Source: Cinqassovirus ah1 (lineage: Duplodnaviria > Heunggongvirae > Uroviricota > Caudoviricetes > Straboviridae). Taken from it: a stretch of DNA of 64,000 nucleotides. Positions 1-64,000 of the stretch are shown here, piece by piece. Numbering within the stretch: the stretch's first letter is position 1; every line of letters starts with the position of its first letter. The stretch spans positions 12,650 to 76,649 of IMG/VR virus record IMGVR_UViG_2974724611_000001. One strand, given 5' to 3'. The position numbers were made by a program, and so were the translations under genes. Below the pieces are notes generated by a model, which was not told the origin of the DNA, ran no database searches, and saw only the letters and a list, made by a program, of their open reading frames with translations.

Positions 1-104
1 CCTATACATTTTGGAATAATATGATGCGTCTCAGTGTAAACACCCGCATTGTTTTGTGATTTGCACTTTTCTATTAGTTTATCATAAATGTTTTTGTAAT
101 TCAT
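1..104 (-). CDS. HNH homing endonuclease, N-terminal fragment; the gene continues past the window start
   Basis: ATG at 104. Translation MNYKNIYDKLIEKCKSQNNAGVYTETHHIIPKCIG carries the canonical HNH motif E-x-HHI(I/V)PK-x-GG, as in T4 Mob and I-TevIII-type enzymes. No clear SD. Confidence 0.5.
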   Translation of the reverse strand, partial: MNYKNIYDKLIEKCKSQNNAGVYTETHHIIPKCI

Positions 105-108
105 AAAA

Positions 109-131
109 TAAAAGAGGCTTTCGCCCTCTTC
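109..131 (-). terminator. Rho-independent terminator downstream of uvsX, GAAA tetraloop
   Basis: Minus-strand RNA GAGGGC-GAAA-GCCUCUUUUAUUUU lies immediately 3' of the uvsX stop. Confidence 0.55.
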
Positions 132-132
132 C

Positions 133-1359
133 TTAATCTAAGTTATCAAATAAACTATCCGCTTCTTCGGAATCCAGATCGATGTTTTCCAGATTTTCCA
201 ATTCATTTCCTTTTTCGGAAATTTTTCTACTAAGTTCAACTGGAAGTTCTGCCTTTCCGTCAAACAAGTCATCGATTTCTGCCATAGTTTCGTCATCGAC
301 TGTTGCCGCTTTTAGTTTGAAATGATCGGCAAATGCTTCTTTAAAAGGAGCATGGCTGAACATAGGCTTCCAAAATTCGGAACAATCGGTATCAGCCCTT
401 CTCCATTTTTTATCTTCTGTTACCAGCTCTCCCGTTTCTTTGTCCAAGAACGCTCGACTGAACCAGCCATTTGACGGTTTGACAATAAAGCCGATATCAA
501 GACCAACGTCAAGTAGGCCAGAATAGGTATTAATACCACCTTCAAACGTAACGTTCACAGGAAGTTTGGATTTCTCTTTGATGAATCGGGACTTCTCAAT
601 GTTGATGATGAAGTTATAACCAAGCAACTCTGTTCCGTCTTTCTCTTGCTGCCGACCGATAATGAACACGGTATTAGCGGAATACATCGGACCGGTACCG
701 CCGCTCATGATTGTTTTGCTGTAGGTCTCTTGGGTTTCGTATGTGTGGTTAATTACAACCATAGGGATACCGATAGTGGTAAGATATGGAGTAATCATAC
801 GGAAACAACTCTTGATTTGTTTGGCTCGGCTCATGTCTTGTGCAGATTTCAAATCAATAGCATCTTGCAATTCTTTCTTGGACGCAACGTTACCAATCGA
901 GTCAACAAAACAGATTACTTTATCACCTCGTTCCAGTGATTCCAAGTGTTGAATCGCTTCGAACTTCAATTCTTCGACGTCTTTGAACGGAATGTGTTTG
1001 ACTCTGGAAGGGTCTACGCCAGCAGATTTAAAATAACCAGGGGTAGAGCCGAATTCGTTGTCAAAGAATAAACACACCGCATCTGGGTGTTTACGCAGAT
1101 ACGCAGATACCAGAACTAATCCGATGTTTGATTTAAAGTGCTTGGACGGGCCAGCAACTGCGGTGATACCAGGAGTAAGGCCACCATCCAGTTCTCCGCT
1201 AAGAGCAACGTTTAGAATTGGAACACGAGTTCTTACCATGTCACTAGCACCAAAGAAATCACTTTCCGATAGGACAGCAGCGTTTTTTGTAACACCAACT
1301 CCCATCATTCGGGCCATCATGCTAGTTTTTGGTGATGCAGTTTTAATACCTTTAGCCAT
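133..1359 (-). CDS. uvsX: UvsX RecA-like recombinase
   Basis: 408 aa, collinear with T4 UvsX: DVVRTRVPILNVALSGE, GPSKHFKSN, AVCLFFDNEFG, INHTYETQE, FIIGRQ. Confidence 0.95.
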   Translation of the reverse strand: MAKGIKTASPKTSMMARMMGVGVTKNAAVLSESDFFGASDMVRTRVPILNVALSGELDGGLTPGITAVAGPSKHFKSNIGLVLVSAYLRKHPDAVCLFFDNEFGSTPGYFKSAGVDPSRVKHIPFKDVEELKFEAIQHLESLERGDKVICFVDSIGNVASKKELQDAIDLKSAQDMSRAKQIKSCFRMITPYLTTIGIPMVVINHTYETQETYSKTIMSGGTGPMYSANTVFIIGRQQEKDGTELLGYNFIINIEKSRFIKEKSKLPVNVTFEGGINTYSGLLDVGLDIGFIVKPSNGWFSRAFLDKETGELVTEDKKWRRADTDCSEFWKPMFSHAPFKEAFADHFKLKAATVDDETMAEIDDLFDGKAELPVELSRKISEKGNELENLENIDLDSEEADSLFDNLD

Positions 1360-1464
1360 TTTACAGTTTTGCCTCTATTTACAGTTTTAGTTTCGATTTC
1401 ATAATCTCCATAAAGTAGTCTTCAATGTAGGGCTATTATCTCATAGCCCCGAATGTTTATAAAC

Positions 1465-4224
1465 TTACATATCACCGAAAAGATCGGAAAGACTAGATAC
1501 TTTCTCGGTTTCCCAGCCAATCGCATTACAGATATTTTCGAGTGGCTTCAGGTAATGTTTTTGATACATGCCCATGAAATCGAGATATTTAGACAAATCA
1601 AGATCGAATTCATCTGGAATCTTGTCACCGCTAGGGAAAGCAAGTACCGGCGAATGAATATGATTCGGCTCTTTCAGCATCACGATCTGGATCTTCTCGC
1701 CACTTCGAATCATGTCAAGATTTCGCTGCTCTGCTACTTTGTTGTAAGCGAGTGCTCCCTTGATGTGCCCTGGACAACCTTTAACTGGTACCCAGTTGTT
1801 GTGATTCTTTTCGATGTTGTTTGCACTCGATACTGCCGCAATCTCTCGATAATCGCGCTTGGGATACTCGGCCTTGACTTCCTTAACGTAGTCTTGCATT
1901 GCCTTCTCACCCTTAGTCAGGATCAGCTTGATACTCTTCTCCAGCGATTTACCAGCGAATACCGGTGTGCTAGAACGTTGAGTTTCAATACCCATGATCT
2001 TCAACTTCGGAACAACGTTACCGTGTTCGTCAAGCTTGCGCTTACCTTCTGAGTCCCACACGTTAGCAGCATAACGCTTTTTCGCAGTCCAGAAAGCAGT
2101 ATCAGCGATGATTTCTCGGTCCATGAACAGCTTGTGATCATAACACTGGACATATTCCGCGAGTTCGCGATAGCTTTGATCGATATACGGCTCGCATTTC
2201 TCTTTGGCGAACTTCGCAAGAAAATCTACCCAACGAATAGTTTCAATGTCGCCGACTTGAATACCCTTCTTCGCTGCCATGAGATTAACGAACTTTTCAA
2301 ACGTCAAATAAATGGAGTCAGTATCGCCGTAAACGACATAATCGACGTCTTTGGTCTGACACAGCGCATTCATGTATTCATTCATCTTCCGCATGATCCA
2401 ACGAATCGCAAATTGACCACTCATGGTAATCGCTTCGGCGTTTCGAACGTCATAATAACGGAAGTGTTCGTTGCCCAATGCACCATAAAGTGAGTTGATA
2501 AGTACCTTACGTGCTTGTTGGTTAACGTTTTCGAGTTTCTCCATGAATCGGCAGTAATCAACGATGCCATGTAGAGATTCGTTGTTGAACGTTTTCAGAT
2601 TCGCGACGAAATTATCAAACGCTTCTCCCTTAATAGAGAGATCAATGCCGTGTGCGTCGAACTCAATATTGGTATCTGCGATATTATTATCTTTGCGATC
2701 AACGATTGTATCCCAAGCGATTGTCGCAATCTTATCCGCCGTAAACTCTGCATTCTTTGCGGCTTTACGTTGCAAGAACACTTTTTCGATTTCAGTCGGG
2801 ATAATACCGCGTTTCTTTCTGGTGTAACGCATCCCGTTAGCAGCGAACGACAGATCATCATTCGGAACTTGGAATTTCTTGTCAACAAGTCCCATGCCAA
2901 CGATATCTGGCACCATACGGTCTTTCACGAAAATGCGAGGAACATCATAGCAATCAACAATCGTCTCTGGACTAATGTTCCAGCCCATGATCAAGTGTGG
3001 ATACAGGGATGTTAAGTCGAAACTCAGAATCCAGCGATAAAACGCCGTAACTGGGTCTTTAACAAACGCTCCCGCATACTTGACTTTAGAAGTACGTTTG
3101 TTTTCTGGCACAACAATTCCCTGTTCAATCAGACTGTTATGAATGATCGCGTCCCAAGTCTTCAAGGGACTAAAGGTGTTGTTATAGTTGATCTTTGCGT
3201 AATAACTTACACTTGTAATCAGAGCCATCAACGACAAACGAGCATCTAGTTTAACCAACAAATCAACGTCTCGGATAAGATAGTCGATATATCTCTGTGG
3301 GTTTTTCTGACTGAATGCCAAGTATGTTTTCTCGGTAAGCTCCAGCTTTTTCATGCCGAGTTCAACTTGACCGATGTAATCTAACTTGTAAGTCGGACGA
3401 GTCTTAAACGTGAATTTCTTGTAAGCTGCCATATAATCAAGACAAGCAATGCCAAGCAATTCATACGTCACGATCTCTTCGGCTTCTTCACCTTCGTCGT
3501 CGTCTTTGAAAACGGTACGCTCGATGATTTGTTCCCAAGGACTAAGCTTGTTCGCGTATACATCACCGAGGACTTTACGATACCGGTTTACGATATAACG
3601 CAAGTCGAACATTTCAGAGTTCCAACCGGAGAAAACATCCGGGGTGTTATCTCTAAAGAACTTGAGATACCGAATCAAAAGCTCGCGCTCAGACTCACAG
3701 AACACGTAATCCACACGATCTAAGATATCAACAACGTTACCCTTGTCGTCTTTATCAAGAATCGATTTTGCCTTGTCCCACGGACGGGTAGTAAACAGTG
3801 AATACCGTTTGCGTTTTGTGCTGTAGTGACAGATGCCGTCGATTTCCCAGTCACAGATATGGGGTTCAGGGAATGGTCCGTCAGTTGGGACCTCGATATC
3901 CACAAACGCAATATCAATTTGCTCATACTTGAACGAAACTGGACCGCTATAGGTGTGATACAGATATTGGAGAACAAAATCGTCCATGCCAAGTGGCTCG
4001 CGATTAATGTCTCTCATATCTTTCATCCAGCGTCTGGCATCGCCAATGCTATCGAACTCAACTGCCGTCGCTGGCTTTCCGTAAATGTCTTTCAACTCTC
4101 CGTTATTGCTATGCTTGTACAGCGTTGGGCCAAAGTTAACTTTTCGACTTCGACTGATACCGTTATCATCGACATAACGTTCCAGAACAGTATTGCCTTG
4201 AATACATACGTTGGTATAAAACAA
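1465..4224 (-). CDS. 43: DNA polymerase gp43 (family B), apparent TTG start
   Basis: 919 aa. The N-terminus FYTNVCIQGNTVLERYVDDNG aligns with T4 gp43 EFYISIETVGNNIVERYIDENG. Carries the YGDTDS polymerase motif. There is no in-frame ATG; TTG follows an AGAGG SD. Confidence 0.93.
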   Translation of the reverse strand: MFYTNVCIQGNTVLERYVDDNGISRSRKVNFGPTLYKHSNNGELKDIYGKPATAVEFDSIGDARRWMKDMRDINREPLGMDDFVLQYLYHTYSGPVSFKYEQIDIAFVDIEVPTDGPFPEPHICDWEIDGICHYSTKRKRYSLFTTRPWDKAKSILDKDDKGNVVDILDRVDYVFCESERELLIRYLKFFRDNTPDVFSGWNSEMFDLRYIVNRYRKVLGDVYANKLSPWEQIIERTVFKDDDEGEEAEEIVTYELLGIACLDYMAAYKKFTFKTRPTYKLDYIGQVELGMKKLELTEKTYLAFSQKNPQRYIDYLIRDVDLLVKLDARLSLMALITSVSYYAKINYNNTFSPLKTWDAIIHNSLIEQGIVVPENKRTSKVKYAGAFVKDPVTAFYRWILSFDLTSLYPHLIMGWNISPETIVDCYDVPRIFVKDRMVPDIVGMGLVDKKFQVPNDDLSFAANGMRYTRKKRGIIPTEIEKVFLQRKAAKNAEFTADKIATIAWDTIVDRKDNNIADTNIEFDAHGIDLSIKGEAFDNFVANLKTFNNESLHGIVDYCRFMEKLENVNQQARKVLINSLYGALGNEHFRYYDVRNAEAITMSGQFAIRWIMRKMNEYMNALCQTKDVDYVVYGDTDSIYLTFEKFVNLMAAKKGIQVGDIETIRWVDFLAKFAKEKCEPYIDQSYRELAEYVQCYDHKLFMDREIIADTAFWTAKKRYAANVWDSEGKRKLDEHGNVVPKLKIMGIETQRSSTPVFAGKSLEKSIKLILTKGEKAMQDYVKEVKAEYPKRDYREIAAVSSANNIEKNHNNWVPVKGCPGHIKGALAYNKVAEQRNLDMIRSGEKIQIVMLKEPNHIHSPVLAFPSGDKIPDEFDLDLSKYLDFMGMYQKHYLKPLENICNAIGWETEKVSSLSDLFGDM

Positions 4225-4302
4225 AATTACTACCTCTTGTCAGTGCGCCTTTCATGGGTCGCATCTTAGGTGAAACATTCATAATAAACCTCTCACAAAA
4301 TG

Positions 4303-4346
4303 AAAGTTGATTATAAATGCGCTCTTGATTGTTGTCAAGAGCGCCG
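4303..4346 (-). promoter_or_regulatory. Consensus sigma70 early promoter for gene 43, embedded in a 10-bp-stem palindrome that also follows the regA stop
   Basis: Minus strand: TTGACA (4339-4334), 18-nt spacer, TATAAT (4315-4310). The -35 box lies within the perfect hairpin GCGCTCTTGA-caaca-TCAAGAGCGC (4319-4344). Confidence 0.5.
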
Positions 4347-4352
4347 TTTGTA

Positions 4353-4721
4353 TTAAGAGCCGAACTTGTATTTGTGTACCAGAGTCCAGTTAGCTTTCTC
4401 TTTGTGAGAGATCACTCGGAAGAAGTTGTTCCCTGGTGCGTTGTGCTCGCTCACGATATCACACATTCCCCATTCTTTCAGCAACACCGCGATATCGTTA
4501 CGACGGTCGATATCTTCTTGGCTGATTTCCACTTGACGGCCGTCGAGCTGGAGCAGTTCCTTGAAGTGAACGATGTAATACTTGCCTTGCTTTTGAAGAA
4601 TGTGGCAGCTTTGATACAGTCGCTTTTCTACGTTGTTCGCGATACCGATGCGGGTCAGTGTTTCGCGGATTTTCAGGAAGTCTTCGTCTTTTTTCAGTTG
4701 AATTTGCAGCATCATTTTCAT
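4353..4721 (-). CDS. regA: RegA translational repressor
   Basis: 122 aa, the same length as T4 RegA and in the same position between genes 43 and 62. Confidence 0.85.
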   Translation of the reverse strand: MKMMLQIQLKKDEDFLKIRETLTRIGIANNVEKRLYQSCHILQKQGKYYIVHFKELLQLDGRQVEISQEDIDRRNDIAVLLKEWGMCDIVSEHNAPGNNFFRVISHKEKANWTLVHKYKFGS

Positions 4722-4730
4722 TATGTCCTT

Positions 4731-5312
4731 TTACCAAGATCGGATAGCGCGTTGAATTTTTTCGCGCTCAGTTTTAGTTGGGATAACAGTCAAGCAACGG
4801 GCGTTGACGTCATTAACGGTAGGAGAAAACATTTTCTTTAACCGTTTGATTTGTTCATCAGAAAAATAATCAATATATTCTCTGGCTCGTGGAATCGAGA
4901 CTTCGTAATAATCAGAAACAAGGTATTCGAATACTCTTTGTTCCCAATCGTCCGTGAGTTTAGCGAACTTTACTTTCGGGAGACTACACTTCCGAACAGT
5001 AAAATAAAGGTAATCGTAATGCATCTGATCGCTAATAAACCCTTCCATAGAATTCAGTTCAGAAGCATAACCACTCATGGTAACATGCTGGGACAGAGCA
5101 TTGTTTATTGCATGTTGATCGTAATCAGAGAATCGATCAACTGTGCCGTGTCCCCGCTTCTGTGTAACGTTATCGATTATTTCGAACAGGGATTGTTCAG
5201 CCGGTACCTTAAACTGCTTGGCAAGCTCTTTTACAGCGTTCCAATCTCTGGAACGCCATGCAATCTCATGCTCGTTTAAATCTTCTTCGTCCATAAAACA
5301 GGCGAGAGACAT
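4731..5312 (-). CDS. 62: Clamp-loader small subunit gp62
   Basis: MSLACFMDEEDLNEHEIAWRSRDW aligns with T4 gp62 MSLFKDDIQLNEHQVAWYSKDW. The start is trimmed to the internal Met. Confidence 0.85.
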   Translation of the reverse strand: MSLACFMDEEDLNEHEIAWRSRDWNAVKELAKQFKVPAEQSLFEIIDNVTQKRGHGTVDRFSDYDQHAINNALSQHVTMSGYASELNSMEGFISDQMHYDYLYFTVRKCSLPKVKFAKLTDDWEQRVFEYLVSDYYEVSIPRAREYIDYFSDEQIKRLKKMFSPTVNDVNARCLTVIPTKTEREKIQRAIRSW

Positions 5313-5313
5313 T

Positions 5314-6279
5314 TTATTTCCACTCCATTTCCATACTGAGATCAGCAAGTAGATCAAACAGATGAATTTCCATGTTCGGAATACCGTTAGCGTATTTCTG
5401 ATTTTCGGCGATAAGCTTGATCATCACACGCAGAGAAGTCGGTTTAACTTCAACGAAAAGACGCTCATACAGTTTGGTGATAAAGCTATCGTAATCAACG
5501 GTAAACTTCGGAACAAGCGAACGAACATCACCGAGCTTTTTAGACTTGAGCATGGTAACAACGTCGTTCATATCTTCGGTTGCTTGCGTGGCTTTAGTCA
5601 AAACACCTTCATCGATCTTACCTGATTTTGCATAACTATCAAGCATTGTGATAGTGCCACGCAGATCAGGGAAGTTTTGTTTCACAAGAGCAGCGATAGC
5701 TTTACGAGATTCTACTACAACTCCTTCCATTTCGCAAATGGTTTCACACCGTACGATCATTTCTTTCATCATGCGGAGCTTGTCGTCCGCGGTAGGATTA
5801 CCGAATTCAATCTGACGGAATCGAGATTTCAGTGGACCGGGAATAGCTTCTACGTTGTTGCAAGTCATGATAACAGAACAGTTCGAGCTAAACGCTTCCA
5901 TCCAAGAACGGAGTTCTTCATGAACAGCTTTCATGCCCTTGTTATCGCCTTCATCGATGATGATAACTTTGCCACCCGGCTTACGAGTCATGGTAGACGC
6001 AAACGCGGTCAGGTCATTACGCAGATCATCGATACGCAGTTTACCACCAGAGATAAACATAACTTCGGCATCGATCTCATTACAAAGAACCCGTGCCATT
6101 GTAGTTTTGCCAGTACCGGGGCTTTTGGAGAACAGCAGGATGTGGGGGATTCTGCCGGTCGCAACGATACCTTTGAAACGCTCGATATCAGCAGACGGAA
6201 GAATACATTCGGAAATCAATGCGGGACGGTACTTTTGTTCCCACATAAACTCTTTTGGATCGGTGATAGTCACAGTCAT
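5314..6279 (-). CDS. 44: Clamp-loader large subunit gp44 (AAA+)
   Basis: EQKYRP, the Walker A motif SPGTGKTT, IIDEGD and SNCSVIMTCNN are all collinear with T4 gp44. Confidence 0.95.
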   Translation of the reverse strand: MTVTITDPKEFMWEQKYRPALISECILPSADIERFKGIVATGRIPHILLFSKSPGTGKTTMARVLCNEIDAEVMFISGGKLRIDDLRNDLTAFASTMTRKPGGKVIIIDEGDNKGMKAVHEELRSWMEAFSSNCSVIMTCNNVEAIPGPLKSRFRQIEFGNPTADDKLRMMKEMIVRCETICEMEGVVVESRKAIAALVKQNFPDLRGTITMLDSYAKSGKIDEGVLTKATQATEDMNDVVTMLKSKKLGDVRSLVPKFTVDYDSFITKLYERLFVEVKPTSLRVMIKLIAENQKYANGIPNMEIHLFDLLADLSMEMEWK

Positions 6280-6372
6280 TTTATATGTCTCTCAGTGCAT
6301 GGGTAAAACAGTTTGGAATAACTAGCATTCAAAACTATTCTAAAGTGGGGAGGTTGCCCTCCCCGACAGTTA

Positions 6373-7050
6373 TTAAGCAGTGTACTTGGATTTGGAGTCA
6401 ATTGCAATGATATAGCTTGCAGTTGCACCCTTGAAACAGATTGCTCCTTCTTTTGCGATCATCACGGTATATTTGCCGTCGATCATCTTCATGTTACCAA
6501 TCGCAACGATGAAATCAAAAGTAGCGTCGTCTCCTTCGAAGTCATCAGCAATAGCAATCTCAAAGCTGTTGGAGTTGCTTTCGCCGCCGGTCAGACGAGC
6601 GATAATCTTACGACCGTCGTTGACAAAGTGCAGATCTACCAGGGACATAGTAGAGGCAGATTTGTCGATTTGTTTCAGTTGCTCGGCAGTAATCTCGAAC
6701 ACAACGGAAGCAGTTGGCATGGTCAGTGCTTTCTTCGGATGTGCGATAGTACCGGCTTCTGCCATTTTGATTTTTGCCATAGCTTTGCCACCGGATGCAT
6801 TCTTGATAGTGATATATTCACCGTCTTCGGTAACATCAGCAGGCAGACCAACCATCGCAGCAACACCCAAGAATTCACCGAGGCTGTAGATTCGCAGCTC
6901 GCTATCTACGGTATCTTTGATGGTGCTTTCGGCATACAGAACGTTGTTCACGCTCTTGGTGTTGACGAAAGTACCCGGTTTCAGTACCACAGACGGGTTA
7001 ATTTTTGCGAAGTTAGACAGGATTTCTACGGTTTCTTTGCTCAGTTGCAT
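6373..7050 (-). CDS. 45: Sliding clamp gp45
   Basis: 225 aa. MQLSKETVEILSNFAKINPSV aligns with T4 gp45 MKLSKDTTALLKNFATINSGI. Confidence 0.93.
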   Translation of the reverse strand: MQLSKETVEILSNFAKINPSVVLKPGTFVNTKSVNNVLYAESTIKDTVDSELRIYSLGEFLGVAAMVGLPADVTEDGEYITIKNASGGKAMAKIKMAEAGTIAHPKKALTMPTASVVFEITAEQLKQIDKSASTMSLVDLHFVNDGRKIIARLTGGESNSNSFEIAIADDFEGDDATFDFIVAIGNMKMIDGKYTVMIAKEGAICFKGATASYIIAIDSKSKYTA

Positions 7051-7086
7051 TTTATTTCCTCAGTTCAATTCAGTTAGATAGGTATA

Positions 7087-7395
7087 TTACGCTGCTTTCC
7101 ACTCGGAGTAAACAAGAGCAGCGGCATCAGGGAAAAATTCTTCGAACTCGCGTTTGCAGTTCAGATTTTCGGTACGGAACTTCTGACTCAGACGAATCGC
7201 AGTTTCGATTACATCATCGTCAAATTCTTTGTAAATCTCAAAACGAACATCACGTTCCAGACATTGCAGGCGATCATAGTCTTCCTGAGACATGAGTCGG
7301 ACCCAGTTTTTACGAGCCAGATTCTGATAGAAGAAAGCCGCGCTCAGAGTTTTCAGGGAATCACCAGGGATAAAATCAATCATTTCGTACTCCAA
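7087..7395 (-). CDS. rpbA: RpbA-like RNA-polymerase-binding protein (by position)
   Basis: 102-aa acidic protein between genes 45 and 46, as in T4. The call rests on synteny only. Confidence 0.4.
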   Translation of the reverse strand: MEYEMIDFIPGDSLKTLSAAFFYQNLARKNWVRLMSQEDYDRLQCLERDVRFEIYKEFDDDVIETAIRLSQKFRTENLNCKREFEEFFPDAAALVYSEWKAA

Positions 7396-7564
7396 TCAGG
7401 TATGTAATGTAACGTTTCATAGAACGAGACAAGTGTTTTTGTTTCTTGTCTCTGTTGTCGTGCATTATACACGACTTGATCCAAAAGTAAAGTGCTAATA
7501 GACAAATAATCGGAAACATTATTGTCAGTATTATTCGGTCTATCATAGCTTCCATGCTATCCAA
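7376..7564 (-). CDS. Small membrane protein (45.2-like position)
   Basis: 62 aa with one predicted TM helix (IILTIMFPIICLLALYFWI). Confidence 0.4.
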   Translation of the reverse strand: MDSMEAMIDRIILTIMFPIICLLALYFWIKSCIMHDNRDKKQKHLSRSMKRYITYLIGVRND

Positions 7565-7719
7565 TGAGGATCAAAGTTGTTGATAATACGTGTCAATTGT
7601 TCTTCGCCAAATCTGGCTACCAACTGATTATACGTGACTTTGATCTCGTGGTCAATCCCTTTGTTTGATAGTACCCAGAATTCCACATCTGGGCACACGT
7701 CTTGTATGTTATCGAACAT
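7543..7719 (-). CDS. Small hypothetical protein
   Basis: ORF trimmed to the internal Met (MFDNIQDV...), just after the gp46 stop. Confidence 0.3.
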   Translation of the reverse strand: MFDNIQDVCPDVEFWVLSNKGIDHEIKVTYNQLVARFGEEQLTRIINNFDPHWIAWKL

Positions 7720-10027
7720 TCTCCACCATCGTAGTAAAGCGACCTTGCTTATGCATACGAATGTGGCGATTGAAACTGTCATCCATAGCGTCTTTACGAT
7801 GCGAGATAACAATTATGTTGGACTTCATACTATCCAGCATTTTGTTGATTCCAACGATACCCATTTCATCACAGGATCCGTCGAACACTTCGTCCATGCA
7901 TAGCAGGTTGATATTAACTCCACTAATCATACTGCTAACATCGCGCCATGTAAACAACAAACTGAGGTTGATTCTCGCTTTCTCACCTTCTGAGAAGGAA
8001 GCATAACAGAAATCTTCTCTACCACGAGATTTGATAGATTCGTTGAATCCTTCATCAAGCGCAAACACATAGTCGGCACCCAATGCTTTCAAATACTCGT
8101 TGATCTTCTTGTTAAACACAGGGATATATCGTTTAACAATGTGCGCTTTCACGCCGTTGTCTTTCAACATATCGGCAACAATTGAACGATGATGAAGTTC
8201 AAGAACAATCTTAGCGATCTCGTCCTTCAACTCATTAGCTCGTTTAAGTGCTGCATCAACTTGAGAACGATCATACTCGGTAGCTTTCAAGTCGTCAATC
8301 TGTTTTTTCAAGTTTCTTGCGTTTTCTGCGGTAGTCTCATAGGACTCGGTACCAGTAGCGATACTAGCTTTCAACGCTTCCACATTCGCTTTGTATTGTG
8401 CAACAGCCAGATTGTGTTTTGCAACACGTTCCGACTTCAAACGTTCAACTTCGTCTTCCAACTGAGACAGGCGATCTTCCAATTCGGCTTTGTTGTCTTT
8501 GAAACTGTCAATAGCCCAACGTTTTTCGTCTTCGAGTTTGCGCATATTGCGATCATACTCGATTACCTGATTTGCGTGACTCAGGCGCATTTCCTCGATC
8601 TCTCGATCAATTCGACGGATCTCGGCTTCGTGCTGTTCGCTGATAGTACGACACTGATAGGCATAATCTGCCGTCTGCTTTTCGTACTCACGGCGTTTAC
8701 GCTCGTTTTCGTCAACAGTTGCCCGATATGCTTTGAGATCAATTTCGTATTGCTGTTCCTGTGCAGTCAGATCGGAAATAATCTGTTCTTGCTCAGAAAT
8801 TTTAACATCAAAACTAGCGATTTCGTTATCGATTTCGGCAATGCGATCATGAGAATGCGTAGAGCAATCGGTGCCGCAAGTTGGACACTCACCACCTTTC
8901 TCAAAAAATTCTCGACGTCCAACGAGCTGGCGCTTATCCAGTTCGAATGCCATCTTTAGCTGATTAGCTAGTTTCAGTTCTTCGCGAACGTTCACCACAG
9001 TCGGCTCAGACGCTTCCACGTACACCGGTTCCTCGGGAATAGGAACAGCGGCAGTCTTGTCAATCAGATCTTCTTGAGTTGGCTTAGAATCGCGCAACAT
9101 CATTTCGTCATGATCCAATGCACATTCATGAGGCTGATCCAAACGCAGCATAGCAATCTTGGATTGAATCTCGTCCAACTCTTCTTTGTGGGAAGATTGG
9201 AGTTCATCAATCTGAGAATTCAGATTAGCGCGTTTGTCTTCAACTTCTTGTGAATCGTCCTGCTCAATATACTCTGGCTCTACCAGAGATTCAAGCTCAT
9301 TTTTATTTTTGGCAACACTTTCTTTAAACGCTTTCGCCTGATCTACCAACGAACGGAAGTTAGTGGTGAACATAGCGATCATGTTATCAGTCTGTTTTTG
9401 TTGCGCGGTAATCGACGCTTCGGCAGTTTGCTGTTCGCTTTCCGCGGAAGCTAGTTTTACGCGCAAAAGTTCAAGCTCGCCCTTCTTCTCTTTGATGATC
9501 CCTTTGTTGATCTTGTCCATGTCGCCTATAACGGAAACATCCAGAAGATCTTCAACGAGTTCGCGACGCTTACCAGCAGGCAGTTCCATGAACGGCTTAT
9601 ATCCAGCAGTGCCAAGAACGATGATCTGCTTGAAACTGTCGTAACTGATACCAAGCAACTCGTTTTCAAAATACGATTGATATTCCGTCGCGCTTGCAAC
9701 TTCTTTCAGCGGCTCGCCGTTCTTTGTGATTTTAAGAATGTTAGGCTTGATACCGCGCTCGATATGATAGCGATCTTTACCAACACTCAATTCACCTTCA
9801 ACATGGAGACCCTTCTTGTTCTGAGAGTTCACCAGTTGCGCTTTTGTTACATCACGAAACGCTTTGCCATAAAGCAGGAAAGTAAGTGCTTCGATAAAAG
9901 TAGACTTACCCGCGCCGTTAGTGCCAGTGACAAGCGTTTTCTTGTGTTCGTCAAGAGTGACGCGAATTGCCTTCGCGCCAACTGACATAATATTCTGGTA
10001 TTTTACCCAGTGAAATGAAATATCCAT
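7709..10027 (-). CDS. 46: Recombination endonuclease subunit gp46 (Rad50/SbcC-like), with an expanded coiled-coil
   Basis: MDISFHWVKYQNIMSVG aligns with T4 MKNFKLNRVKYKNIMSVG. Carries Walker A GTNGAGKST and the C-terminal signature SFSEGEKAR...LCMDEVFDG. 772 aa versus 560 aa in T4. Its start overlaps the gp47 stop (TAATG). Confidence 0.9.
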   Translation of the reverse strand: MDISFHWVKYQNIMSVGAKAIRVTLDEHKKTLVTGTNGAGKSTFIEALTFLLYGKAFRDVTKAQLVNSQNKKGLHVEGELSVGKDRYHIERGIKPNILKITKNGEPLKEVASATEYQSYFENELLGISYDSFKQIIVLGTAGYKPFMELPAGKRRELVEDLLDVSVIGDMDKINKGIIKEKKGELELLRVKLASAESEQQTAEASITAQQKQTDNMIAMFTTNFRSLVDQAKAFKESVAKNKNELESLVEPEYIEQDDSQEVEDKRANLNSQIDELQSSHKEELDEIQSKIAMLRLDQPHECALDHDEMMLRDSKPTQEDLIDKTAAVPIPEEPVYVEASEPTVVNVREELKLANQLKMAFELDKRQLVGRREFFEKGGECPTCGTDCSTHSHDRIAEIDNEIASFDVKISEQEQIISDLTAQEQQYEIDLKAYRATVDENERKRREYEKQTADYAYQCRTISEQHEAEIRRIDREIEEMRLSHANQVIEYDRNMRKLEDEKRWAIDSFKDNKAELEDRLSQLEDEVERLKSERVAKHNLAVAQYKANVEALKASIATGTESYETTAENARNLKKQIDDLKATEYDRSQVDAALKRANELKDEIAKIVLELHHRSIVADMLKDNGVKAHIVKRYIPVFNKKINEYLKALGADYVFALDEGFNESIKSRGREDFCYASFSEGEKARINLSLLFTWRDVSSMISGVNINLLCMDEVFDGSCDEMGIVGINKMLDSMKSNIIVISHRKDAMDDSFNRHIRMHKQGRFTTMVENVR

Positions 10028-11055
10028 TATGCTCCCTTACCGGAGTTTGCAACTGCATAAAGCTCCTGAACATAGCCGCCAACGGACTTTTTATCGTCGT
10101 CGTCAATCGCTAGTCCAGTAACGTAGTCTTTCATTTGTTCGATAACTTTTTTCGTTTCGGTGATATCTTCAACATCGGAAGAGAAGCTATACACCTGTTT
10201 ATGACGGAACTCATAGCACACGTTTTCGAATTGCGCCATGACAGCATCAAGTTTGTCATCGAACTCATAGATTACCAATTCTACGATCTTGTCCTTGCAT
10301 TTGTCAATGACTTTCGGATCAAAATCTTTCTTGTAATCGATTCGCAGATGCCAGATATCGGGGTTAGCGACAAATTCCAGTTCTTTAGTATCAGTATCGA
10401 ATACCCAGAATCCGCGAATCTCGTTGCAATCGCCCATAGTCAGGGTGTACGGTGTGCCGGTATACAATACATTGCCCTTACGGCTTGATGTGTGATAGTG
10501 GCCACTAATAACTTGCTTGTAGTTGCTCAGGAAGTCAATTGCTTCACCGGTAGACGGAATTCCCTTGTAGAACTCGAATCCGTCAAGCTCCCAGTGTCCA
10601 ACGCAGTATTCGGAATCCGTCTCGGCGGCGTATTTCTCGATTGCTTCTTTGTTCTCAGAGCACTTCCACGGATACAGATCCCAAAGAGTATCACCAAACG
10701 CAACAGTGGTTGGCTTATCGATGATATGGATACCTGGTACATCATGAAACATTTCGGTAACACTATTCGGCATGATCTTGTCTTTAAGATGCATATCGTG
10801 GTTGCCGATAATGATATACTCGTCTGTAAACGCATCCTGGTACATCGGACTAAGCACTTCGCGTTGGAACTTCATCGTCTCTTGCGAGAGACCAGCACGA
10901 ACGTCAAACCAGTCGCCAGTTTGAATCAGCGTTTTGATATCGTGTTTCTTGGCGTAGTCGCACAGAAATTTGGAACCAAGATAGATAGCGTTTTGCATGT
11001 ATGCGCTATCTTTTTGGGTTCCAACATGCTTATCGCCTTCAATGATAAGTTTCAT
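10027..11055 (-). CDS. 47: Recombination endonuclease subunit gp47 (Mre11/SbcD-like)
   Basis: Phosphoesterase motifs GDWFD, GNHD and GHWE. Start set at MKLIIEGD with a GAGGAA SD. Confidence 0.9.
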   Translation of the reverse strand: MKLIIEGDKHVGTQKDSAYMQNAIYLGSKFLCDYAKKHDIKTLIQTGDWFDVRAGLSQETMKFQREVLSPMYQDAFTDEYIIIGNHDMHLKDKIMPNSVTEMFHDVPGIHIIDKPTTVAFGDTLWDLYPWKCSENKEAIEKYAAETDSEYCVGHWELDGFEFYKGIPSTGEAIDFLSNYKQVISGHYHTSSRKGNVLYTGTPYTLTMGDCNEIRGFWVFDTDTKELEFVANPDIWHLRIDYKKDFDPKVIDKCKDKIVELVIYEFDDKLDAVMAQFENVCYEFRHKQVYSFSSDVEDITETKKVIEQMKDYVTGLAIDDDDKKSVGGYVQELYAVANSGKGA

Positions 11056-11114
11056 ATTATTTCCTCGTGAATAAGTATAGCTATGATACATCAAGGTCAG
11101 CGAGTAGTCAACAT

Positions 11115-11230
11115 GTGCGCGGCACTTCGAGCGTAGCGAGACAAAACAAAATCTCTTATAGATCTTTAATGAGAATCTATTTTGTCTTCCTTAAGGTAAT
11201 CAATGAGTTAGCTTCGCGGTGGCTTGCCAC
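11115..11230. repeat. Copy 1 of a ~125-bp inverted-repeat element (partner at 27214-27340)
   Basis: The reverse complement matches 27231-27309 almost exactly (gcgaagctaactcattgattaccttaaggaagacaaaatagattctcattaaagatctataagagatttt...), with flanking similarity. Confidence 0.6.
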
Positions 11231-11238
11231 TTACCATA

Positions 11239-11262
11239 CGAAAAAGCCACCCGAAGGTGGCT
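11239..11262 (-). terminator. Rho-independent terminator, UUCG tetraloop
   Basis: Minus-strand RNA GCCACC-UUCG-GGUGGC followed by UUUUUCG. Confidence 0.6.
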
Positions 11263-11825
11263 CAAATGTCAAGCGTCTTAGCTTTGATGTATCCAGTTTG
11301 TTCGATGTACTGTTCCAACTCTTCTTTCGTCCACCGCTCTTTGTCAAGAGAAAGAACTTCCTTGATTTTTTCCTGATACTTCGTTCCCATAACGTCGTAA
11401 TCTTTTCCGCATCGATTCTCATATCTCTGTCTTGCTAATGCTTCATCAATAGGAAACTCTACCAACACGAAATCGTATTTAAGTCGCTTATACTCAATAA
11501 CAGGTTTATGGCCGTCCAAAATAACATACTCATATCCCATAGATTCGAGTTGTTCTAAAGAATATTGTAATGCACTATAAAATTGGACAGCAGGAGTTGT
11601 TTCGAAGCAATGATATGTATGATTTGAACTCCTACATTTCTTATTTCGATCATATGCTCCTATTGCACAAATCTTATCGTTGAACTTGGTATAACTAACC
11701 GTTGCTCCTTTCGGAGAAGGACAATCTATTTTATTTCTTGCATCCGGATTGAATTTATCTACAAGCGAATACATATAGGTAGTTTTTCCTGCGCCAGGAA
11801 TACCTAATAGCATTATTACTCTCAT
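11262..11825 (-). CDS. P-loop NTPase/kinase-like protein
   Basis: N-terminal Walker A MLLGIPGAGKTTY and a hhhhDG Walker B-like motif (YVILDGH). Confidence 0.55.
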   Translation of the reverse strand: MRVIMLLGIPGAGKTTYMYSLVDKFNPDARNKIDCPSPKGATVSYTKFNDKICAIGAYDRNKKCRSSNHTYHCFETTPAVQFYSALQYSLEQLESMGYEYVILDGHKPVIEYKRLKYDFVLVEFPIDEALARQRYENRCGKDYDVMGTKYQEKIKEVLSLDKERWTKEELEQYIEQTGYIKAKTLDI

Positions 11826-11843
11826 GATACCTCTTTTAGTTTT

Positions 11844-12239
11844 TCATAACCTAATTATGGCACACTTTATTTGAATAGTAAACAAAAGCCACCCGAAGGT
11901 GGCTATATTTATTAAAACATCTTCGCTATTTGTTGGATCGAGATATGGAACACCAGCTTCAATTTTTAACACATACGTGATATTTGTTGCTGTATCCAGA
12001 ATTTCATCCTGCTTAATTGCTTCTTCAACGAGTTTATCACCGACAACAACGCGACGCTTGCCGTCATTCGTTGCTGGTTTAGCGAGAGCTCCTACCATAT
12101 CGGCAGTATAGTCGCCAGCTTGCGGAAGAACGTTACCGTTTCTGTTATTGAACGACGAAACGTTAGCAGGCTTAGTACCCTCTGCCAAAATACCAGCAAC
12201 TCGTGGGTGTAAATTTTTGGATTTTAAACTGAGTGCCAA
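11844..12239 (-). CDS. Hypothetical protein (TTG start; 3' end reads through a terminator hairpin)
   Basis: 131-aa ORF with no in-frame ATG. The coding sequence runs through the GCCACC-UUCG-GGUGGC hairpin at 11884-11903. Confidence 0.3.
   Translation of the reverse strand: MALSLKSKNLHPRVAGILAEGTKPANVSSFNNRNGNVLPQAGDYTADMVGALAKPATNDGKRRVVVGDKLVEEAIKQDEILDTATNITYVLKIEAGVPYLDPTNSEDVLINIATFGWLLFTIQIKCAIIRL
11884..11903 (-). terminator. UUCG-tetraloop hairpin terminator (identical stem to 11246-11261)
   Basis: aaaagccacccgaaggtggc followed by a T-rich tract on the minus strand. Confidence 0.45.
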
Positions 12240-12344
12240 CAGGAATACCAGTAGCAGCGTTCAGAGGAATCCATGCTTTACCAACAATCACGTTTGGGAT
12301 TGTCTGCCATTTTAAATCTCCTATGTTTTATGTTATTTAACAAA

Positions 12345-12374
12345 ACAAAAAGGGAGCCGAAGCTCCCTTTTTGT
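12345..12374 (-). terminator. Bidirectional rho-independent terminator
   Basis: AAAAAGGGAGC-CGAA-GCTCCCTTTTT, with A/T runs on both sides. Confidence 0.55.
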
Positions 12375-12770
12375 TTAGACAGAACACACTGGTGTCAGTG
12401 AAACTTTCTCAGTCTCGCTGGCAGCTTCTGGCTTGCTTTCTTTTACTTTCTGATATGCTTCCATTACTAGCTCGTCATAACGCTGTTTGGAACTCATCCA
12501 GAGCGATTCCAGAACGTCTCTAGCAATAGGCTTTTGCAAAGTCAGAACACGGAGTTTCTCGATTGCGTAGATATACCCGTCTTTGTTACATACATGCAGA
12601 CATTCTTCCGCGTGTAGTCTCAGACGCTCAATCTCTTTCCGATTCTTGGCAAGATATTTCTTACTCTTCTTTTCTACCATAGATTTAATCGCGGCTTGTT
12701 CACGCTCTTTCGCTTCTTCGATTTCGCGTTGATCTTCGGCAATTACAGATTCAAGTTGTGTTTCAGTCAT
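12375..12770 (-). CDS. Hypothetical protein
   Basis: 131-aa ORF, charged and coiled-coil-like; its start overlaps the upstream gene stop. Confidence 0.5.
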   Translation of the reverse strand: MTETQLESVIAEDQREIEEAKEREQAAIKSMVEKKSKKYLAKNRKEIERLRLHAEECLHVCNKDGYIYAIEKLRVLTLQKPIARDVLESLWMSSKQRYDELVMEAYQKVKESKPEAASETEKVSLTPVCSV

Positions 12771-13078
12771 TTATTTTTCCATGTATAAGTGATAGTCAAA
12801 CCATTATCCACAATAGATAATTCACCATGCTTTAATACCATACGGTTAGAACGAATAGAAAGAGGATCAATAATCACCGGGATTCCAGATTCGAGCAATT
12901 TTAAATTTAGCATATAGGAAACTAGATCTAGTTCATAGTTTGACTCAATTAATAAGTCGATGGGATTTATGGATAATGAGATATTATTCGCTATCATCTT
13001 CATCATCCTCAAGGAATGACAGTCCGCCGAGTTGCTTGGGTTTCTTGGGCTTAATTTTTCTATTAGCCTCAAACTCAT
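12767..13078 (-). CDS. Hypothetical protein
   Basis: 103-aa ORF overlapping the gp55 3' end in another frame. Confidence 0.35.
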   Translation of the reverse strand: MSLRLIEKLSPRNPSNSADCHSLRMMKMIANNISLSINPIDLLIESNYELDLVSYMLNLKLLESGIPVIIDPLSIRSNRMVLKHGELSIVDNGLTITYTWKNK

Positions 13079-13505
13079 TCGCTTTCGTCATCATGTCATT
13101 ATAGAAGGCAACATCCACAAGTTTGGCCATGTCTTCGTCTTCGCCGTCATGAACATGTTCCAAGAAATATTTGTATTTAGCCGCTTCTTCCTGTTTCATG
13201 AATTTGATTCGATTGAAAAAGGCTCTGGCACAGATCATACTAATATATGCATGTGGATTACTATAACGCTGGGTATCAAAATTCTTGCAATATCGCAAGC
13301 ATACATCGATTGCCGCACCTACCATTGCTTCTTTCCATGTGTCGGTATAGCGATTAAATCGCCAATGATGCGTAAATCCTTCTGCGATCTTCATGATCGC
13401 TCCCCCGATAAATTCGGGCATTCTTTCATTTGGGTTTTCTTTTAACTTCTCTTTCCAAGCGACAAATGCCTGGTAAAGTTCCTCGTTATCAACATAATTT
13501 GCCAT
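12984..13505 (-). CDS. 55: Late-transcription sigma factor gp55
   Basis: 173 aa. YVDNEELYQAFVAWKEKL...NPHAYISMICARAFFNRIK aligns with T4 gp55 YVNNKELLQAIIDWKTEL...NPHAYITQACFNAFVQRIK. Confidence 0.85.
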   Translation of the reverse strand: MANYVDNEELYQAFVAWKEKLKENPNERMPEFIGGAIMKIAEGFTHHWRFNRYTDTWKEAMVGAAIDVCLRYCKNFDTQRYSNPHAYISMICARAFFNRIKFMKQEEAAKYKYFLEHVHDGEDEDMAKLVDVAFYNDMMTKANEFEANRKIKPKKPKQLGGLSFLEDDEDDSE

Positions 13506-13567
13506 AAAGGTATACTTCCCTCGTTTGTTTACAAGAGAAGTATACTATGAAAAGTTGATATTATAAA

Positions 13568-15007
13568 CTAAGGACGAATTGTAGAAACCCAATCTCGGAC
13601 CATTTTAACATGCTCCGGTTGTATAATGTCAAGCTTAAAATCCAATTTTCTGCACCAGCGATAGAACTTTCCTTGTTCTTCTTTTGACAACTCAAACATG
13701 GTGCCAAACGTGACTTTCTTCTTTCTTGGTGTAGTTTCTTTCTTACGCTCTTTGCGTTCTGGACCACTCACCATATGATCGGTATCAATCTTTGCCTCTG
13801 GTAGATATCTCGATTTCAGATATTCAGCGGCTCGCATATCTGGAACGATTAGCGTCACTTTCCATTTCGAATGCTGATTTCGAATATCGGTTCGCAAACA
13901 AAGCTGGAACACAGGCTCAAGATATTTCGATACCAGATAAGCGTCGATTAGTTTGTTTGTGTCCATATTATGGCAACTCGACAAGCATTTAAGCAACTCT
14001 ATTTGCCATGGCATTGGGTTATAGCTGAATAACGCTACCGCAGTCGTATGGCTCATGTAACTATTAAGTCCATGTGGATTATAAGCTACTCTGTGCCCCA
14101 CTTTCAGTGCCGCTCTATAGCTGTTCGTTGTATAGATGAACGGACTTATTCCAACCAAGTCGTAAACAACGTCCTTGACTTTGTTATAAACGCTTTCACC
14201 GTTGACGTCCTTATCTGCCGCATATCTAGACCATATGCCGTCATAAACGGGAATAATCTCAACTCGATTTGAGTTCGGATACTGAATGAAATCCAGCTTC
14301 TTCATTAGCGGACTTGTTTTAAACTTCCAGCCACAAAAGTCTTTGAGTACAACTCCGGTAAACGTTTCTCTAAAGTTAGCACAAGCGATTGTGATCTTAT
14401 CGAACTTGTTCCACTTTTGAGTTGTGCTATCATCGATGAAATATACCACATTATCTTTGACGATAACGGGAATACCCTGCAACAACGAGCGAGCCAACGA
14501 GAAAACGGAGCTTGAAACAACATCATGACCATATAGACCGTCTGTTGCTATCTTGTTTAGTTTTTCTCTATGATCTTCATCCAGCGTCATTCTACCGTCT
14601 TCGATCTTACAGTATTTTCCAATAAAGTCAAGGTTGTCCGTGAACTTTAATTGATTCAACTGCACAAAATCAGGCACTTCGTCAATATACAATTCGTGAC
14701 CACTCAGATCTTCATAATCTGGATATGTCAACAATGCGGCGTGAGTAATAAACAACACTCGATAATTGCCAGCACTTTCTTTGATTACCTCAGCCACGCT
14801 TTTGCTTCTACTAACATGATCCGAGTCGATGATAATACTATCATTTTCTCCTCCCAAGTTGTTATAGAAGTCATAACTTTGTTGTGATAGTTGACAACTA
14901 ATTGACGCAATCACACAAGGCTTTTTATTCTTTCTAACATGAGTCAGAATTGCTTTTGTCTTGCCAGCAGCAGGAACTGCCTGTAGAATCTCAACGTTTA
15001 ATGCCAT
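13568..15007 (-). CDS. P-loop NTPase of unknown function
   Basis: 479 aa. Walker-A-like AVPAAGKTKAI, Walker-B-like LYIDEVPDF, basic C-terminus. Confidence 0.5.
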   Translation of the reverse strand: MALNVEILQAVPAAGKTKAILTHVRKNKKPCVIASISCQLSQQSYDFYNNLGGENDSIIIDSDHVSRSKSVAEVIKESAGNYRVLFITHAALLTYPDYEDLSGHELYIDEVPDFVQLNQLKFTDNLDFIGKYCKIEDGRMTLDEDHREKLNKIATDGLYGHDVVSSSVFSLARSLLQGIPVIVKDNVVYFIDDSTTQKWNKFDKITIACANFRETFTGVVLKDFCGWKFKTSPLMKKLDFIQYPNSNRVEIIPVYDGIWSRYAADKDVNGESVYNKVKDVVYDLVGISPFIYTTNSYRAALKVGHRVAYNPHGLNSYMSHTTAVALFSYNPMPWQIELLKCLSSCHNMDTNKLIDAYLVSKYLEPVFQLCLRTDIRNQHSKWKVTLIVPDMRAAEYLKSRYLPEAKIDTDHMVSGPERKERKKETTPRKKKVTFGTMFELSKEEQGKFYRWCRKLDFKLDIIQPEHVKMVRDWVSTIRP

Positions 15008-15239
15008 TATCTACACCAAAAGCAATAGTATCGTACTCACGGAGAATAAAAGCAACCAGATGTTCGCGGAGAGCTTTCTTCATCCATGGAGTATCCTCTA
15101 CGACTTTTGTAACTGCATCATGCATCCACTTTACTTGTTCGTCTAGCCAAGCTGGATCACAAGCGAATCCAGTTTTCTTGCGAGATTCAACGGCTTCAAC
15201 GATTCTTGTATTGCAGATGTTTCCAAAAACGACGTTCAT
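14991..15239 (-). CDS. Hypothetical protein
   Basis: 82-aa ORF; 17-nt overlap with the downstream gene. Confidence 0.4.
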   Translation of the reverse strand: MNVVFGNICNTRIVEAVESRKKTGFACDPAWLDEQVKWMHDAVTKVVEDTPWMKKALREHLVAFILREYDTIAFGVDNGIKR

Positions 15240-15314
15240 TTATTCACCTCTCGTTACTGTATAAGCACTATTCTTGCATAGAATAGGACTTTAGTCAACA
15301 AAAAAGGTTCTGAC

Positions 15315-15815
15315 TTACGCCAGAACCTTGTTCCAATACTTATAGTTCATCTTTCGTGCTGTCTTGTAGCATTCAGCGGGATGTAACGGTTGTTTGTGCA
15401 AACGTTTCGCGCTTTTGACTACTTTAGCCCAGCCGTCGGGACGAATGTAGATCAGCCCTGCCCATTTAGGAACGTCATCTGGCGAAATGAGTCCTTCGGG
15501 TACTGCATACCAGAAATAGTTTGACATATCTCCGGCTTCCAACGCTTCTCGTTTCGTCTTGCGAGTCATCTTATGCGTTCGATACAGTGTGGGTTTCTCT
15601 AATTTTTCAAATATGCGAACAGACTTCTTGGCATCGGCTTTGAAATCTGCTTTACTTACCTTGATCTCTATTTCATCACACAAGCCACTCGGACGCAAGC
15701 AAAATAAATCTGCTTCGTTGTCATATAGCGTGTAACAATTTGGGACAATCAGATCATATCGTTTCTGAAATTCAGGTGTTCGTCCTATTGCTTTTTGTAC
15801 GTCCGATTCAGTCAT
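15315..15815 (-). CDS. Hypothetical protein, possible PD-(D/E)XK nuclease
   Basis: 166 aa. D(45)...CDEIEIK has the spacing expected of a PD-(D/E)XK catalytic core. The assignment is weak. Confidence 0.4.
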   Translation of the reverse strand: MTESDVQKAIGRTPEFQKRYDLIVPNCYTLYDNEADLFCLRPSGLCDEIEIKVSKADFKADAKKSVRIFEKLEKPTLYRTHKMTRKTKREALEAGDMSNYFWYAVPEGLISPDDVPKWAGLIYIRPDGWAKVVKSAKRLHKQPLHPAECYKTARKMNYKYWNKVLA

Positions 15816-16096
15816 ACCTGCTCCCCGTATTTTTGCTTGAAAGTCTCAAAACTTCCTATCCACTTATCGTCAACGAATATCTGTGGATATTGCCGAGGAG
15901 AGGTATCTTTGCCTGCTCTAATTCGACATTCTTCAATAGCGGGTCTGTTATATGCAAACCCTATTTGATTTGAATCTCGAACTATAACCGGAATGAATGT
16001 ATAATCGAGCCCATATGAGCGACAGAAATCAACGGCAGCAATACACCCAGGACATTTGAATAAGTCTTCTGGTATGCCGTAGATTTCTATTTTCAT
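15812..16096 (-). CDS. Glutaredoxin-like protein
   Basis: 94 aa with a CPGC active site and a Grx fold pattern (PxIFV.D.wIGG-like). Confidence 0.7.
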   Translation of the reverse strand: MKIEIYGIPEDLFKCPGCIAAVDFCRSYGLDYTFIPVIVRDSNQIGFAYNRPAIEECRIRAGKDTSPRQYPQIFVDDKWIGSFETFKQKYGEQV

Positions 16097-16365
16097 GCGT
16101 TTTCGTTTACCCAGGCTTTCAGTTCTTCAAAGCCACCGATGTATTCACCATCAGCGAATACTTGAGGCATAGAAGTAACAACAACACCATGCTCTTTTGC
16201 GCGGCGAGTTAGATCAGCTTTATTTGTTTTGTGTTCTTCTGTCTTACTGATTTTTGCAATCGGCAGAAAAACATAGTCTACCATTCTGGTGTCAAGCAGA
16301 CGCTTGGCATTCAGACAGGGTTTGCATTCGAGTTCGAGAGGATCGAAACCGTACACTTCCAGCAT
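16093..16365 (-). CDS. nrdH: NrdH-like glutaredoxin
   Basis: 90 aa with a CKPC active site, VPQVFADGEYIGGFEEL, and a position adjacent to the nrdDG cluster. Confidence 0.7.
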   Translation of the reverse strand: MLEVYGFDPLELECKPCLNAKRLLDTRMVDYVFLPIAKISKTEEHKTNKADLTRRAKEHGVVVTSMPQVFADGEYIGGFEELKAWVNENA

Positions 16366-16374
16366 TATTATTCC

Positions 16375-16758
16375 TTAAATTACTTGAGTAAAAGTTCGAT
16401 TGATAATATCAAGTTGTTGCTCGTTGGTCAGAGCAGAGAAACGAACGGCGTAGCCTGAAACTCTGATTGTCAGATTCGGATATTGTTCCGGGTGTTCCAT
16501 AGCATTTACCAGAGTTTCACGGGTGAACACATTAACATTGAGGTGTTGGCCACCGTTCGGCTGATATTCTTTAACGATGTCGATTTCGCGAGTAACAGCG
16601 AGATCAACTTGATGTTTCACGGCAACATATTTAACGCTGCCAGCTTTTAGAATTTCATCATCATGATAGCCGGGAGCACAAATAACTCGGATTGCATCTT
16701 CGGTAACAAATAGAATTGCACCACGCAAATGCCCGCTTAATACTTGAATTGCTTTCAT
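16375..16758 (-). CDS. grcA: Autonomous glycyl-radical cofactor (GrcA/YfiD, T4 Y06I-like)
   Basis: 127 aa. GGQHLNVNV...LTIRVSGYAVRF...LTNEQQLDIINRTFT is near-collinear with E. coli GrcA, including the RVSGY glycyl-radical motif. Confidence 0.88.
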   Translation of the reverse strand: MKAIQVLSGHLRGAILFVTEDAIRVICAPGYHDDEILKAGSVKYVAVKHQVDLAVTREIDIVKEYQPNGGQHLNVNVFTRETLVNAMEHPEQYPNLTIRVSGYAVRFSALTNEQQLDIINRTFTQVI

Positions 16759-17237
16759 ACATTCTCACTTATGTAAATGATGCGTTGATTACTGGACCCA
16801 CGGAACTTTAAATCAACGTCTTTAAGTTCTTCAACGAATTTTCCGTCAACAAGAACGTCAATCAGTGAAGTAACTATAACATTCTTTTTAGACTCAAGTA
16901 AACATTCTTCTTTGGTATATCCTGTCCAGAGCCAAACAGTTTTATTCGGGAACTCAGCACGAAACCATTTCAGAAACTCGATTAACGCATCCAGATTGCG
17001 CTCATACAACGGATCACCACCAAGCAGTGATATCCCATCACGCTTGATACGGGTATCGTTCATATCGCGTTCCACGAGCTTCCTTAGCTGAAACTCTTCT
17101 TCTGTCTTACCTTCCCATTTCCAAGTATTCTTTCCAAAGCAACCTTTGCATTGGTGACTACATCCAGCAAGCCAAATACTTGCGCGAGTACCAGTTCCGT
17201 TTAATACATCTAACGACTTATAATCCAAGATCTTCAT
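16755..17237 (-). CDS. nrdG: Anaerobic RNR activating enzyme NrdG (radical SAM)
   Basis: 160 aa with the CxxxCxxC cluster CSHQCKGC. Adjacent to nrdD. Confidence 0.9.
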   Translation of the reverse strand: MKILDYKSLDVLNGTGTRASIWLAGCSHQCKGCFGKNTWKWEGKTEEEFQLRKLVERDMNDTRIKRDGISLLGGDPLYERNLDALIEFLKWFRAEFPNKTVWLWTGYTKEECLLESKKNVIVTSLIDVLVDGKFVEELKDVDLKFRGSSNQRIIYISENV

Positions 17238-17255
17238 ATATTTTCCTTAATAAGA

Positions 17256-17276
17256 AAAGGGGCTTTCGCCCCTTTA
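17256..17276 (-). terminator. Hairpin terminator/attenuator between nrdD and nrdG, GAAA tetraloop
   Basis: AAAGGGGC-GAAA-GCCCCUUUU on the minus strand. Confidence 0.45.
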
Positions 17277-17277
17277 A

Positions 17278-19392
17278 TCACAAATGTTTACACCGCAACA
17301 TAACTTCTTGTTGTTTCCCGTGGTTGAATGGACGAGCATTTACTTCTCCCAGATAACCACAAACACGACGAATAACGTTCATTTTCTTGTCGTCGTGATT
17401 GCCGCATTTCGGACATTCGTACCCTTTGGAAGTAGCAGTGAATTCGCCATGATAGCCACATTCAAAGCAAACATCAACCGGAGTATTTGTTCCGTAATAC
17501 GGTGTGTTCAGATAAGCATAATCCCAAACGTCTTCCAGCGCTTTCAGATTATCTTTCATATTCGGATATTCACCGTATGAAATAAATCCGCCTGTACTCA
17601 GAGGAATAAATTGCTTTTCAAAATCGATCTTGTCATACGGATTAGTATTATGACGAACGTCGAGGTGAAAGCTGTTTGTGTAATAATCTTTATCGAACAC
17701 TTTATTTTCTGGATAACGTTCGCGATCAATCTTGGCGAAACGATAGCACAGACTTTCGGACGGAGTGCCGTACAGACTAAAAGCGAGTCCAGTTTGTTCT
17801 TTCCATGCATCTGCCAGCTCTTTCATTCGTTGAAGAACAGAAACAGCAAATACTTGTTTTGATTGATTTTCCATGATGTGTTCATCGATACCACGCATCA
17901 TAATTTCGGTGACTTCATGCAGACCGATATATCCAATACTCACGGAAGCGCGACCGTTATCAAACGCTTTCATGATATCATCATCTGGATTCAGACGTAC
18001 ACCACAAGCGCCTTCGACGTAAAGAATCGGAGCGACGCTGGCTTTGACTCCACGCAGACGATCAACGCGAGCAATCAACGCTTGCTTAACAACTTCCATA
18101 CGCTGTTCCAGAAGTTCCCAGAATCGCATATGATTGCCATTTGAATCGAGAGCGATTCGCGGCAGATTCAGAGTCACAACACCGAGATTATTTCTACCGT
18201 CGTGAACTTCATTACCGTTTTCGTCTTCCCAACGATGCAAGAAACTACGGCATCCCATAGGGAATTTAAAGCTACCTGTGATTTCAACAACTTTATCATA
18301 ACTCAGGATATCTGGATACATACGCTTAGAAGCGCACTCCAGTGCCAGTTGCTTGATTCGATAAAGCGGGTCAGTCGGCTTTAAGTTGTGTCCGTCTTTC
18401 AGAGCAAACACAAGTTTCGGGAACACCGGAGTGATACCCTCTTTGCCGAGTCCAGCTAATCGAACTTTCAAGATTGCTTCTTGAATCAGTTCGGCTTCCC
18501 AGCTTTCACCTAGACCAAATCCGAATGTGCAGAACGGGGTTTGGCCGTTTGCGGAGTGAAGAGTATTCACTTCGTATTCGAGACCCTGCATTGCATCATA
18601 CACAGCTTTGCGAGTCTTTGCAATAGCATATTCTTTCGCGTCTGGAATCTTCCAATAGCGAGCTTCGTCCAAATGCTTTTCGTGAGTCATTTTAACATAC
18701 GGTGCCAGCACTTCGTCAATGCGATTGATTGTGTTACCGCCATAAATGTGACTTGCCACTTGTGCAATAATCTGAGCGACTACAGCAGCAGCGGTAGAAA
18801 TGCTTTTCGGAGTTTCAATTTGTGCATTACCCATACGGAATCCACGTTCTAACATGCCTTTAACATCAATGAGCTGGCAGTTAAACATCGGGAAGAACGG
18901 TGAATAGTCAAGATCGTGGAAATGAATCCAACCCATTTCATGTGCTTGCATGACTTCGACAGGCAGATAATGCTTTGCAAAATGCTTGCTAACAATACCA
19001 GCTACCAGATCGCGTTGAGTAGGGATTACCTTAGCGTCTTTGTTGGCGTTTTCGTTCATGATTGATTCGTCGGATTGACGCATCAGGCCCATAATACGCT
19101 TTGTCATGTCAGAGTTAAGATCGCGGGCAACATCACGATCATATCGATATTCGATATAAGCGCGAGCCACAGCAGGATAGCGAGATCTCATTAGGGTATC
19201 TTCTACAGTATGCTGGATTTCTTCAATCGTTACTGTAGAGCGTCCAATGAGCTTACGAACAACAGCCTCGGTAGCGTGTTGCGGGAAAGTCATATCATTG
19301 ATGCCGATTGACTTGAGGGAATTGGTGATTGCGGTTTCAATAAAAGAACGATCAAAATCAACGATTCGACCGTCGCGTTTTTGTACTTGCAT
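17278..19392 (-). CDS. nrdD: Anaerobic ribonucleoside-triphosphate reductase NrdD
   Basis: 704 aa. ATP-cone N-terminus, a C-terminal CxxC...CPKCG zinc ribbon, and the glycyl-radical motif RRVCGYLG. Confidence 0.95.
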   Translation of the reverse strand: MQVQKRDGRIVDFDRSFIETAITNSLKSIGINDMTFPQHATEAVVRKLIGRSTVTIEEIQHTVEDTLMRSRYPAVARAYIEYRYDRDVARDLNSDMTKRIMGLMRQSDESIMNENANKDAKVIPTQRDLVAGIVSKHFAKHYLPVEVMQAHEMGWIHFHDLDYSPFFPMFNCQLIDVKGMLERGFRMGNAQIETPKSISTAAAVVAQIIAQVASHIYGGNTINRIDEVLAPYVKMTHEKHLDEARYWKIPDAKEYAIAKTRKAVYDAMQGLEYEVNTLHSANGQTPFCTFGFGLGESWEAELIQEAILKVRLAGLGKEGITPVFPKLVFALKDGHNLKPTDPLYRIKQLALECASKRMYPDILSYDKVVEITGSFKFPMGCRSFLHRWEDENGNEVHDGRNNLGVVTLNLPRIALDSNGNHMRFWELLEQRMEVVKQALIARVDRLRGVKASVAPILYVEGACGVRLNPDDDIMKAFDNGRASVSIGYIGLHEVTEIMMRGIDEHIMENQSKQVFAVSVLQRMKELADAWKEQTGLAFSLYGTPSESLCYRFAKIDRERYPENKVFDKDYYTNSFHLDVRHNTNPYDKIDFEKQFIPLSTGGFISYGEYPNMKDNLKALEDVWDYAYLNTPYYGTNTPVDVCFECGYHGEFTATSKGYECPKCGNHDDKKMNVIRRVCGYLGEVNARPFNHGKQQEVMLRCKHL

Positions 19393-19514
19393 TTTGTTTC
19401 CGTTGTGAGTGTGTAGGAAAAGAAAAACGAGTCTCTCGACTCGTTCTTATAGTAATACTATTTATGTCGGTAATAAACTTAGCCGAACAAAGAAAGTAAC
19501 TCGGTATCTTCTTT

Positions 19515-19601
19515 TTAGAAAATTGCTGGAGCAACAACGCCGAAAAGAATTCCCAGGATTGCAACAACAACAATCAATTCGATCAGAGTAAAGCCTTTCA
19601 T
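19515..19601 (-). CDS. 28-aa type-IV-prepilin-like hydrophobic peptide, translationally coupled to the upstream gene
   Basis: MKGFTLIELIVVVAILGILFGVVAPAIF. Its ATG overlaps the upstream TGA as ATGA, and GAGGA sits 8 nt upstream. It was missed by the ORF track's length cutoff. Confidence 0.45.
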   Translation of the reverse strand: MKGFTLIELIVVVAILGILFGVVAPAIF

Positions 19602-19862
19602 TTCAGATCCTCACATTGAGTAATGAGTTTAAAACCTTGTTTACGAACAATCGAACGAGCAGCACAGAAAGCACCGAACTTGCTCTTTGCTTCTATGTTC
19701 ATGATATCAGAGTCAAATTCAGATGTGTTCATATCATAGAACACCATACCAAACATACGGTGCGCGAAATCTTTGTTTTCTGACGCCATAGCCTCTCCGT
19801 TTGCAGCAACATAAGCTTGCTTAGTTTGTTCGTTCTTAAAAACCCGAATTTGGTATTTCATG
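19598..19862 (-). CDS. Hypothetical protein
   Basis: ORF trimmed to MKYQIRVFK, with an AGGAACA SD. Confidence 0.5.
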
Positions 19863-19931
19863 ATTTGTTCCTCTCGTTTAGATGTGTCCATATTATCAGA
19901 ACGATACCAAGTGTCAACACATTTTGGAAAT

Positions 19932-19957
19932 AAAAAATCCGCCCGAAGGCGGATTCT
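19932..19957 (-). terminator. Rho-independent terminator, UUCG tetraloop
   Basis: AAUCCGCC-UUCG-GGCGGAUUUUUUA on the minus strand. Confidence 0.6.
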
Positions 19958-19958
19958 G

Positions 19959-21089
19959 TTAAACTTCTAGTTCTTCAAAGAAACTATCATCGAGAGTTGA
20001 ATCAACTTGTCCGATCAGATAGCTAGACAACTCAGCCTCTTGGGCAGCGACTTGAACGGAATCACTATTCAGCCACTTGCGAATCCACGGAAGAGGGTGT
20101 TTCATGCTGGTATTCAGTTCTTCCGGTGCAGGAAGACCAGCAGAGCGCATACGGCTTACAGTCAGATAATCGATGTAATCCAACATGCTAGATAGACTCA
20201 GGCCAGGAATAGTAACATTACCAAGCAAGTCTCTTGCCCAGTCTTTCTCTTGTTCGGCAACTTCCAAGAAGATTTGTACCGCTTTGTGTTCGAGACGTTT
20301 AGCAATCTCATACATTTCGGTATCATCTTCTGCATTCTGCCAAGCACGGATCAGATACTGGGTGCCTTTCAGATGAAGCTGTTCATCACGCGCAATCAGA
20401 CGCATAATCTTAGCATTGCCTTCCATGATACCGCGTTCAGCGAACGAGAAGGTGCAAGCAAAGCTAACATAAAAACGAATTGCTTCCAAAGCGTTTACGG
20501 CGTGCATTGCAAGATACAACGCTTCTTTGACCTTGGTCAGTTGTGCAATTCGCAACTCCGGAGAGAATACGGGCTGTGATACCAGATCGTATGTTTTCAA
20601 CTCTTTGATCAGATTATCGTAATACTGAGTTACAGAAGTGGCACGTGCCATGATCTTACTGTCAAGCAGAATCTTATCAAACACAGCAGACGGATCAACA
20701 TAGATATTCCGCATGATGTGAGTATAAGAACGGCTATGAATTGTCTCACTAAAACTCCAAGTAGTGATCCAAGTCTCAAGCGCAACATCGGACACGATTG
20801 GCAAGAATACCAAGTTAGGTGCGCGACCCTGCACGGAGTCAAGCAGACTTTGATATTTCAGATTCTGGGTGAAAACATGCTGTTCGGCTTCACTCAGTTG
20901 ATTGTAGTCGATTGCATCTTTGGACAAATCCACTTCTTCGGGACGCCAGAAAAATGAGAGCGAACGTTCCGTTAATTTATCAATCGCTGGGTGTTTTACT
21001 GTTTCATATCTGGCTAATCCCATTGCTTCGCCCAAGAACAACGGAGCTTTCATATGATCAACTACATTTTTATTAAATACGGTATCCAT
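19959..21089 (-). CDS. nrdB: Ribonucleotide reductase class Ia beta subunit NrdB
   Basis: 376 aa. Carries the diiron/tyrosyl-radical family signature (SFFWRPEEVD, ETIHSRSY) and the conserved C-terminal tail. Confidence 0.93.
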   Translation of the reverse strand: MDTVFNKNVVDHMKAPLFLGEAMGLARYETVKHPAIDKLTERSLSFFWRPEEVDLSKDAIDYNQLSEAEQHVFTQNLKYQSLLDSVQGRAPNLVFLPIVSDVALETWITTWSFSETIHSRSYTHIMRNIYVDPSAVFDKILLDSKIMARATSVTQYYDNLIKELKTYDLVSQPVFSPELRIAQLTKVKEALYLAMHAVNALEAIRFYVSFACTFSFAERGIMEGNAKIMRLIARDEQLHLKGTQYLIRAWQNAEDDTEMYEIAKRLEHKAVQIFLEVAEQEKDWARDLLGNVTIPGLSLSSMLDYIDYLTVSRMRSAGLPAPEELNTSMKHPLPWIRKWLNSDSVQVAAQEAELSSYLIGQVDSTLDDSFFEELEV

Positions 21090-21106
21090 TTTTATTCCTT
21101 GTTATA

Positions 21107-21120
21107 GGGGCCGAAGCCCC
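21107..21120 (-). terminator. Hairpin, UUCG tetraloop, between nrdA and nrdB
   Basis: GGGGC-UUCG-GCCCC. Confidence 0.4.
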
Positions 21121-21137
21121 TAGTGATAGACTTGATA

Positions 21138-23372
21138 TTAGACCTTGCACGTCTCGCATTCGGAAGAAGTATCTTCTGTGCCGTCTGCGCCGTCGCGAGT
21201 ATTAGAATAATACAGTGATTTAACACCATGTTTCTGTGCTCTTGACATATCTTTCAATACGACTTTCATCGGGATCTTCTCACCCGGATACACAGCAGGA
21301 TCATAATAAGTATTCGCACTAATCATTTGATCCACAAACTTCTGCATAATAGCTACAATGTCCAAGTAACCCTTCATGCCGCGTTTAGTCATCTGCCAAG
21401 CTGTTTCATACTCGCTACCAAGCATGTCTACCTCAGGCACTAGCTGATTAAACACACCATCTTTTGATTGCTTGGTACTCACTAGGCCGCGTGGTGGCTC
21501 AATACCGTTTGTGCTGTTGGTGATCTGTGAACTACTCTCACATGGCATAAATGCGCTTAGAGTATCGTTTCGCAATCCGTGCTTTTTGATCTCAGAACGT
21601 AGCCATTCCCAATCCATTTTCAGATCATTCGGAACGATATTATCAACGTTTTTGTTATACCAGTCAATCGGCAGCAGGCCATCAGCCCATTTTGTCTTAT
21701 GATGCCACTCGTTTGCACCGCGTTCTTTCGCCAGCTCCATAGACGCTACCAAGTTCGCAAACTGCATCATTTCCATGGTGCGGTGAACAAGCTTGTTTGC
21801 ATTGCCGCTAGAGTAGTTAACAAAATTCTTCGCCAAGAAATAAGCAAAGTTTGTTACACCAATACCCAATGCGCGACGCTTCTTAGCTGCCAGTGCTTGA
21901 ACAACTGGATAATCCTGATAGTCAAGCAAGTTATCGAGTGCGCGAACAGCAGCACGAGCCACGTTTAGGAAGTCTTCATAACCCTCAATTGCACCGAGAT
22001 TATATGCTGCTAAAGTGCAGAGCGCCACCTCCCCGGACCCGTCTTTCTTGACTGGGTATGTGGGCAAGGCAATTTCAATGCAAAGGTTGGACTGTCGAAT
22101 CGGCTCTTTGTACGGAGTAGCCGAGTTAACGTTATCAACGAACATCGGATAAATGCGACCGGTACCAGTTCTTTCTTGTGCGAACAGATTGAACAACTCA
22201 GAGGCTTTGATACGCTTCTTACGACACCAAGGTTCATTTTCCAACATTTCGTACATTTCTTTGAACTTCACTGGATCAGAATAGAACAGATTGTAAAGCT
22301 CGCCGTTTTGAACGTCCGGACTAAAGAGCGTGATATAGTCGTCATTTTTCAGACGCTCGAAAAACAGCTTGTTGATTTGGATACCGTAGTCAAGCTGACG
22401 AATTCGATTTTCTTCCACGCCCTTGTTGTTTTTCAAAACAAGGATTTTTTCAACTTCAAGATGCCACATCGGATAGTAAAGAGTAGCAGCACCGCCGCGA
22501 ACACCACCCTGTGAGCAACTTTTTACCGCAGTCTGGAAATGTTTCCAGAACGGAATAATACCAGTGTGACGAACTTCACCACTTCGAATGCGAGAGCCTT
22601 CGGCACGAATAGCGCCACCGTTGATGCCGATACCAGCTCGTTTGCTGATATAGTCAACGATTGAACTTGCGGTAGCGTTAATGCTATCGAGTTCATCACC
22701 ACATTCAATCTTGACGCATGAGCTAAATTGACGAGTCGGAGTACGAACACCAGCAAGAATCGGCGTCGGTAGACTCAGTTTGCCCAAAGAAGTTACGTCA
22801 TAAAAGTTTTTAACTTTAGCAATTCTATCTGTTTTTTCGTCTTGGTGCAAGCACATTGCAACAAGCATATACAACATTTGCGGGGTTTCGTACAATTCGC
22901 CTGTACTGCGATCTTTCGCCAAATACTTTTCTTTGAATTGCATTACACCAGCATAAGCCAGATTAAAATCGCGTTCATGTTTGATATAGCTATTCAGCTC
23001 ATTAAATTCTTCGTCTGTCCACTTAGCGGCAAGATCTTTATCATAGATGCCGTCTTGTACCAAGTCCAGAGTGTGTCGTTTCAGATGAATCGGATCAAAC
23101 TGATTATAAACGTCTTTGCGAATAGCGTACATTTGCAGACGAGCAGAAACATATTGATAATCAGATTGTTCAATAGAGATTCGATCCGCCGCAAACTTGA
23201 TTGCCAGCTTTTGAATGTCTTTTGTACTCATGCCGTCAGTGATTGAAGGCATAATACCACTCATGATTTCGTTTGGATCGATTCGAGTTCCAGCGGTGGC
23301 GAACCCAAGAATTTTCAACAGCTTGTTGGAATCAAAATTCTCAGTTATACCACTTGATTTTCTTACCAGCAT
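21138..23372 (-). CDS. nrdA: Ribonucleotide reductase class Ia alpha subunit NrdA
   Basis: 744 aa. N-terminal ATP cone (VRKSSGITENFDSNKL) and a C-terminal CxxC tail. Confidence 0.95.
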   Translation of the reverse strand: MLVRKSSGITENFDSNKLLKILGFATAGTRIDPNEIMSGIMPSITDGMSTKDIQKLAIKFAADRISIEQSDYQYVSARLQMYAIRKDVYNQFDPIHLKRHTLDLVQDGIYDKDLAAKWTDEEFNELNSYIKHERDFNLAYAGVMQFKEKYLAKDRSTGELYETPQMLYMLVAMCLHQDEKTDRIAKVKNFYDVTSLGKLSLPTPILAGVRTPTRQFSSCVKIECGDELDSINATASSIVDYISKRAGIGINGGAIRAEGSRIRSGEVRHTGIIPFWKHFQTAVKSCSQGGVRGGAATLYYPMWHLEVEKILVLKNNKGVEENRIRQLDYGIQINKLFFERLKNDDYITLFSPDVQNGELYNLFYSDPVKFKEMYEMLENEPWCRKKRIKASELFNLFAQERTGTGRIYPMFVDNVNSATPYKEPIRQSNLCIEIALPTYPVKKDGSGEVALCTLAAYNLGAIEGYEDFLNVARAAVRALDNLLDYQDYPVVQALAAKKRRALGIGVTNFAYFLAKNFVNYSSGNANKLVHRTMEMMQFANLVASMELAKERGANEWHHKTKWADGLLPIDWYNKNVDNIVPNDLKMDWEWLRSEIKKHGLRNDTLSAFMPCESSSQITNSTNGIEPPRGLVSTKQSKDGVFNQLVPEVDMLGSEYETAWQMTKRGMKGYLDIVAIMQKFVDQMISANTYYDPAVYPGEKIPMKVVLKDMSRAQKHGVKSLYYSNTRDGADGTEDTSSECETCKV

Positions 23373-23409
23373 TAAAGCTCCGTTGTGTTATGTGTTGGAG
23401 GAGAGTTTC

Positions 23410-23446
23410 ATTATACAACAATCACGGTTGATGTAAACAAATTACA
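23410..23446 (-). promoter_or_regulatory. Sigma70-type promoter for nrdA, with a palindrome over the -35 box
   Basis: Minus strand: TTTACA, 16 nt, TATAAT. The -35 box lies in the 7-bp inverted repeat GATGTAA-acaaa-TTACATC (23428-23446). Confidence 0.45.
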
Positions 23447-23463
23447 TCTTTAGTTTCAAAGAA

Positions 23464-23483
23464 AATCCCTCATCTGCGGGATT
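23464..23483 (-). terminator. Hairpin terminator after the 299-aa repeat protein
   Basis: AATCCC-gcagatga-GGGATT followed by a U-rich tract. Confidence 0.4.
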
Positions 23484-23582
23484 GTTATTTAGATTTGATT
23501 GTAATGATTATCACCAAATGTCATTACATTTAGCCAATGACGAGCCAGCTCAATCCTAGCATCATAATATTTTACATTCTTA

Positions 23583-24482
23583 CTATAGCATACCGCATTT
23601 TGAGGACTGGTATCGTCTTTGATGCCAATTAGTTTTCGCGATTTTCATCACATTTTCGATTACTTTCAGCCAATGACGAGCCAGCTCCAAACGCGCCTCA
23701 TAGTATGAGGTATCATACTTCATCAAACCGTGAGCTTCGTCCTTAAACTGTTTGATTGCTTGATCTCGCTTGTGATCTTCGATTGTGTAGTGTTTTGCGC
23801 GAGGATCCGGCATGAAGTTCTTAACTTCATCATTATCAAGCATGATGATGTAACCTTTCCAACCACTCCAATATTTGTAGTCTTGAAGCAAGTATTCATC
23901 GTTCAACTTTACTTTGATCATTTCACACAGACCTTCCTTGAGATGGTCGCGAGTGATTTTACCAGAGATTACATCGCGCAAAATTTCGCGAGATTCTTCC
24001 CAGTCTTGGCGATTATATACATAATGACGAACCAAATCGTTCATTTTATCCTGACGTTCAATAGCATCACAATATTCGGATTGAAGTTTAAGAATGTAGC
24101 GCAGCCAGTGACGAGCCAGTTCCAGGCGAGCTTCCCAGTATCCGTCGTTACCAACTTCGTCTTCTTCGTGATATTGTCTGATTGCCTCTTTCAGAGGATC
24201 TTCCATTTCATCCGGATTGCCAATGATAATACAGTGACCTTCCCAACCACTAAAGAATTTATAATCGTCCAGTGTACCAAGACTACACAAATCGATGCCA
24301 CCTGCTCGGGAGCCAGTTACATAACAGAGACCGATTTTACACTCTTCACGGGTAATGCTACCGTCGATTACGGCTTGCAGTTTTGATTTTGTTACGTCGA
24401 AACGTGCTTTGTTCTTGACGTAGTGTTTAACAGCTTCGGAAACCATCGGGTCGTTGATGATGCGAGTTTGCAGTTCGTTCAT
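23583..24482 (-). CDS. Hypothetical protein with an internal tandem duplication
   Basis: 299 aa. Two ~140-aa repeats each end in YWEARLELARHWL / YYEARLELARHWL. Confidence 0.55.
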   Translation of the reverse strand: MNELQTRIINDPMVSEAVKHYVKNKARFDVTKSKLQAVIDGSITREECKIGLCYVTGSRAGGIDLCSLGTLDDYKFFSGWEGHCIIIGNPDEMEDPLKEAIRQYHEEDEVGNDGYWEARLELARHWLRYILKLQSEYCDAIERQDKMNDLVRHYVYNRQDWEESREILRDVISGKITRDHLKEGLCEMIKVKLNDEYLLQDYKYWSGWKGYIIMLDNDEVKNFMPDPRAKHYTIEDHKRDQAIKQFKDEAHGLMKYDTSYYEARLELARHWLKVIENVMKIAKTNWHQRRYQSSKCGML

Positions 24483-24535
24483 AATGTATTCCTAGTTTAT
24501 GTTATGTAGCTATATTAGCGGGTTCGCGAGTTGTG

Positions 24536-24706
24536 TCAATTGGTTTCGGAAAGAAATTTGATATCTTCTTTTGCGTCTTCAATGCGAAGATATTCACCAC
24601 GTAGAACACTGTCCATTACCATAGCAGTAGAGCGTTCATTTTTGTCCTTGCTCTTGAGCATAGCGTTAATCTTTGATCTGATTTCAAATGCTTCTTCTAG
24701 TGTCAT
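24536..24706 (-). CDS. Small hypothetical protein (56 aa)
   Basis: MTLEEAFEIRSKINAMLKSK..., with an AGAGGA SD 7 nt upstream. Below the ORF-track cutoff. Confidence 0.4.
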   Translation of the reverse strand: MTLEEAFEIRSKINAMLKSKDKNERSTAMVMDSVLRGEYLRIEDAKEDIKFLSETN

Positions 24707-24762
24707 GGTATTATCCTCTAAAACAATAAAGCCAGTCTACATGGACTGGCTGTTATGTCAAA

Positions 24763-25257
24763 TCAATTATGAAGTTTTTTCATCATTTTTGGAAATTCCT
24801 TGTTGAACACTTTGCAGAGTTCTGCCTTAGTCATTCCTTCATTATACGCGAATCCATATCGTTGCAGTTCTGCGATCATCGCTGGCTTATCTTGGCGAGC
24901 GAATCGCTTTTTAGTATCAGGAACAAGTTTCGGGTGTATGTCGTTTTTGCTGCTATCTTTTTTCAGATAAGCCAACAACGCTTCCAGATACTCGATGTAA
25001 TCGATACCACGTCCTGCTAATCCAGAGCGCATAAACTCATGGCGAGTTCGTCCTTCAGACCCGTTGCAGAGATTACAAAGCAGACCGCGCACACGACCGG
25101 CTTGTGGTCCGTCTAGTTCGTGATCGTGATCCAAATGATTCTTGTTGATTTCTTTGTCTAGTTCGCGTTTGCAAATCGGACAAATTCCATTTTGAGCATG
25201 ATACAGTTTTTCTTTTGCGAGATCATAAGTTTTGGGAGTTAGGAGCATTAGAGTCAT
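24763..25257 (-). CDS. 49: Endonuclease VII (Holliday-junction resolvase) gp49
   Basis: YHAQNGICPICKREL...NHLDHDHELDGPQAGRVRGLLCNLCN is collinear with T4 EndoVII YDAQNGKCLICQREL...NHLDHDHELNGPKAGKVRGLLCNLCN. Confidence 0.92.
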   Translation of the reverse strand: MTLMLLTPKTYDLAKEKLYHAQNGICPICKRELDKEINKNHLDHDHELDGPQAGRVRGLLCNLCNGSEGRTRHEFMRSGLAGRGIDYIEYLEALLAYLKKDSSKNDIHPKLVPDTKKRFARQDKPAMIAELQRYGFAYNEGMTKAELCKVFNKEFPKMMKKLHN

Positions 25258-25299
25258 TCCATTTTTGATAGTATGACTCTATTTAGCGATTACAGGTGG

Positions 25300-25881
25300 T
25301 TATCTACCCATTTTCAGGACTTGATGCGTTTCGATATATTTGATGTTTGATTTCACCATTTTACCGTCTTTGTGCATATACCAATTGCCGTTTTTGTCAT
25401 AAGCATAGATTAGCCCAGTCTGACCCATAAACAGCATTGCATTCGATGATGGGTTATTGGTAAACGATGTATAACTAATGATTCCACCTTGTTCCATAAA
25501 TCCCTGAACAAATCCCATGAATCGAGTAACAACACGACTCGGCGGAATACCGTTTTCTTGACTCATAATCCGAAGCGGGAAATTGCGCCCAATCGCAATT
25601 TCTTTCTGCCGTTTTGCATCGGCACCTACCCAGATTTTGTCGTCTTTCAGTATCAGATTGATCGGACTCGAATACTCATTATTGATCCAGTTATCACGGG
25701 TCAGATGATGAAACTTAGCAGTAACATCCATATCACCGATTGTCATGAAAAACGTGGCAACTTTTGATTTCGGATCAAACTCAACAAGTCGGCAGCGTTT
25801 GCTTTTGATGATAGTATAATCACCAACGCACAACTCTCGGTATTGATCTTCTGGCTTTGCGATTTCTTCAATTACAAACAT
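25300..25881 (-). CDS. Hypothetical protein
   Basis: 193-aa ORF. Confidence 0.5.
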   Translation of the reverse strand: MFVIEEIAKPEDQYRELCVGDYTIIKSKRCRLVEFDPKSKVATFFMTIGDMDVTAKFHHLTRDNWINNEYSSPINLILKDDKIWVGADAKRQKEIAIGRNFPLRIMSQENGIPPSRVVTRFMGFVQGFMEQGGIISYTSFTNNPSSNAMLFMGQTGLIYAYDKNGNWYMHKDGKMVKSNIKYIETHQVLKMGR

Positions 25882-25926
25882 TAATCATATCTCCATGGCA
25901 AATCGAGTACATGTTCCAGACTACCG

Positions 25927-26397
25927 TTATTGGTAGAGTTGAACGGCTTCATAATCGCCAGATTCAACAGCGATAGCATAGTGCGCCATGCCTTTGTTGT
26001 CAATCAAAATCAAACAAGGATCTGCTTCTATGATACCAATTCGCACACCCTCAACTTTAGAGCTGGTTTTATCCCATAGCAGTGTGATCCCAGTTTCGGC
26101 AACAACTTTCACTTCATCAACAAAATCGCCAACATTGATCACACTGCGATTGGTATAGAAAAGCTCACCATTTTCGATTGTATAGTCGGACATATGAATT
26201 AGATACATCGGGCGACCAATCGGATCTTTTGCATTGCGCCAGCGTCCATTTTCAAACACGAGTTCGGAATAAGCGATTTCTCCGATTGTGATCTTGATTG
26301 AGTTCGATGTTACCTCAGTCAAAACACCTTGCAGTCCTTTTACACGAACAACATTGCCGATTTCAACTTTTTTCTTGTCTTCTGAATAACGAAACAT
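25927..26397 (-). CDS. Hypothetical protein
   Basis: 156-aa ORF. Confidence 0.5.
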   Translation of the reverse strand: MFRYSEDKKKVEIGNVVRVKGLQGVLTEVTSNSIKITIGEIAYSELVFENGRWRNAKDPIGRPMYLIHMSDYTIENGELFYTNRSVINVGDFVDEVKVVAETGITLLWDKTSSKVEGVRIGIIEADPCLILIDNKGMAHYAIAVESGDYEAVQLYQ

Positions 26398-26398
26398 G

Positions 26399-26956
26399 TT
26401 AACCCCGATATTGATTGACTACACAGATATGGGTATTGTTAATGAACATACGACCTTCCGAGTCCGGTTCTACAAAGTAGAGTGTTTGTCCAGTTGCAAC
26501 AATAACACGCTCTTTACCGTCTTCTGTTTTTACCACGATAGCGTTTTTCTCGCCACGACTTGGATTGAAAATGATCTCGTTTTTAGACATACCAAACGAG
26601 CCAACAGCAATTACCGTGCCCTTGTAATAGGTAGAGTCCACACAGAAGCCAATCTCTTCGCCAGCAGCGATTGGCTGCTTTATGCCGTAATCATACAGCA
26701 TACCGAGACTCATTCCATAGCGTGAGTTCATACCGCTACCAGAAACAGTGTAGCCATGATCTGAACTATGACAGGTATAACGATAGGACTTGGAACTCAG
26801 TTGATAGAATTCCATTTCTATTTTTTCACCGGTTTCGCTATCAGTCAAGTAAACTTTCTTTCCTTCGATTTTGTTGATAGTCAACAGTTGATAACGTCCG
26901 AAGCCAATAACATCACCAACAGTAAGACGTTTAGGATTAACAATTTTACAAATCAT
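26399..26956 (-). CDS. Hypothetical protein
   Basis: 185-aa ORF, 1 nt after the upstream start. Confidence 0.5.
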   Translation of the reverse strand: MICKIVNPKRLTVGDVIGFGRYQLLTINKIEGKKVYLTDSETGEKIEMEFYQLSSKSYRYTCHSSDHGYTVSGSGMNSRYGMSLGMLYDYGIKQPIAAGEEIGFCVDSTYYKGTVIAVGSFGMSKNEIIFNPSRGEKNAIVVKTEDGKERVIVATGQTLYFVEPDSEGRMFINNTHICVVNQYRG

Positions 26957-27126
26957 TTGTTCATTCTCATTTCACGTTTAAGGCGTTCGATGCGCTGCTT
27001 AATAGCAACACCGTCAGGAGTACACACAGAAGCACCGGACGCGGTATGGATCTGCATAGCATAAGCATTGATTTTGATCATCGGCTTGTACTTCATACGA
27101 TTCATAATACGTTTCAGGTAGTTCAT
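26953..27126 (-). CDS. Small basic hypothetical protein
   Basis: ORF trimmed to MNYLKRIMNRMKYK... with a GGAG SD. The track's longer ORF reads into the repeat element. Confidence 0.4.
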   Translation of the reverse strand: MNYLKRIMNRMKYKPMIKINAYAMQIHTASGASVCTPDGVAIKQRIERLKREMRMNK

Positions 27127-27213
27127 GATGTTCTCCGTAGTTGATAATTGGAGTATAGCGATTGGATTCCTACTGTCAAACATTATTTCGATCAAATAGT
27201 AATCTACTCCAGA

Positions 27214-27340
27214 AAGTCGCGCCAGCGACTGCGAAGCTAACTCATTGATTACCTTAAGGAAGACAAAATAGATTCTCATTAAAGATCTATAAGAGATTTT
27301 ATTTTGTCTTTGTTCGCTACGCTCACAAGTGCTGGCGCAC
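27214..27340. repeat. Copy 2 of the inverted-repeat element, plus adjacent nested stem-loops
   Basis: 27231-27309 is near-identical to the reverse complement of 11133-11217. Flanking hairpins: AGTCGC-gcca-GCGACT, and CCAGCGATTC...GAATCGCTGG (27335-27395). Confidence 0.6.
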
Positions 27341-27424
27341 GTTACCAGCGATTCTATGATCTTCTAATACGTTCATATCAGTATACCGTAGGAATCGCTG
27401 GTACGTTGATCCACAGCGTTTGGC

Positions 27425-27883
27425 TTAATACCTGAGATTGAATCGAGTCAATACTATGTTCGAAGTCTCATGGTCCAATGTTACTTGATACCAACGTCCG
27501 CTCTCGGTACAAATATGGCTATGGCCGATTTTGCAATTCGGACTAGCCCAACTCAGAGTATTGCTAATTCCCTGATCTGTTCTATCTGAACTCATTTTGA
27601 TCAGCACATTTTTGCCGGTGTTTACTATGCATCCAGAGCTGATAAAATCTTTGTCAAACTCTTCCGGTGTGATCTCGATATCAATCATACGGATAAAGCG
27701 CATAGGAAGACGTACCACTGTGTCCTTTAGATTAACGTCAACAAAGTATTCGTTATAACGAGTCGCTTCCAAAACGCGATTGGTTAGCGAATAGTGATAG
27801 AGTTCCATCACCTGATACTTGTCAAGTGCAGGACGTGCCTTGAACTCATAGAAATCGATCATGTTGATTATTTGTACTATCAT
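27425..27883 (-). CDS. Hypothetical protein
   Basis: 152-aa ORF. Confidence 0.5.
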   Translation of the reverse strand: MIVQIINMIDFYEFKARPALDKYQVMELYHYSLTNRVLEATRYNEYFVDVNLKDTVVRLPMRFIRMIDIEITPEEFDKDFISSGCIVNTGKNVLIKMSSDRTDQGISNTLSWASPNCKIGHSHICTESGRWYQVTLDHETSNIVLTRFNLRY

Positions 27884-27896
27884 TTATTTCTCCAAT

Positions 27897-27921
27897 GAAA
27901 AAGGGCCCGAAGGCCCTTGTT
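27897..27921 (-). terminator. Rho-independent terminator, UUCG tetraloop
   Basis: AAGGGCC-UUCG-GGCCCUUUUU. Confidence 0.55.
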
Positions 27922-28140
27922 TTAAATTTCACTCAAATGCATACCGTGAATCGCATCAACTTTAGTGCCGTCTTGCAACACGATATCAAAATAGTTATCA
28001 GCACAAGCACAAATGATGGTTACATGTTCACCGTACACTTGCGCTTTCAACAGTTTACCGAACACTTCATCGCCGTAAGCGAATTCCCACTCAGATGAAT
28101 CCACTTGGTCCAGTTTAACGATTTTTGCTTTGGCTTGCAT
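27922..28140 (-). CDS. Hypothetical protein
   Basis: 72-aa ORF preceded by a promoter–leader cassette. Confidence 0.5.
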   Translation of the reverse strand: MQAKAKIVKLDQVDSSEWEFAYGDEVFGKLLKAQVYGEHVTIICACADNYFDIVLQDGTKVDAIHGMHLSEI

Positions 28141-28203
28141 GATATTTTCCTCAGTTGTTTGGCTTCAATGAGGATATAATAACAGGACCAAAAATCAGTG
28201 CAA
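28138..28203 (-). promoter_or_regulatory. Promoter–leader cassette (MotA-box-like TGCTTGC variant)
   Basis: Minus strand: aaagTGCTTGCA, 17 nt, TATTAT, aTCCTCATTGAAGCC, leader, GAGGAAAAtatcATG. Confidence 0.45.
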
Positions 28204-28566
28204 GCACTTTTTCAGAAAGTGATGATGTTTTTGCTTGTTGAAAGTATAGCCAAACTCAGGACGAGCCACGATGCCTTCAAACAGCGCGGGTTTCTTTGCT
28301 ACCACAACAACATCATAGCCAATCAGTTCGCGCTCGGCATTGATATTCGGGACCTTGATTTCACGTTCCACAAATTGATGAACAACAACACCATGAATAG
28401 TCTGAAACAAAGAACCAGTAACAGTTTTCTTGATCATCGCTGGGATAGTGAAAATCTCTTTGATCCGAATACCTTCGATGTGACCATTAGCGATCATTTG
28501 TTGATAGACGGCCAGTGATGCTTTCATATCTTGAATCTTGATAAACATAATATTTTCCTTAAACAA
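28195..28566 (-). CDS. Hypothetical protein
   Basis: 123-aa ORF. Confidence 0.45.
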   Translation of the reverse strand: MFKENIMFIKIQDMKASLAVYQQMIANGHIEGIRIKEIFTIPAMIKKTVTGSLFQTIHGVVVHQFVEREIKVPNINAERELIGYDVVVVAKKPALFEGIVARPEFGYTFNKQKHHHFLKKCLH

Positions 28567-28890
28567 TCAGTTGCGATAAAGTTCGGATTTGATGTCGTTC
28601 ATAACTTGATTCTTGACATCCTCGTTGATATTGAACTCGATTTCTTGAATCAGTTCAATAAATTTAGACGGGATATCTTCAAACATGATACAGTTCAGCT
28701 CAAAGCTATAGCCGTTTTCTGTCTCTTCGATTTCAAACTCGGTCTGTTGTTCAGCGTGATAGAAGAACACATGGAGACCGTGAATGCCAACAAGTTCATA
28801 GAGGTAATCACTTTCATCAGACGAAACATATGCCTCGATGTTAATACCGAAATCTTTGATACGCGCTTTCATTATCGACCTTCTTTGCAA
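28567..28890 (-). CDS. Hypothetical protein
   Basis: 107-aa acidic ORF. Confidence 0.5.
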   Translation of the reverse strand: MQRRSIMKARIKDFGINIEAYVSSDESDYLYELVGIHGLHVFFYHAEQQTEFEIEETENGYSFELNCIMFEDIPSKFIELIQEIEFNINEDVKNQVMNDIKSELYRN

Positions 28891-29255
28891 GAAATGAAAC
28901 CGTATATGCCGAGTTTAGAACCCCGGGACATTGCATCTTGCCAGTTGCTTACATGACCACGAACATACTTTGAAGCAGCTTTCCAACCGTTAGCTTTCAG
29001 AATGTCACCGGTTTCCATGTTCACAAACCAGACAACGCTACGAGTAGATTGATTTGCATAGTCAGCACGGAAGATTCTTGCATTCTTTTTGCCGAATTCA
29101 ACACCGTAAACATAACGAGAGATATTACCGTCTACCAGACGCTGGGCATGGTCTTGCTCATAACGCTTGTAGAAGTCCGGAACACTGATATTAAAATAAA
29201 CGTGATTTGAAAACTCGTTCATTTCTTTTACCATTTGCTCGATTGCTGCTTTCAT
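28872..29255 (-). CDS. Hypothetical protein
   Basis: Start set at MKAAIEQ, directly behind the cassette SD GAGGAAAACATC. Confidence 0.5.
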   Translation of the reverse strand: MKAAIEQMVKEMNEFSNHVYFNISVPDFYKRYEQDHAQRLVDGNISRYVYGVEFGKKNARIFRADYANQSTRSVVWFVNMETGDILKANGWKAASKYVRGHVSNWQDAMSRGSKLGIYGFISCKEGR

Positions 29256-29332
29256 GATGTTTTCCTCAGAGTTTGTTTTGTTTCGATGTGGACATATTAT
29301 CATGTCCACACCTAGCGTCAACTACTTTTTCA
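29253..29332 (-). promoter_or_regulatory. Early promoter–leader cassette with a hairpin spanning the -10 box
   Basis: Minus strand: aaaagtaGTTGAC (29322-29317), 17 nt, TAATAT (29299-29294), gTCCACATCGAAACAAAACAAACTCTGAGGAAAACATCATG. Palindrome GTGGACAT-gataatat-GTCCAC. Confidence 0.55.
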
Positions 29333-29334
29333 AT

Positions 29335-29907
29335 TTATTTTTCGATGCCAGTGGTATCATAATTGTGATCTAGTGTGTTGAAAAACGCTTTTGTCATTTC
29401 TCGCATTTCCTCGTTATGCAGAGGACAATCACGATTGATACGCTTGAAAATTTCACCGGCTCGATTCTCTGGACAAGTACAATGCGGCAGATTGTGTTTG
29501 TGGAAAGACGAATCGATATCAAAACCCCAGAGAGATTGCAATTCGTATTCGATATCCCGAATCCAGCCAAGATGTTCGGCAATTCGTTGTTTTTGTACTA
29601 ATTGACCAACGGTACCAACATTGTAAAGTTTCTCGTTTTTAAGTTGCTTTACATGGATATCCCGATAGTGTTGTAATTGATCGATTTTGAGAATCGTTTC
29701 ATCCGAAAGACCCCGAGAGATAGCCAGATCCAGATTGACGGTAGTATGACGCTGTTTGATAGCGAGTTCCCATTTCTCTACCATGAATGCAATAATCTTT
29801 TGCGCATTCACTCGATCTTTCGCTTCAAACGCGCCGAGAAGTTTCAGCGCGTCTTTTTGTGCAAGTTTAATGCGGAGTTTATCCGCATCAGTTATCAGTT
29901 TTTTCAT
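29335..29907 (-). CDS. Hypothetical Cys/His-rich protein
   Basis: Start at MKKLITD with a GGAG SD. C-terminal cluster HCTCPEN...RDCPLH. Confidence 0.5.
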   Translation of the reverse strand: MKKLITDADKLRIKLAQKDALKLLGAFEAKDRVNAQKIIAFMVEKWELAIKQRHTTVNLDLAISRGLSDETILKIDQLQHYRDIHVKQLKNEKLYNVGTVGQLVQKQRIAEHLGWIRDIEYELQSLWGFDIDSSFHKHNLPHCTCPENRAGEIFKRINRDCPLHNEEMREMTKAFFNTLDHNYDTTGIEK

Positions 29908-30130
29908 TGACAAACTCCATAAATTCTTTTTCGTACCCGCGATTGATAGCGAATGATACCACATCTTCACCGCCAGCTACCATATGACGACGCACGGATT
30001 CTAAGAAGTAATCAAACTCACTGAATCCATGAGAACTTTGCATTTTCAGATGCCAGTTGATCTTTTGATCCAACTCTTTCAAATTGATTGTATGATGTTT
30101 CCAGTGAAAAACTCGACTTTGATTTTTCAT
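29888..30130 (-). CDS. Hypothetical protein
   Basis: Start at MKNQSRVF with a GGAG SD. Confidence 0.45.
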   Translation of the reverse strand: MKNQSRVFHWKHHTINLKELDQKINWHLKMQSSHGFSEFDYFLESVRRHMVAGGEDVVSFAINRGYEKEFMEFVNEKTDN

Positions 30131-30184
30131 AATGACTCCGCTTTGTTTCTGGGACCAATATAACATGATCCCAGATAGAGTCAA

Positions 30185-31066
30185 TCACTTTTTACCAACA
30201 TACCAAGCGAATACGCTATGAAATGCGGAGCTTGCACTCTTACCACCGCGAGCTTCATACTCGGCAATAAACTTCACGCGATCCCGAATCCCTTCTTCCC
30301 ACAGCGCGTTAGCAAGTTTAGACGGACGGTGACGAACAATTTCACCACTCGGAGCAACATAACGCTTTTTACCGTCTCCAGTATCAACAACTTGAGCAGC
30401 TACTTTCTTACCAACAACTTTAGCAGGAACTTTGATTTCGACTTTGTTTTGCTTGACTTCTACCTTCTGATTAACAACAGTAACAGTAGGAGCAGCTTCA
30501 CCCTTACGAGTCGGCACATAAGTCAGCATGGATTTATCTTGCGGACCAACATAGTCGAACGGCTTGATTGGGTGATTACCTTTCCGAGTACGATAAACAT
30601 GACCTTTCTGGATGTTATCGTGAATTTTTTTAGTAACAACAACTTTTTGACCAGCAACACCGTAAATGTGCTGATTAACAGGAACTTCCAGATCATGGTA
30701 AGTGTTACCGCTGCCGCCCAACATTTTGTGAATGTATTTCCAACGAGCGTCGTGTCCGCTTTTGCCGCGTTGTACATAATCAACAATGTGAGCAACTTCG
30801 TGGCTTACGGTTTCGTCAAGCAGATGCCACCAAGCTTTCTCGCTCATGATCATCATGTTAACGTTGAAATTCAGTTCATACTTGCGGTTGAAGCTGTAGC
30901 CTTGCATCATTGCGCGACCAGCAGAACGAGCGCGGAGAGTGAACTTTACTGCCAAATTCTTACCAATCACGAGGTCAACACCGAACAGATCGTTGGCTTT
31001 TTTAACTTCGATTTCTACCCGGGCTTTGAGTGCTGCGATTGCTTGATCTTTCAGATTCAAAGTCAT
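30185..31066 (-). CDS. SprT-like zinc metallopeptidase domain protein
   Basis: 293 aa. HExxH in the context DETVSHEVAHIVDY; Lys-rich C-terminal half. Confidence 0.55.
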   Translation of the reverse strand: MTLNLKDQAIAALKARVEIEVKKANDLFGVDLVIGKNLAVKFTLRARSAGRAMMQGYSFNRKYELNFNVNMMIMSEKAWWHLLDETVSHEVAHIVDYVQRGKSGHDARWKYIHKMLGGSGNTYHDLEVPVNQHIYGVAGQKVVVTKKIHDNIQKGHVYRTRKGNHPIKPFDYVGPQDKSMLTYVPTRKGEAAPTVTVVNQKVEVKQNKVEIKVPAKVVGKKVAAQVVDTGDGKKRYVAPSGEIVRHRPSKLANALWEEGIRDRVKFIAEYEARGGKSASSAFHSVFAWYVGKK

Positions 31067-31145
31067 GATGTTTTCCTCAGTTGAATTCGTTGATTGGCTT
31101 CAATGAGGACATAATATCAGGTAGATCCCAAACGTCAACAACTTT
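31064..31145 (-). promoter_or_regulatory. Early promoter–leader cassette
   Basis: GTTGAC (+ strand gtcaac ~31131), then TATTAT, TCCTCATTGAAGCC, leader, GAGGAAAACATCATG. Confidence 0.45.
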
Positions 31146-31177
31146 TTGGAAATAAAAATCCGCCCGAAGGCGGATCA

Positions 31178-31486
31178 TCATTTCTTTGTTGCTAGTTTCA
31201 GCAAATGTCTGAGTTGGGCGCTATCAATGTTGGTTTTGATTTGTTCAGCCAGATCCGCTGGATTTGCATCCGGTAGCGCATCAGCATACGCTTGATAAAC
31301 ATCATCAGCACTATCAAAACCACGATATCGCTTGATCCGACTTTTTGTGATCGATTGCACCACAAATGATTCAAACTTATCACGATAGATACCACACCGA
31401 ACGATGTTTCTATCCAAGAACAAAGCGACATTCATCAGAACATAGAAGAAACAGAACGAAACAATATTTTTGATCTTGATTAACAT
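31178..31486 (-). CDS. Hypothetical membrane protein
   Basis: 102-aa ORF with one TM helix. Confidence 0.4.
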   Translation of the reverse strand: MLIKIKNIVSFCFFYVLMNVALFLDRNIVRCGIYRDKFESFVVQSITKSRIKRYRGFDSADDVYQAYADALPDANPADLAEQIKTNIDSAQLRHLLKLATKK

Positions 31487-31497
31487 ATTTCTCCTTA

Positions 31498-31524
31498 AAA
31501 GAAAAGAGGCTTTCGCCCTCTCTT
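31498..31524 (-). terminator. Hairpin terminator, GAAA tetraloop
   Basis: AGAGGGC-GAAA-GCCUCUUUUC. Confidence 0.5.
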
Positions 31525-31526
31525 GA

Positions 31527-32471
31527 TTACTGCATTTGTTTCAGGAACAGCGGAGCTTGACCGTTGCCCATCATAGTGAAGTTTGCAGGTACTTGACCGT
31601 TCCAACCGGTACCAGCTTTCTTCATTTCAACTTCTAGACGCTTCAACTCGATGATCTGAGGAGTCAGAGAAGATGCCAATTTGGCGTTACCAATCGCGGT
31701 TTGTTCAGCCATGTAACGATCTGCATCTGCTTTCTGTTTTACACCGTCAGCATAAGCTTTGGCTTGAACGAAAGTTTGGTAAGCAGCGGCTTCATACTTC
31801 GCTTTATCTGCGGCAGCTTGACCCTTAGCAGTTGCTTCGGTAGTCTGTGCAGCAGTGGTAGCGATTCGCAACTGGGATTTCTCAGCTTCTTCCTTCTGGA
31901 TTCGATCTTGAGTTTGCAGAATTTGATTCTGAATTCGCGGATCGAAAGTTACATCTTGTACCAGAACTTCTTGCAGAGTGATACCAGTGCCGGTCAGTGC
32001 TTCTTGCAGACGACGCTTGGTATTCTCTTGCATCGCGGTTACATTGAAGCTATCAGCCAGACCACGGGAGTCAGCAATTTTACGGCCTTCGTCTTTGATA
32101 ATGCTAGTCAGGAACTGAGACATTGCCTTATCAACAAACATTTCCATAGTACCGTAGTTCTTTTTGATGAACGGGGTCTTGGAGTTGTCTACACGATACA
32201 ACACGGTAACGTTGGCGGTACTGTTGAAACGGTCTTTAGTCGGGATCAGCAAGTTTTCTTTAACAAACTTGTTGTTCCGGGTATCGAAAGTATCAAATCC
32301 CATAAACGGGTTTACAAAGTGCAGACCTTCTTCCAGCGGACGATCTTGAACTTCGCCCATCAGAGTACCGACTTTGGTAGTACCGGCGTCAACGATAGTA
32401 AAGCAGTTGGAACCGATAACGATAGCTACCAGAGCAGCAACACCAGTAATACCCATTTTGAATTGATTCAT
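31527..32471 (-). CDS. SPFH/band-7 (prohibitin/HflC-like) membrane protein
   Basis: 314 aa. N-terminal TM (GVAALVAIVIGSNCF), then an SPFH-like core and an Ala/Gln/Lys-rich coiled coil. Confidence 0.7.
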   Translation of the reverse strand: MNQFKMGITGVAALVAIVIGSNCFTIVDAGTTKVGTLMGEVQDRPLEEGLHFVNPFMGFDTFDTRNNKFVKENLLIPTKDRFNSTANVTVLYRVDNSKTPFIKKNYGTMEMFVDKAMSQFLTSIIKDEGRKIADSRGLADSFNVTAMQENTKRRLQEALTGTGITLQEVLVQDVTFDPRIQNQILQTQDRIQKEEAEKSQLRIATTAAQTTEATAKGQAAADKAKYEAAAYQTFVQAKAYADGVKQKADADRYMAEQTAIGNAKLASSLTPQIIELKRLEVEMKKAGTGWNGQVPANFTMMGNGQAPLFLKQMQ

Positions 32472-32816
32472 TTAAACATTCCTTTTATATTCTCCCATAA
32501 CATCCAGATAGTTTTCGATGTTAAAAGCTGGGAGAGAGCAGCTTAGATTAGAACCACAGAAGTGATTCACCAGTTGATCGATAACATTGTCATTAAGACG
32601 GAAGTTATCAGCTTCATAAGTTTCCCAGGCATCACGTATCATTTGTTCGGTGACTGAGAAACAGAAATTGTTAACACCATACACTTTGATTTCAATCTCT
32701 TTACCGTCAAACAGAGCAATCAGATTTTGCACATTCGGGCTGGTAACCATGTTTGCGCGAGTTGCATTGTAGATACCACGAGCATTGATTTTAGCTTTTA
32801 CAGTAACAAAGTGCAT
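32472..32816 (-). CDS. Hypothetical protein
   Basis: 114-aa ORF. Confidence 0.5.
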   Translation of the reverse strand: MHFVTVKAKINARGIYNATRANMVTSPNVQNLIALFDGKEIEIKVYGVNNFCFSVTEQMIRDAWETYEADNFRLNDNVIDQLVNHFCGSNLSCSLPAFNIENYLDVMGEYKRNV

Positions 32817-32885
32817 AATGTATTCCTCATTCGTTATTTGATAGAGCCATTATCGCATGGCTCTTAGCGGTAGTCAACAACTTTT
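32814..32885 (-). promoter_or_regulatory. Early promoter–leader cassette (copy A of an exact duplicate)
   Basis: tgatagagccattatcgcatggctcttagcggtagtcaacaacttt is identical to 33190-33235. Palindrome AGAGCCAT-gcgata-ATGGCTCT. Confidence 0.5.
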
Positions 32886-33172
32886 TATTCGGCTTTACAA
32901 ATCATTTTGAGTTGCATAACCTTTTCAGAATCACCAGCACCAGACAACCAAGCGGTGTGATCCCATTGCTCAGTGATAGAAGCGTTGGTAAACATCTTAG
33001 AACGAGACAGGTCGCGCTCGATTGCTTGCAGTGTGCCAACGTAGTCGGAAGTAACAACAATCATGTTATTGCCTTCACATTTACCATCGAAGTTAACGAT
33101 GATTTGCACATTACGAACAGAGTATTTGCGAGTTGCGAACAGTGCTTTGAATTCAGCGGCTACGTTTTTCAT
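32885..33172 (-). CDS. Hypothetical protein
   Basis: 95-aa ORF. Confidence 0.5.
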   Translation of the reverse strand: MKNVAAEFKALFATRKYSVRNVQIIVNFDGKCEGNNMIVVTSDYVGTLQAIERDLSRSKMFTNASITEQWDHTAWLSGAGDSEKVMQLKMICKAE

Positions 33173-33245
33173 GATGTATTCCTCAGTTGTCTTGATTTGA
33201 TAGAGCCATTATCGCATGGCTCTTAGCGGTAGTCAACAACTTTTA
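33170..33245 (-). promoter_or_regulatory. Early promoter–leader cassette (copy B of an exact duplicate)
   Basis: Same ~46-bp sequence as 32835-32880. Confidence 0.5.
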
Positions 33246-33247
33246 AA

Positions 33248-33661
33248 TCAATCTTCGTAATAATCGTCCATTTCGAGTGGGTAATCCATTCCCCAATCCC
33301 ATGAGATATTGGATTCAAACTTGATGCCGGTTTGTTTGCACAGTTCACAGTAACGATCTGCGGTACGCTTGTTGTAGAATGCGCGATGTTTGTTGTACCC
33401 GTTCTGGCGTTCTACGTTACAATCCAACAGACTGAAACTATTCAATGCCCGCAGAGTATCTTGGATTGCTTGAATTTCGCCGTTGCTGTATACCATACGA
33501 CACGGAACAAACAGAGAATCGGATTTTGAGCCATCAACATAAGTATGGCGCTCGGGACGACCGGTAATCAGATATTTGGTAACAAAAGAGTTTTCGCCAA
33601 GTGCGCTTACATAATAAACAGTCTTACCAGCTTTCAGATTCTTAACAGTTACCTTTTTCAT
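33248..33661 (-). CDS. Hypothetical protein
   Basis: 137-aa ORF. Confidence 0.5.
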   Translation of the reverse strand: MKKVTVKNLKAGKTVYYVSALGENSFVTKYLITGRPERHTYVDGSKSDSLFVPCRMVYSNGEIQAIQDTLRALNSFSLLDCNVERQNGYNKHRAFYNKRTADRYCELCKQTGIKFESNISWDWGMDYPLEMDDYYED

Positions 33662-33664
33662 GAT

Positions 33665-33940
33665 TTATTCCTCATAGTTTTTGATTGATTTGATAATGCT
33701 TTCTATGAATTCCAGATCCGTGTCTTCGAAGATAGTTGGCTCCATGTTATCAGTAACGTCATTGTAATAATGAACAGTATAACCGAAAACTTTGGTATAA
33801 ACAACTAACATTTTCGAAACCGGCATTCTGATATAAACAGAGTTGCTAGGAAACGCTATCGATTTGTAACCATTGTATCCCAACGATTTAAAGAAAGCAA
33901 CCAGTTTTTCGCATTTTCTTTCTTTAATGAACTCAAACAT
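33665..33940 (-). CDS. Hypothetical protein
   Basis: 91-aa ORF. Confidence 0.45.
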   Translation of the reverse strand: MFEFIKERKCEKLVAFFKSLGYNGYKSIAFPSNSVYIRMPVSKMLVVYTKVFGYTVHYYNDVTDNMEPTIFEDTDLEFIESIIKSIKNYEE

Positions 33941-34007
33941 GATTGGTTCCTCTCGTATTGATTGTGGCTATAATAACAGGTATAGTCACACTCGCAAGCA
34001 CTTTCAA

Positions 34008-34238
34008 TTAATCCAAATAAATTTTTGGACCGTAGTGTTCGAATCCCTCGGTAATCAAGAATTCACATTCTTGTCCTTCTCGCAATTCGTCATGGACATA
34101 GGTACCAATCCATGACCACTGGCCAGTTTCACTTCGTACCGGCTTTGTTTTGCACACAAATCGAAACACAGAAAATCCGCAGCATTCAACAAACGGAGTA
34201 CCGACTTCCAGTTTCTTTACATTATCCAGACTACTCAC
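34008..34238 (-). CDS. Hypothetical protein
   Basis: 76-aa ORF. Confidence 0.45.
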   Translation of the reverse strand: MSSLDNVKKLEVGTPFVECCGFSVFRFVCKTKPVRSETGQWSWIGTYVHDELREGQECEFLITEGFEHYGPKIYLD

Positions 34239-34476
34239 CTAAAAACCCCTTCTTGTCCAATACTTTACAAGCTTTACGGACGGCTTCAACGTTTTCCGAA
34301 ATGATTTCATCGTGTCCGTACACCGCAACATGACGCATCACACGGTCCATGCAGCCGGGCAGATTGTTGTTCCAAATCGCGGATACCGGATCTACCAACG
34401 GACGATCTTTCAAGAAAGTCGCCAGCATGATTTTGTTAACGTGATCTTTAGTTTCTTGCCAATAACTCATTGCCAA
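34231..34476 (-). CDS. Hypothetical protein
   Basis: 81-aa ORF preceded by a cassette. Confidence 0.45.
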   Translation of the reverse strand: MAMSYWQETKDHVNKIMLATFLKDRPLVDPVSAIWNNNLPGCMDRVMRHVAVYGHDEIISENVEAVRKACKVLDKKGFLGE

Positions 34477-34535
34477 TCTCCTTGTTTCAATGTGGATATA
34501 TTAACAGGTTGATTCCAGTTTGCAAGCACTAAAAC
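34476..34535 (-). promoter_or_regulatory. Promoter–leader cassette (TGCTTGC variant)
   Basis: Minus strand: ttagTGCTTGCaaac...TTAATATATCCACATTGAAAC...GAGATTGGCAATG. Confidence 0.4.
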
Positions 34536-34562
34536 GAAAAAAGCACCCGAAGGTGCCTTTTA
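34536..34562 (-). terminator. Rho-independent terminator, UUCG tetraloop
   Basis: GCACC-UUCG-GGUGCUUUUUUCG. Confidence 0.55.
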
Positions 34563-35120
34563 TTTTACGAATACAACATCAGTCAAGCTTTCGCCCAACA
34601 CGGTTTCAGCTTCTTCAATCCAATCAGCGGATTCAACGCTTTCATAAAAATCATCCACGCTTTCGAAAATAGCTTGTTTCTGTCCCATTTCCGTGCGCTT
34701 CTTAGACTGAAATCCACCTGTTCCCTTAGGATAAACAGTAGCGATCTCTATCTGACGATTGCGAACACGCCCAGCGACGCTGATATCCATGCTCTTAGAA
34801 TGAAACATGAATTGACCGTTTCGAATTTTTTCATCTTCAACATAATGAGCAATCTTCCGATAAAATGCTTTCCAGTCTTCTGGTGTAACATCATTTCGGC
34901 GTTGTGCTGCACGTGCCTGCGCATGAATCGAACTCATGAAATCATAGACCCCAACTTTCATCTTGGTAGCCAATTTAGATCTCTTTGAGAGTTCGAACTC
35001 CTGTTCTTTAGTCAATTCAACAACTTGATTTTTGCTATAAACAGGCTTCTTTTGATCCTTTTCTAGTTGTTCCTCGCCGGGCATATGAGACTCGGCTAGA
35101 AAATCAGCCAGTGATTTCAT
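34560..35120 (-). CDS. Hypothetical protein
   Basis: 186-aa ORF. Confidence 0.5.
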   Translation of the reverse strand: MKSLADFLAESHMPGEEQLEKDQKKPVYSKNQVVELTKEQEFELSKRSKLATKMKVGVYDFMSSIHAQARAAQRRNDVTPEDWKAFYRKIAHYVEDEKIRNGQFMFHSKSMDISVAGRVRNRQIEIATVYPKGTGGFQSKKRTEMGQKQAIFESVDDFYESVESADWIEEAETVLGESLTDVVFVK

Positions 35121-35361
35121 CTTTATCCCTCTTGATTCGTTTGCGTAGCATGATATCCACTACAATAAGAACAGCAATAACCGCGCCAAAATACATCGCA
35201 AACGGACCGTCACTTTCGATAAAAGTATCGGTAATCCAAGCTTGACCGGCAGCGAATAACAGAGTTCCTAGCAATAGTTGCCATAGTGTGCAACAAAGTT
35301 TTTGAAAGAACTTGATATCGAATCCAGCCAACGCCCTTTTCAACTCTTCATCTTGATTCAT
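35104..35361 (-). CDS. Small membrane protein
   Basis: 85 aa with two TM helices. Confidence 0.45.
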   Translation of the reverse strand: MNQDEELKRALAGFDIKFFQKLCCTLWQLLLGTLLFAAGQAWITDTFIESDGPFAMYFGAVIAVLIVVDIMLRKRIKRDKDEITG

Positions 35362-35546
35362 TTTTGATCTCCTAAAACTGTATTTAGAAGAGAATCGATT
35401 TTGTTTCCTCTATAACACTCCGATTTGACTCAAATAAACCATTAAAACGATAGCAACAGAAAAACCACGAGTAAATCCATTGCCGAATATAAAACAAACA
35501 GCAAGCAATGATACAACAATGACTTCCACCGCTTGATCGCTAATGA

Positions 35547-35705
35547 TTATTTGCATTGTGTTAGACTCAGATCGTTGATTCCCATTCCCATTGTGATGAT
35601 GATTACCATAACAAACATAGCAACCAGAAAACGGATTGTCCTGTCTTCATGCATGATGCTATAAAATATTGCAATCAGGGAAACAGATGCGATTAAAGTT
35701 GACAT
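35547..35705 (-). CDS. Possible small hydrophobic peptide (52 aa)
   Basis: MSTLIASVSLIAIFYSIMHEDRTIRFLVAMFVMVIIITMGMGINDLSLTQCK, with a GGAG SD. It overlaps the 3' end of the upstream ORF by 47 nt. Confidence 0.25.
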   Translation of the reverse strand: MSTLIASVSLIAIFYSIMHEDRTIRFLVAMFVMVIIITMGMGINDLSLTQCK

Positions 35706-35986
35706 TACAGAACTCCAGTTCAATTAACTCGTAATCATCGGCAGTCTTACGCTTGATATCGTAATCAGACGGAGACGGATTATCAATGCCAGAGTTATAC
35801 CACTCAACTGATTTTTTGTGATGAATCACGTTTTCAAAGATACTGCGATCTGATGAAATGAACGGAACAGAACACAGAAAATCGAAATCAGCGGTTACCG
35901 AATTGCAGAACTCCGCATTTCCGTTTGCGGTAGTGGAGATACCAAGCCACATATCTTTCTTTTTTGTGACGCATTGCATAGAACAT
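35659..35986 (-). CDS. Hypothetical protein
   Basis: Start at MFYAMQCV behind the cassette SD GAGAGGAAAATATC. Confidence 0.45.
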
Positions 35987-36045
35987 GATATTTTCCTCTC
36001 TAAAAGATAGGCTCATTCTACACGAACGAGCCTAGTTGTCAATCA
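35984..36045 (-). promoter_or_regulatory. Early promoter–leader cassette (TTGACA / TAGAAT) with a hairpin over the -10 box
   Basis: Minus strand: gattTTGACAactAGGCTCgttcgtgTAGAATGAGCCTatc. Confidence 0.4.
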
Positions 36046-36405
36046 AATCAGACCAAGAATTTTCTTTTCTTCGTCACTCAGTTTTGCGAGTGCGGCAGCT
36101 TTCTTCTCGTTGTTGATTTTGATTTCGTAGTCTTCGCGCTTGCGAATGACTGTGATCCGATCTTTAACGAGGAAGCTGAATTCTTCACCGTCGATATCGA
36201 ATGTCAGAACATCTTTTGCACCAGAGTAGCAAGCGCCGTTACCACCGTACCAACCCTTTCCTTTAGATAGTTCTAAACCCAAAGACTCGCTAGTGGAGTA
36301 GCAGAACACAGCAGAGCGACGTTCGTCGGTAGATATGGTGATTTCGTATGCTTTTTCTTTTTTCATTTGTACAGTCATATTAACCTCACAGATATTCAGT
36401 TGCAC
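36043..36405 (-). CDS. Hypothetical protein
   Basis: 120-aa ORF. Confidence 0.5.
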   Translation of the reverse strand: MQLNICEVNMTVQMKKEKAYEITISTDERRSAVFCYSTSESLGLELSKGKGWYGGNGACYSGAKDVLTFDIDGEEFSFLVKDRITVIRKREDYEIKINNEKKAAALAKLSDEEKKILGLI

Positions 36406-36595
36406 TTGCGATTTCGTTGCCGTTCAGTTTGATACTGATTTCCAATGTCACATCGTTATAATAACCGTGACGGCGATTCATTGAAATATCGAGATTTGAT
36501 TTCAGGTATTCTTCTACCTTGTCTTCGATCTTCTGTTCCAACTCTTCTTCGCTGATATTAATCATTTTGCTCATTTTACCAGTTGTCCTTTTCAC
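36386..36595 (-). CDS. Hypothetical protein
   Basis: 69-aa ORF. Confidence 0.45.
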   Translation of the reverse strand: MKRTTGKMSKMINISEEELEQKIEDKVEEYLKSNLDISMNRRHGYYNDVTLEISIKLNGNEIASATEYL

Positions 36596-36603
36596 CTACG
36601 ATA

Positions 36604-36816
36604 TCACAAATGTATTCTGAATCTTTGGCGATTACTTCGCCGTTCTACTTCGAGTTTGCCGTTGGTAGCACTCATTGGGACTTCCAGCTTTTCTTTCAGA
36701 TACGCTTTAAGTTGTTCCAGTATATCTGAACTCAAACTGTTGTCAACTGATTTTTCCACAATTTTTATGCTCTTTACATTGCGTTGTTGTGTAGCCGTCA
36801 AACACAGAACGAGCAC
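36604..36816 (-). CDS. Hypothetical protein (probably shorter, GTG start near 36765)
   Basis: The track ORF overlaps the HAD gene 3' end by 74 nt. An internal GTG start would reduce the overlap to about 17 nt. Confidence 0.3.
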   Translation of the reverse strand: MLVLCLTATQQRNVKSIKIVEKSVDNSLSSDILEQLKAYLKEKLEVPMSATNGKLEVERRSNRQRFRIHL

Positions 36817-37233
36817 GATAATAGTCCTTAGCTGTGAATCCGTTCACACTATCAACGTGAATGAAATTTTGCTTTTGTGACTCCAACATGTCGTCGTCAT
36901 CGTCAACAATCACATAATTCTCACATTCTTGATGTTTGTTCAGCCACTCTTGAATCAACTCTCCGCGATTTTCACCAACAAGATCTCTTGTTTTGAAATC
37001 CTCATGTAAGCATTCGGGAGGGAATCCTGCCATAGCAAGTTGATCCTTCACCATCTGCAAATCACATCCAAGTCTCCAAGTGCTACTGTATACCACTTTC
37101 AAACCGTAGTCAACGATTAGTTGGATAAAAGCTTTACAGCTCCTATGTCTACCATTTGTCCGTATTTCAAGTAACTGCTATCGCTATGAAATACTCCGTC
37201 AACATCGAGAAACAATACACGGCATTTTTTCAT
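36743..37233 (-). pseudogene. HAD-superfamily phosphatase disrupted by a -1 frameshift
   Basis: Frame A, 37233-37117: MKKCRVLFLDVDGVFHSDSSYLKYGQMVDIGAVKLLSN, stop. This carries HAD motif I (DxDG). Frame B, 37177-36743, continues ...CKAFIQLIVDYGLKVVYSSTWRLG...YVIVDDDDDM (motifs II-IV). The frame-A ATG overlaps the upstream TGA as ATGA. Confidence 0.55.
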
Positions 37234-38477
37234 ACGTCAAGAGTCCACATCGTATCTTTCAGCCAATCTGGATACTTTCTACCGTCGCTGGTGTCAGTCT
37301 CGTCTAATGTGTTGCAATAAGCGATTTGATTTTCGATTTGAGTTCGGTATTCCTCTCCCAAAATCTTCACCAATCGCTCTATGGCAGCGTTTCTATTGTC
37401 CAGCATATACTCACAAGCGTATATACGAGAAACGATTGTACCAGCGTTCTGGCCTGCTTCCAGCATACGTTTCACGATACCTTCGAGTATGTTACCGTCA
37501 CCGCATGAAGGCTCAAAGAAAGTCGAACTGGAATCCGGATCATCTATGTCGGTATGATCCAACATCTGATTTACGAGTTCAATCGGAGTGAAAAACTCGG
37601 CAGTTTTCTTCTGACGATCTCTATCAATCTTATCGGTAAACATCCTGGTATCACCAACGACTTGCGTTTTGTGACGCTTACCGCCATAGTAATCTTCGAT
37701 TACTTCTGGAACCCTAGATTTGATATCAAGCATATCGAATTTTTCGAATAGCTCGTCATCTGTCCAACGCTTCGTCATGTCTACCCATGGAATTGCATGT
37801 AGCTCTCCACTATCTAGGTGAACATTCATCTTATACAGAGAAAGCATGAATCTTGCAAAGTCCGTTTTCAGATAAGCAATAAAATTCTCTGCCTCTTCTA
37901 ATGTCTTGAATGCGAAATTAGTGCCACGTTTAGGCATTTCCGTAGTTGGAATGTAGTCAACTGGGAACATGGTAAAGAAGTCTGAATTAAAGCGTTTGCC
38001 AGCTTCTGGCGGGTGTCCTCTAACACTTGCTATAGTGACGTAGTGACTCGCATCACTAACTTCACCAGAGCAGGCATGATGCGCTACAGACTGAATTGGA
38101 AATCTGTCATACAGTTTAACACACCAATCGCCAATCATATTCAGACGATTGATAGGCAGTCTAGCGTCATAGTAGCCAGACACATTAATCAGACCAGCTT
38201 TCATTGTTTTGTCAATAACGGTTATACTAAGCGGAGTCAAAAACCCGGCTTTGAAAACGGCATTACCGTCAAACAGATGAACACTTGTTGTATATGTTTT
38301 CATGTTGTCGAGTAGTTCGGCAACTCGTTTTGTTTGTCGCGTTGGCTTTCTGTTAATAAAAGGTCCAGACGGATGCACAGCGATAGTAACATCACATTTC
38401 TTTACACCTAAGTTAACAAAGTCAACGTGCAAACCAGCACTATATGGCGGGTTTGCAATCATATAATCAAAGTGCAT
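37230..38477 (-). CDS. Beta-class N6-adenine DNA methyltransferase
   Basis: 415 aa. Motif IV NPPY at the N-terminus (MIANPPYSAG), then C-terminal motif X FFTP and motif I FFEPSCGDGN. Confidence 0.7.
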   Translation of the reverse strand: MHFDYMIANPPYSAGLHVDFVNLGVKKCDVTIAVHPSGPFINRKPTRQTKRVAELLDNMKTYTTSVHLFDGNAVFKAGFLTPLSITVIDKTMKAGLINVSGYYDARLPINRLNMIGDWCVKLYDRFPIQSVAHHACSGEVSDASHYVTIASVRGHPPEAGKRFNSDFFTMFPVDYIPTTEMPKRGTNFAFKTLEEAENFIAYLKTDFARFMLSLYKMNVHLDSGELHAIPWVDMTKRWTDDELFEKFDMLDIKSRVPEVIEDYYGGKRHKTQVVGDTRMFTDKIDRDRQKKTAEFFTPIELVNQMLDHTDIDDPDSSSTFFEPSCGDGNILEGIVKRMLEAGQNAGTIVSRIYACEYMLDNRNAAIERLVKILGEEYRTQIENQIAYCNTLDETDTSDGRKYPDWLKDTMWTLDV

Positions 38478-39162
38478 GAGTGCTCAGACGTTCTCCGTAT
38501 TCGCGATCCATGCCGTATTCTTTTGCTATCTTCATAATAGCGATGTTCATTTTTACCAGCTTATCACGTTCCACGATGTAATCATTCATCATTACATCGA
38601 GTTCATGAGATTGGCGACGTCTGATCTCCGATTCAATTTGTTTGATTTGAAGTTTCAAGATATCGGTAGAAACTTCTTTGATATCCTTTTCCACTTTAGC
38701 AATGATCTCCGGTTTCTGTTGCTTAGGCTGTTTTTGTAGCAGATCGATTTTGCGCTCAGGAATTCGAACGTTCATCTTGAATCCATATTCGGTGCGCTTT
38801 GCTGCGAAAGGAGAAAATGCTTTCATTTGTTCGATCATTTTGTCCACAATCGACTGACTACCACGGCTGAACTCAAACTCAACGATATTAACAACGATGC
38901 CTTCGCCAAGTTTCGTTACATTAACACCCATCAACTCCGGGCACTGACCGTCTTCAATATACGCGCCAAACAATTCGTTTAGATGCGCTTTGCTGAATGA
39001 GCGGCTACCGATCATCGATTCTGTATAGCGTCTGATGTTTTTGCGGAACTTCGCTGGGTCGATATCGACTTTAGTTCCAGCTGGCTTGGAATGGGTTTCG
39101 CAAGCAATATTCAGGAATTTGTACCACTGATTACGCGCAACTAGCTTCCGTTTTTCGTTCAT
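38467..39162 (-). CDS. Hypothetical protein with a C-terminal coiled coil
   Basis: Start at MNEKRKLVARN with a GGAGATATC SD. Confidence 0.5.
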   Translation of the reverse strand: MNEKRKLVARNQWYKFLNIACETHSKPAGTKVDIDPAKFRKNIRRYTESMIGSRSFSKAHLNELFGAYIEDGQCPELMGVNVTKLGEGIVVNIVEFEFSRGSQSIVDKMIEQMKAFSPFAAKRTEYGFKMNVRIPERKIDLLQKQPKQQKPEIIAKVEKDIKEVSTDILKLQIKQIESEIRRRQSHELDVMMNDYIVERDKLVKMNIAIMKIAKEYGMDREYGERLSTHAL

Positions 39163-39176
39163 GATATCTCCTATAA

Positions 39177-39192
39177 GAGGGCCGAAGCCCTC
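39177..39192 (-). terminator. UUCG-tetraloop hairpin
   Basis: GAGGGC-UUCG-GCCCUC, followed by a weak U-tract. Confidence 0.35.
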
Positions 39193-39391
39193 AAATGTCA
39201 AACAGTGATGCAAGTCCTGGATGCTGTGGGAACTTCACATGTTTGGTGTTTTTGTCAATTGCCAATCCGGTTTGTTTAACAAACGCATCGAACTTTTCTT
39301 TAGAAGCAAAACGAACTTTGATCGTCCGTTTGCCACTCTTCATTTTCTCGATTACGTGTTCCGGTGCGGCATCTGGGTTAACATATGCCAT
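39191..39391 (-). CDS. Hypothetical protein
   Basis: 66-aa ORF. Confidence 0.45.
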   Translation of the reverse strand: MAYVNPDAAPEHVIEKMKSGKRTIKVRFASKEKFDAFVKQTGLAIDKNTKHVKFPQHPGLASLFDI

Positions 39392-40590
39392 TATTCTTCC
39401 TCGTCGTTAGCGTCTTGTTCGGACGCTTTGATAGATGTTAGCACCATTCCGTATTCATTGCAACCTTCCGGAATAACATTTTTCAGTTTCAGACGATTAG
39501 AACGATACGGTGCATAGTCTACCCAGTGGTGCCAGCGACCGTTCATCCACTGCAATCTGGCAACGTCTGGATGCATGTCCACAATCATTTGCGACTTAGG
39601 CAGAGTACCTTCTTTTGAATAGAAAGCTTCTGTGTTACCGCCTGCCATCGCTTGAGTAACGAGTTTACCAGTCAAGAAAGCGTTATATTGAATCGTGCAA
39701 TGACCGTCTTTCAAAACACGCAGGCTCAAATCGGTATCTTCGTTATAGCGACCTCTCCAACGATACGGGATATCATTGAGAATCAACAGAGTGCTATAAA
39801 TCCGACAGTTTTGAACGAACGGAGGCAACGACTCTTTCGGCACAGCAAAGAAGCGATAATGCGGACCAGCGATATAGACGTTTTCATAACGATCAACGTG
39901 ATCTTCCATAGCACGGAAGATCGCGCCACTGTTAACGATTGTGCGCTTGTTTCCGTCAAGACGGAAGAAGTGTTGTTGGTTATCGTCCATTACCCAGTGA
40001 CGCTTGAACCCCATTTTCATAGAGTGTTCCCAAGCAAAGTTACGAGCAGCGCCTGGACCCTTGCTTCGAGTGTTACCGAGATTATCAAATGTATCATATT
40101 CGTCAAGATATTTCTGATCAAGAATGATAACGGTCACATATTCATGATCAACGCGGCTGTTATATTCTTCGAATTGAGATTCTTCTACAACGATATAATG
40201 CTTGACTTTCATACGCACCAAACTATCGGAAGTCAATCGCTTTTCCCATCGGGATTTTGATACGATGTAAATCGGATATTTTGGCTGATTCAAATCGGTG
40301 TAATCAGATACATACCGAATCACGGAGTAATCGTCTGGACCTTTCTTCGGCCACCAAATGCTCTTTGTCTTGTCACTTAACGGCAAGTCTGCGAGCTTAG
40401 AAAACTCGGCAACATCATCGTTATTATCGAACTCGAATTCAATCTCGGCATAAGCGTCGATGATATCTTTCGGCTCATAGTGTGGCATTTGCTGCCAGTG
40501 GTCCCATGGATTATCTTCGTTGGCATATCGCTCATTGCGATAAATCAAATTGCCATCTAAGTCTCTTGTTTTTTCTACTTGTTTGCGCAT
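39391..40590 (-). CDS. Hypothetical protein, possibly a nucleotide-sugar (GT-A-like) transferase
   Basis: 399 aa with a DxD-like motif (VMDDN). The assignment is weak. Confidence 0.35.
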   Translation of the reverse strand: MRKQVEKTRDLDGNLIYRNERYANEDNPWDHWQQMPHYEPKDIIDAYAEIEFEFDNNDDVAEFSKLADLPLSDKTKSIWWPKKGPDDYSVIRYVSDYTDLNQPKYPIYIVSKSRWEKRLTSDSLVRMKVKHYIVVEESQFEEYNSRVDHEYVTVIILDQKYLDEYDTFDNLGNTRSKGPGAARNFAWEHSMKMGFKRHWVMDDNQQHFFRLDGNKRTIVNSGAIFRAMEDHVDRYENVYIAGPHYRFFAVPKESLPPFVQNCRIYSTLLILNDIPYRWRGRYNEDTDLSLRVLKDGHCTIQYNAFLTGKLVTQAMAGGNTEAFYSKEGTLPKSQMIVDMHPDVARLQWMNGRWHHWVDYAPYRSNRLKLKNVIPEGCNEYGMVLTSIKASEQDANDEEE

Positions 40591-40652
40591 GTTCTTTCCA
40601 ATAATGAAAACAGTGATATAAGGATATCACCGTTTCCGTGTTTTGTAAACAA

Positions 40653-41432
40653 TTAGAATGTTAGTAGGCTTTCGCGAACTTTGTTAATTTCTTCCGTAAG
40701 TGCTTTTGATTCTTTTTCATACTTGGCACGTTCGGATTGGAGCTTTGCAATTTCTTGATCCACATTTCGTTGCTTTTCTTCCAGTAGACGAATGCGATCA
40801 AACTTGGAGCCATAGTTCAGTTCGAGGAAACGATTCACTTGAATCAAGTATTGGCGTTTCATTTCGTTTTCGCTAACCGGAGGGCGAGCTGAGGTAATTG
40901 TTTGTTCTTGTTTCACAGTTTCTTCCTTTTTGAAGGGTTTCACCAGATCTGCGGCAACCAAAACTTTGTTTTCTTGCTTGAGATAAGGCATCATCGGCAG
41001 CGGCTTGAGAGTCTTTCTATCGGGAGACAAAAAGATCTTGGACTCGATTTGAACAACACCGTTAACGATCTCGGCATATCCCAGCTTAACAAGATTTGAT
41101 TCTGCCATATGAGAGATAGTTTTAGATCGGATTACCATACGAATACAAGCAAACGACGTAAACTGATTGATGTTTCTCATAACAGAAGCGGAGTCCCACA
41201 CTACCGATTCTCCACCAATAGCAATGTTAAACTTTTGTTTGACGTTATCGTCTTTGTCGAGTCGATCAGCTTTTCTCACATGACCCGCGGTATAATGATT
41301 ATACACGCGAATTGTTTTACCGTCAACGGTAACGTTTTTGAAAAAGATGTGATTCAGAATCGCCCGGCAAGCATTGTGTACCTTGATCTCCGCTTTCATC
41401 TTATTCCGATTAGATTTTACTTGACTACTCAT
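40653..41432 (-). CDS. Hypothetical protein, paralog A (N-terminal domain plus C-terminal coiled coil)
   Basis: 259 aa. Shares FxNVTVDGxT and overall architecture with the next gene. Confidence 0.5.
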   Translation of the reverse strand: MSSQVKSNRNKMKAEIKVHNACRAILNHIFFKNVTVDGKTIRVYNHYTAGHVRKADRLDKDDNVKQKFNIAIGGESVVWDSASVMRNINQFTSFACIRMVIRSKTISHMAESNLVKLGYAEIVNGVVQIESKIFLSPDRKTLKPLPMMPYLKQENKVLVAADLVKPFKKEETVKQEQTITSARPPVSENEMKRQYLIQVNRFLELNYGSKFDRIRLLEEKQRNVDQEIAKLQSERAKYEKESKALTEEINKVRESLLTF

Positions 41433-42310
41433 TACGCTTCCTTAAAGCTATATTTGTCTAGGATCTGAGTCATGATAGTGATTTTCGGTTGCAAAGTCAA
41501 CATCACTTCATGATATTCCGCGTCTGCTTGTTGTTGTTCAGCGATAGCCATGTCCAGTTGCGCTTGTGCTTGTGCTACCAGTTGTTTAGCAGTTTTCACA
41601 TTAACGGCTTTATTCGAGCGAACACGATCCAGCTTCTGGAGTTCAGCAAATCCTGGCAACACTTTTTCGAGGTCGATATCAAAAACATCTTGACGAACAT
41701 CTTCTTTCTTACTCATTTCGTCCAATGTTTTTGCGTTTTCTTTCCGAGTATCTTTGTACATGATATCGTGTCCAATAGACTTTTTATCGGTACGCGGTAG
41801 ATAATCTTCTCCAACTTTTGACTCAGGAACCGGAATAATGACGCGGCACTTGTATTCGAACGGGTCGCAATGCCACACGCGCATACCAGTTTCACCGTCT
41901 CGAAAACTCCAGTTTTCCATAGAGAAGTGTTTGCCGATTTTAGATTCGAGCAACTTTCTCGGAACTTCGCACTTGAAATAAAGCGCGATTTGGTTTGGAG
42001 AAATTACTCGATACTGCCAACCCGCAGTTTGTAGACCAGGCCACATTGCACCAAGCTTTTCGAACGGACGATATTTGCCGTCGTTGTTATTGTACATAGA
42101 CTTGGTAAACGCGGTATGAGATCCGAACATCCGAATGAATGCGGAACCAATGCGAACGAGATTTGTACTAGAGAACAAGTTACCCTCAAGGATTCGGGTA
42201 CGAGTTTGACCGTCCACAGTCACGTTTTCGCAGAACAGATTTTGTTCCATGCGGATAAGAAAGTTCTTGAATTTCTTATCTTTGAATACTAATTTACGAC
42301 CTTCTTTCAT
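41432..42310 (-). CDS. Hypothetical protein, paralog B
   Basis: 292 aa. FCENVTVDGQTRTRI matches FKNVTVDGKTIRVY in paralog A. Gln/Ala-rich C-terminal coiled coil. Confidence 0.5.
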   Translation of the reverse strand: MKEGRKLVFKDKKFKNFLIRMEQNLFCENVTVDGQTRTRILEGNLFSSTNLVRIGSAFIRMFGSHTAFTKSMYNNNDGKYRPFEKLGAMWPGLQTAGWQYRVISPNQIALYFKCEVPRKLLESKIGKHFSMENWSFRDGETGMRVWHCDPFEYKCRVIIPVPESKVGEDYLPRTDKKSIGHDIMYKDTRKENAKTLDEMSKKEDVRQDVFDIDLEKVLPGFAELQKLDRVRSNKAVNVKTAKQLVAQAQAQLDMAIAEQQQADAEYHEVMLTLQPKITIMTQILDKYSFKEA

Positions 42311-42312
42311 TA

Positions 42313-42537
42313 TTAAGCCTCCGCTTTGATATAGCCAACGATATCAGAGAAAGTAACAGACTCCATACCAACCCCGATTTTATCATTAACACTATACACC
42401 GTGCCATAGTCTTCATCTTCGCGCTGTGATACAATGAAAACCTTGCCGTTTTTCATATGAACTTCCATATCATTCTGATTAGACAGATCCAAGTTGATGT
42501 ATTGAACAGTTTTGATAGCGGAGATTTGAGCCAACAT
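42313..42537 (-). CDS. Hypothetical protein
   Basis: 74-aa ORF preceded by a cassette. Confidence 0.5.
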   Translation of the reverse strand: MLAQISAIKTVQYINLDLSNQNDMEVHMKNGKVFIVSQREDEDYGTVYSVNDKIGVGMESVTFSDIVGYIKAEA

Positions 42538-42600
42538 GGTGTATTCCTCGTTTCGTTTGATGTAGCTATATTATCATATCAATATTCTACGTCAAGCACT
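42537..42600 (-). promoter_or_regulatory. Promoter–leader cassette
   Basis: Minus strand: gaaaaGTGCTTGACgtagaatattgatatgaTAATATagctacatcaaacgaaacGAGGAATACACCATG. Confidence 0.4.
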
Positions 42601-43115
42601 TTTCTAGCGTGATCCACATTTTTTACACATCGGATTAGTTCACCAATCTTGTCTTTCTTGATAACAAGCGTAGTAAAGTCGCCGTCGCTATTCATATCAA
42701 AGATTATGTTTTGTTTTGAAGTTCTAACACCAAGCCGAGAGTTCTTGATCTTCATTCTGCCAACTTGTATGTTAGCTGATTTAAATCTGGACTCGGTAAC
42801 AATAGAATCAGAACGTTTCATGAAATTAACAAATCGATCATGATCCTCTCGCTTAGGCAACTGGAACCAAACTTTCTTATTGAAATTCTCAGTTACCTCC
42901 ATAACAGTCGTATGATCTTTGATATAAAAAGAGATTGTATAAAACTGATTTACACATACACCAGAACAAGCAACGACTTCCTTATTACCGGCGTTTAGTC
43001 TTGAATAGAACTCTTGGTCACTCACAATAGCAGCGTTGGCAGATGTTACTGCCAACGCGATTGCAAGATTACTCCAGAGATTCGTCGCATTCTTCATACA
43101 GAACGGATTCATCAC
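42579..43115 (-). CDS. Secreted/periplasmic protein (signal peptide)
   Basis: Signal peptide: MKNATNLWSNLAIALAVTSANA-AIV. Confidence 0.5.
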   Translation of the reverse strand: MMNPFCMKNATNLWSNLAIALAVTSANAAIVSDQEFYSRLNAGNKEVVACSGVCVNQFYTISFYIKDHTTVMEVTENFNKKVWFQLPKREDHDRFVNFMKRSDSIVTESRFKSANIQVGRMKIKNSRLGVRTSKQNIIFDMNSDGDFTTLVIKKDKIGELIRCVKNVDHARKVLDVEY

Positions 43116-43395
43116 AGATTACCTCGTCTTCATTGGTACCGTCTTCTACTTGATCCGCAGTGCTATTCTGCATAGCATTCATGAGCATCATAGTAGTTAC
43201 TACGTTAGAAGCAGTGTTGGTGTGAACGGCTGCATTGCTCACAGTAGCAGGACGAGACACCGGAGCACTAACAGGACGCGATACAGTCATCGGTCGGCTG
43301 ATAGTCATAGGACGACTCATACTAATAGCGGCATTAGCAAATTCAACAACACACAGGCCAGCAAACATCATAACAGCAATAACAGATTTTTTCAT
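43069..43395 (-). CDS. Secreted protein with SRP(M/V)T(I/V)S repeats
   Basis: Start at MKKSVIAVMMFAGL (signal peptide). Repeats SRPMTISRPMTVSRPVSAPVSRPATVS; acidic C-terminus. Confidence 0.5.
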   Translation of the reverse strand: MKKSVIAVMMFAGLCVVEFANAAISMSRPMTISRPMTVSRPVSAPVSRPATVSNAAVHTNTASNVVTTMMLMNAMQNSTADQVEDGTNEDEVICDESVLYEECDESLE

Positions 43396-43509
43396 TTGAA
43401 CCCCAGAAATATTACACACAAAAACATCATAAACATTTGAATAAACGTTTCCACTTTCTTAATTCTCTTGCCAGAATTCTAAGAAAGTGGGGACAATCCC
43501 CACCCGTTT

Positions 43510-43776
43510 TTAATCTACTTTTCTGATAACGTAATGATAGCCAAGCATTTTCAGTTTATTTTCGAAGTTGCACCCTTTCTTGAAATCACCGTCGATTGTG
43601 TGAATCGCGTTGTAACCAATAACATGTCCTACTTTAGAACGAATCGGCTCAATGGTCATGATTGCACCTGCCATAGACAGTTTGAAATCAGCGGTGATAT
43701 CGATGTAACGTGCAGTCGGAACAACAACAGTAAACACATATTTCATAACAATCTCCTCATCAGAAAGTGGAGTCAT
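43510..43776 (-). CDS. Hypothetical protein
   Basis: 88-aa ORF behind a cassette. Confidence 0.5.
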   Translation of the reverse strand: MTPLSDEEIVMKYVFTVVVPTARYIDITADFKLSMAGAIMTIEPIRSKVGHVIGYNAIHTIDGDFKKGCNFENKLKMLGYHYVIRKVD

Positions 43777-43830
43777 TATCTATGGATTACCAACAGCCGT
43801 CAACAACTTTTTATCGAAAATCCGAAACTT
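43774..43830 (-). promoter_or_regulatory. Early promoter–leader cassette
   Basis: Minus strand: aaagttGTTGACggctgttggtaatccaTAGATAatgactccactttctgatGAGGAGATTGTTATG. Confidence 0.4.
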
Positions 43831-44353
43831 TTGACTGATTCACGCTTTGATCTTGTTCTACCGCGGCATTCATCTGAGAGCAGCCTTGCAGCATCATATA
43901 AGGATTGGTATGCATTAGATTAGAACCAATCGCAACTCCTTCCTCGAATCCAGCTTGAACTTTAGCGGCATCATAGTTCGGATTCTTTTTCGCTTCTTCA
44001 ATCATTCGAGTTCGGAACACGTTGTAATAAGCATTGTTGCTCATACGCGCTTGGGCACACTTACTGGTAATTCCAAGACCGCGACCGATGTTATATGAGA
44101 ATGATTCGGCTTCTTGCTTGGCAATATTATCATCGATTCGCTTTTGATCTTCTACTGCCCAAGCTTTATACTCAGCTTCTTGTTTGTTGCGGATCTCGCG
44201 CTCTTGCAAATTGATAGCCAGTTGCTTGTCTTGCTCTTCCAATTGCTTGAGATAAACTACCTGTTGGTGTTGAGCGTCGATATCATACTGATCGGACGGC
44301 ATAGAAGCGCAACCAGTCAACATAAGTCCAGCGAGAATAATCAAACGTTTCAT
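43811..44353 (-). CDS. Lipoprotein
   Basis: Signal peptide plus lipobox: MKRLIILAGLMLTGC. Confidence 0.6.
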   Translation of the reverse strand: MKRLIILAGLMLTGCASMPSDQYDIDAQHQQVVYLKQLEEQDKQLAINLQEREIRNKQEAEYKAWAVEDQKRIDDNIAKQEAESFSYNIGRGLGITSKCAQARMSNNAYYNVFRTRMIEEAKKNPNYDAAKVQAGFEEGVAIGSNLMHTNPYMMLQGCSQMNAAVEQDQSVNQSKVSDFR

Positions 44354-44673
44354 TTTGCACCTACACAGTTAGCGAAACTACGAAAATTCACGTTATCAAG
44401 TTCTACCATAACGCGATCATTTTTCAACACAACATCTTGGCCGGATTTGCTTGCGATCTCTTCTTTACTCATTTCAAAGAATACATGAGTCGGATCAACC
44501 GGATTAAACGGGTCGGTACCATAATCAGTAACAGCTACACCAGATTTGGTGCCAACAGTTGCATACGAAATCAGGGTATGGCTTTCTTTGTCATGTTTAA
44601 CAAAAGTCTGGCACTCAATATGAGCAGCATTTACACTGATAGAAAACAAAGCAAGGATAATCAATTTTTTCAT
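44350..44673 (-). CDS. Secreted protein
   Basis: Start at MKKLIILALFSISVNA (signal peptide). Confidence 0.5.
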   Translation of the reverse strand: MKKLIILALFSISVNAAHIECQTFVKHDKESHTLISYATVGTKSGVAVTDYGTDPFNPVDPTHVFFEMSKEEIASKSGQDVVLKNDRVMVELDNVNFRSFANCVGAK

Positions 44674-44683
44674 TTTGTTTCGC

Positions 44684-44785
44684 GACCCACTAACGATAGC
44701 TCTAAGAATGCCCCCATTCACCTAGCACAAACAATTAATTTAAGTTAAAAATTAGTGTAAAGAAAAGAGCTACCGTTAGTGGGTC
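44684..44785. repeat. 20-bp imperfect inverted repeat with a 62-nt spacer (large stem-loop)
   Basis: gacccactaacgatagctct (44684-44703) versus agagctaccgttagtgggtc (44766-44785): 19 of 20 positions are complementary. The left arm sits 11 nt upstream of the 44673 start. Confidence 0.55.
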
Positions 44786-44798
44786 CCGTCTCCCACTG

Positions 44799-45332
44799 TT
44801 AGTTCAGATAAGTCGTTGCAGTTGATACGCAATCAGCAACCATGGAACTCATGTCTTTGATATCAACGGCATAGCCACCAATCAAAGATGTGTCGTCTTG
44901 AACACCGATATAAACTTCTTTGGTAGCGTATTTTTCGACGCTTGCGGTTACACCGTTGGAAGATTTGTATTCGTGCTGATAAAATTGATCGTCAACAAGT
45001 TCAGAAACATCACCAGCGGCAACGAGTTTGATTTGACGCGCAAACTCAACGGCAGTATCTTTGCCCATCGCAGAGAACATAGGCATAACTGCTTGTTGTC
45101 CTTCGAGCATATACCCGATCATAACAACAGTGTTTGATTTCAGATTCACGCCGATGCCGAGTTGTTCTGGACCAGCTTCTCCTTGAAAATCGATAGTACA
45201 AACGTTGGCACTATGTTTTGTTGATAGTTGTGCTTGAACTTCGTCCATAGTCAGTTGGGTGAAGTTTTCAGCGGGAGAGGCATTCGCTACACAAGAGAAG
45301 CCGAGAAGCATTGCAAGTAATGTCTTTTTCAT
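44799..45332 (-). CDS. Secreted protein
   Basis: Signal peptide: MKKTLLAMLLGFSCVANA-SP. Confidence 0.55.
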   Translation of the reverse strand: MKKTLLAMLLGFSCVANASPAENFTQLTMDEVQAQLSTKHSANVCTIDFQGEAGPEQLGIGVNLKSNTVVMIGYMLEGQQAVMPMFSAMGKDTAVEFARQIKLVAAGDVSELVDDQFYQHEYKSSNGVTASVEKYATKEVYIGVQDDTSLIGGYAVDIKDMSSMVADCVSTATTYLN

Positions 45333-45352
45333 GATAATTCTCTTTAGTTAGG

Positions 45353-45673
45353 TTATTTGACTATGGTAATCTCTTTTGCCACATCAGTCAATGTATTTTT
45401 GAAATTTTTTGCGATTTCGAGTTCAGTTTCACCAAATACTTGGACGATTTGCCACATGTAAATGGTATCAAAATCGGAAGTCTCATGAGAATAAACACTT
45501 CTCAGAACTACCCAGTGATCCGAATATTTGTATTCAGGCGAACCCCACCTATGACTGATTCGTTGACGTTTAGTAGCAAACGCAACAGCATAAGCACCGC
45601 GAGGAACAGGACCTTGGTATGTGCTATCACTGATATCATATTGTTCATCCCTAAAATAATATTTCATAATCAT
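45353..45673 (-). CDS. Hypothetical protein
   Basis: 106-aa ORF. Confidence 0.5.
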   Translation of the reverse strand: MIMKYYFRDEQYDISDSTYQGPVPRGAYAVAFATKRQRISHRWGSPEYKYSDHWVVLRSVYSHETSDFDTIYMWQIVQVFGETELEIAKNFKNTLTDVAKEITIVK

Positions 45674-46131
45674 TCCTCAAATGTAAGAAGTGTGATAACT
45701 CGATCATCTTGGCGAATGATTCGAACGTCGTCGGGAGGATTTTTAACATATTCCCGAATCTCATTTTGTAGTCTATCGGTGAACATACCATGACGATTAG
45801 CCCAACGGATTTTCATCATATCACTATCAGTAGGACAATAATAGCCATATTCTAGTTTAATCTGTTCTTCATCAAACTTGTAGTTTCGAACTCGCTCCAT
45901 ATAACGAACGAGAAAATGATCCGACAGATTCAAGCATCCAACAGTTCGCCACGTATTATAACAAAAGTTATCTTTTATTCTTCCGTTAGCCCAGTCACCC
46001 GGCAAAACAGTTCGTTCCACGCTGTTCAGAATGCGGTGGCTTTCTGCGATACAATCATTAATTCGTTGAATTTCTTGATTGATTTTCAGAACTTTTGCCG
46101 GGCGTACCCTTCTCAGTCTACGCCCTTGCAT
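45670..46131 (-). CDS. Hypothetical protein
   Basis: 153-aa ORF. Confidence 0.5.
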   Translation of the reverse strand: MQGRRLRRVRPAKVLKINQEIQRINDCIAESHRILNSVERTVLPGDWANGRIKDNFCYNTWRTVGCLNLSDHFLVRYMERVRNYKFDEEQIKLEYGYYCPTDSDMMKIRWANRHGMFTDRLQNEIREYVKNPPDDVRIIRQDDRVITLLTFEE

Positions 46132-46133
46132 AC

Positions 46134-46745
46134 TTATTTCCCAATATAAAAGTCAATTGCTTTATGCGGGTCAAAAAAGATTTTAACTCCGGCATCCGAT
46201 ACATCACATTCATTGCCGTTGTCAGTTCTTTTAAAATAATGCCGAGTTTCGGTATGATCGCAATACCAAGTCTTACCGTCGATCTCTCGCGTTTCTCTAG
46301 TATTGTTACTATACACTTTATGATCCCTAATTTCAATAGGCATCTGTCTGATTTCGTTATGATAGAAAACCGCATATTTGAGTTCTACCGTTGAATCCAT
46401 ACGAAGCAAAACAGATTCATACTTGGTCAACTCCATGTTATTGAGTCGATTCGCGTATGCCATTGCCTCATGTTCGGTGTTAAACACACGATTGACATTA
46501 TACGGCTCATAATGAGCACCTTCCATGGTGATATTAAAATCACCGTAGAATATTTCTCGAAAGCTACCGGTTCCTGTTAGCTGAATTGTAGTCTTTCTGT
46601 CATGAATCGCAACAACTTTACCAGATACACACGACGCTACCAATCGATCATTCTTTTTCACAACAGAAATGGCATACAATGTCTTTTCATATTGGATTTG
46701 TGATTTCTTTGTAACTAACATGATGATTCCTCTTGTTTTTGACAA
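46134..46745 (-). CDS. Hypothetical protein
   Basis: 203-aa ORF. Confidence 0.5.
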   Translation of the reverse strand: MSKTRGIIMLVTKKSQIQYEKTLYAISVVKKNDRLVASCVSGKVVAIHDRKTTIQLTGTGSFREIFYGDFNITMEGAHYEPYNVNRVFNTEHEAMAYANRLNNMELTKYESVLLRMDSTVELKYAVFYHNEIRQMPIEIRDHKVYSNNTRETREIDGKTWYCDHTETRHYFKRTDNGNECDVSDAGVKIFFDPHKAIDFYIGK

Positions 46746-46777
46746 TAGGCACTCGTTGGAGTGCCCATCAGCAACAC

Positions 46778-47416
46778 TTAGATCAAATCAAACACGCTTA
46801 CAACTTTCTTGGCAAACACCGGAACTTCGGTAACACGGAGAGTTTTCATGATTTCACGAATGGTCTCTTCGGTAGCTGGTACCATTTTGCCGTTGTTTTC
46901 AACGTAGAACTCAGAAGCGTCGAAACCAGACGCTTGTGCGATCTTGGTTTCAATTTTGATATGTTCTACCGGTTTAACAGCGACCGGAGCAACGACTTCC
47001 ATTTTCACATTAGCCATAGGGAATTCATGACCGATATATGGGAAGCTCTTAGAGAACTCGATTGCGCCACCAGTGAAATTCTCTACTTTCGGAGTAAACG
47101 CACCACTACGAATGATATCCAGATTCATGACTTCGGTAATCTGAGTTTCACCCAAGTTGTTCAGAGTCTTTGACACAATGTAGCCAACAGAAACAGAAGA
47201 GTTCGGGCGACGAATAGCAAGACGGCGATAGCAGCCAGTTGAATCCATATACCACATCGCACCGATAGTATAAGTAGGATATACTTTGTCGATAGTGCCA
47301 GGAGTGTTACCTTTGGATTTACCCAGACCGGTAACTTTACCAAACACGCCAGCAAACTTACCAGCAGTTACCATAACCAGAGTGCCAACTTTGTGTTTGT
47401 GATTTACGTTTTGCAT
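46778..47416 (-). CDS. Hypothetical protein with a KOW-like N-terminus
   Basis: Start at MQNVNHKHKVGTLVMVTAGKFAGVFGKV behind a cassette. Confidence 0.5.
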   Translation of the reverse strand: MQNVNHKHKVGTLVMVTAGKFAGVFGKVTGLGKSKGNTPGTIDKVYPTYTIGAMWYMDSTGCYRRLAIRRPNSSVSVGYIVSKTLNNLGETQITEVMNLDIIRSGAFTPKVENFTGGAIEFSKSFPYIGHEFPMANVKMEVVAPVAVKPVEHIKIETKIAQASGFDASEFYVENNGKMVPATEETIREIMKTLRVTEVPVFAKKVVSVFDLI

Positions 47417-47490
47417 TTTTAATCTCTCAGTTTGTTTCGATGTGGATATATTAACAGGATGATTTTGTCTGTCAACTACTTTTTTCGACA
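47414..47490 (-). promoter_or_regulatory. Early promoter–leader cassette
   Basis: Minus strand: aaaagtaGTTGACagac...cctgTTAATATATCCACATCGAAACAAACTGAGAGATTAAAAATG. Confidence 0.45.
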
Positions 47491-47521
47491 ATGGACACTA
47501 ATTAAAGTGCCCATTAGCAAA

Positions 47522-47881
47522 TTACGCAGTAACGAAATCGGCGATGATACGCGGATTAGCAATGTGACCGCTCAGTTTCCAGATAGAAACGGTTTCTGTA
47601 GGATTCTTGATCTTGTGCTCACGCGCTACTTCCATAGCCTGCTTGTCGGTCATCGGACTCATAAACACGCTTTGACCGTCGGCTTTGGTGATCTGAACAA
47701 TAGAAGTCAGTTTACCTTGTTTGACACCAACACCAATATCACTCATGATTTGTTTGGCTTCGGTATCGCTAATCTCGTCCAGAGACTTGACACTCAGATA
47801 AACACGCTTGCCATCAATGCGCAGAACACCGGAACAAACACCATCACGCCAGGTATAGTCTTCCATCTTGCAACAGCGCAT
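47522..47881 (-). CDS. Hypothetical protein (start uncertain)
   Basis: 119-aa ORF. An upstream 32-codon ORF with a strong GAGGTG SD (ATG at 47942) overlaps it in the +1 frame. Confidence 0.4.
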   Translation of the reverse strand: MRCCKMEDYTWRDGVCSGVLRIDGKRVYLSVKSLDEISDTEAKQIMSDIGVGVKQGKLTSIVQITKADGQSVFMSPMTDKQAMEVAREHKIKNPTETVSIWKLSGHIANPRIIADFVTA

Positions 47882-48102
47882 GATGTTTAGATTTTACGTT
47901 GTTAACACGTACCATACCACGATAAGAAGTTTTTACAGTCATTTTTCACCTCAGATAAATTTAAATGTTTTGAATTCTTCTTGACTCAGTTGCACTACCA
48001 TATCTTTTTCGATACAGAGATTTGAATACAGGTCCAGTTTATCAGCTTTCACCAGTATGTCAATGATTTTATCGAACTTTTCTTTTGCCAAACGAATAGT
48101 CA

Positions 48103-48366
48103 TTACATGTCCTCCAGAATAACAATCTCGCGGTCTTTCGGGTTTGCGTCATAGTCAAAGAAAGACATTTTACCGTCTTTACGAACAGTCAGATAACCCA
48201 GATGATTATCAACTTGCTCGATTGTGTAGCCGTTTTCTTTCAGGAACATCACCACTTCTTGGTGCGCGTGAGTGCGACCACAACCAGTCCAGTCAATCAC
48301 AGCAGCTTTGGCACCAGAGTTAGTAGAAACAAACAGAGCGTTGCGAATGTTATTCGGATTAAACAT
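48103..48366 (-). CDS. Hypothetical protein
   Basis: 87-aa ORF behind a cassette. Confidence 0.5.
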   Translation of the reverse strand: MFNPNNIRNALFVSTNSGAKAAVIDWTGCGRTHAHQEVVMFLKENGYTIEQVDNHLGYLTVRKDGKMSFFDYDANPKDREIVILEDM

Positions 48367-48440
48367 GACGATTTTCTCTCGTTGTTGTCTTGATGTGGCT
48401 CATTATACAGTAACAAGCCACACAGTCAATCACTTTTTGG
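48364..48440 (-). promoter_or_regulatory. Early promoter–leader cassette with a hairpin
   Basis: Minus strand: aaaagtgaTTGACTgTGTGGCTtgttactgtataatgAGCCACATCAAGACAACAACGAGAGAAAATCGTCATG. Confidence 0.45.
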
Positions 48441-48843
48441 AAGATTTCACGAGTTTTGGATTATAGTGCCAAGAGTTGATTTTCTTGCCGTTAAGCACGT
48501 AATTGCCAAACTCGATGCCATGAGTTTCCAACATATACTTGATATTTGCATCTGTTTGTTTGAACACTTCTCGGACATTGCGCTCCCAAGTCTCAATCCA
48601 GCGAGTTTTCGAAGTCTCGTTGGTCTTGTCGTCCTTGCGATCAAACATGTCCAGATATTCGTTAAACTTAGAGTTCGACCGAAGTTGATCTACCATGTCG
48701 TTGTTGCTGAATTTCAGAAACGGAATCCGTTTGATTTCGCAAATAGCATACAGTTCAACGGCAGCTTTTACGCTCATTTTATTTTTCATTTCGAAGTCTC
48801 CACAAGAACTTTCATACCGGCTGGAACAGTAACTACCAGGCAA
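48430..48843 (-). CDS. Hypothetical protein
   Basis: 137-aa ORF. Confidence 0.45.
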   Translation of the reverse strand: MPGSYCSSRYESSCGDFEMKNKMSVKAAVELYAICEIKRIPFLKFSNNDMVDQLRSNSKFNEYLDMFDRKDDKTNETSKTRWIETWERNVREVFKQTDANIKYMLETHGIEFGNYVLNGKKINSWHYNPKLVKSSKK

Positions 48844-49265
48844 TCACGATACATACGGGTTGTCGGCAAAGACATTTCTTCCTTATCGAACAGTTTGGAC
48901 AAGTCATTCTGTTTTGACTCCTGTTTCATGGTCCAAGCTTCACCGTCGTGGAAAATTCCTTGTTTGTTGAATTTTATCTTCGATGTGGCAGGACGCAGCA
49001 ACTCACGAACTATTGATTTCCAACGAGGACGACGGTCAACTTGATTAGGATTTTTTGGATTTGGACCAGTGATTAACATCAGGTCAGGACACCGATTAAG
49101 TGCATCAACGAACACCGGGTCTCGCTCAAGTACACCATACATCATTGTTGGAGTAACCCTTTTAGTTTTTACCAATGACAGAAATACAGTCATAATATAG
49201 GTCTTGATTTCATTCCGCACATCACTGGAAACAGTTGGATGTCGATTTTTTAAAACTTGTGTCAT
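48786..49265 (-). CDS. Hypothetical protein
   Basis: 159-aa ORF. Confidence 0.5.
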   Translation of the reverse strand: MTQVLKNRHPTVSSDVRNEIKTYIMTVFLSLVKTKRVTPTMMYGVLERDPVFVDALNRCPDLMLITGPNPKNPNQVDRRPRWKSIVRELLRPATSKIKFNKQGIFHDGEAWTMKQESKQNDLSKLFDKEEMSLPTTRMYRDCLVVTVPAGMKVLVETSK

Positions 49266-49267
49266 TA

Positions 49268-49417
49268 TTAACCTCTTACGTTTTTAATTACAGATGAACC
49301 GATATCAGCGATTGTGCCAATCACGGCGATAAGTAGAATGATTATTCCAACACAGAAACCCAGGAGTGTCAATGCAATATATGCCCAGTTTTCCATAATC
49401 CAGTGAACAATTGACAT
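49268..49417 (-). CDS. Small membrane protein (49 aa)
   Basis: MSIVHWIMENWAYIALTLLGFCVGIIILLIAVIGTIADIGSSVIKNVRG. Its TAATAATG overlaps the next gene start. Confidence 0.35.
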   Translation of the reverse strand: MSIVHWIMENWAYIALTLLGFCVGIIILLIAVIGTIADIGSSVIKNVRG

Positions 49418-49424
49418 AAAAGAA

Positions 49425-49766
49425 TCAAGCATTCAAATGCTCCTTCAAAACTCGAATATGTTCAGGACTAAGTCCACGAAGACTCTTCTTAACTTCTTCC
49501 AGTAGATTATGATCTCGATTTGCGCTTTCGTCAACAACAACCTTATAAGATTCACCAAAAGATTTTGTAACTTTCACTCCGTTAGCTTCTTTCATATGAT
49601 CCGCATTGAGGATCTCTACCGGTTGAAAAGTATAGGTGTAATACGGATTCTTTCCCTGCAATAACAGAAGACTTACAATCCGCTTGATCTCTCCGCTATA
49701 AACACCAAGCTGACGAACGGAGCGACCTTCACAATCGCCCTCAGTTGAAACACGATACGTTGCCAT
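49425..49766 (-). CDS. Hypothetical protein
   Basis: 113-aa ORF. Confidence 0.5.
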   Translation of the reverse strand: MATYRVSTEGDCEGRSVRQLGVYSGEIKRIVSLLLLQGKNPYYTYTFQPVEILNADHMKEANGVKVTKSFGESYKVVVDESANRDHNLLEEVKKSLRGLSPEHIRVLKEHLNA

Positions 49767-49775
49767 GATAACTCC

Positions 49776-49973
49776 TTAGATTTTGAATTTCACACATTCC
49801 GACCCGTGAATCACAATCACAGTTTGACGACGACGCCAGAATTGGTACCATTTCACCTTAGCATACTCGGCCATTTGCATTACCTCTTCAACTGACGCGG
49901 AAGTAACGGAAATTTCACCGTTTGGCAGAGTCATCATAACTTGATCATTCACGATTTGCAGATTCATAATCAT
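49776..49973 (-). CDS. Hypothetical protein
   Basis: 65-aa ORF. Confidence 0.45.
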   Translation of the reverse strand: MIMNLQIVNDQVMMTLPNGEISVTSASVEEVMQMAEYAKVKWYQFWRRRQTVIVIHGSECVKFKI

Positions 49974-49977
49974 TTCC

Positions 49978-50064
49978 TCAATTAAGTTGATTCAGAGCAC
50001 TTGACAGGGCTTCGGCATACGCTATTGCAAATCCCATCATCATTATAAAGAATGCGACTTTCAT
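49978..50064 (-). CDS. 28-aa hydrophobic peptide with its own promoter cassette
   Basis: MKVAFFIMMMGFAIAYAEALSSALNQLN. A full cassette lies upstream at 50065-50125 (TTGACA...catatcagg; hairpin CGTGGACAT/ATGTCCACG). Confidence 0.4.
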   Translation of the reverse strand: MKVAFFIMMMGFAIAYAEALSSALNQLN

Positions 50065-50066
50065 TT

Positions 50067-50125
50067 TGTTTGTCCGATTTCGTCTTGACGTGGACATCAT
50101 ATCAGGATGTCCACGAGTGTCAATC
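50067..50125 (-). promoter_or_regulatory. Early promoter–leader cassette with a 9-bp-arm hairpin
   Basis: Minus strand: tattTGATTGACActCGTGGACATcctgatatgATGTCCACGtcaagacgaaatcggacaaacaaaATG. Confidence 0.45.
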
Positions 50126-50624
50126 AAATATCGAAAAGATTTTCTAAAGAATTTTGCTTTACTATGCCACGAGCTTCTAACAGCCAGTCTGGATATTTTC
50201 TACCCTCGCTGATATCAGTGTGATCGATTGTGTTACAATACGCAATGTTATTCAGCGCAATATCTCGGATTTCATCTGTCTGCCAATCACTGGTTAGATT
50301 GAGTTCAGCTAATAACGCTCCAATTCGAGCTATAATCGCTTCCCAGTTATCTCGCATATACTCACAAGCATAAACATCGGAAACAGCTTGGATCGCGTTG
50401 GACCGAGTTACGCCGGCTTTCTTGATCTTACGCTCGATAACTCTAACAACAAAATTACCGTCGCCAGCAGCAGGCTCAAACATGGTAACGCCGAGATTAT
50501 CCACGTCCGATACCATATCAATCATATGATCAACGATATGAATAGGAGTAAAAACTTCGTCGGTTTTCTTTTGTCGATCACGACTGATTGGACCAGTAAA
50601 CGTTCTCGCATCATCTTTTATCAT
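50124..50624 (-). CDS. N6-adenine methyltransferase C-terminal half (motif X/I module), separate ORF
   Basis: Start at MIKDD with a GGAGA SD. DRQKKTDEVFTPIHIV...MFEPAAGDGNF...VYACEYM...IAYCNT...GRKYPDWL is collinear with residues ~285-410 of the 37230-38477 methyltransferase. Confidence 0.6.
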   Translation of the reverse strand: MIKDDARTFTGPISRDRQKKTDEVFTPIHIVDHMIDMVSDVDNLGVTMFEPAAGDGNFVVRVIERKIKKAGVTRSNAIQAVSDVYACEYMRDNWEAIIARIGALLAELNLTSDWQTDEIRDIALNNIAYCNTIDHTDISEGRKYPDWLLEARGIVKQNSLENLFDI

Positions 50625-50636
50625 AATTATCTCCAA

Positions 50637-50662
50637 AGAAAAAGGGGCCGCAGCCCCTTTAT
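50637..50662 (-). terminator. Bidirectional hairpin terminator separating the two methyltransferase halves
   Basis: AAAGGGGC-UGCG-GCCCCUUUUUCUUUGGAGA. The GGAGA SD of the next ORF follows immediately. Confidence 0.5.
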
Positions 50663-50663
50663 A

Positions 50664-52301
50664 TTATCGTACCAATTCAGCAAAATCAACCGGAATTGCA
50701 TTTCTTTGTTCTTCGGTGATGCCAAAATGGTTGAACAACTTTTCATCGTCCCAAGACTGGGTGAAATCAAGCCACGGAATGGATTTCAACTCACCTCGGT
50801 GTAGATTTCCGTTCATTTTCAGCGTTGCCAGACACGAGCGAAAAAAGAGTGTTTTGGTATACGATAGGAAATTGTCTGCCTCTTCCTTGGTAGAAAATTC
50901 CCAAGATAACCAGCTATTGTTAGTCAGTCTTGAATCCGATACTACCGCATTTGTAAATCGTTTCCATAGAGTACATACGAACCATTTTCCATTTTTGTAT
51001 TCCGGTTCGTTATCTCCATTCATATACTTATGATCATCAACGCTATCCGCGAACGTGATATTATAAAATGGAAGAAGCCATTCGCCGTACATGTTTACTT
51101 GATCTATCGTTTCGGCTGTGTATTTTCCATGTTTTGCAATAACTCGAACGCGATCCAACTTCGTGAGCTTATTGATATAGGTAATTCCAACCGGAGACGA
51201 AATATCAGCAGAGAAACAATCAAATCCGATATATTCCCATGAGCAGTCATATTTGGAAACATATGTTAGAAATGCCTTGGCATCATTAGAACGACGAACT
51301 TCCTTTCTGTTTGTGATTGTGCTACACGGATGAATAGCAACAACGCGATCTGCCACTTCTAAGCCTATATTCACAAACTTGAGATCTTCCGCAAAAGGAG
51401 GATTCTGCAAGCATACATCAAATTTCATTTTTGCTCCCAGTTTATCTTTGTTTTTCATCGCATCTGTAGAAATTGCTCCAACCAACATAGAACGCATTTC
51501 TTTTGCCTTCTTATCAGAAGAAGTTGCCAGAGTAATCTTTGCTGGATTATATCCCATTTTAACTAGAGTATAAACAAACTCCACAGCTTCGACAACAAGG
51601 ACAGACGGCTGCATATACTTACAAAGATCCGCATAGGAGATCATCTTGTGTGCAGTTTCGAAGTCCATGACATAAGGCTGATTGGATTTCGCGCTATCGA
51701 CATAAGTCAAATCCTTGATCCGAACTTCGGAGTTATACCAATCGCGCAATCCGATCATTTCGATGGCATAGTGATTCATGTAAACGGGCTTTTCAATGAC
51801 GCTTACACTGGCAACCGGAGCAGGAGCGATCATGTTTTCGATAAGAAAAACGATACGCTTCATTTTTACGATGATAAAGTTGGAAACAATTTTGTTCATT
51901 TGTTCCGGACTAACATTATAGTCGAATGCGTCTTTTACCATGCTTTCAGGAACAGCTACTTCGAACCACTCGGTGCTATTCTTTTCTTTGCGGTCCACGC
52001 GAACAAAACCACAGTGTTCCATCATCAGGTGAAGTTGGTGATCGGTATTGACGGAAGAATTGGACAGTGACATTTTCCAAGCTTCCACGCAATCTTCGCT
52101 AACTGCGGTAGTCTTAGTTTGTCCTTTTACACGAAGGGAAGTATCTTCGTGTTTGGTTTCACCAACTTTGAACTTGATTTTACGCTCGGCTCGAATCATG
52201 TTCCGCACTTCGTTCGGATAGAAATATGCGTACACGTTCTTGCTTTTGTTGGTGCAGTTTTCGCCCAGGGTTTTCAGCTTAGTGATCAGTTCGTTTTTCA
52301 T
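50664..52301 (-). CDS. Methyltransferase N-terminal half (motif IV NPPF / TRD module), fused to a ~290-aa novel N-terminal domain
   Basis: Start set at MKNELITKLKTLGENC, directly behind the cassette SD GAGGAATACATCATG. Residues ~295-545 (FDVCLQNPPFAEDL...HPCSTITNRK...) align with residues 1-280 of the intact paralog. Residues 1-290 have no recognisable match. Confidence 0.6.
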   Translation of the reverse strand: MKNELITKLKTLGENCTNKSKNVYAYFYPNEVRNMIRAERKIKFKVGETKHEDTSLRVKGQTKTTAVSEDCVEAWKMSLSNSSVNTDHQLHLMMEHCGFVRVDRKEKNSTEWFEVAVPESMVKDAFDYNVSPEQMNKIVSNFIIVKMKRIVFLIENMIAPAPVASVSVIEKPVYMNHYAIEMIGLRDWYNSEVRIKDLTYVDSAKSNQPYVMDFETAHKMISYADLCKYMQPSVLVVEAVEFVYTLVKMGYNPAKITLATSSDKKAKEMRSMLVGAISTDAMKNKDKLGAKMKFDVCLQNPPFAEDLKFVNIGLEVADRVVAIHPCSTITNRKEVRRSNDAKAFLTYVSKYDCSWEYIGFDCFSADISSPVGITYINKLTKLDRVRVIAKHGKYTAETIDQVNMYGEWLLPFYNITFADSVDDHKYMNGDNEPEYKNGKWFVCTLWKRFTNAVVSDSRLTNNSWLSWEFSTKEEADNFLSYTKTLFFRSCLATLKMNGNLHRGELKSIPWLDFTQSWDDEKLFNHFGITEEQRNAIPVDFAELVR

Positions 52302-52385
52302 GATGTATTCCTCAGTGTTTTGTTTCGATGTGGAACATAATAACAGAATTGGATTACTGTGCAAGCACTTTCTGGAACTTTTTAT
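52299..52385 (-). promoter_or_regulatory. Promoter–leader cassette (TGCTTGC variant)
   Basis: Minus strand: ccagaaaGTGCTTGCACagtaatccaattctgTTATTATGTTCCACATCGAAACAAAACACTGAGGAATACATCATG. Confidence 0.45.
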
Positions 52386-52408
52386 ATAAAAATCCCGACG
52401 AAGCGGGA

Positions 52409-52630
52409 TCAGTCTTTCTTGGATGCCAACATTGCTGCCATCAGCATGTCGTGGCGTTTTTGTTCTTCTTTCTCTTTGCGTAGATTCGGCAGAATCAGTA
52501 ACAGAATGATAGAGAAAAGAGGAGTCAGAAAAATGGTGATGATTAACCAACCCAGAACAGAACGCCAGCGAGAGTTTGCCAATACCAAAGTTACGATCAG
52601 AAATACAAGCCAGCCAATTGCGATTGTCAT
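52409..52630 (-). CDS. Small membrane protein
   Basis: 73 aa with two TM helices. Confidence 0.45.
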   Translation of the reverse strand: MTIAIGWLVFLIVTLVLANSRWRSVLGWLIITIFLTPLFSIILLLILPNLRKEKEEQKRHDMLMAAMLASKKD

Positions 52631-53082
52631 TTAAACACCGTTATGATAGTTGATAACGTATTCTTTCAGCTCTTGATAAAAAGCCTGATACTCGATAGCG
52701 CGAATAATGTCCTTCGGACCAACACCCTTCAAACGTCTTATATCGCTATTGTGTCGGAGATCGCTCATTTTGATGTAGACAGAACGAATGTCGGACTTGA
52801 CTCGTTGCTTGTAAGAATCCATACTTTCGCCCTTGATCTTACTCACATTTTGAACAAGTTGAACGGCTTCTAGCTCATGCCGTTAGAGATCAAGAGATCT
52901 CGTCCACCTTCGATATCTTCAATGATATCATGAGCCAACGCTGCCTGTTTAGTAGCTTCGTCAGCACACTCCGGAAGACCCTCCATAACCGCCAAGCAGT
53001 GTTCGAAATAGGGACGTCCACCTTTGTCGTTAGTTTCCGAGAAAGCAGTTGCTACCAGTGCGTACAGTTTAGCTAAAGTCAT
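52631..53082 (-). pseudogene. Small alarmone hydrolase (RelA/SpoT-type HD-domain (p)ppGpp hydrolase) split by a -1 frameshift
   Basis: ORF 53082-52870 carries the HD half: GGRPYFEHCLAVMEG...AALAHDIIEDIEGG, then a stop. ORF 52846-52631 (reading frame open from 52882) continues ...ELEAVQLVQNVSKIK...YIKMSDLRHNSDIRRL, the KLADRLHNMRT-like motif. Confidence 0.55.
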
Positions 53083-53313
53083 GTTCCTTCTCCAGTTCGT
53101 TTAACTCTTGAGTTAACATCTTATCACGGTTTGCGTGATATTCAACTTTTTTCTTTGAATGTTCAATTTCTCGGACTAAATGTTTCCTAGTATTGCTTGA
53201 ACTCGCCGTTTACAACTTCACCCATTTGACACGCAAAACCGTACATCATATATTCCTCAGTTGATTTGAAAGTGCGATCTATAATGATCGCACCGATTTG
53301 GATTACAAGCTTT

Positions 53314-53736
53314 TTAGAACTCTGGATTCATTTTGCTGTGAGTGCCAGCGACAAGAGCAAATGTCTTGGAGTATAGCCACTGACCAGTCAACTTTTTACG
53401 CCAGAACACACGACCGCTGGAAGTCTTGATAGTTTTCAGACTATCGGAAATCTTAACGATTGTTCCACACGGGTAATAATCGCCGTTAAACGTCATGCTC
53501 ACTTCATCACCAACTTTCGGCATTTCGATTACATCAAATCTAGGGCTTGCCCATTCGCCTTTGTCGATTGCCAGCAGATTTTTACCTTCGAATTCATCAA
53601 CGATAGCTTGAGCATTCGCCAGTGACTTGAAATCCCAGCGAGAAACGATGTAGTGAGTACGATCAGCTTCGCGGGCAGCCATGGCGGCTTTGATATCGGT
53701 GTAGATTTCTTTGGTGTTCATATTGAAGTGCAGCAT
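53314..53736 (-). CDS. Hypothetical protein
   Basis: 140-aa ORF behind a cassette. Confidence 0.5.
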   Translation of the reverse strand: MLHFNMNTKEIYTDIKAAMAAREADRTHYIVSRWDFKSLANAQAIVDEFEGKNLLAIDKGEWASPRFDVIEMPKVGDEVSMTFNGDYYPCGTIVKISDSLKTIKTSSGRVFWRKKLTGQWLYSKTFALVAGTHSKMNPEF

Positions 53737-53815
53737 GATGTAATCCTCAGAAGTTGTTTTGTTTTGATGTGGCTATAGTATCAATAGCCACACCTAGCGT
53801 CAACTACTTTTTTCG
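53734..53815 (-). promoter_or_regulatory. Early promoter–leader cassette with a hairpin
   Basis: Minus strand: aaaagtaGTTGACgctagGTGTGGCTATtgatactATAGCCACATCAAAACAAAACAACTTCTGAGGATTACATCATG. Confidence 0.5.
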
Positions 53816-53820
53816 AAAAA

Positions 53821-54192
53821 TTAGTAATCTTTTCCATTTCGACCGGCGTGATATATCATTTCTCGATATATCTTGATGCTCTTTTCATACGGATCTGGCA
53901 CATTATCCATATCTCGATAGAACTCTCTGTTGTTCTTACTGTCTCTGATGTATTTTCCGAGATAGCCACTGATTCCATTCAGATAGGTACGCATGGATTG
54001 CGTATTGAGCATTTCAGACGGAATTGTTTGGAGTAGTTCTTTCAGTTCGTTGAAACGTTCTACCACTTTCTGGTATTGTTCATCGAACTTAGAGAACTCG
54101 GCCAGATTCATACGAAGTCGATTCATGTGCCTAAGTTCAAACGCGAGTTCGCGAGAGATTACTCCAAATTTACTTGCAAAATCAGGATTCAT
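53821..54192 (-). CDS. Hypothetical protein
   Basis: 123-aa ORF. Confidence 0.5.
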   Translation of the reverse strand: MNPDFASKFGVISRELAFELRHMNRLRMNLAEFSKFDEQYQKVVERFNELKELLQTIPSEMLNTQSMRTYLNGISGYLGKYIRDSKNNREFYRDMDNVPDPYEKSIKIYREMIYHAGRNGKDY

Positions 54193-54469
54193 TTGATCTC
54201 CCTTTTAAGATTCGCATTTCCATTTCAGCGCAAGCGACATTATAGAAATCACGCTTTGCTTGAGCCAGTTCCGGAACAACTACGTTCATTCGATGCATAT
54301 ACAGATCATCAAGACGATTCAGAATCTTGACACCATCGCGAGACAGTTTACCGTTTTCGGTCTGTGCCTGCTTTTCAATCTCAACTTCTCGAATGCATTC
54401 CAACTGATAATCCGCCGACATTTGCCGATCTTTCAGTCGCTTGTATACTTCCAAAATATCAATTTGCAT
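54182..54469 (-). CDS. Hypothetical protein
   Basis: 95-aa ORF. Confidence 0.45.
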   Translation of the reverse strand: MQIDILEVYKRLKDRQMSADYQLECIREVEIEKQAQTENGKLSRDGVKILNRLDDLYMHRMNVVVPELAQAKRDFYNVACAEMEMRILKGRSNES

Positions 54470-54731
54470 TTTTCAATCCTATATACCACAGTTTACCAAC
54501 ACTGGTATGTTGATACCGTTCTTTATCCCACATACGGCGTCTAACGGCACTTGTGTGTTCATTGCCACCGCTTGTTTTGTCTAGCCAGCGCATCATGATA
54601 CGGAAACAGAGTCCCACGTCCATTCTGAATTCGCAAGCCATTTCGTCATACAGTTTATCATTTACATAAAGCCGACAATGATACTTGTTGTTGATCCTTG
54701 TCAGCTTGGTCTCGGTTTTTAGTTCGCTCAA
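54459..54731 (-). CDS. Hypothetical protein
   Basis: 90-aa ORF. Confidence 0.45.
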   Translation of the reverse strand: MSELKTETKLTRINNKYHCRLYVNDKLYDEMACEFRMDVGLCFRIMMRWLDKTSGGNEHTSAVRRRMWDKERYQHTSVGKLWYIGLKNAN

Positions 54732-55012
54732 ATAAGACGCTCCCCAGTTACAACAGTTTTACCACTTGAATAGTAGCCGTACTGTTTCCACTTTCTCATA
54801 TTGCTAATCATGATATTCTTTGCCGCTTGTTCCGCTTTCTCCGCAGTATCATAAGAAATAGTATAATCAACACGGGAAATACCTACAGCACATACGAACG
54901 GATAAAATTTCATGATTAGCTCCTCGATTTGATAAAGTGATTGTATCAGAGTCCAAACCGATACGCAATGTATTGTTTGTAAGAATCCAAAGAAATTACG
55001 TTTTTGTGCCAA
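54728..55012 (-). CDS. Hypothetical protein (likely starts at the internal Met, ~54911)
   Basis: 94-aa ORF. The alternative start MKFYPFVCAV reduces the overlap. Confidence 0.4.
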   Translation of the reverse strand: MAQKRNFFGFLQTIHCVSVWTLIQSLYQIEELIMKFYPFVCAVGISRVDYTISYDTAEKAEQAAKNIMISNMRKWKQYGYYSSGKTVVTGERLI

Positions 55013-55212
55013 CTTACGTGCAGTTCAACACCAGCAACAGAATCAACACTACCTAATTTGGTATCCCAGAAGTGAGTTTTCACTTTACGTTTCGGGCGCT
55101 CCAAAAAGAAATTTAAACTGCCGTCTTTGTCTTGCGCAACGTATGACCCGCAGAAGTTTTTGCCTTCTTTAACGAGAGATTCAACAACGATTTCCATGAA
55201 TGACTTTTTCAT
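54946..55212 (-). CDS. Hypothetical protein
   Basis: 88-aa ORF behind a cassette. Confidence 0.5.
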   Translation of the reverse strand: MKKSFMEIVVESLVKEGKNFCGSYVAQDKDGSLNFFLERPKRKVKTHFWDTKLGSVDSVAGVELHVSWHKNVISLDSYKQYIAYRFGL

Positions 55213-55272
55213 AATAAACCTCGGCGTTTCGATGTGGCTATATTATCAGGTCCATATCCGGTGTCAACAAAA
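55210..55272 (-). promoter_or_regulatory. Early promoter–leader cassette, immediately after the NAMPT terminator
   Basis: Minus strand: tttttGTTGACaccggatatggacctgaTAATATAGCCACATCGAAACGCCGAGGTTTATTATG. Confidence 0.45.
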
Positions 55273-55300
55273 AAGCCACCCGAAGGTGGCTTTTATTTTT
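55270..55300 (-). terminator. Bidirectional rho-independent terminator, UUCG tetraloop
   Basis: GCCACC-UUCG-GGUGGC, with U/A runs on both sides. Confidence 0.6.
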
Positions 55301-56744
55301 ACGCTTGTTCGTCGCTACGTGCGCGAGCTTCGTCAAACAGTGCTTTGTTGTAGCTGTGAGCACAAACACCGTCCATCAGATAAGTAACAAACTCGTTACT
55401 GTTCTCATACTGTGCGAATCGCGGGTCAAGAACGTTTACAGTCTTATATTGACCGTCGATCTTAACGAGACGCATACGACCAGCTTTGGAAGCTTTCCAT
55501 GCAGCGTCTTTTGGATTCTTACGAACACCACGCCATTTGCCATTTACGCGAATCGCAGAGCATTTGTAAGCCCACTTCTGAGTGTCGCGGTCGCATTTTT
55601 GCAGCAAGCCACCACCCATACCGAAAGCAACGTTTTCAACACTGAAACCCAGTTCTTTGATGAACTTCAAGCAAGCTTCGACATCCTTATCGGAACTCAG
55701 GCCGTCTCCTTGAATCACGCGGTAGCTACCATGCAGAACTTTATAACCTTTGCTGTTTACAGTGAAGCCAACGTTTTTCGCGATAGTCTCCAGTGCATAT
55801 CCGATATTGTCGAACATGTCGCCAGAGTCAGGACGAATCACGCAAGTACCGCCACGTGCCAAAATCTCTTTCTTGAATTCACCGGTAGTCAGACGATCAA
55901 CGGCAGATTTGTAGTCGATAGAGTCAGCAACTACAGCATAAACACCGTCACCCCATTGACGAATACTGTTCCAGAATGCTTCATCTTCTTGTTCAGGAGT
56001 CAGCATACCTTCATCACCATAACAAATGGTAGTGCTGTGCTCACGCGCTGGAATACTGATACCAACCGCGATATCATGAGCCAGATTATAGATATCTTGT
56101 GCCATAATCAGAGCTTCAACGGTATCGGTACCGATAAAGTTGATCAGGTGCGCCAGACCACCCAGTTTTGCCGCTTGTTCGCAAGTCGCGCCGCGAGCAC
56201 CGAAGTCGTGCAAGCGAGTTTTCAGAACGAAATCAAAGTCGGCACCGGTCAGATCTGAGGTTTCTTTCAGATACTTTTTCACCAGCTTCTTGATTTTGAA
56301 ACTCAGAGTGGCAACAGAACTCGGATACCAGTGACCACGCAACAGGAAAGTTTCCAGATGCCCACCAATGCTGAATTCAGGACCGAAAGTCTCAACAACC
56401 ATAGTTGCATTGCGACCGGGGATAACTTGTCCGTCTTTTACACCGTACATATTAACCGGCAGCTTACCACCACGTTCAGTTGCAATTTTCATCCACATGT
56501 CATAGGCGAATACATCGCGACCGAAATGTGATTTGTAAAGCATGTTAGCGCGAGTTACGTCAGCGACGGTAATGCCCTGCTCCAGGACACGCGAAACAAA
56601 GTGCAGACCCGATACCATCAACTTATCATCAATACGAGGTTCAGCATAGAAACTCGCGGCGTCAGTACCTTGTGGGAACTGCCATGGATGAGTGATTTTG
56701 TAAGAGTCGGTGGAAGTACACAGGTTAGATTTAAATACGTTCAT
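55299..56744 (-). CDS. nadV: Nicotinamide phosphoribosyltransferase (NAMPT/NadV)
   Basis: ~481 aa from MNVFKSN. The NAMPT family signature runs throughout (TDSYKITH, GHLETFLLRGHWYPS, FGARG, IRPDSGD, GGGLLQK). Confidence 0.88.
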   Translation of the reverse strand: MNVFKSNLCTSTDSYKITHPWQFPQGTDAASFYAEPRIDDKLMVSGLHFVSRVLEQGITVADVTRANMLYKSHFGRDVFAYDMWMKIATERGGKLPVNMYGVKDGQVIPGRNATMVVETFGPEFSIGGHLETFLLRGHWYPSSVATLSFKIKKLVKKYLKETSDLTGADFDFVLKTRLHDFGARGATCEQAAKLGGLAHLINFIGTDTVEALIMAQDIYNLAHDIAVGISIPAREHSTTICYGDEGMLTPEQEDEAFWNSIRQWGDGVYAVVADSIDYKSAVDRLTTGEFKKEILARGGTCVIRPDSGDMFDNIGYALETIAKNVGFTVNSKGYKVLHGSYRVIQGDGLSSDKDVEACLKFIKELGFSVENVAFGMGGGLLQKCDRDTQKWAYKCSAIRVNGKWRGVRKNPKDAAWKASKAGRMRLVKIDGQYKTVNVLDPRFAQYENSNEFVTYLMDGVCAHSYNKALFDEARARSDEQA

Positions 56745-56865
56745 TTTGAAGGCTCCCTTCATTGATTGTGGTTTGTTTGTGATTTCTTATCACAAAAAGA
56801 TTGTCTCATATCTTTAGACACAAAACAAGCTTTTTGTGAGGGGTATTTTCTACCCCGTCACGTTA

Positions 56866-57543
56866 TCAGAATACCAGTGCGATACCAGCAACAGCAGAGT
56901 TATCATAGCCAACACCGGTAGTTACAGTGTGGCGCAGTTTAACATAGGGCTGGAACAGCTCGCCAGTCAGAGTCATAGCGATTTCGTGTTCATTGGAAGT
57001 CGGAAGACCCAGAGAGAAATCGGTACGTTCATGTTGGGTTTTACGGGTAAAGTTATATCCTACAGTCATTTCGGGGTGAATTTCATAACTCACACCAGCT
57101 TTGATCTTGCTATAGTCTTGACCTTCGTTCATGAAGCTATAACCAGCGCCAGCGTAGGAATACAGTTTGGCGAACGGCATGTATTCAACGATGCCCTGGA
57201 AGTAAGTTTCATGATCGGTATTCACATCACCTTCATAGATGCCGTATTCAGCACTAGGAACAAAGGTAAAATCATCAGAGATCTGAATTGTCTTGCCCAG
57301 AGTACCGGCAGTGTGCTTGGTAGTGTCGTGTTTGACTTCCAGGAAGTAGGAGTCAGGCAGAGCAACGGAAGCACCGTATTCAGAAACATCGGTAGAGACG
57401 TTACGCTCTACATAGATCTTTTCAAATTGAACTTGAGCGGCAGCTTCGGTCAGATCGGAAGCTTGTGCTTGGGTACAGCCAAAAGATGCAGCAGCTACGG
57501 CCAAGCCAATGATTACACTGTGAATAAAGTTTTTGGACATCAA
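56866..57543 (-). CDS. Outer-membrane beta-barrel protein (porin/OmpW/KdgM-like)
   Basis: Signal peptide MSKNFIHSVIIGLAVAAASFGCTQAQA. Alternating amphipathic beta-strands. C-terminal aromatic residue (..GIALVF). Confidence 0.55.
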   Translation of the reverse strand: MMSKNFIHSVIIGLAVAAASFGCTQAQASDLTEAAAQVQFEKIYVERNVSTDVSEYGASVALPDSYFLEVKHDTTKHTAGTLGKTIQISDDFTFVPSAEYGIYEGDVNTDHETYFQGIVEYMPFAKLYSYAGAGYSFMNEGQDYSKIKAGVSYEIHPEMTVGYNFTRKTQHERTDFSLGLPTSNEHEIAMTLTGELFQPYVKLRHTVTTGVGYDNSAVAGIALVF

Positions 57544-57554
57544 GGTATTACCTC

Positions 57555-57773
57555 TTAGTTGATTGAGAATAAAGCAACAACAAGTATCAACATTATTATT
57601 AGGATCTTGTTGTCACCATGTTTACTTAACGTTTCCAGTATACGTCGCTCGATTGCAACTGTCAACAACTTTTTCGCGATTGCTAACGGTATAACAAGAA
57701 ACGTTAAGACTAGGAACTTATGTTGATTATACATTAGCTCCAGAAGATTGCAAACACTATCGTAAAAATCCAT
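57555..57773 (-). CDS. Small membrane protein
   Basis: 72 aa with two TM helices. Confidence 0.4.
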   Translation of the reverse strand: MDFYDSVCNLLELMYNQHKFLVLTFLVIPLAIAKKLLTVAIERRILETLSKHGDNKILIIMLILVVALFSIN

Positions 57774-57822
57774 ATCGTTACTATAGTTGACGGTCGATGA
57801 AGAAAAATCAAACCAATCGTCC

Positions 57823-58056
57823 TTACAGTAACTCCGTCATATAACGGCTATACGAGATTGTATAGTCAGAGCCAAATCCGGTGATATCTTCCCAGTCTTG
57901 ACCCGGGTCCACTTTTACAATAAACCCGTAACCGAGAAATGGAATTTCATGATTGGTTCCTAAACCGACAACGGTACATTTAAACTTTTGAACGTTGCCG
58001 AATATACCGGAGACGAGTTCAACTTCAACCCGATCTCCATTTTCAAACGGATACAT
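57823..58056 (-). CDS. Hypothetical protein
   Basis: ORF trimmed to MYPFENGDRV. Confidence 0.4.
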   Translation of the reverse strand: MYPFENGDRVEVELVSGIFGNVQKFKCTVVGLGTNHEIPFLGYGFIVKVDPGQDWEDITGFGSDYTISYSRYMTELL

Positions 58057-58282
58057 CGAATAGTCCTTGTTGTTTAGCTTTTTCAAAAAGCGGGTGATTG
58101 TCCGATATCGAGATATCAAGAGCTTTTATGATAAGACTAATGTCTTCCAATGTCAACTCTTTTTTCGTGATTTTATGGGTTTTCGGGATGCGAATAGATC
58201 CAGTCAGACTATTGTCACCACGATGATACCAGTCTTCTCGTTGCTCGATCAGTTCGTCTTGATGGAGTGCGTCCTGACTCAT
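58043..58282 (-). CDS. Hypothetical protein
   Basis: 79 aa. 4-nt overlap (ATGA) with the upstream nucleotidyltransferase gene. Confidence 0.5.
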   Translation of the reverse strand: MSQDALHQDELIEQREDWYHRGDNSLTGSIRIPKTHKITKKELTLEDISLIIKALDISISDNHPLFEKAKQQGLFDVSV

Positions 58283-59232
58283 TTGTTGATTTCCTCTACA
58301 TAAACATCATAAAGGAAATTATCCCAGAATTCCTTGTCCACGGACTCGCGCATACCGTTTTTCTTGGCAATAACGATTTCCGCTTCCACGTCATTCATGA
58401 GCTGTTCAAGATACGGATTAACTTCATCTACCAGATTACGATTTCCCAACTTAATGTCAAGAATAAATTCACGATGTTTCAACGGGAATTTCAGATCACC
58501 AGTCCGATAAATTTCAAGCAGTTGCTCGCCACCACGGACGGCATGAGAAAGTGCTTTCCAGTCCACACCGACTTCTTCTTTCGCCTTCTTAGCGCGATCA
58601 CCGTACTCTTCCCAGATCTTCGTGATCTGTTGTTCAAACTCAGTGAACTTGATTCCATAAAGATACTTGCGCCCCAGAACTTCATAGAAGCTCACCGGCT
58701 CGCCAGTTCGAGAGAGTTCACACCCAGGGAACGTGAATTCGTCGCTAGGAAGACGTCCAATAAAGCTGGACAGACGGTAGCCACGTTCGTCTTGTGGTAC
58801 TGCTTTGACTACTGCCATAACTCGTTCCAGCGCGGCCAAGCGTGTGCCCTTAACGCCGTACTTGGTAGCTTGCTTACGACAGTAACCCAAGAATGCATCC
58901 ATTTTTGTGGTATAGAACATCGAGCGATTTTCGTGGATATATTCCCAGTGCTTTGAAGTCTCCAGCAGTTGATTACTATGCAACATATCAATACACATAG
59001 TTTCGCCTTTGCTTGCGAGTCGCAAGAACTGGCGCAAGGACATCATTTCGGTATCGATATCATCAACGGTATTCTTGCCTTTGCCACCGGTCGATTCGTT
59101 GTAGACTTCTCGCCCACCCAGTACGATTTCTCTGGGAGTAGGGATAAAGATTCCTTTATAATCTCGATCCGAAGTCGGGGTACTCAGCCCGTACAGGTGC
59201 GAGCCGAATACAGTTTTCATCAAAGTTTTCAT
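58279..59232 (-). CDS. Pol-beta-superfamily nucleotidyltransferase (RlaP/YcgL-like minimal NTase with a C-terminal extension)
   Basis: 317 aa. N-terminal hGS-x9-SDxD motif: VFGSHLYGLSTPTSDRDYKGIFI. Confidence 0.55.
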   Translation of the reverse strand: MKTLMKTVFGSHLYGLSTPTSDRDYKGIFIPTPREIVLGGREVYNESTGGKGKNTVDDIDTEMMSLRQFLRLASKGETMCIDMLHSNQLLETSKHWEYIHENRSMFYTTKMDAFLGYCRKQATKYGVKGTRLAALERVMAVVKAVPQDERGYRLSSFIGRLPSDEFTFPGCELSRTGEPVSFYEVLGRKYLYGIKFTEFEQQITKIWEEYGDRAKKAKEEVGVDWKALSHAVRGGEQLLEIYRTGDLKFPLKHREFILDIKLGNRNLVDEVNPYLEQLMNDVEAEIVIAKKNGMRESVDKEFWDNFLYDVYVEEINK

Positions 59233-59588
59233 TCTGTTTCCTTAAAGAAATCAACACTCTTTTTAATTACACTTGAGCTTTCTTTGTAGTAATCTACCAC
59301 AAGTTCTTCGTCTCGTCCGAGTGCAAGCATGAATCGTTTTGCTTGACTAACTGACATTGGTCCAGTAGTTCTTCCCCAGCCAAGAAAAACGAAATCTTTC
59401 TCTTGCTCATGAATTTGAATCCCATATTTGAGCATATTCTTATTCACAACGGGGAGCTTATTCAAAAATGAATCGCGATCCAGATAGTTCATAATCTTAA
59501 CATAGATAATACGACACACGATTGAAGACAAAAACAAAACCAAAATAAAAATCGCGTATTCTTTGGCACCAATTTCGATAATGTTCAT
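59229..59588 (-). CDS. Membrane-anchored protein (N-terminal TM)
   Basis: 119 aa. TM helix YAIFILVLFLSSIVCRIIYV. 4-nt overlap with the nucleotidyltransferase gene. Confidence 0.5.
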   Translation of the reverse strand: MNIIEIGAKEYAIFILVLFLSSIVCRIIYVKIMNYLDRDSFLNKLPVVNKNMLKYGIQIHEQEKDFVFLGWGRTTGPMSVSQAKRFMLALGRDEELVVDYYKESSSVIKKSVDFFKETE

Positions 59589-59914
59589 TATTGCATTGCC
59601 TTCTGTTGATAGAGTTCAGCCAAGTTTTTGTTCAGTCGCTCGATTGCTTGTTCCAAAGTCTCAGCATTCGGATCATAGTTATCGGCAGTTGAATCGTAAT
59701 GTGATTTTGATTTACCATGAGAAACATCCCAATGAGTGGAAGTAGTCTCAGGACAACGAGTCACATACAGATTTTGATCTGATTTAGACCGTAGATAAAA
59801 CACTTTACACCCGGCCAGACCACTAGGCATTTGATATGCGTTCGTGGTCTCAGTTGTTACAGTATCGCATCCAATCAGAGCGAATGCAAGAGTAATTACG
59901 GCAAACTTTTTCAT
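59588..59914 (-). CDS. Lipoprotein
   Basis: MKKFAVITLAFALIGC (lipobox). Confidence 0.55.
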   Translation of the reverse strand: MKKFAVITLAFALIGCDTVTTETTNAYQMPSGLAGCKVFYLRSKSDQNLYVTRCPETTSTHWDVSHGKSKSHYDSTADNYDPNAETLEQAIERLNKNLAELYQQKAMQ

Positions 59915-60032
59915 ATTTCAAGCCGCTCCAGTACAGGTAAAATTGATTTGAAGACCATGATCATAAAGTCGTTGCTTCCGACCATGGCCCAGATCACAAA
60001 GTTAAGAACAATCAGTAACACCCAGATTGCAT

Positions 60033-60287
60033 TTAATCCTTTCGCCACCATACGTCTTCGTCTCTCATGTCACTTGATGTATTGGATCTTATCACAACAG
60101 GACGAGGAGTTACAAGTGGATTTTTCATTATTTTTGTTTCTGTGCTTGCGTAAACAGGGATATATTTCTGGCTGAAATCTTGACCCTGTAGCATTAGCTC
60201 AAAGTTACGCAAAACGCTCTCCTTAGAGGGCGCACTAATGTCCTGATACCTACTTGACATTAAACTGCCTGTACAGATACTTGCCAA
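60033..60287 (-). CDS. Hypothetical protein
   Basis: 84-aa ORF. Confidence 0.35.
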   Translation of the reverse strand: MASICTGSLMSSRYQDISAPSKESVLRNFELMLQGQDFSQKYIPVYASTETKIMKNPLVTPRPVVIRSNTSSDMRDEDVWWRKD

Positions 60288-60627
60288 AGATCAGTTTATG
60301 AACGTCGTTGGATTTCTCTGCCTGTTGCAGGATATCGTAAAATTCAGGAATAGTCAATACTCTGGTTTGTTTTCCGTCTGAACTAACGAAATCATATCCG
60401 TGAGTGCTATCAGTCGGCACTTTTGGAATTCCGTAGTGGTCATAAAGGCGAATAGTGATTCCTTTCTTTTGGAAAGCATCAACAATTTCATTGAAATGTT
60501 GTTTGATCCAAATACGTCGATTGGTTGCTTTTTCGCTACGACGCTTTTTGATCAAGTCTGAGATCCAGATAGCAAAAGCGATAATTGCAACAAAAATAAT
60601 TGTGATCATCGCGGCAACATAAGCCAT
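60250..60627 (-). CDS. Membrane protein
   Basis: 125 aa with an N-terminal TM helix (AAMITIIFVAIIAFAIWI). Confidence 0.5.
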   Translation of the reverse strand: MAYVAAMITIIFVAIIAFAIWISDLIKKRRSEKATNRRIWIKQHFNEIVDAFQKKGITIRLYDHYGIPKVPTDSTHGYDFVSSDGKQTRVLTIPEFYDILQQAEKSNDVHKLIFGKYLYRQFNVK

Positions 60628-60631
60628 TTTA

Positions 60632-60961
60632 TTACCTCACAGTGAATAGATCAGACGTAACCGGTTTATCGCTCAAAGGAACGGTGTGTTCTTCGAACTT
60701 TTCTCCGTATTCACATTTTCGCCAGAACAGCATTACCTCAGACGGATATAGATCTCGGCTGATTCTTTCTCCGTTGGTAAACACGAAACGGACTTTGTGT
60801 ACCTTTTTGAGCTGTACTCCATGTTTCATAAGATTGTGTTGGATGATATCCCAACTCTTTCTGATACGACGATAGGAGACAAACTCAACGATAGCACACA
60901 TTAACAATATTGCGGCAAGAATAACTGCCGCAACGATTCCCATGATATCGATTGTAGTCAT
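60632..60961 (-). CDS. Membrane protein
   Basis: 109 aa with an N-terminal TM helix (IVAAVILAAILLMCAIV). Confidence 0.5.
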   Translation of the reverse strand: MTTIDIMGIVAAVILAAILLMCAIVEFVSYRRIRKSWDIIQHNLMKHGVQLKKVHKVRFVFTNGERISRDLYPSEVMLFWRKCEYGEKFEEHTVPLSDKPVTSDLFTVR

Positions 60962-61314
60962 TATACCTCTAGTTTGTAACAGTCAATAAACGCCTGTGCA
61001 TTCTTATTAACAAAGTCCACGATTTTGTCACAAGCCAACTCACGGGACTTTTGTTTCCGCAGAACCGGAAACTTAACACCAGATTTCCACTTACAATCAC
61101 CACAAAGAGATTCGAACTTGGTTTCACCGGCGTGAAGCATGAAATGCGCCCAACGATTGTTGAAAAACTCAAGATCAGAACAACCGATCTTAGCACCAAC
61201 CATGATCACTTCCATGATTTCTTCGCCCAGAGATTTACGTGATCTAACTCGAACATACTCTACCAGACGCGGGTCAATCTTGGATTTTACTTGTTCTACC
61301 AGAGCTTGATTCAT
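60961..61314 (-). CDS. Hypothetical protein
   Basis: Start at MNQALVEQ behind a cassette. Confidence 0.5.
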   Translation of the reverse strand: MNQALVEQVKSKIDPRLVEYVRVRSRKSLGEEIMEVIMVGAKIGCSDLEFFNNRWAHFMLHAGETKFESLCGDCKWKSGVKFPVLRKQKSRELACDKIVDFVNKNAQAFIDCYKLEV

Positions 61315-61385
61315 GATGTTTTCCTCAGAGTGATTGCTTTGTTTCAATGAGGCCATTATTACATGGCCTCCGATTTATGTCAAAC
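61312..61385 (-). promoter_or_regulatory. Early promoter–leader cassette with a hairpin
   Basis: Minus strand: taagtTTGACAtaaatcGGAGGCCATgtaataATGGCCTCATTGAAACAAAGCAATCACTCTGAGGAAAACATCATG. Confidence 0.5.
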
Positions 61386-61688
61386 TTATTTTTGAACTTT
61401 TTTCTGTTGCTTCTGGATTTCTTTCCAGACTTGCTTTTGCAGCTTTTCGCGGCAGCCGTTCTTGTTCATCAGATAATCGTTGGTGATCTTCTGTTGAGCG
61501 TGGAACCAGTGGGCAACAGCTTCACTAAGAATAACACGTTGTTCGGCTTCTGGGAGTTTCTTGAACTTCTCAATACCGAAGTATTTGATACGAGATACAA
61601 CACCGTTTGTCATACGCTCCAGAGCATCACGATTCACATTAAACTGCTTTGCGATTGCGTCGAATTGTGCTTGAATTGCCATGTCCAT
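61386..61688 (-). CDS. Hypothetical protein
   Basis: 100 aa. Start at MDMAIQ behind a cassette. Confidence 0.5.
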   Translation of the reverse strand: MDMAIQAQFDAIAKQFNVNRDALERMTNGVVSRIKYFGIEKFKKLPEAEQRVILSEAVAHWFHAQQKITNDYLMNKNGCREKLQKQVWKEIQKQQKKVQK

Positions 61689-61771
61689 GATGTTTTCCTC
61701 AGTGTTTTGTTTTGCGACGAGTCGCGTTGTTTCGATGTGGACATCATAACAGGCCGATCCTTGCTGTCAAC
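61686..61771 (-). promoter_or_regulatory. Early promoter–leader cassette
   Basis: GTTGAC (61771-61766), 17 nt, TATGAT (61748-61743), GTCCACATCGAAAC...GCGACgagTCGC...GAGGAAAACATCATG. Confidence 0.5.
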
Positions 61772-61800
61772 AAAAAAAGGCACCCGAAGGTGCCTTTTAT
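61772..61800 (-). terminator. Rho-independent terminator, UUCG tetraloop
   Basis: AAAAGGCACC-UUCG-GGUGCCUUUUUUUG. Confidence 0.6.
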
Positions 61801-61802
61801 TT

Positions 61803-63977
61803 TTATAGCTGTTCGGTGAGTTTCAGATAGTCTTTCAACTCTTTGCCTTTCAGCTTCTTACACGCTGAATACTCGCGGTACTCTGTGCGCTTGGCTGGGA
61901 TATAGACACGAACGTATCCGTCATCCTCGTTGCCACCTTCGATTTTGATCCCAGAAGGGAAATCGACTTTCTTGGGTTCCACGTACTCAAGACGTCCGTT
62001 CTTCAATCTCGGCAATTCGCCGTCTCGGAAAGAATACACGATATAATCTTGAACACCGGAACGCTTGGATTCGGTAAGTAGTTCACTGAACTTCATTGTT
62101 TTACTTTCTTCCAATGTTCCCTTCATTTTCTCTTGATATGCTTTGAACTTGTCGTATCGATTCAGTTCAACCTCATAGCATTTTAGAATTCGCAGTTGTT
62201 TTTCTGGACTAAACACTGCCCATTCTGGACTGATTACGTTTGATTTTGATGTTGCATTAGGCACACCAGCAGAACGATAATCCTTGATAGGCTGACCCAG
62301 AATAGATTCCATTTCGAAAACATACCCACGGGTACCAGCTTGACGTCCATAACCGGAGTTACCAACGTATTGCAAGATCTTATCAATCTTGTTACTAAAG
62401 TAAATCCCGTCACCAAGCATACGTCCAACAACAGATGAATCCTTGCTAGGAATAATCTTGAAGCCGTAACGCAAGATCATGTTAGCAGCGATACCACCGG
62501 TTCCGTGGAAACATGGAACAACTTGTTCAAGTTTACCAGCGTCGATCTGTTCTTGCATGAACTTTTTGAATTCACCGTCTGGGAAACTCACGGTCATACT
62601 ACGCAGAATTAGAGGATAAACGTTACCGTGTTTACCAGCGTAATAGTTATCGATCAAATGCTTACCAATCAGGTATTTCTGTTCGTTGGTAATATTGTCG
62701 TCAACTGCTTTAACTTTCGGAACAACACCGTCACCTTTCGCAGCTTCGGCTTCCACACGCTTGATATAATCGGTGAACTTCTCATTCTTGCCGAGTTTGA
62801 TCTTCGCTTGTTTCACCAACTCAGTTGGGTTAATTTCGTTAAACTCAAACATCTGCTTAACACGACGACGATCCAACTTGTCGAACAAGTTAATTGGACC
62901 CTCAAGAACTTGTCCGTAAACAAACTTGATTGCAGCCAATTGATCTCGCACTTTACCACGATAATATGTTTCCAAGTTATCGAAGAAAATGTCCGTGATA
63001 GCAGGATCAGTTTCTACGGCGTCAGTCATAATGTCTACCAATGCTTGTTGCATACCTTGCTTATGATCACGAACACTGATAGATTTACCGTTCTCGGCGT
63101 TAAAGAACTTAAATCCGTTCTTAACTTCAAGCTTCATGAATTCTACCGCGTCTTCTCCATCAAAATCATAATATTTCAGGAAAGCGGAGTAAAGATTATC
63201 ATACTTACTGTTTTTATTGATGCCAAGATCGTAAATGTCCAGATCTTTGCCTAGTGCTCTGTATCCACCAAGGAAAATCTTTTGTCTGTATTCGGGCATT
63301 GTACCACGATTCGACATAAAGAAAATTCGAGTCTTAGCACCCGCGTTTGGAGTTCCCTTGATTTTATTGATAACATATTCAGCACCAGCAGCAACGTCGC
63401 TTTCACCATGAATGAAGGCAGCGGACATCAAAGCGTTTTCTTGCTCTTCCCAAGAAGAACCCACGCTGGTATCTTTTGTGATATATGCATCCAATGCGTC
63501 TCTAACTCGCTGCTTCATGCTTGGTACCATGTTATAAGCCATAGCATTAACACGATTCGGGAAAATAACACCAAGCTCAAGAGCACGAATAACACACTTA
63601 GCAATCATGGAAACATCTGCCGCGTCCATGTTTTCTAGTGGATATTCAACTGAACTCTTATAAGAGTCTTTTACTCGCTTGATTGTATCAACGAAATCCG
63701 CGTCATCGAGTGCGTACAGTTTAGTCCAATGATCGTTGATGAACGAGAAATCGGCGTTGGCTTTATTCGCGGGAGTCAACAGAAACTCAAGTCCATGACG
63801 ACACATCGAAACTTTGTTATTTGCGTTCCAGGAATCCCATTTATAAGGAGGATATACTCGCTTGTATCTTTCCAGCACGTAACTCGTTACTGTATCCCAA
63901 CCAATCATATCAGCAAATGAGCCGTCAAACAACAGAGATTTGAAAGCATCCGATAGATAGCTAGAATAGGACATCAT
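61803..63977 (-). CDS. Large protein with a C-terminal PARP-like (H-Y-E) ADP-ribosyltransferase domain; Alt-like candidate injected effector
   Basis: 724 aa. The C-terminal ~130 aa carries VPCFHGTGGIAANMILRYGF (H-G-T), GDGIYFSNKIDKILQY (matching PARP GKGIYFAD) and YVFEMES (catalytic Glu). The 5' end may extend past the window. Confidence 0.55.
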   Translation of the reverse strand: MMSYSSYLSDAFKSLLFDGSFADMIGWDTVTSYVLERYKRVYPPYKWDSWNANNKVSMCRHGLEFLLTPANKANADFSFINDHWTKLYALDDADFVDTIKRVKDSYKSSVEYPLENMDAADVSMIAKCVIRALELGVIFPNRVNAMAYNMVPSMKQRVRDALDAYITKDTSVGSSWEEQENALMSAAFIHGESDVAAGAEYVINKIKGTPNAGAKTRIFFMSNRGTMPEYRQKIFLGGYRALGKDLDIYDLGINKNSKYDNLYSAFLKYYDFDGEDAVEFMKLEVKNGFKFFNAENGKSISVRDHKQGMQQALVDIMTDAVETDPAITDIFFDNLETYYRGKVRDQLAAIKFVYGQVLEGPINLFDKLDRRRVKQMFEFNEINPTELVKQAKIKLGKNEKFTDYIKRVEAEAAKGDGVVPKVKAVDDNITNEQKYLIGKHLIDNYYAGKHGNVYPLILRSMTVSFPDGEFKKFMQEQIDAGKLEQVVPCFHGTGGIAANMILRYGFKIIPSKDSSVVGRMLGDGIYFSNKIDKILQYVGNSGYGRQAGTRGYVFEMESILGQPIKDYRSAGVPNATSKSNVISPEWAVFSPEKQLRILKCYEVELNRYDKFKAYQEKMKGTLEESKTMKFSELLTESKRSGVQDYIVYSFRDGELPRLKNGRLEYVEPKKVDFPSGIKIEGGNEDDGYVRVYIPAKRTEYREYSACKKLKGKELKDYLKLTEQL

Positions 63978-64000
63978 ATAGACATAAGCAGTTGAAATTA

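Follow-up and report, generated by a model that had tools for sequence, protein, structure and literature searches.

Organization of the hydrolase locus

The DNA analysed here, referred to as the window, is a stretch of 64,000 nucleotides that was found by megablast of the region to be 100% identical, on the same strand, to positions 12650-76649 of the Aeromonas phage Ah1 genome (MG250483.1 / NC_055733.1), classified in Straboviridae, Cinqassovirus. On the minus strand, it carries two adjacent reading frames that RefSeq presents as separate coding sequences, KNT77_gp107 and KNT77_gp106, each named 'metal-dependent phosphohydrolase'. The 5' fragment (52870-53082, KNT77_gp107, 70 aa) holds D19, H28, H51-D52 and E55-D56, and its translation ends in ...DLLISNGMS* (also given as ...HDIIEDIEGGRDLLISNGMS*) at a premature TAG at 52870-52872. 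The 3' part (52631-52882) lies in the -1 frame, which is open from 52882 to 52631, encodes ...LEAVQLVQNVSKIKGES...MSDLRHNSDIRRL... and contributes R94, D108, N112, D114, R117 and Y132. Homology in this part extends from the CTA codon at 52873-52871 (L71) through the stop codon TAA (52631-52633), and KNT77_gp106 covers just 52631-52822. A first-pass annotation of this DNA had assigned RelA/SpoT HD-domain N-terminal motifs to the ORF at 53082-52870 and the C-terminal half to the frame at 52882-52631, and both assignments hold: the coordinates of the former are correct and it matches Pfam HD_4 (E 6e-6), and the latter is borne out by its match to PHROG 990, by the D108/N112 motifs and by the alignment with relatives. 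Read from the sequence, one 150-aa HD-domain gene is divided between this ORF and the frame that ends at 52631. A promoter scan of the coding strand upstream of this gene found no sigma-70-like site.

The gene is present as one intact syntenic ORF of 453 nt in the phages avDM12-TAAL (hereafter avDM12), Aeh1 (Aeh1p116) and PX29 (gp108). A fourth intact relative is a Logan contig of 38.6 kb (run SRR9330608), which is 98-99% identical to the window and represents a different, closely related phage, Ah1 itself not being its source. A protein search showed that this contig carries P0001, an intact protein of 150 aa that shares 99% identity with the repaired protein of Ah1, from which it differs at three amino acids. 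With the missing base restored, the Ah1 protein is 98% identical to that of avDM12, 86% to that of Aeh1 and 85% to that of PX29, and the hydrolase is encoded in a single frame in all four relatives. Matches at the DNA level were limited to 13 phage records, and related genes were detected by tblastn (E <= 1e-8) in 231 phage records, mainly from large lytic myoviruses of Aeromonas, Klebsiella, Cronobacter and other hosts, together with streptococcal temperate phages. On this similarity, the hydrolase gene is conserved in T4-like Aeromonas phages and in many other large lytic phages.

Downstream of the hydrolase lies a 73-aa hydrophobic ORF (KNT77_gp105, 52409-52630, minus strand), whose ATG abuts the hydrolase stop codon (TAAATG); a terminator-like hairpin (52391-52410) comes after this ORF. 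The pairing of the hydrolase with this ORF is found in Ah1, avDM12, Aeh1 and PX29, and the 73-aa ORF had no match in Pfam. The SRR9330608 contig diverges directly past the hydrolase stop and has a 160-aa ORF in place of the 73-aa one.

Directly upstream of the hydrolase, a deletion scar left by the loss of about 1 kb occupies 53072-53248 on the minus strand. It consists of the first ~22 codons of a gene for a UvsE-like UV-damage endonuclease (53246-53181) and, from an 89-aa ORF, of its last 39 codons (53188-53072), the two remnants being mutually out of frame. Both genes are intact in avDM12 and Aeh1, where the 89-aa ORF overlaps the start of the hydrolase, and both are cleanly absent from PX29. 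The SRR9330608 contig bears an identical scar (L017:9771-10000), and since it is common to this contig and Ah1, the upstream deletion is real, unlike the single-nucleotide lesions described below. Genuine gene loss does therefore occur near the hydrolase gene. Elsewhere in the window, frame-scrambled remnants at ~12150-12345 mark a large Ah1 deletion, from which three big ORFs that are present in avDM12 (L008:16227-22597) and in Aeh1 (Aeh1p027-029, ~8.5 kb) are missing.

Protein family and predicted substrate

The similarity to HD hydrolases on which the initial description of the gene depended is present in profile searches. The joined protein scores 32.8 bits against Pfam HD_4 (PF13328), above the curated gathering threshold of 27.2, and the N-terminal fragment alone scores 26.5 bits (E 6e-6), slightly under that threshold. 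The intact homologue P0001 has a precomputed Pfam HD_4 match, and PHROG 990 'metal-dependent phosphohydrolase' is matched by either half alone (E 3e-17 and 5e-20). The similarity of both halves to hydrolase families is thus far beyond chance. The HD motifs H...HD...ED...D...N are complete (H28, H51-D52, E55-D56, D108 and N112), and these residues are invariant or near-invariant across 120 homologues.

Among solved structures, the best relative identified by phmmer is 7SMG, the adenosine 3'-pyrophosphohydrolase Aph1 (E 4.1e-13, 31% identity), well ahead of SpoT, Rel and Mesh1. The match spans query residues 5-147 on residues 10-149 of chain 7smg_A, so that the homology of the repaired protein covers the C-terminal ~53 residues by which the Aph1 family is defined. 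The AlphaFold model of P0001, which stands for the repaired Ah1 protein at 99% identity, has a pLDDT of 92.4, and its top four PDB matches are all 7SMG chains (TM 0.78-0.85, rmsd 2.2-2.7 A), followed by Mesh1 and RelH. It was previously established that the Aph1 signature comprises D24, R96, D116, R119, K133 and Y134, and that a D24R/R119A double mutant of Aph1 gains ppGpp hydrolysis (Ahmad et al. 2023, PMC10083569). The corresponding residues of the phage protein are D19, R94, D114, R117, E131 and Y132; five of the six residues are kept, K133 being replaced by E131, and both specificity determinants (D24/R119, here D19/R117) are among those retained. Across the 120 homologues, the D24, D116, R119 and Y134 columns are invariant, and the K133 column is K or R in 106 of them. 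Additionally, the guanine-stacking pair R43-R44 of TtRel is not present, the aligned positions being D19-K20, which compare with D24-K25 of Aph1.

By these similarities, the gene belongs to the Aph1-like small alarmone hydrolases, a family already known. Since Aph1 is the closest relative and five of the six signature residues, including both specificity determinants, are conserved, the predicted substrate is likely (p)ppApp more than ppGpp. The gene had been described initially as a ppGpp-type small alarmone hydrolase: the RelA/SpoT-type HD hydrolase part of that description stands, and the ppGpp part probably does not, because the closest characterized enzyme is the (p)ppApp-specific Aph1.

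On one side of the frameshift lie the metal ligands H28, H51 and D52, and on the other lie D108 and the substrate residues N112, D114, R117 and Y132. Because metal ligands and substrate-contacting residues are divided between the pieces, neither predicted fragment could be active alone. That the pieces nevertheless function as two small proteins in their own right, or come together again as a split enzyme, might be read from the two coding sequences in RefSeq, both carrying the phosphohydrolase name; this reading is, however, extremely unlikely, as the break divides the catalytic residues in the manner just described, falls between two helices inside what the P0001 model predicts to be one compact domain, and is found in none of the relatives. 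Furthermore, inspection of the sequence by eye revealed neither a ribosome-binding site nor a conserved start for the second piece.

A single missing base in the hydrolase gene

A DNA alignment with three relatives showed that the Ah1 hydrolase gene has one base missing and no other indel in 477 columns. The missing base lies at 52872-52874 on the minus strand (about 52873), where one C is absent from a GCC triplet: Ah1 reads ATGAG-CTAGAA, whereas the relatives read ATGAG[C/T]CTAGAA, and in the four-way DNA alignment the position is read as ATGAGCCTAGAA in avDM12, ATGAGTCTCGAA in Aeh1 and ATGAGTCTTGAC in PX29. In the closest relatives, a CC doublet occupies the site, within a GCC context. The change of frame is equivalent to a deletion of one nucleotide (-1), in agreement with the -1 shift that had been placed between 52885 and 52870. 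The alignment with intact phage homologues, proposed at the outset as a check, thus shows a single gap and an ORF that is whole in all four relatives. The SRR9330608 contig, which is 98-99% identical to the window and shares the upstream scar, also reads ATGAGCCTAGAA, and on this comparison the immediate ancestor had GCC, where the Ah1 record has GC. Downstream of the lesion, the frame remains open for 80 codons, and comparison with the intact relatives (protein 98-99% identical) revealed neither a second lesion nor excess amino-acid changes.

Programmed recoding, through -1 ribosomal frameshifting or transcriptional slippage from one frame to the other, is favoured by the fact that the frames overlap by a few codons only and that their joining would restore a perfect homologue. 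However, a slippery heptamer of the type X XXY YYZ and a homopolymer run were sought at 52870-52885 (AAC GGC ATG AGC TAG), and both were absent; the relatives all encode the protein in a single frame, and similar splits are scattered in unrelated genes, so that recoding has next to no probability here. The original observation that the site offers no obvious slippery sequence or homopolymer is therefore right for the heptamer and only loosely true for the homopolymer, as a short C run (GCC) exists at the site.

Single-base deletions elsewhere in the Ah1 record

Frame-split genes were searched for by tblastn with the avDM12 and Aeh1 ORFs against the Ah1 window, and reciprocal scans were also performed. 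Three genes of the 64-kb window are frame-split in Ah1 and intact in both avDM12 and Aeh1, and the reciprocal scans of avDM12 and Aeh1 found no genuine splits. Besides the hydrolase, a HAD_SAK_2 phosphatase-like gene (36746-37233, minus strand; 163 aa in relatives; PF18143, E 8.5e-23) is broken by a TTT to TT deletion at ~37122, which confirms that the HAD gene is split by a one-nucleotide deletion in the same direction, as had been reported. The third is a conserved gene encoding 140 aa in relatives (47525-47942, minus strand) with two one-nucleotide deletions eight bases apart, GCC to GC at 47870 and GGC to GC at 47878, both bases being retained in avDM12, Aeh1 and the SRR9330608 contig. In three-way alignments, all in-window coding lesions (37122, 47870, 47878 and 52872) are single-base deletions in runs of 2-3 nt. 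At 31507, a perfect hairpin, GAGGGC-TTTC-GCCCTC, that is conserved in avDM12 and Aeh1 has lost one G/C of its left arm in Ah1; this is a non-coding case of the same error type, in a terminator hairpin. The in-window splits all fall in small accessory genes (3/3), an outcome with a chance of about one in three by a rough estimate from annotated gene lengths, and with three events the accessory-only pattern is not informative and is overtaken by the essential genes that are split outside the window.

Other differences were recorded in the window. An 11-nt deletion relative to both avDM12 and Aeh1 lies at ~36643, just downstream of the HAD gene and in or beside a tiny ORF, and differences of 1-2 bases from avDM12 and Aeh1 near gene ends, at 23637, 35716 and 35963, give gp044 another C-terminus (900 vs 855 nt) and change gp072 at either end; these may be errors or real variation. 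Relative to Ah1, the SRR9330608 contig has a +1/-1 pair of indels in A runs, separated by 54 nt, at L017:19905 and 19958 (window 41781 and 41727, in gp082). Comparisons of Ah1 with avDM12 gave no indel there, avDM12 appearing to match Ah1, and the pair represents a compensated frameshift or, alternatively, a contig error.

The pattern extends beyond the window in the Ah1 record. In the Ah1 annotation itself, gp23 (major head protein; 23_1/23_2), gp54, gp8 and wac are split, and gp12 bears the label 12_1. In gp23, Ah1 reads GAAG-CAAC against GAAGCCAAC in avDM12 and Aeh1, a GCC to GC change as in the hydrolase, in a region where avDM12 is 99.4% identical to Ah1 over 1.8 kb. A comparison of 164 kb of Ah1 with avDM12 gave at least 14 annotated avDM12 genes that isolated one-nucleotide indels, nearly all of them deletions, split or truncate in Ah1, and no annotated Ah1 gene that is split in avDM12. 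The broken genes include virion structural genes, namely gp23 (lesion at record position 146706), gp8 (122576), gp54 (108441/108446), gp48 (110949), the baseplate hub (112739), gp12 (127349), wac (131044) and gp13 (135108), as well as alt (160188), two small genes and the three in the window; further lesion sites lie at 153427 and 133470 of the record. The lesions outside the window are mostly in GCC/GGC or ACC contexts. The two deletions in gp54 are five bases apart, and such clustering, also seen in the 47870/47878 pair, suggests locally poor sequence. In a previous study, Nikulin and Zimin left Ah1 out of a Tevenvirinae core-genome analysis on account of a reading-frame shift in its gp40 gene (PMC8056088).

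The indel calls rest on the tblastn frame-switch scans and on a filter for clean, isolated one-nucleotide indels. A raw blastn indel list against avDM12 and Aeh1 was discarded as too noisy, since diverged stretches give compensating gaps, and many candidates from the ORF scan were dropped because, according to the annotated CDS tables, they were shadow ORFs or N-terminal ORF extensions. Among deletions in CC/GG runs, 8/10 fall in GCC/GGC against an expected 26% (binomial p = 6e-4), a post hoc figure, the pattern having been seen before the test. Clean one-nucleotide indels between Ah1 and avDM12 comprise 31 deletions and 23 insertions overall, and the deletion bias is therefore confined to gene-breaking events and G/C doublets. 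KNT77_gp080 (window 39391-40590) is a homologue of beta-glucosyl-HMC alpha-glucosyltransferase and, because this homologue is encoded, Ah1 cytosines are probably hypermodified. Speculatively, the C/G-doublet error bias may be linked to cytosine modification or to the sequencing platform; the literature was searched for the accession MG250483 without a match, and the platform was not found.

Origin of the frameshift and possible role of the enzyme

The lesions in virion genes must be errors in the record, because no T4-like phage that forms plaques could do without its major capsid protein and half of its baseplate. The frameshift in the hydrolase gene is, very probably, likewise a single-base sequencing or assembly error in the Ah1 record, judging by analogy with those other lesions, and the gene a conserved Aph1-family hydrolase. 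The hydrolase lesion is regarded as an artefact because the same type of lesion, in the same context, breaks gp23 and other essential virion genes of a viable phage, because it is absent in a 98-99% identical phage, and because no decay accompanies it.

The main competing explanation is a genuine, very recent pseudogene, in which the Ah1 lineage lost one C and with it the hydrolase as part of an erosion of the accessory region. In both Ah1 and the SRR9330608 phage, the loss of the UvsE-like gene and of half the ORF beside it is real, and the hydrolase is an accessory gene, absent or diverged in many relatives and with DNA-level matches in so few records. Nevertheless, this explanation is improbable, since the same lesion type and context occur in gp23 and several essential virion genes, which is impossible in a propagated phage, since there is no second lesion and no surplus of amino-acid changes, and since the closest relative with the same scar has an intact gene. 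The more specific proposal that the missing C is real, and that Ah1 just inactivated an Aph1-like hydrolase shortly after the loss of the UvsE-like gene, is highly improbable. If it were true, Ah1 would form a natural pair with its intact and nearly identical relatives (the SRR9330608 phage and avDM12), with which the need of a lytic T4-like phage for this enzyme against alarmone-based (toxSAS/FaRel/Tas1-type) immunity could be tested in Aeromonas. Systematic deletion errors in the assembly and ongoing decay of accessory genes had both been offered at first to explain the disruptions; the former is favoured over the latter, with gp23 and at least six other virion genes split in a phage isolated as viable.

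Under the preferred explanation, that of an error in the record, the deposited Ah1 genome would contain an under-call of one base, among many in short G/C runs (mostly GCC/GGC), and the real phage gene would most likely be intact, reading ...NGMSLEAVQ.... By homology, the intact enzyme would bind a divalent metal through H28, H51-D52 and D108, and would presumably take the 3'-pyrophosphate off (p)ppApp. Its most plausible role may be to cancel alarmone-based growth arrest during infection, whether caused by toxSAS-type defence or toxins or by stress signalling. The anti-toxSAS role is favoured because stand-alone phage small alarmone hydrolases, such as those of Salmonella phage PVP-SE1 (PbcSpo) and of SSU5 (PaSpo), were shown to neutralise toxSAS toxins (Jimmy et al. 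2020, PMC7229694).

These findings indicate that the Ah1 reference (MG250483 / NC_055733) contains many gene-splitting single-base deletions, one of them in the major capsid gene, and that apparent pseudogenes and frameshifts in this record should be taken neither as biology nor as a basis for annotation until the genome is re-sequenced. The analysis also assigns to a clade of strictly lytic T4-like Aeromonas phages a hydrolase of the Aph1 type that is probably (p)ppApp-specific, and the spread of related genes over 231 records supports the idea that alarmone hydrolases are common in phages, which extends known work and adds no new kind of system. The gene family was already known, and the -1 disruption that had been flagged is best explained as systematic sequencing or assembly error.

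Comparison with known systems

The closest known system is Aph1 of Bacteroides caccae (adenosine 3'-pyrophosphohydrolase 1, 7SMG), which resembles the phage protein in its length of ~145-150 aa and single HD domain, in a sequence match over the full length, in a predicted fold that superposes (TM 0.80-0.85, rmsd 2.2 A), and in the conservation of the equivalents of D24, R96, D116, R119 and Y134. It differs in that K133 is E131 in the phage protein, and in that the phage gene lies among early accessory genes of a strictly lytic T4-like phage, with neither a (p)ppApp synthetase toxin nor a MuF gene next to it; additionally, the ORF is interrupted in the Ah1 record, and the phage protein is a predicted hydrolase. 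PbcSpo and PaSpo are similar at the level of the HD_4 class, being small phage-encoded hydrolases without a partner toxin. Neutralisation of toxSAS belongs to these enzymes, which are the sole precedent for a counter-defence role, and it would apply to the Aeromonas phage protein by analogy. The Mesh1, RelH and SpoT-type enzymes (3NQW, 7QOD and 6S2T) share the HD fold and the catalytic H...HD...ED...D...N motifs, but their matches are weaker, with a TM of 0.55-0.63 on the target and 19-25% identity, and Rel further differs in its guanine-stacking arginines (R43/R44 in TtRel), at which the phage protein has D19-K20, as Aph1 does.

Regarding the lesion itself, the Ah1 record resembles other deposited phage genomes with indel errors, in which isolated one-nucleotide deletions in short runs are absent in close relatives and affect essential genes. 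On the other hand, the bias of Ah1 is towards GCC/GGC doublets rather than long homopolymers, which is unusual.

Follow-up and report, generated by a model that had tools for sequence, protein, structure and literature searches.

An NrdC.11-type nucleotidyltransferase among lineage-specific accessory genes in Aeromonas phage Ah1

The 64,000-nucleotide stretch of DNA analysed here (the window) comes from Aeromonas phage Ah1, a T4-like phage. It contains five overlapping genes for, in order of reading, a lipoprotein, a transmembrane (TM) protein, a Pol-beta nucleotidyltransferase (NTase) and two small proteins. Are these a dedicated machine, such as the nucleotide-signalling or anti-signalling module suggested in a first-pass annotation, or is the NTase a known enzyme with incidental neighbours? 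The region is not a dedicated five-gene machine. We consider it instead, with a probability of roughly 0.68, to be a stretch of one long transcription unit of early genes, located in the plastic region between nrdC and tk, with an NTase that would serve in NrdC.11-type RNA repair.

Genes, junctions and transcription signals

The five ORFs, all on the minus strand, were confirmed in position and correspond to RefSeq gp120 (59588..59914), gp119 (59229..59588), gp118 (58279..59232), gp117 (58043..58282) and gp116 (57823..58056). The overlaps of 1-14 nt first noted for them held good when the junctions were read: 1 nt between gp120 and gp119 (TAATG), 4 nt (ATGA) at both gp119/gp118 and gp118/gp117, and 14 nt between gp117 and gp116. 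Each gene has its own Shine-Dalgarno sequence, and selection on all five is purifying (dN/dS 0.04-0.34 against Aeh1 and phiAS5).

Two further minus-strand ORFs, neither annotated in Ah1, flank the five. The first (orf46, 59911..60051) encodes a 46-aa TM protein (KD19 2.37; Aeh1p134 in Aeh1), is joined to gp120 by an ATGA overlap and to gp121 by one of 19 nt, and has dN/dS values of 0.19 and 0.13 against Aeh1 and phiAS5. The second (orf72, 57555..57773), downstream of gp116, encodes a 72-aa TM protein (Aeh1p128 in Aeh1; dN/dS 0.07 and 0.25 in the same comparisons). Beyond it lies gp115 (56866..57543, minus strand), which encodes a secreted 225-aa candidate outer-membrane beta-barrel (phrog_21698) whose signal peptide and C-terminal ...GIALVF were read directly from the sequence; this is the final gene ahead of a hairpin (56790-56839) and NadV. 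On the upstream side, gp121, gp122 (TM), gp123 (TM), gp124 and gp125 (60033..61688, minus strand) belong to the same collinear block and are probably co-transcribed with the five. Scanning this stretch for Rfam families, tRNAs and repeats gave nothing relevant.

Do the overlaps set gp120-gp116 apart? In the minus-strand run of 162 genes from gp001 to gp162, overlapping junctions make up 57 of 161 (35%). Some 2.5 runs of four overlapping junctions would be expected there by chance, and two runs of at least four were seen, namely gp120-gp116 (four) and one of five. The tight spacing is thus the packing style of the whole genome. Nor does the chain end at gp120: the junction gaps among gp121-gp125 are -11, +4, -1 and +29 nt, and since the conserved orf46 fills the upstream gap, the overlapped chain (no gap above 4 nt) extends from gp124 to gp116, about ten genes. 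The sole strong terminator and promoters are upstream of gp125 and gp124. An inverted repeat at 61798-61775 (minus strand) forms an intrinsic terminator-like hairpin that marks the upstream boundary of the transcription unit and is directly followed by a sigma-70-like promoter (61770-61743, minus strand; 11/12 matches). A second such promoter (TTGACA-17-AATAAT, 61355..61383, minus strand; 11/12 matches) lies upstream of gp124 and is wholly intergenic if gp124 starts at 61314. The next hairpin comes only after gp115, so that about 13 genes stand between the bracketing hairpins. The idea of a distinct five-gene unit therefore did not survive. It is the entire 5-kb block, beyond the five genes alone, that is collinear in Aeh1 and phiAS5.

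gp118 is a long-form RlaP protein

Among the families named in the first-pass annotation for a profile check, RlaP (PF10127) came first, and it is this one that the 317-aa gp118 matches, scoring 50.8 bits where the cutoff is 23 (E 2.4e-13) in an alignment that spans residues 2-129 only (model positions 19-143 of 249). Pfam gave nothing else for this protein, and PF10127 is present in all of its best 120 database homologues. The PHROG match is phrog_388 (E 3.9e-107), and T4-type NrdC.11 is 48% identical over 99% of the length (residues 1-313). As in T4, the gene lies between nrdC and tk (nrdC gp037 ... gp118 ... tk gp151). By these comparisons gp118 is the T4 NrdC.11 orthologue and belongs to a long subfamily of RlaP; the gene is known and already annotated, its RefSeq note reading NrdC.11. 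The family, with 1546 phage records and >7,000 cluster representatives, is near-universal in T4-like phages of many hosts.

The catalytic site is intact. The GS-x9-SDxD motif originally spotted is present as G10-S11-x9-S21-D22-R23-D24. Thirty homologues show no variation at the residues of the Pol-beta signature hG[GS]-x9-13-Dh[DE]h (G10, S11, D22 and D24), at D82, which supplies the third carboxylate, or at many basic residues of the C-terminal domain. In the AF2 model (pLDDT 88) the NTase domain comes first, and after it a helical domain with an additional beta-hairpin (167-191). The model matches other phage RlaP-type NTases over its full length (TM ~0.74), and aminoglycoside NTases are among its structural neighbours. 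A Foldseek search of the PDB returned only generic NTase matches (TM <0.4). Sequence and profile queries of the same database, made with gp118, the homologue alignment and the bacterial long and short RlaPs, gave no relevant match and so established a sequence link to neither PfRlaP nor HalB. The dN/dS of gp118 is 0.04 against Aeh1 and phiAS5. It is the only one of the five genes to be widely conserved, being kept in nine diverse phages.

Conservation of the neighbouring genes

What of the other four genes? The 108-aa gp120 begins with MKKFAVITLAFALIGC, a signal peptide whose lipobox LIGC, read directly from the sequence, conforms to [LVI][ASTVI][GAS]C and is followed by Asp at +2 (MKKFAVITLAFALIGC-D). 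Lipidation is predicted, and the lipobox bears out the original reading as a lipoprotein. Under the +2 rule of E. coli, Asp at this position would place gp120 in the inner rather than the outer membrane. NCBIfam gives a weak lipoprotein N-terminal match, the best PHROG is phrog_902 (E 7e-18), a family without known function, and there is a weak match to the Cor superinfection-exclusion PHROG (E 2.8e-4). The 62 phage records of the gp120 family come from Saclayvirus, CR3-like and 350-kb jumbo phages, among others; no NTase was found near its genes in unrelated phages.

The 119-aa gp119 does have the N-terminal TM helix ascribed to it, a single one (KD19 = 2.58 at residue 12). Its family comprises 13 phage records, all from Aeromonas, and evolves fast, identity falling to 26% already in phiAS5. 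It is a weak paralogue of gp123 at HMM level only; BLASTP of gp119 against gp122 and gp123 gave no alignment. The gene has been lost from three of the related loci (L021, L023 and L024), and gp119 and gp116 are both missing where NTase identity is 70-74%. The 77-aa cytoplasmic gp116 (phrog_21343; dN/dS 0.18) has homologues only in Aeh1 and phiAS5 and is missing from contigs at 74%, 70% and 54% NTase identity.

Of the four neighbours, the 79-aa cytoplasmic gp117 (phrog_19448) alone keeps its place right behind the NTase outside the genus. Profile matches to its family (15 clusters in 5.8 billion) occur in loci L005 and L020-L024, always immediately after the PF10127 gene, and it also follows the NTase in contexts L025-L027. 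Its range is confined to large Aeromonas phages: when the family profile was run against all neighbours the matches were restricted to Aeromonas-phage lineages, and a profile search of the nrdC.11 neighbours of T4, KP27, 44RR, ZZ1, PM2, VR7 and phi-pp2 did not detect it. A phmmer --max comparison of the four neighbours with the ORFs around nrdC.11 in nine diverse phages likewise found no homology.

The links of lipoprotein, TM protein and 77-aa protein to the NTase are thus confined to the Aeh1/phiAS5 clade. The five genes do not co-occur across divergent genomes, with the exception of gp117 and its adjacency within Aeromonas phages. Outside the Cinqassovirus/Chrysonvirus clade the NTase alone persists, and the operon structure is accordingly not a conserved one. 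A TM protein had been considered as a constant predecessor of the NTase, and this was rejected: 5 or 6 of 10 phage lineages have a TM protein upstream of the NTase, these proteins belong to unrelated families, about half of the small ORFs in such regions code for membrane proteins, and TM-like immediate neighbours are found at 18 of 69 bacterial loci against some 23 expected. In sum, gp118 has no conserved linkage to membrane genes. Its gene belongs to a family already known, lies in a genome already annotated and is set among clade-specific accessory genes. The flanking genes (a predicted inner-membrane lipoprotein, a single-pass TM protein and two small cytoplasmic proteins) are lineage-specific accessories, and gp117 alone may have a genuine partnership with the NTase.

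RNA-repair context

What might an NrdC.11-type enzyme do? RlaP enzymes were shown in 2025 to extend RNA 3'-OH ends by one or two NMPs (PMC12776372). The reaction is Mn2+-dependent, does not take place on DNA and has been demonstrated for the short Pseudomonas enzymes only; Pseudomonas RlaP prefers cleaved-tRNA mimics and is inactive on DNA or protein (PMC12776372). With PfRlaP, aminoacylation was rescued once the extended ends had been ligated. T4 NrdC.11 was placed in the same Pfam family, in SSN cluster 5 (PMC12776372), and in jumbo phages the distribution of RlaP mirrors that of RNA ligases (PMC7824862).

In bacteria the long form is found beside short RlaP in operons with RtcB, RtcA, Hen1 and Ro60. 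A Nitrosospira operon (L045) has the order Ro60 - RtcB - RtcA - NrdC.11-type NTase - short RlaP - Hen1, its NTase showing 36% full-length identity (E 3e-69), and another locus (L098) has RtcB - long NTase - short RlaP. RtcB is close to the long NTase in only 5 of 77 sampled bacterial loci (~6%). This setting gives a testable context for the function of T4 NrdC.11. Since the long and short forms stand in tandem, their activities are probably not identical, which suggests different jobs for the two.

Among phages, Rheinheimera phage Barba19A has the order CCA-adding enzyme - hydrolase - RlaP, and at locus L024 the NrdC.11-type gene is again near a CCA-adding enzyme. Ah1 itself carries Rnl1, Rnl2, PNKP and a CCA-adding enzyme (Pfam-confirmed) along with 23 tRNAs; the CCA enzyme is gp207 and separate from gp118. 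The Ah1 NTase lies 80-115 kb from rnlA, rnlB and pseT, without an operon-level link. An association with RNA ligation and repair is thus seen family-wide and, in Ah1, genome-wide, but not at the level of the Ah1 operon.

By analogy with the characterized enzymes, the best-supported reading is that phage gp118 would act on RNA 3'-OH ends in tRNA repair. The first-pass annotation had offered RNA modification as one possible function; its remark that function could not be deduced from sequence now looks too pessimistic as far as the NTase is concerned. We infer the substrate and in vivo role of the phage enzyme along the following lines. Host anticodon nucleases or other ribotoxins would cleave tRNA and trim nucleotides off the new 3' end. 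The phage PNK (PseT) would heal the tRNA ends, and NrdC.11 would extend the 3'-OH by one or two NMPs, without a template, through a three-carboxylate two-metal centre (D22, D24, D82). Rnl1 or Rnl2 would then seal the break, so that at least a fraction of functional tRNA is restored and translation kept going. A T4 deletion of nrdC.11-mobD.3 remains viable under laboratory conditions (PMC9825161), from which it follows that any role of NrdC.11 would be conditional.

Alternative readings

Could the NTase and its lipoprotein and TM neighbours nevertheless be a signalling or anti-signalling module, aimed for example at CBASS, Thoeris or Pycsar? The NTase would make, cap or sponge a signal and the membrane proteins would be its effector or sensor; a module of this sort would have been a phage counter-defence of a new type. 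The genes are adjacent with start/stop overlaps in Ah1, Aeh1 and phiAS5, and about half of the sampled phage lineages have some membrane protein encoded right before nrdC.11. We nonetheless find both the module and these roles for its parts very improbable, because the linkage vanishes outside one clade, gp119 is already lost at 70-74% NTase identity, the lipoprotein family occurs without the NTase in unrelated phages, bacterial loci show no excess of membrane neighbours and the overlaps are the genomic norm. Moreover, Ah1 already has an Acb1 anti-CBASS gene elsewhere, and profile searches point the same way: a PADLOC scan with E values allowed up to 0.1 matched none of the five, Pfam and PADLOC gave no CD-NTase or SMODS match for any of them, and an NCBIfam scan of the five brought nothing meaningful beyond the weak gp120 match. 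The supposed minimal NTase paired with membrane proteins has turned out to be of a known family without membrane linkage. Just as hard to credit is a HalB-like gp118 making oligo-deoxyadenylate or another nucleic-acid decoy that keeps the DNA-gated channel of a host Hailong-type system closed, as a counter-defence. The two proteins are 14% identical, with no sequence or profile link between the RlaP type and HalB, and HalB is a tetramer of 217-aa subunits with Tyr-primed synthesis, whereas the 317 aa of gp118 include an additional beta-hairpin and additional helices. Bacterial NrdC.11-type genes are in RtcB/RtcA/Hen1 operons and not beside channels, and the near-universal presence of the family in T4-like phages of many hosts also argues against this idea. 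More broadly, a long NrdC.11-type RlaP that is not redundant with the short form and, with gp117 (in Aeromonas phages) or in HalB-like fashion, is making a nucleic-acid product that disarms host immunity (a decoy oligonucleotide for the Hailong channel, say, or an antidote to nucleotide-excising anticodon nucleases) is a long shot; were it true, one of the T4-family genes of unknown function that are most widespread would encode a counter-defence enzyme.

Two other readings stay closer to the preferred one of NrdC.11-type RNA repair. gp118 and gp117 may form a two-protein unit, with gp117 as a specificity, regulatory or inhibitory subunit, an arrangement that fits a role in RNA repair and that we hold to be possible though unlikely. 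The gp117 family comes right after the PF10127 gene even where all other neighbours have been replaced, this order holds in AS-sw and L024-L027 (NTase 52-54% identical), and the gp117 start overlaps or abuts the NTase stop codon. Yet a start/stop-overlapped pair may be kept passively, the 15 clusters all come from one phage group and represent only about four independent lineages, and gp117 is undetectable both at nrdC.11 in the seven phages from T4 to phi-pp2 listed above and beside the bacterial relatives. Somewhat more doubtful is that NrdC.11-type enzymes act on RNA or another substrate but do not serve to mend anticodon loops trimmed by nucleases. They might instead tail host or phage RNAs at the 3' end to mark them for decay or protection, repair tRNA 3' ends together with the CCA enzyme, or, in the manner of ANT/KNTase enzymes, nucleotidylate something other than RNA. 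Throughout its C-terminal half the long form is unlike short RlaP, their tandem suggests a distinct task, the gene is near a CCA-adding enzyme in Barba19A and L024, and the structural neighbours include aminoglycoside NTases; against this, RtcB, RtcA, Hen1 and Ro60 are RNA-end healing, sealing or quality-control factors, and the invariant basic residues fit a nucleic-acid substrate.

Comparison with known systems

Like the Cor/Llp-type lipoproteins, gp120 is a small phage lipoprotein with a scattered, moron-like distribution, although its match to Cor may rest largely on the signal peptide. HalB (PDB 9dbh), the poly-dA synthase that works with the HalA ion channel, has no sequence or profile match to gp118, which is not recognizable by sequence as a HalB-type NTase. 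The conserved two-gene pairing of NTase and channel is likewise missing, the TM neighbour not being conserved among phages, and the 119-aa single-pass gp119 differs from the tetrameric HalA channel as described in a review (a comparison with the description, not with a HalA sequence). The CD-NTases/SMODS of CBASS and the MNT-type minimal NTases have the Pol-beta fold and the GS...DxD motif in common with gp118. The CCA-adding nucleotidyltransferase (PF01743) also adds nucleotides to RNA 3' ends without a template but is of a different Pol-beta family.

The likeness to PfRlaP and PaRlaP extends to PF10127, a Pol-beta core with three acidic residues and a tie to RNA ligases. It may also extend to the domain layout: in RlaP the helical C-terminal domain after the NTase domain forms a cleft, and the AF2 model of gp118 has the two domains in that order. 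gp118 is about 60 residues longer, and its BLAST alignment with short RlaP covers about 120 residues, only the N-terminal 120-130 residues being common to the two. Unlike Pseudomonas RlaP, which is encoded in rtcB-rlaP-rtcA operons, the phage protein has no ligase link at operon level. T4-type loci differ from that of Ah1 in their flanks, where nrdC.10 comes after the NTase gene and MobD or a multi-TM protein of ~150 aa before it, but T4 NrdC.11 and gp118 share 48% identity, the catalytic motif, the nrdC-tk position and the early-gene orientation.

Nucleotidyltransferase family

The Pol-beta nucleotidyltransferase (NTase) gp118 (317 aa; 58279-59232, minus strand) is the known T4 NrdC.11 / RlaP enzyme. 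The RlaP profile (PF10127), proposed in the first-pass annotation as one to check, scores 50.8 bits against a Pfam cutoff of 23. The protein also matches phrog_388 (E 3.9e-107) and is 48% identical to T4-type NrdC.11 across 99% of its length. Homologs occur in 1546 phage records, all 120 of the best matches in a large protein database carry PF10127, and an exhaustive profile search returned 7257 cluster representatives at E ≤1e-3 and 1586 at E ≤1e-30, the best of them full-length. The GS-x9-SDxD motif reads G10-S11-x9-S21-D22-R23-D24, and its residues, like a third carboxylate, D82, do not vary across 30 homologs. In a confident AlphaFold2 model (pLDDT 88) the NTase domain leads into a helical domain that carries an inserted beta-hairpin, and the whole model aligns structurally with other phage RlaP-type NTases (TM ~0.74). 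The Aeh1 ortholog carries the name nrdC.11 / tk.-11, and Ah1 gp118 itself is already annotated in RefSeq. The literature has listed nrdC.11 since 2006 among conserved T4-like ORFs, noting its NTase domain (PMC1524935), and T4 tolerates its deletion under laboratory conditions (PMC9825161). What interest is left lies in what the long RlaP subfamily does and in a possible small partner.

Gene packing and transcription unit

The 2.8-kb region around gp118 and its four closest neighbors is 100% identical to Ah1 (NC_055733.1; Straboviridae, Cinqassovirus) and 82-97% identical to the avDM12, Aeh1, PX29 and AsFcp phages (record position minus 12649 gives window position). All five minus-strand ORFs are present, with RefSeq names gp120 (59588-59914), gp119 (59229-59588), gp118, gp117 (79 aa; 58043-58282) and gp116 (77 aa; 57823-58056), as are their overlapping junctions (TAATG, 1 nt; ATGA, 4 nt, twice; and one 14-nt overlap). 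Every one of the starts is preceded by a separate Shine-Dalgarno sequence. The descriptions of gp120 as a lipoprotein and of gp119 as an N-terminal TM protein also hold: the former opens with a lipobox-bearing signal peptide (MKKFAVITLAFALIGC-D), and the latter has a single hydrophobic helix at its N-terminus. Values of dN/dS against Aeh1 and phiAS5 (0.04-0.34) indicate purifying selection on all five, the NTase being the most constrained and gp119 the quickest to change.

The five genes are not a unit of their own, as first proposed, and their packing does not exceed chance. Overlaps are common across the whole minus-strand run in which they lie, an uninterrupted 162 genes with overlap at 57 of 161 junctions (35%). 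Two runs of at least four consecutive overlaps are seen (this one with four junctions, the other with five), and about 2.5 runs of four are expected by chance. Upstream of gp120, what looks like a 118-nt gap is occupied by a 46-aa TM ORF (59911-60051, minus strand; dN/dS 0.13-0.19) that overlaps gp120 (ATGA) and gp121 (19 nt), so that from gp124 to gp116 no intergenic gap exceeds 4 nt. Upstream of gp125 lie a strong terminator-like hairpin and then a promoter, a second promoter (11/12 matches) lies upstream of gp124, and the next hairpin is downstream of gp115; these boundaries enclose a unit of some 13 genes, with the five in the middle. To cut those five out of a densely packed early-gene block is arbitrary.

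The Ah1 RefSeq record lacks both this 46-aa ORF and a second small TM ORF (57555-57773, minus strand, 72 aa). Since both are annotated in Aeh1 and kept in Aeh1 and phiAS5 (dN/dS 0.07-0.25), both are probably genuine genes that the Ah1 annotation overlooked. A 20-nt direct repeat (61312-61331 and 61686-61705) involves the gp125 RBS/start region and an internal ATG of gp124; this repeat and the 117-aa length of the Aeh1 ortholog suggest that the true gp124 start is 61314, not 61356, in which case the promoter at 61355-61383 would be wholly intergenic.

Two further features of the surroundings were recorded. From its sequence, gp115 (56866-57543, minus strand; 225 aa, N-terminal signal peptide, C-terminal ...GIALVF) resembles an outer-membrane beta-barrel encoded by the phage; Pfam, NCBIfam and PADLOC gave no match, and the gene is kept between nrdC.11 and NadV in Aeh1, phiAS5 and a metagenomic contig (L021). 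The 1212-aa gp126 (61803-64000 and beyond, minus strand) weakly matches the PARP catalytic domain (E 1e-5, just under the gathering score), with a DraG ADP-ribosylglycohydrolase upstream and NadV (NAMPT; 55299-56762) a few kb downstream, an NAD / ADP-ribose theme.

Conservation of the neighbors

Synteny in relatives had been proposed as a check. Aeh1 and phiAS5 are collinear across the whole gp125-NadV block, not across the five genes specifically. In nine other phages (T4-like Tequatrovirus, 44RR, AS-sw, KP27, ZZ1, phi-pp2, Barba19A, PM2 and VR7), phmmer searches of the local Ah1 proteins against ORFs within 3 kb of nrdC.11 found nothing but the NTase. Metagenomic contigs at 74% or 70% NTase identity keep the lipoprotein and a gp117-like gene and lack gp119 and gp116; one with a 54% identical NTase keeps the NTase and gp117-like gene alone. 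gp119 is found in 13 phage records, all from Aeromonas, and evolves very fast (26% identity in phiAS5, against 82% for the NTase). The lipoprotein family (phrog_902) occurs in 62 records, including Saclayvirus, CR3-like and 350-kb jumbo phages, in none of which is an NTase nearby; gp120 weakly matches the Cor superinfection-exclusion PHROG. The membrane genes are clade-specific accessory genes, and a tentative suggestion is that they act at the envelope, for instance in superinfection exclusion.

Single N-terminal TM helices are also present in gp122 and gp123 (60250-60627 and 60632-60961, minus strand), all three such small proteins lying within 2 kb; weak paralogy between gp119 and gp123 shows at the HMM level only. 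A protein of about 150 aa with a strongly hydrophobic (TM) region and the N-terminus MIINxNSWH... lies directly upstream of nrdC.11 in Tevenvirinae and Acinetobacter T4-like phages (L003:649-1095, L011:2552-3004, L007:2161-2640); this recurrent membrane neighbor and gp119 are non-homologous.

The gp117 family is the more constant companion. A weak-similarity chain, confirmed by profile, places it as the next gene after the NTase in phiAS5, AS-sw and three metagenomic lineages, including lineages in which all other neighbors differ. It comprises 15 clusters among 5.8 billion, is directly 3' of a PF10127 gene in every context examined, and is not detectable by profile in T4 and other genera. The two proteins may truly be partners, or a pair whose start and stop codons abut may simply have been kept passively.

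Signalling, defence and RNA repair

The pairing with membrane proteins had suggested a nucleotide-signalling or anti-signalling module. Hailong was considered because its NTase, HalB, pairs with a membrane channel (review PMC13434031). A TM protein does lie directly upstream of nrdC.11 in 5 or 6 of 10 lineages; the families are unrelated, and about half of the small ORFs in the same Ah1 region are TM proteins anyway. Around bacterial relatives such proteins are not enriched, with TM-like immediate neighbors at 18 of 69 loci and about 23 expected (18% background). gp118 matches neither CD-NTase nor SMODS families, PADLOC models gave no hit to any of the five proteins, and sequence and profile searches (PDB) found no link between RlaP-type proteins and HalB. 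With that link missing, the pairing not conserved and a bacterial context of RNA repair, the Hailong-like reading is very unlikely; the resemblance to HalB is best read as a common NTase-plus-helical-domain fold.

Defence-related genes were seen elsewhere. Ah1 gp320 (L014:2886-3380; record 102886-103380, outside the window), labelled 'RNA ligase / gp57B', matches Pfam Acb1 (E 1.9e-35), so the phage already has a known anti-CBASS gene. The contig with the 74% identical NTase has a Tad2-like gene (L021:3626-3904; PF11195, anti-Thoeris sponge family) directly upstream of NadV, a position at which Ah1 has no counterpart.

Scanning one genome per species gave full-length relatives of gp118 in 115 bacterial and archaeal loci (30-49% identity over residues 1-315). 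Clustering of flanking ORFs revealed few recurrent neighbors, RtcB among them (5 of 77 loci). In Nitrosospira (L045:555-9277) the order is Ro60-like - RtcB - RtcA - NrdC.11-type NTase - short canonical RlaP - Hen1 - AAA ATPase, the NrdC.11-type protein being 36% identical to gp118 over its full length (E 3e-69); a second RNA-repair operon (L098:1770-4895) reads RtcB - long NTase - short RlaP. Such tandems imply that the two RlaP subfamilies are non-redundant. Rheinheimera phage Barba19A has a CCA-adding enzyme and a hydrolase, then its RlaP gene. Ah1 itself encodes Pfam-confirmed Rnl1, Rnl2, PNKP and CCA-adding enzyme, plus 23 tRNAs; these repair genes lie 80-115 kb from gp118 and are likewise dispersed in T4.

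Two ORFs deserve mention here. Ah1 gp150 (L013:37452-38888, adjoining tk, outside the window), labelled 'RNA-binding protein', has DUF7788, DUF2828 and VWA domains and is possibly a Ro60-like factor in RNA quality control; if so, it would enlarge the phage RNA-repair repertoire. A 761-aa Desulfatitalea ORF (L074:3660-5945) carries a C-terminal NrdC.11-type NTase behind an N-terminal region of about 447 aa without a Pfam match, and similar ORFs apparently occur in other Desulfatitalea/Desulfobacteraceae loci (e.g. L059, L064); the fusion may be genuine, or mechanical ORF calling may have produced it.

RlaP takes its name from association with RNA ligases, and in jumbo phages its distribution mirrors theirs (PMC7824862). 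Two Pseudomonas RlaPs put one or two NMPs on RNA 3'-OH ends, favor mimics of cleaved tRNA and do not act on DNA or protein; with them, tRNA repaired after losing a nucleotide is aminoacylated better. The same work assigned T4 NrdC.11 to the family (December 2025 preprint, PMC12776372). Family biochemistry and operon context, carried over to the long subfamily by analogy, point to a similar role: gp118 most likely extends damaged RNA 3' ends by a nucleotide or two, and phage RNA ligases would then ligate them. Its alignment with short RlaP is limited to the N-terminal ~120 residues, so the NrdC.11-type proteins form a distinct long subfamily, working beside the characterized Pseudomonas-type short form and not replacing it.
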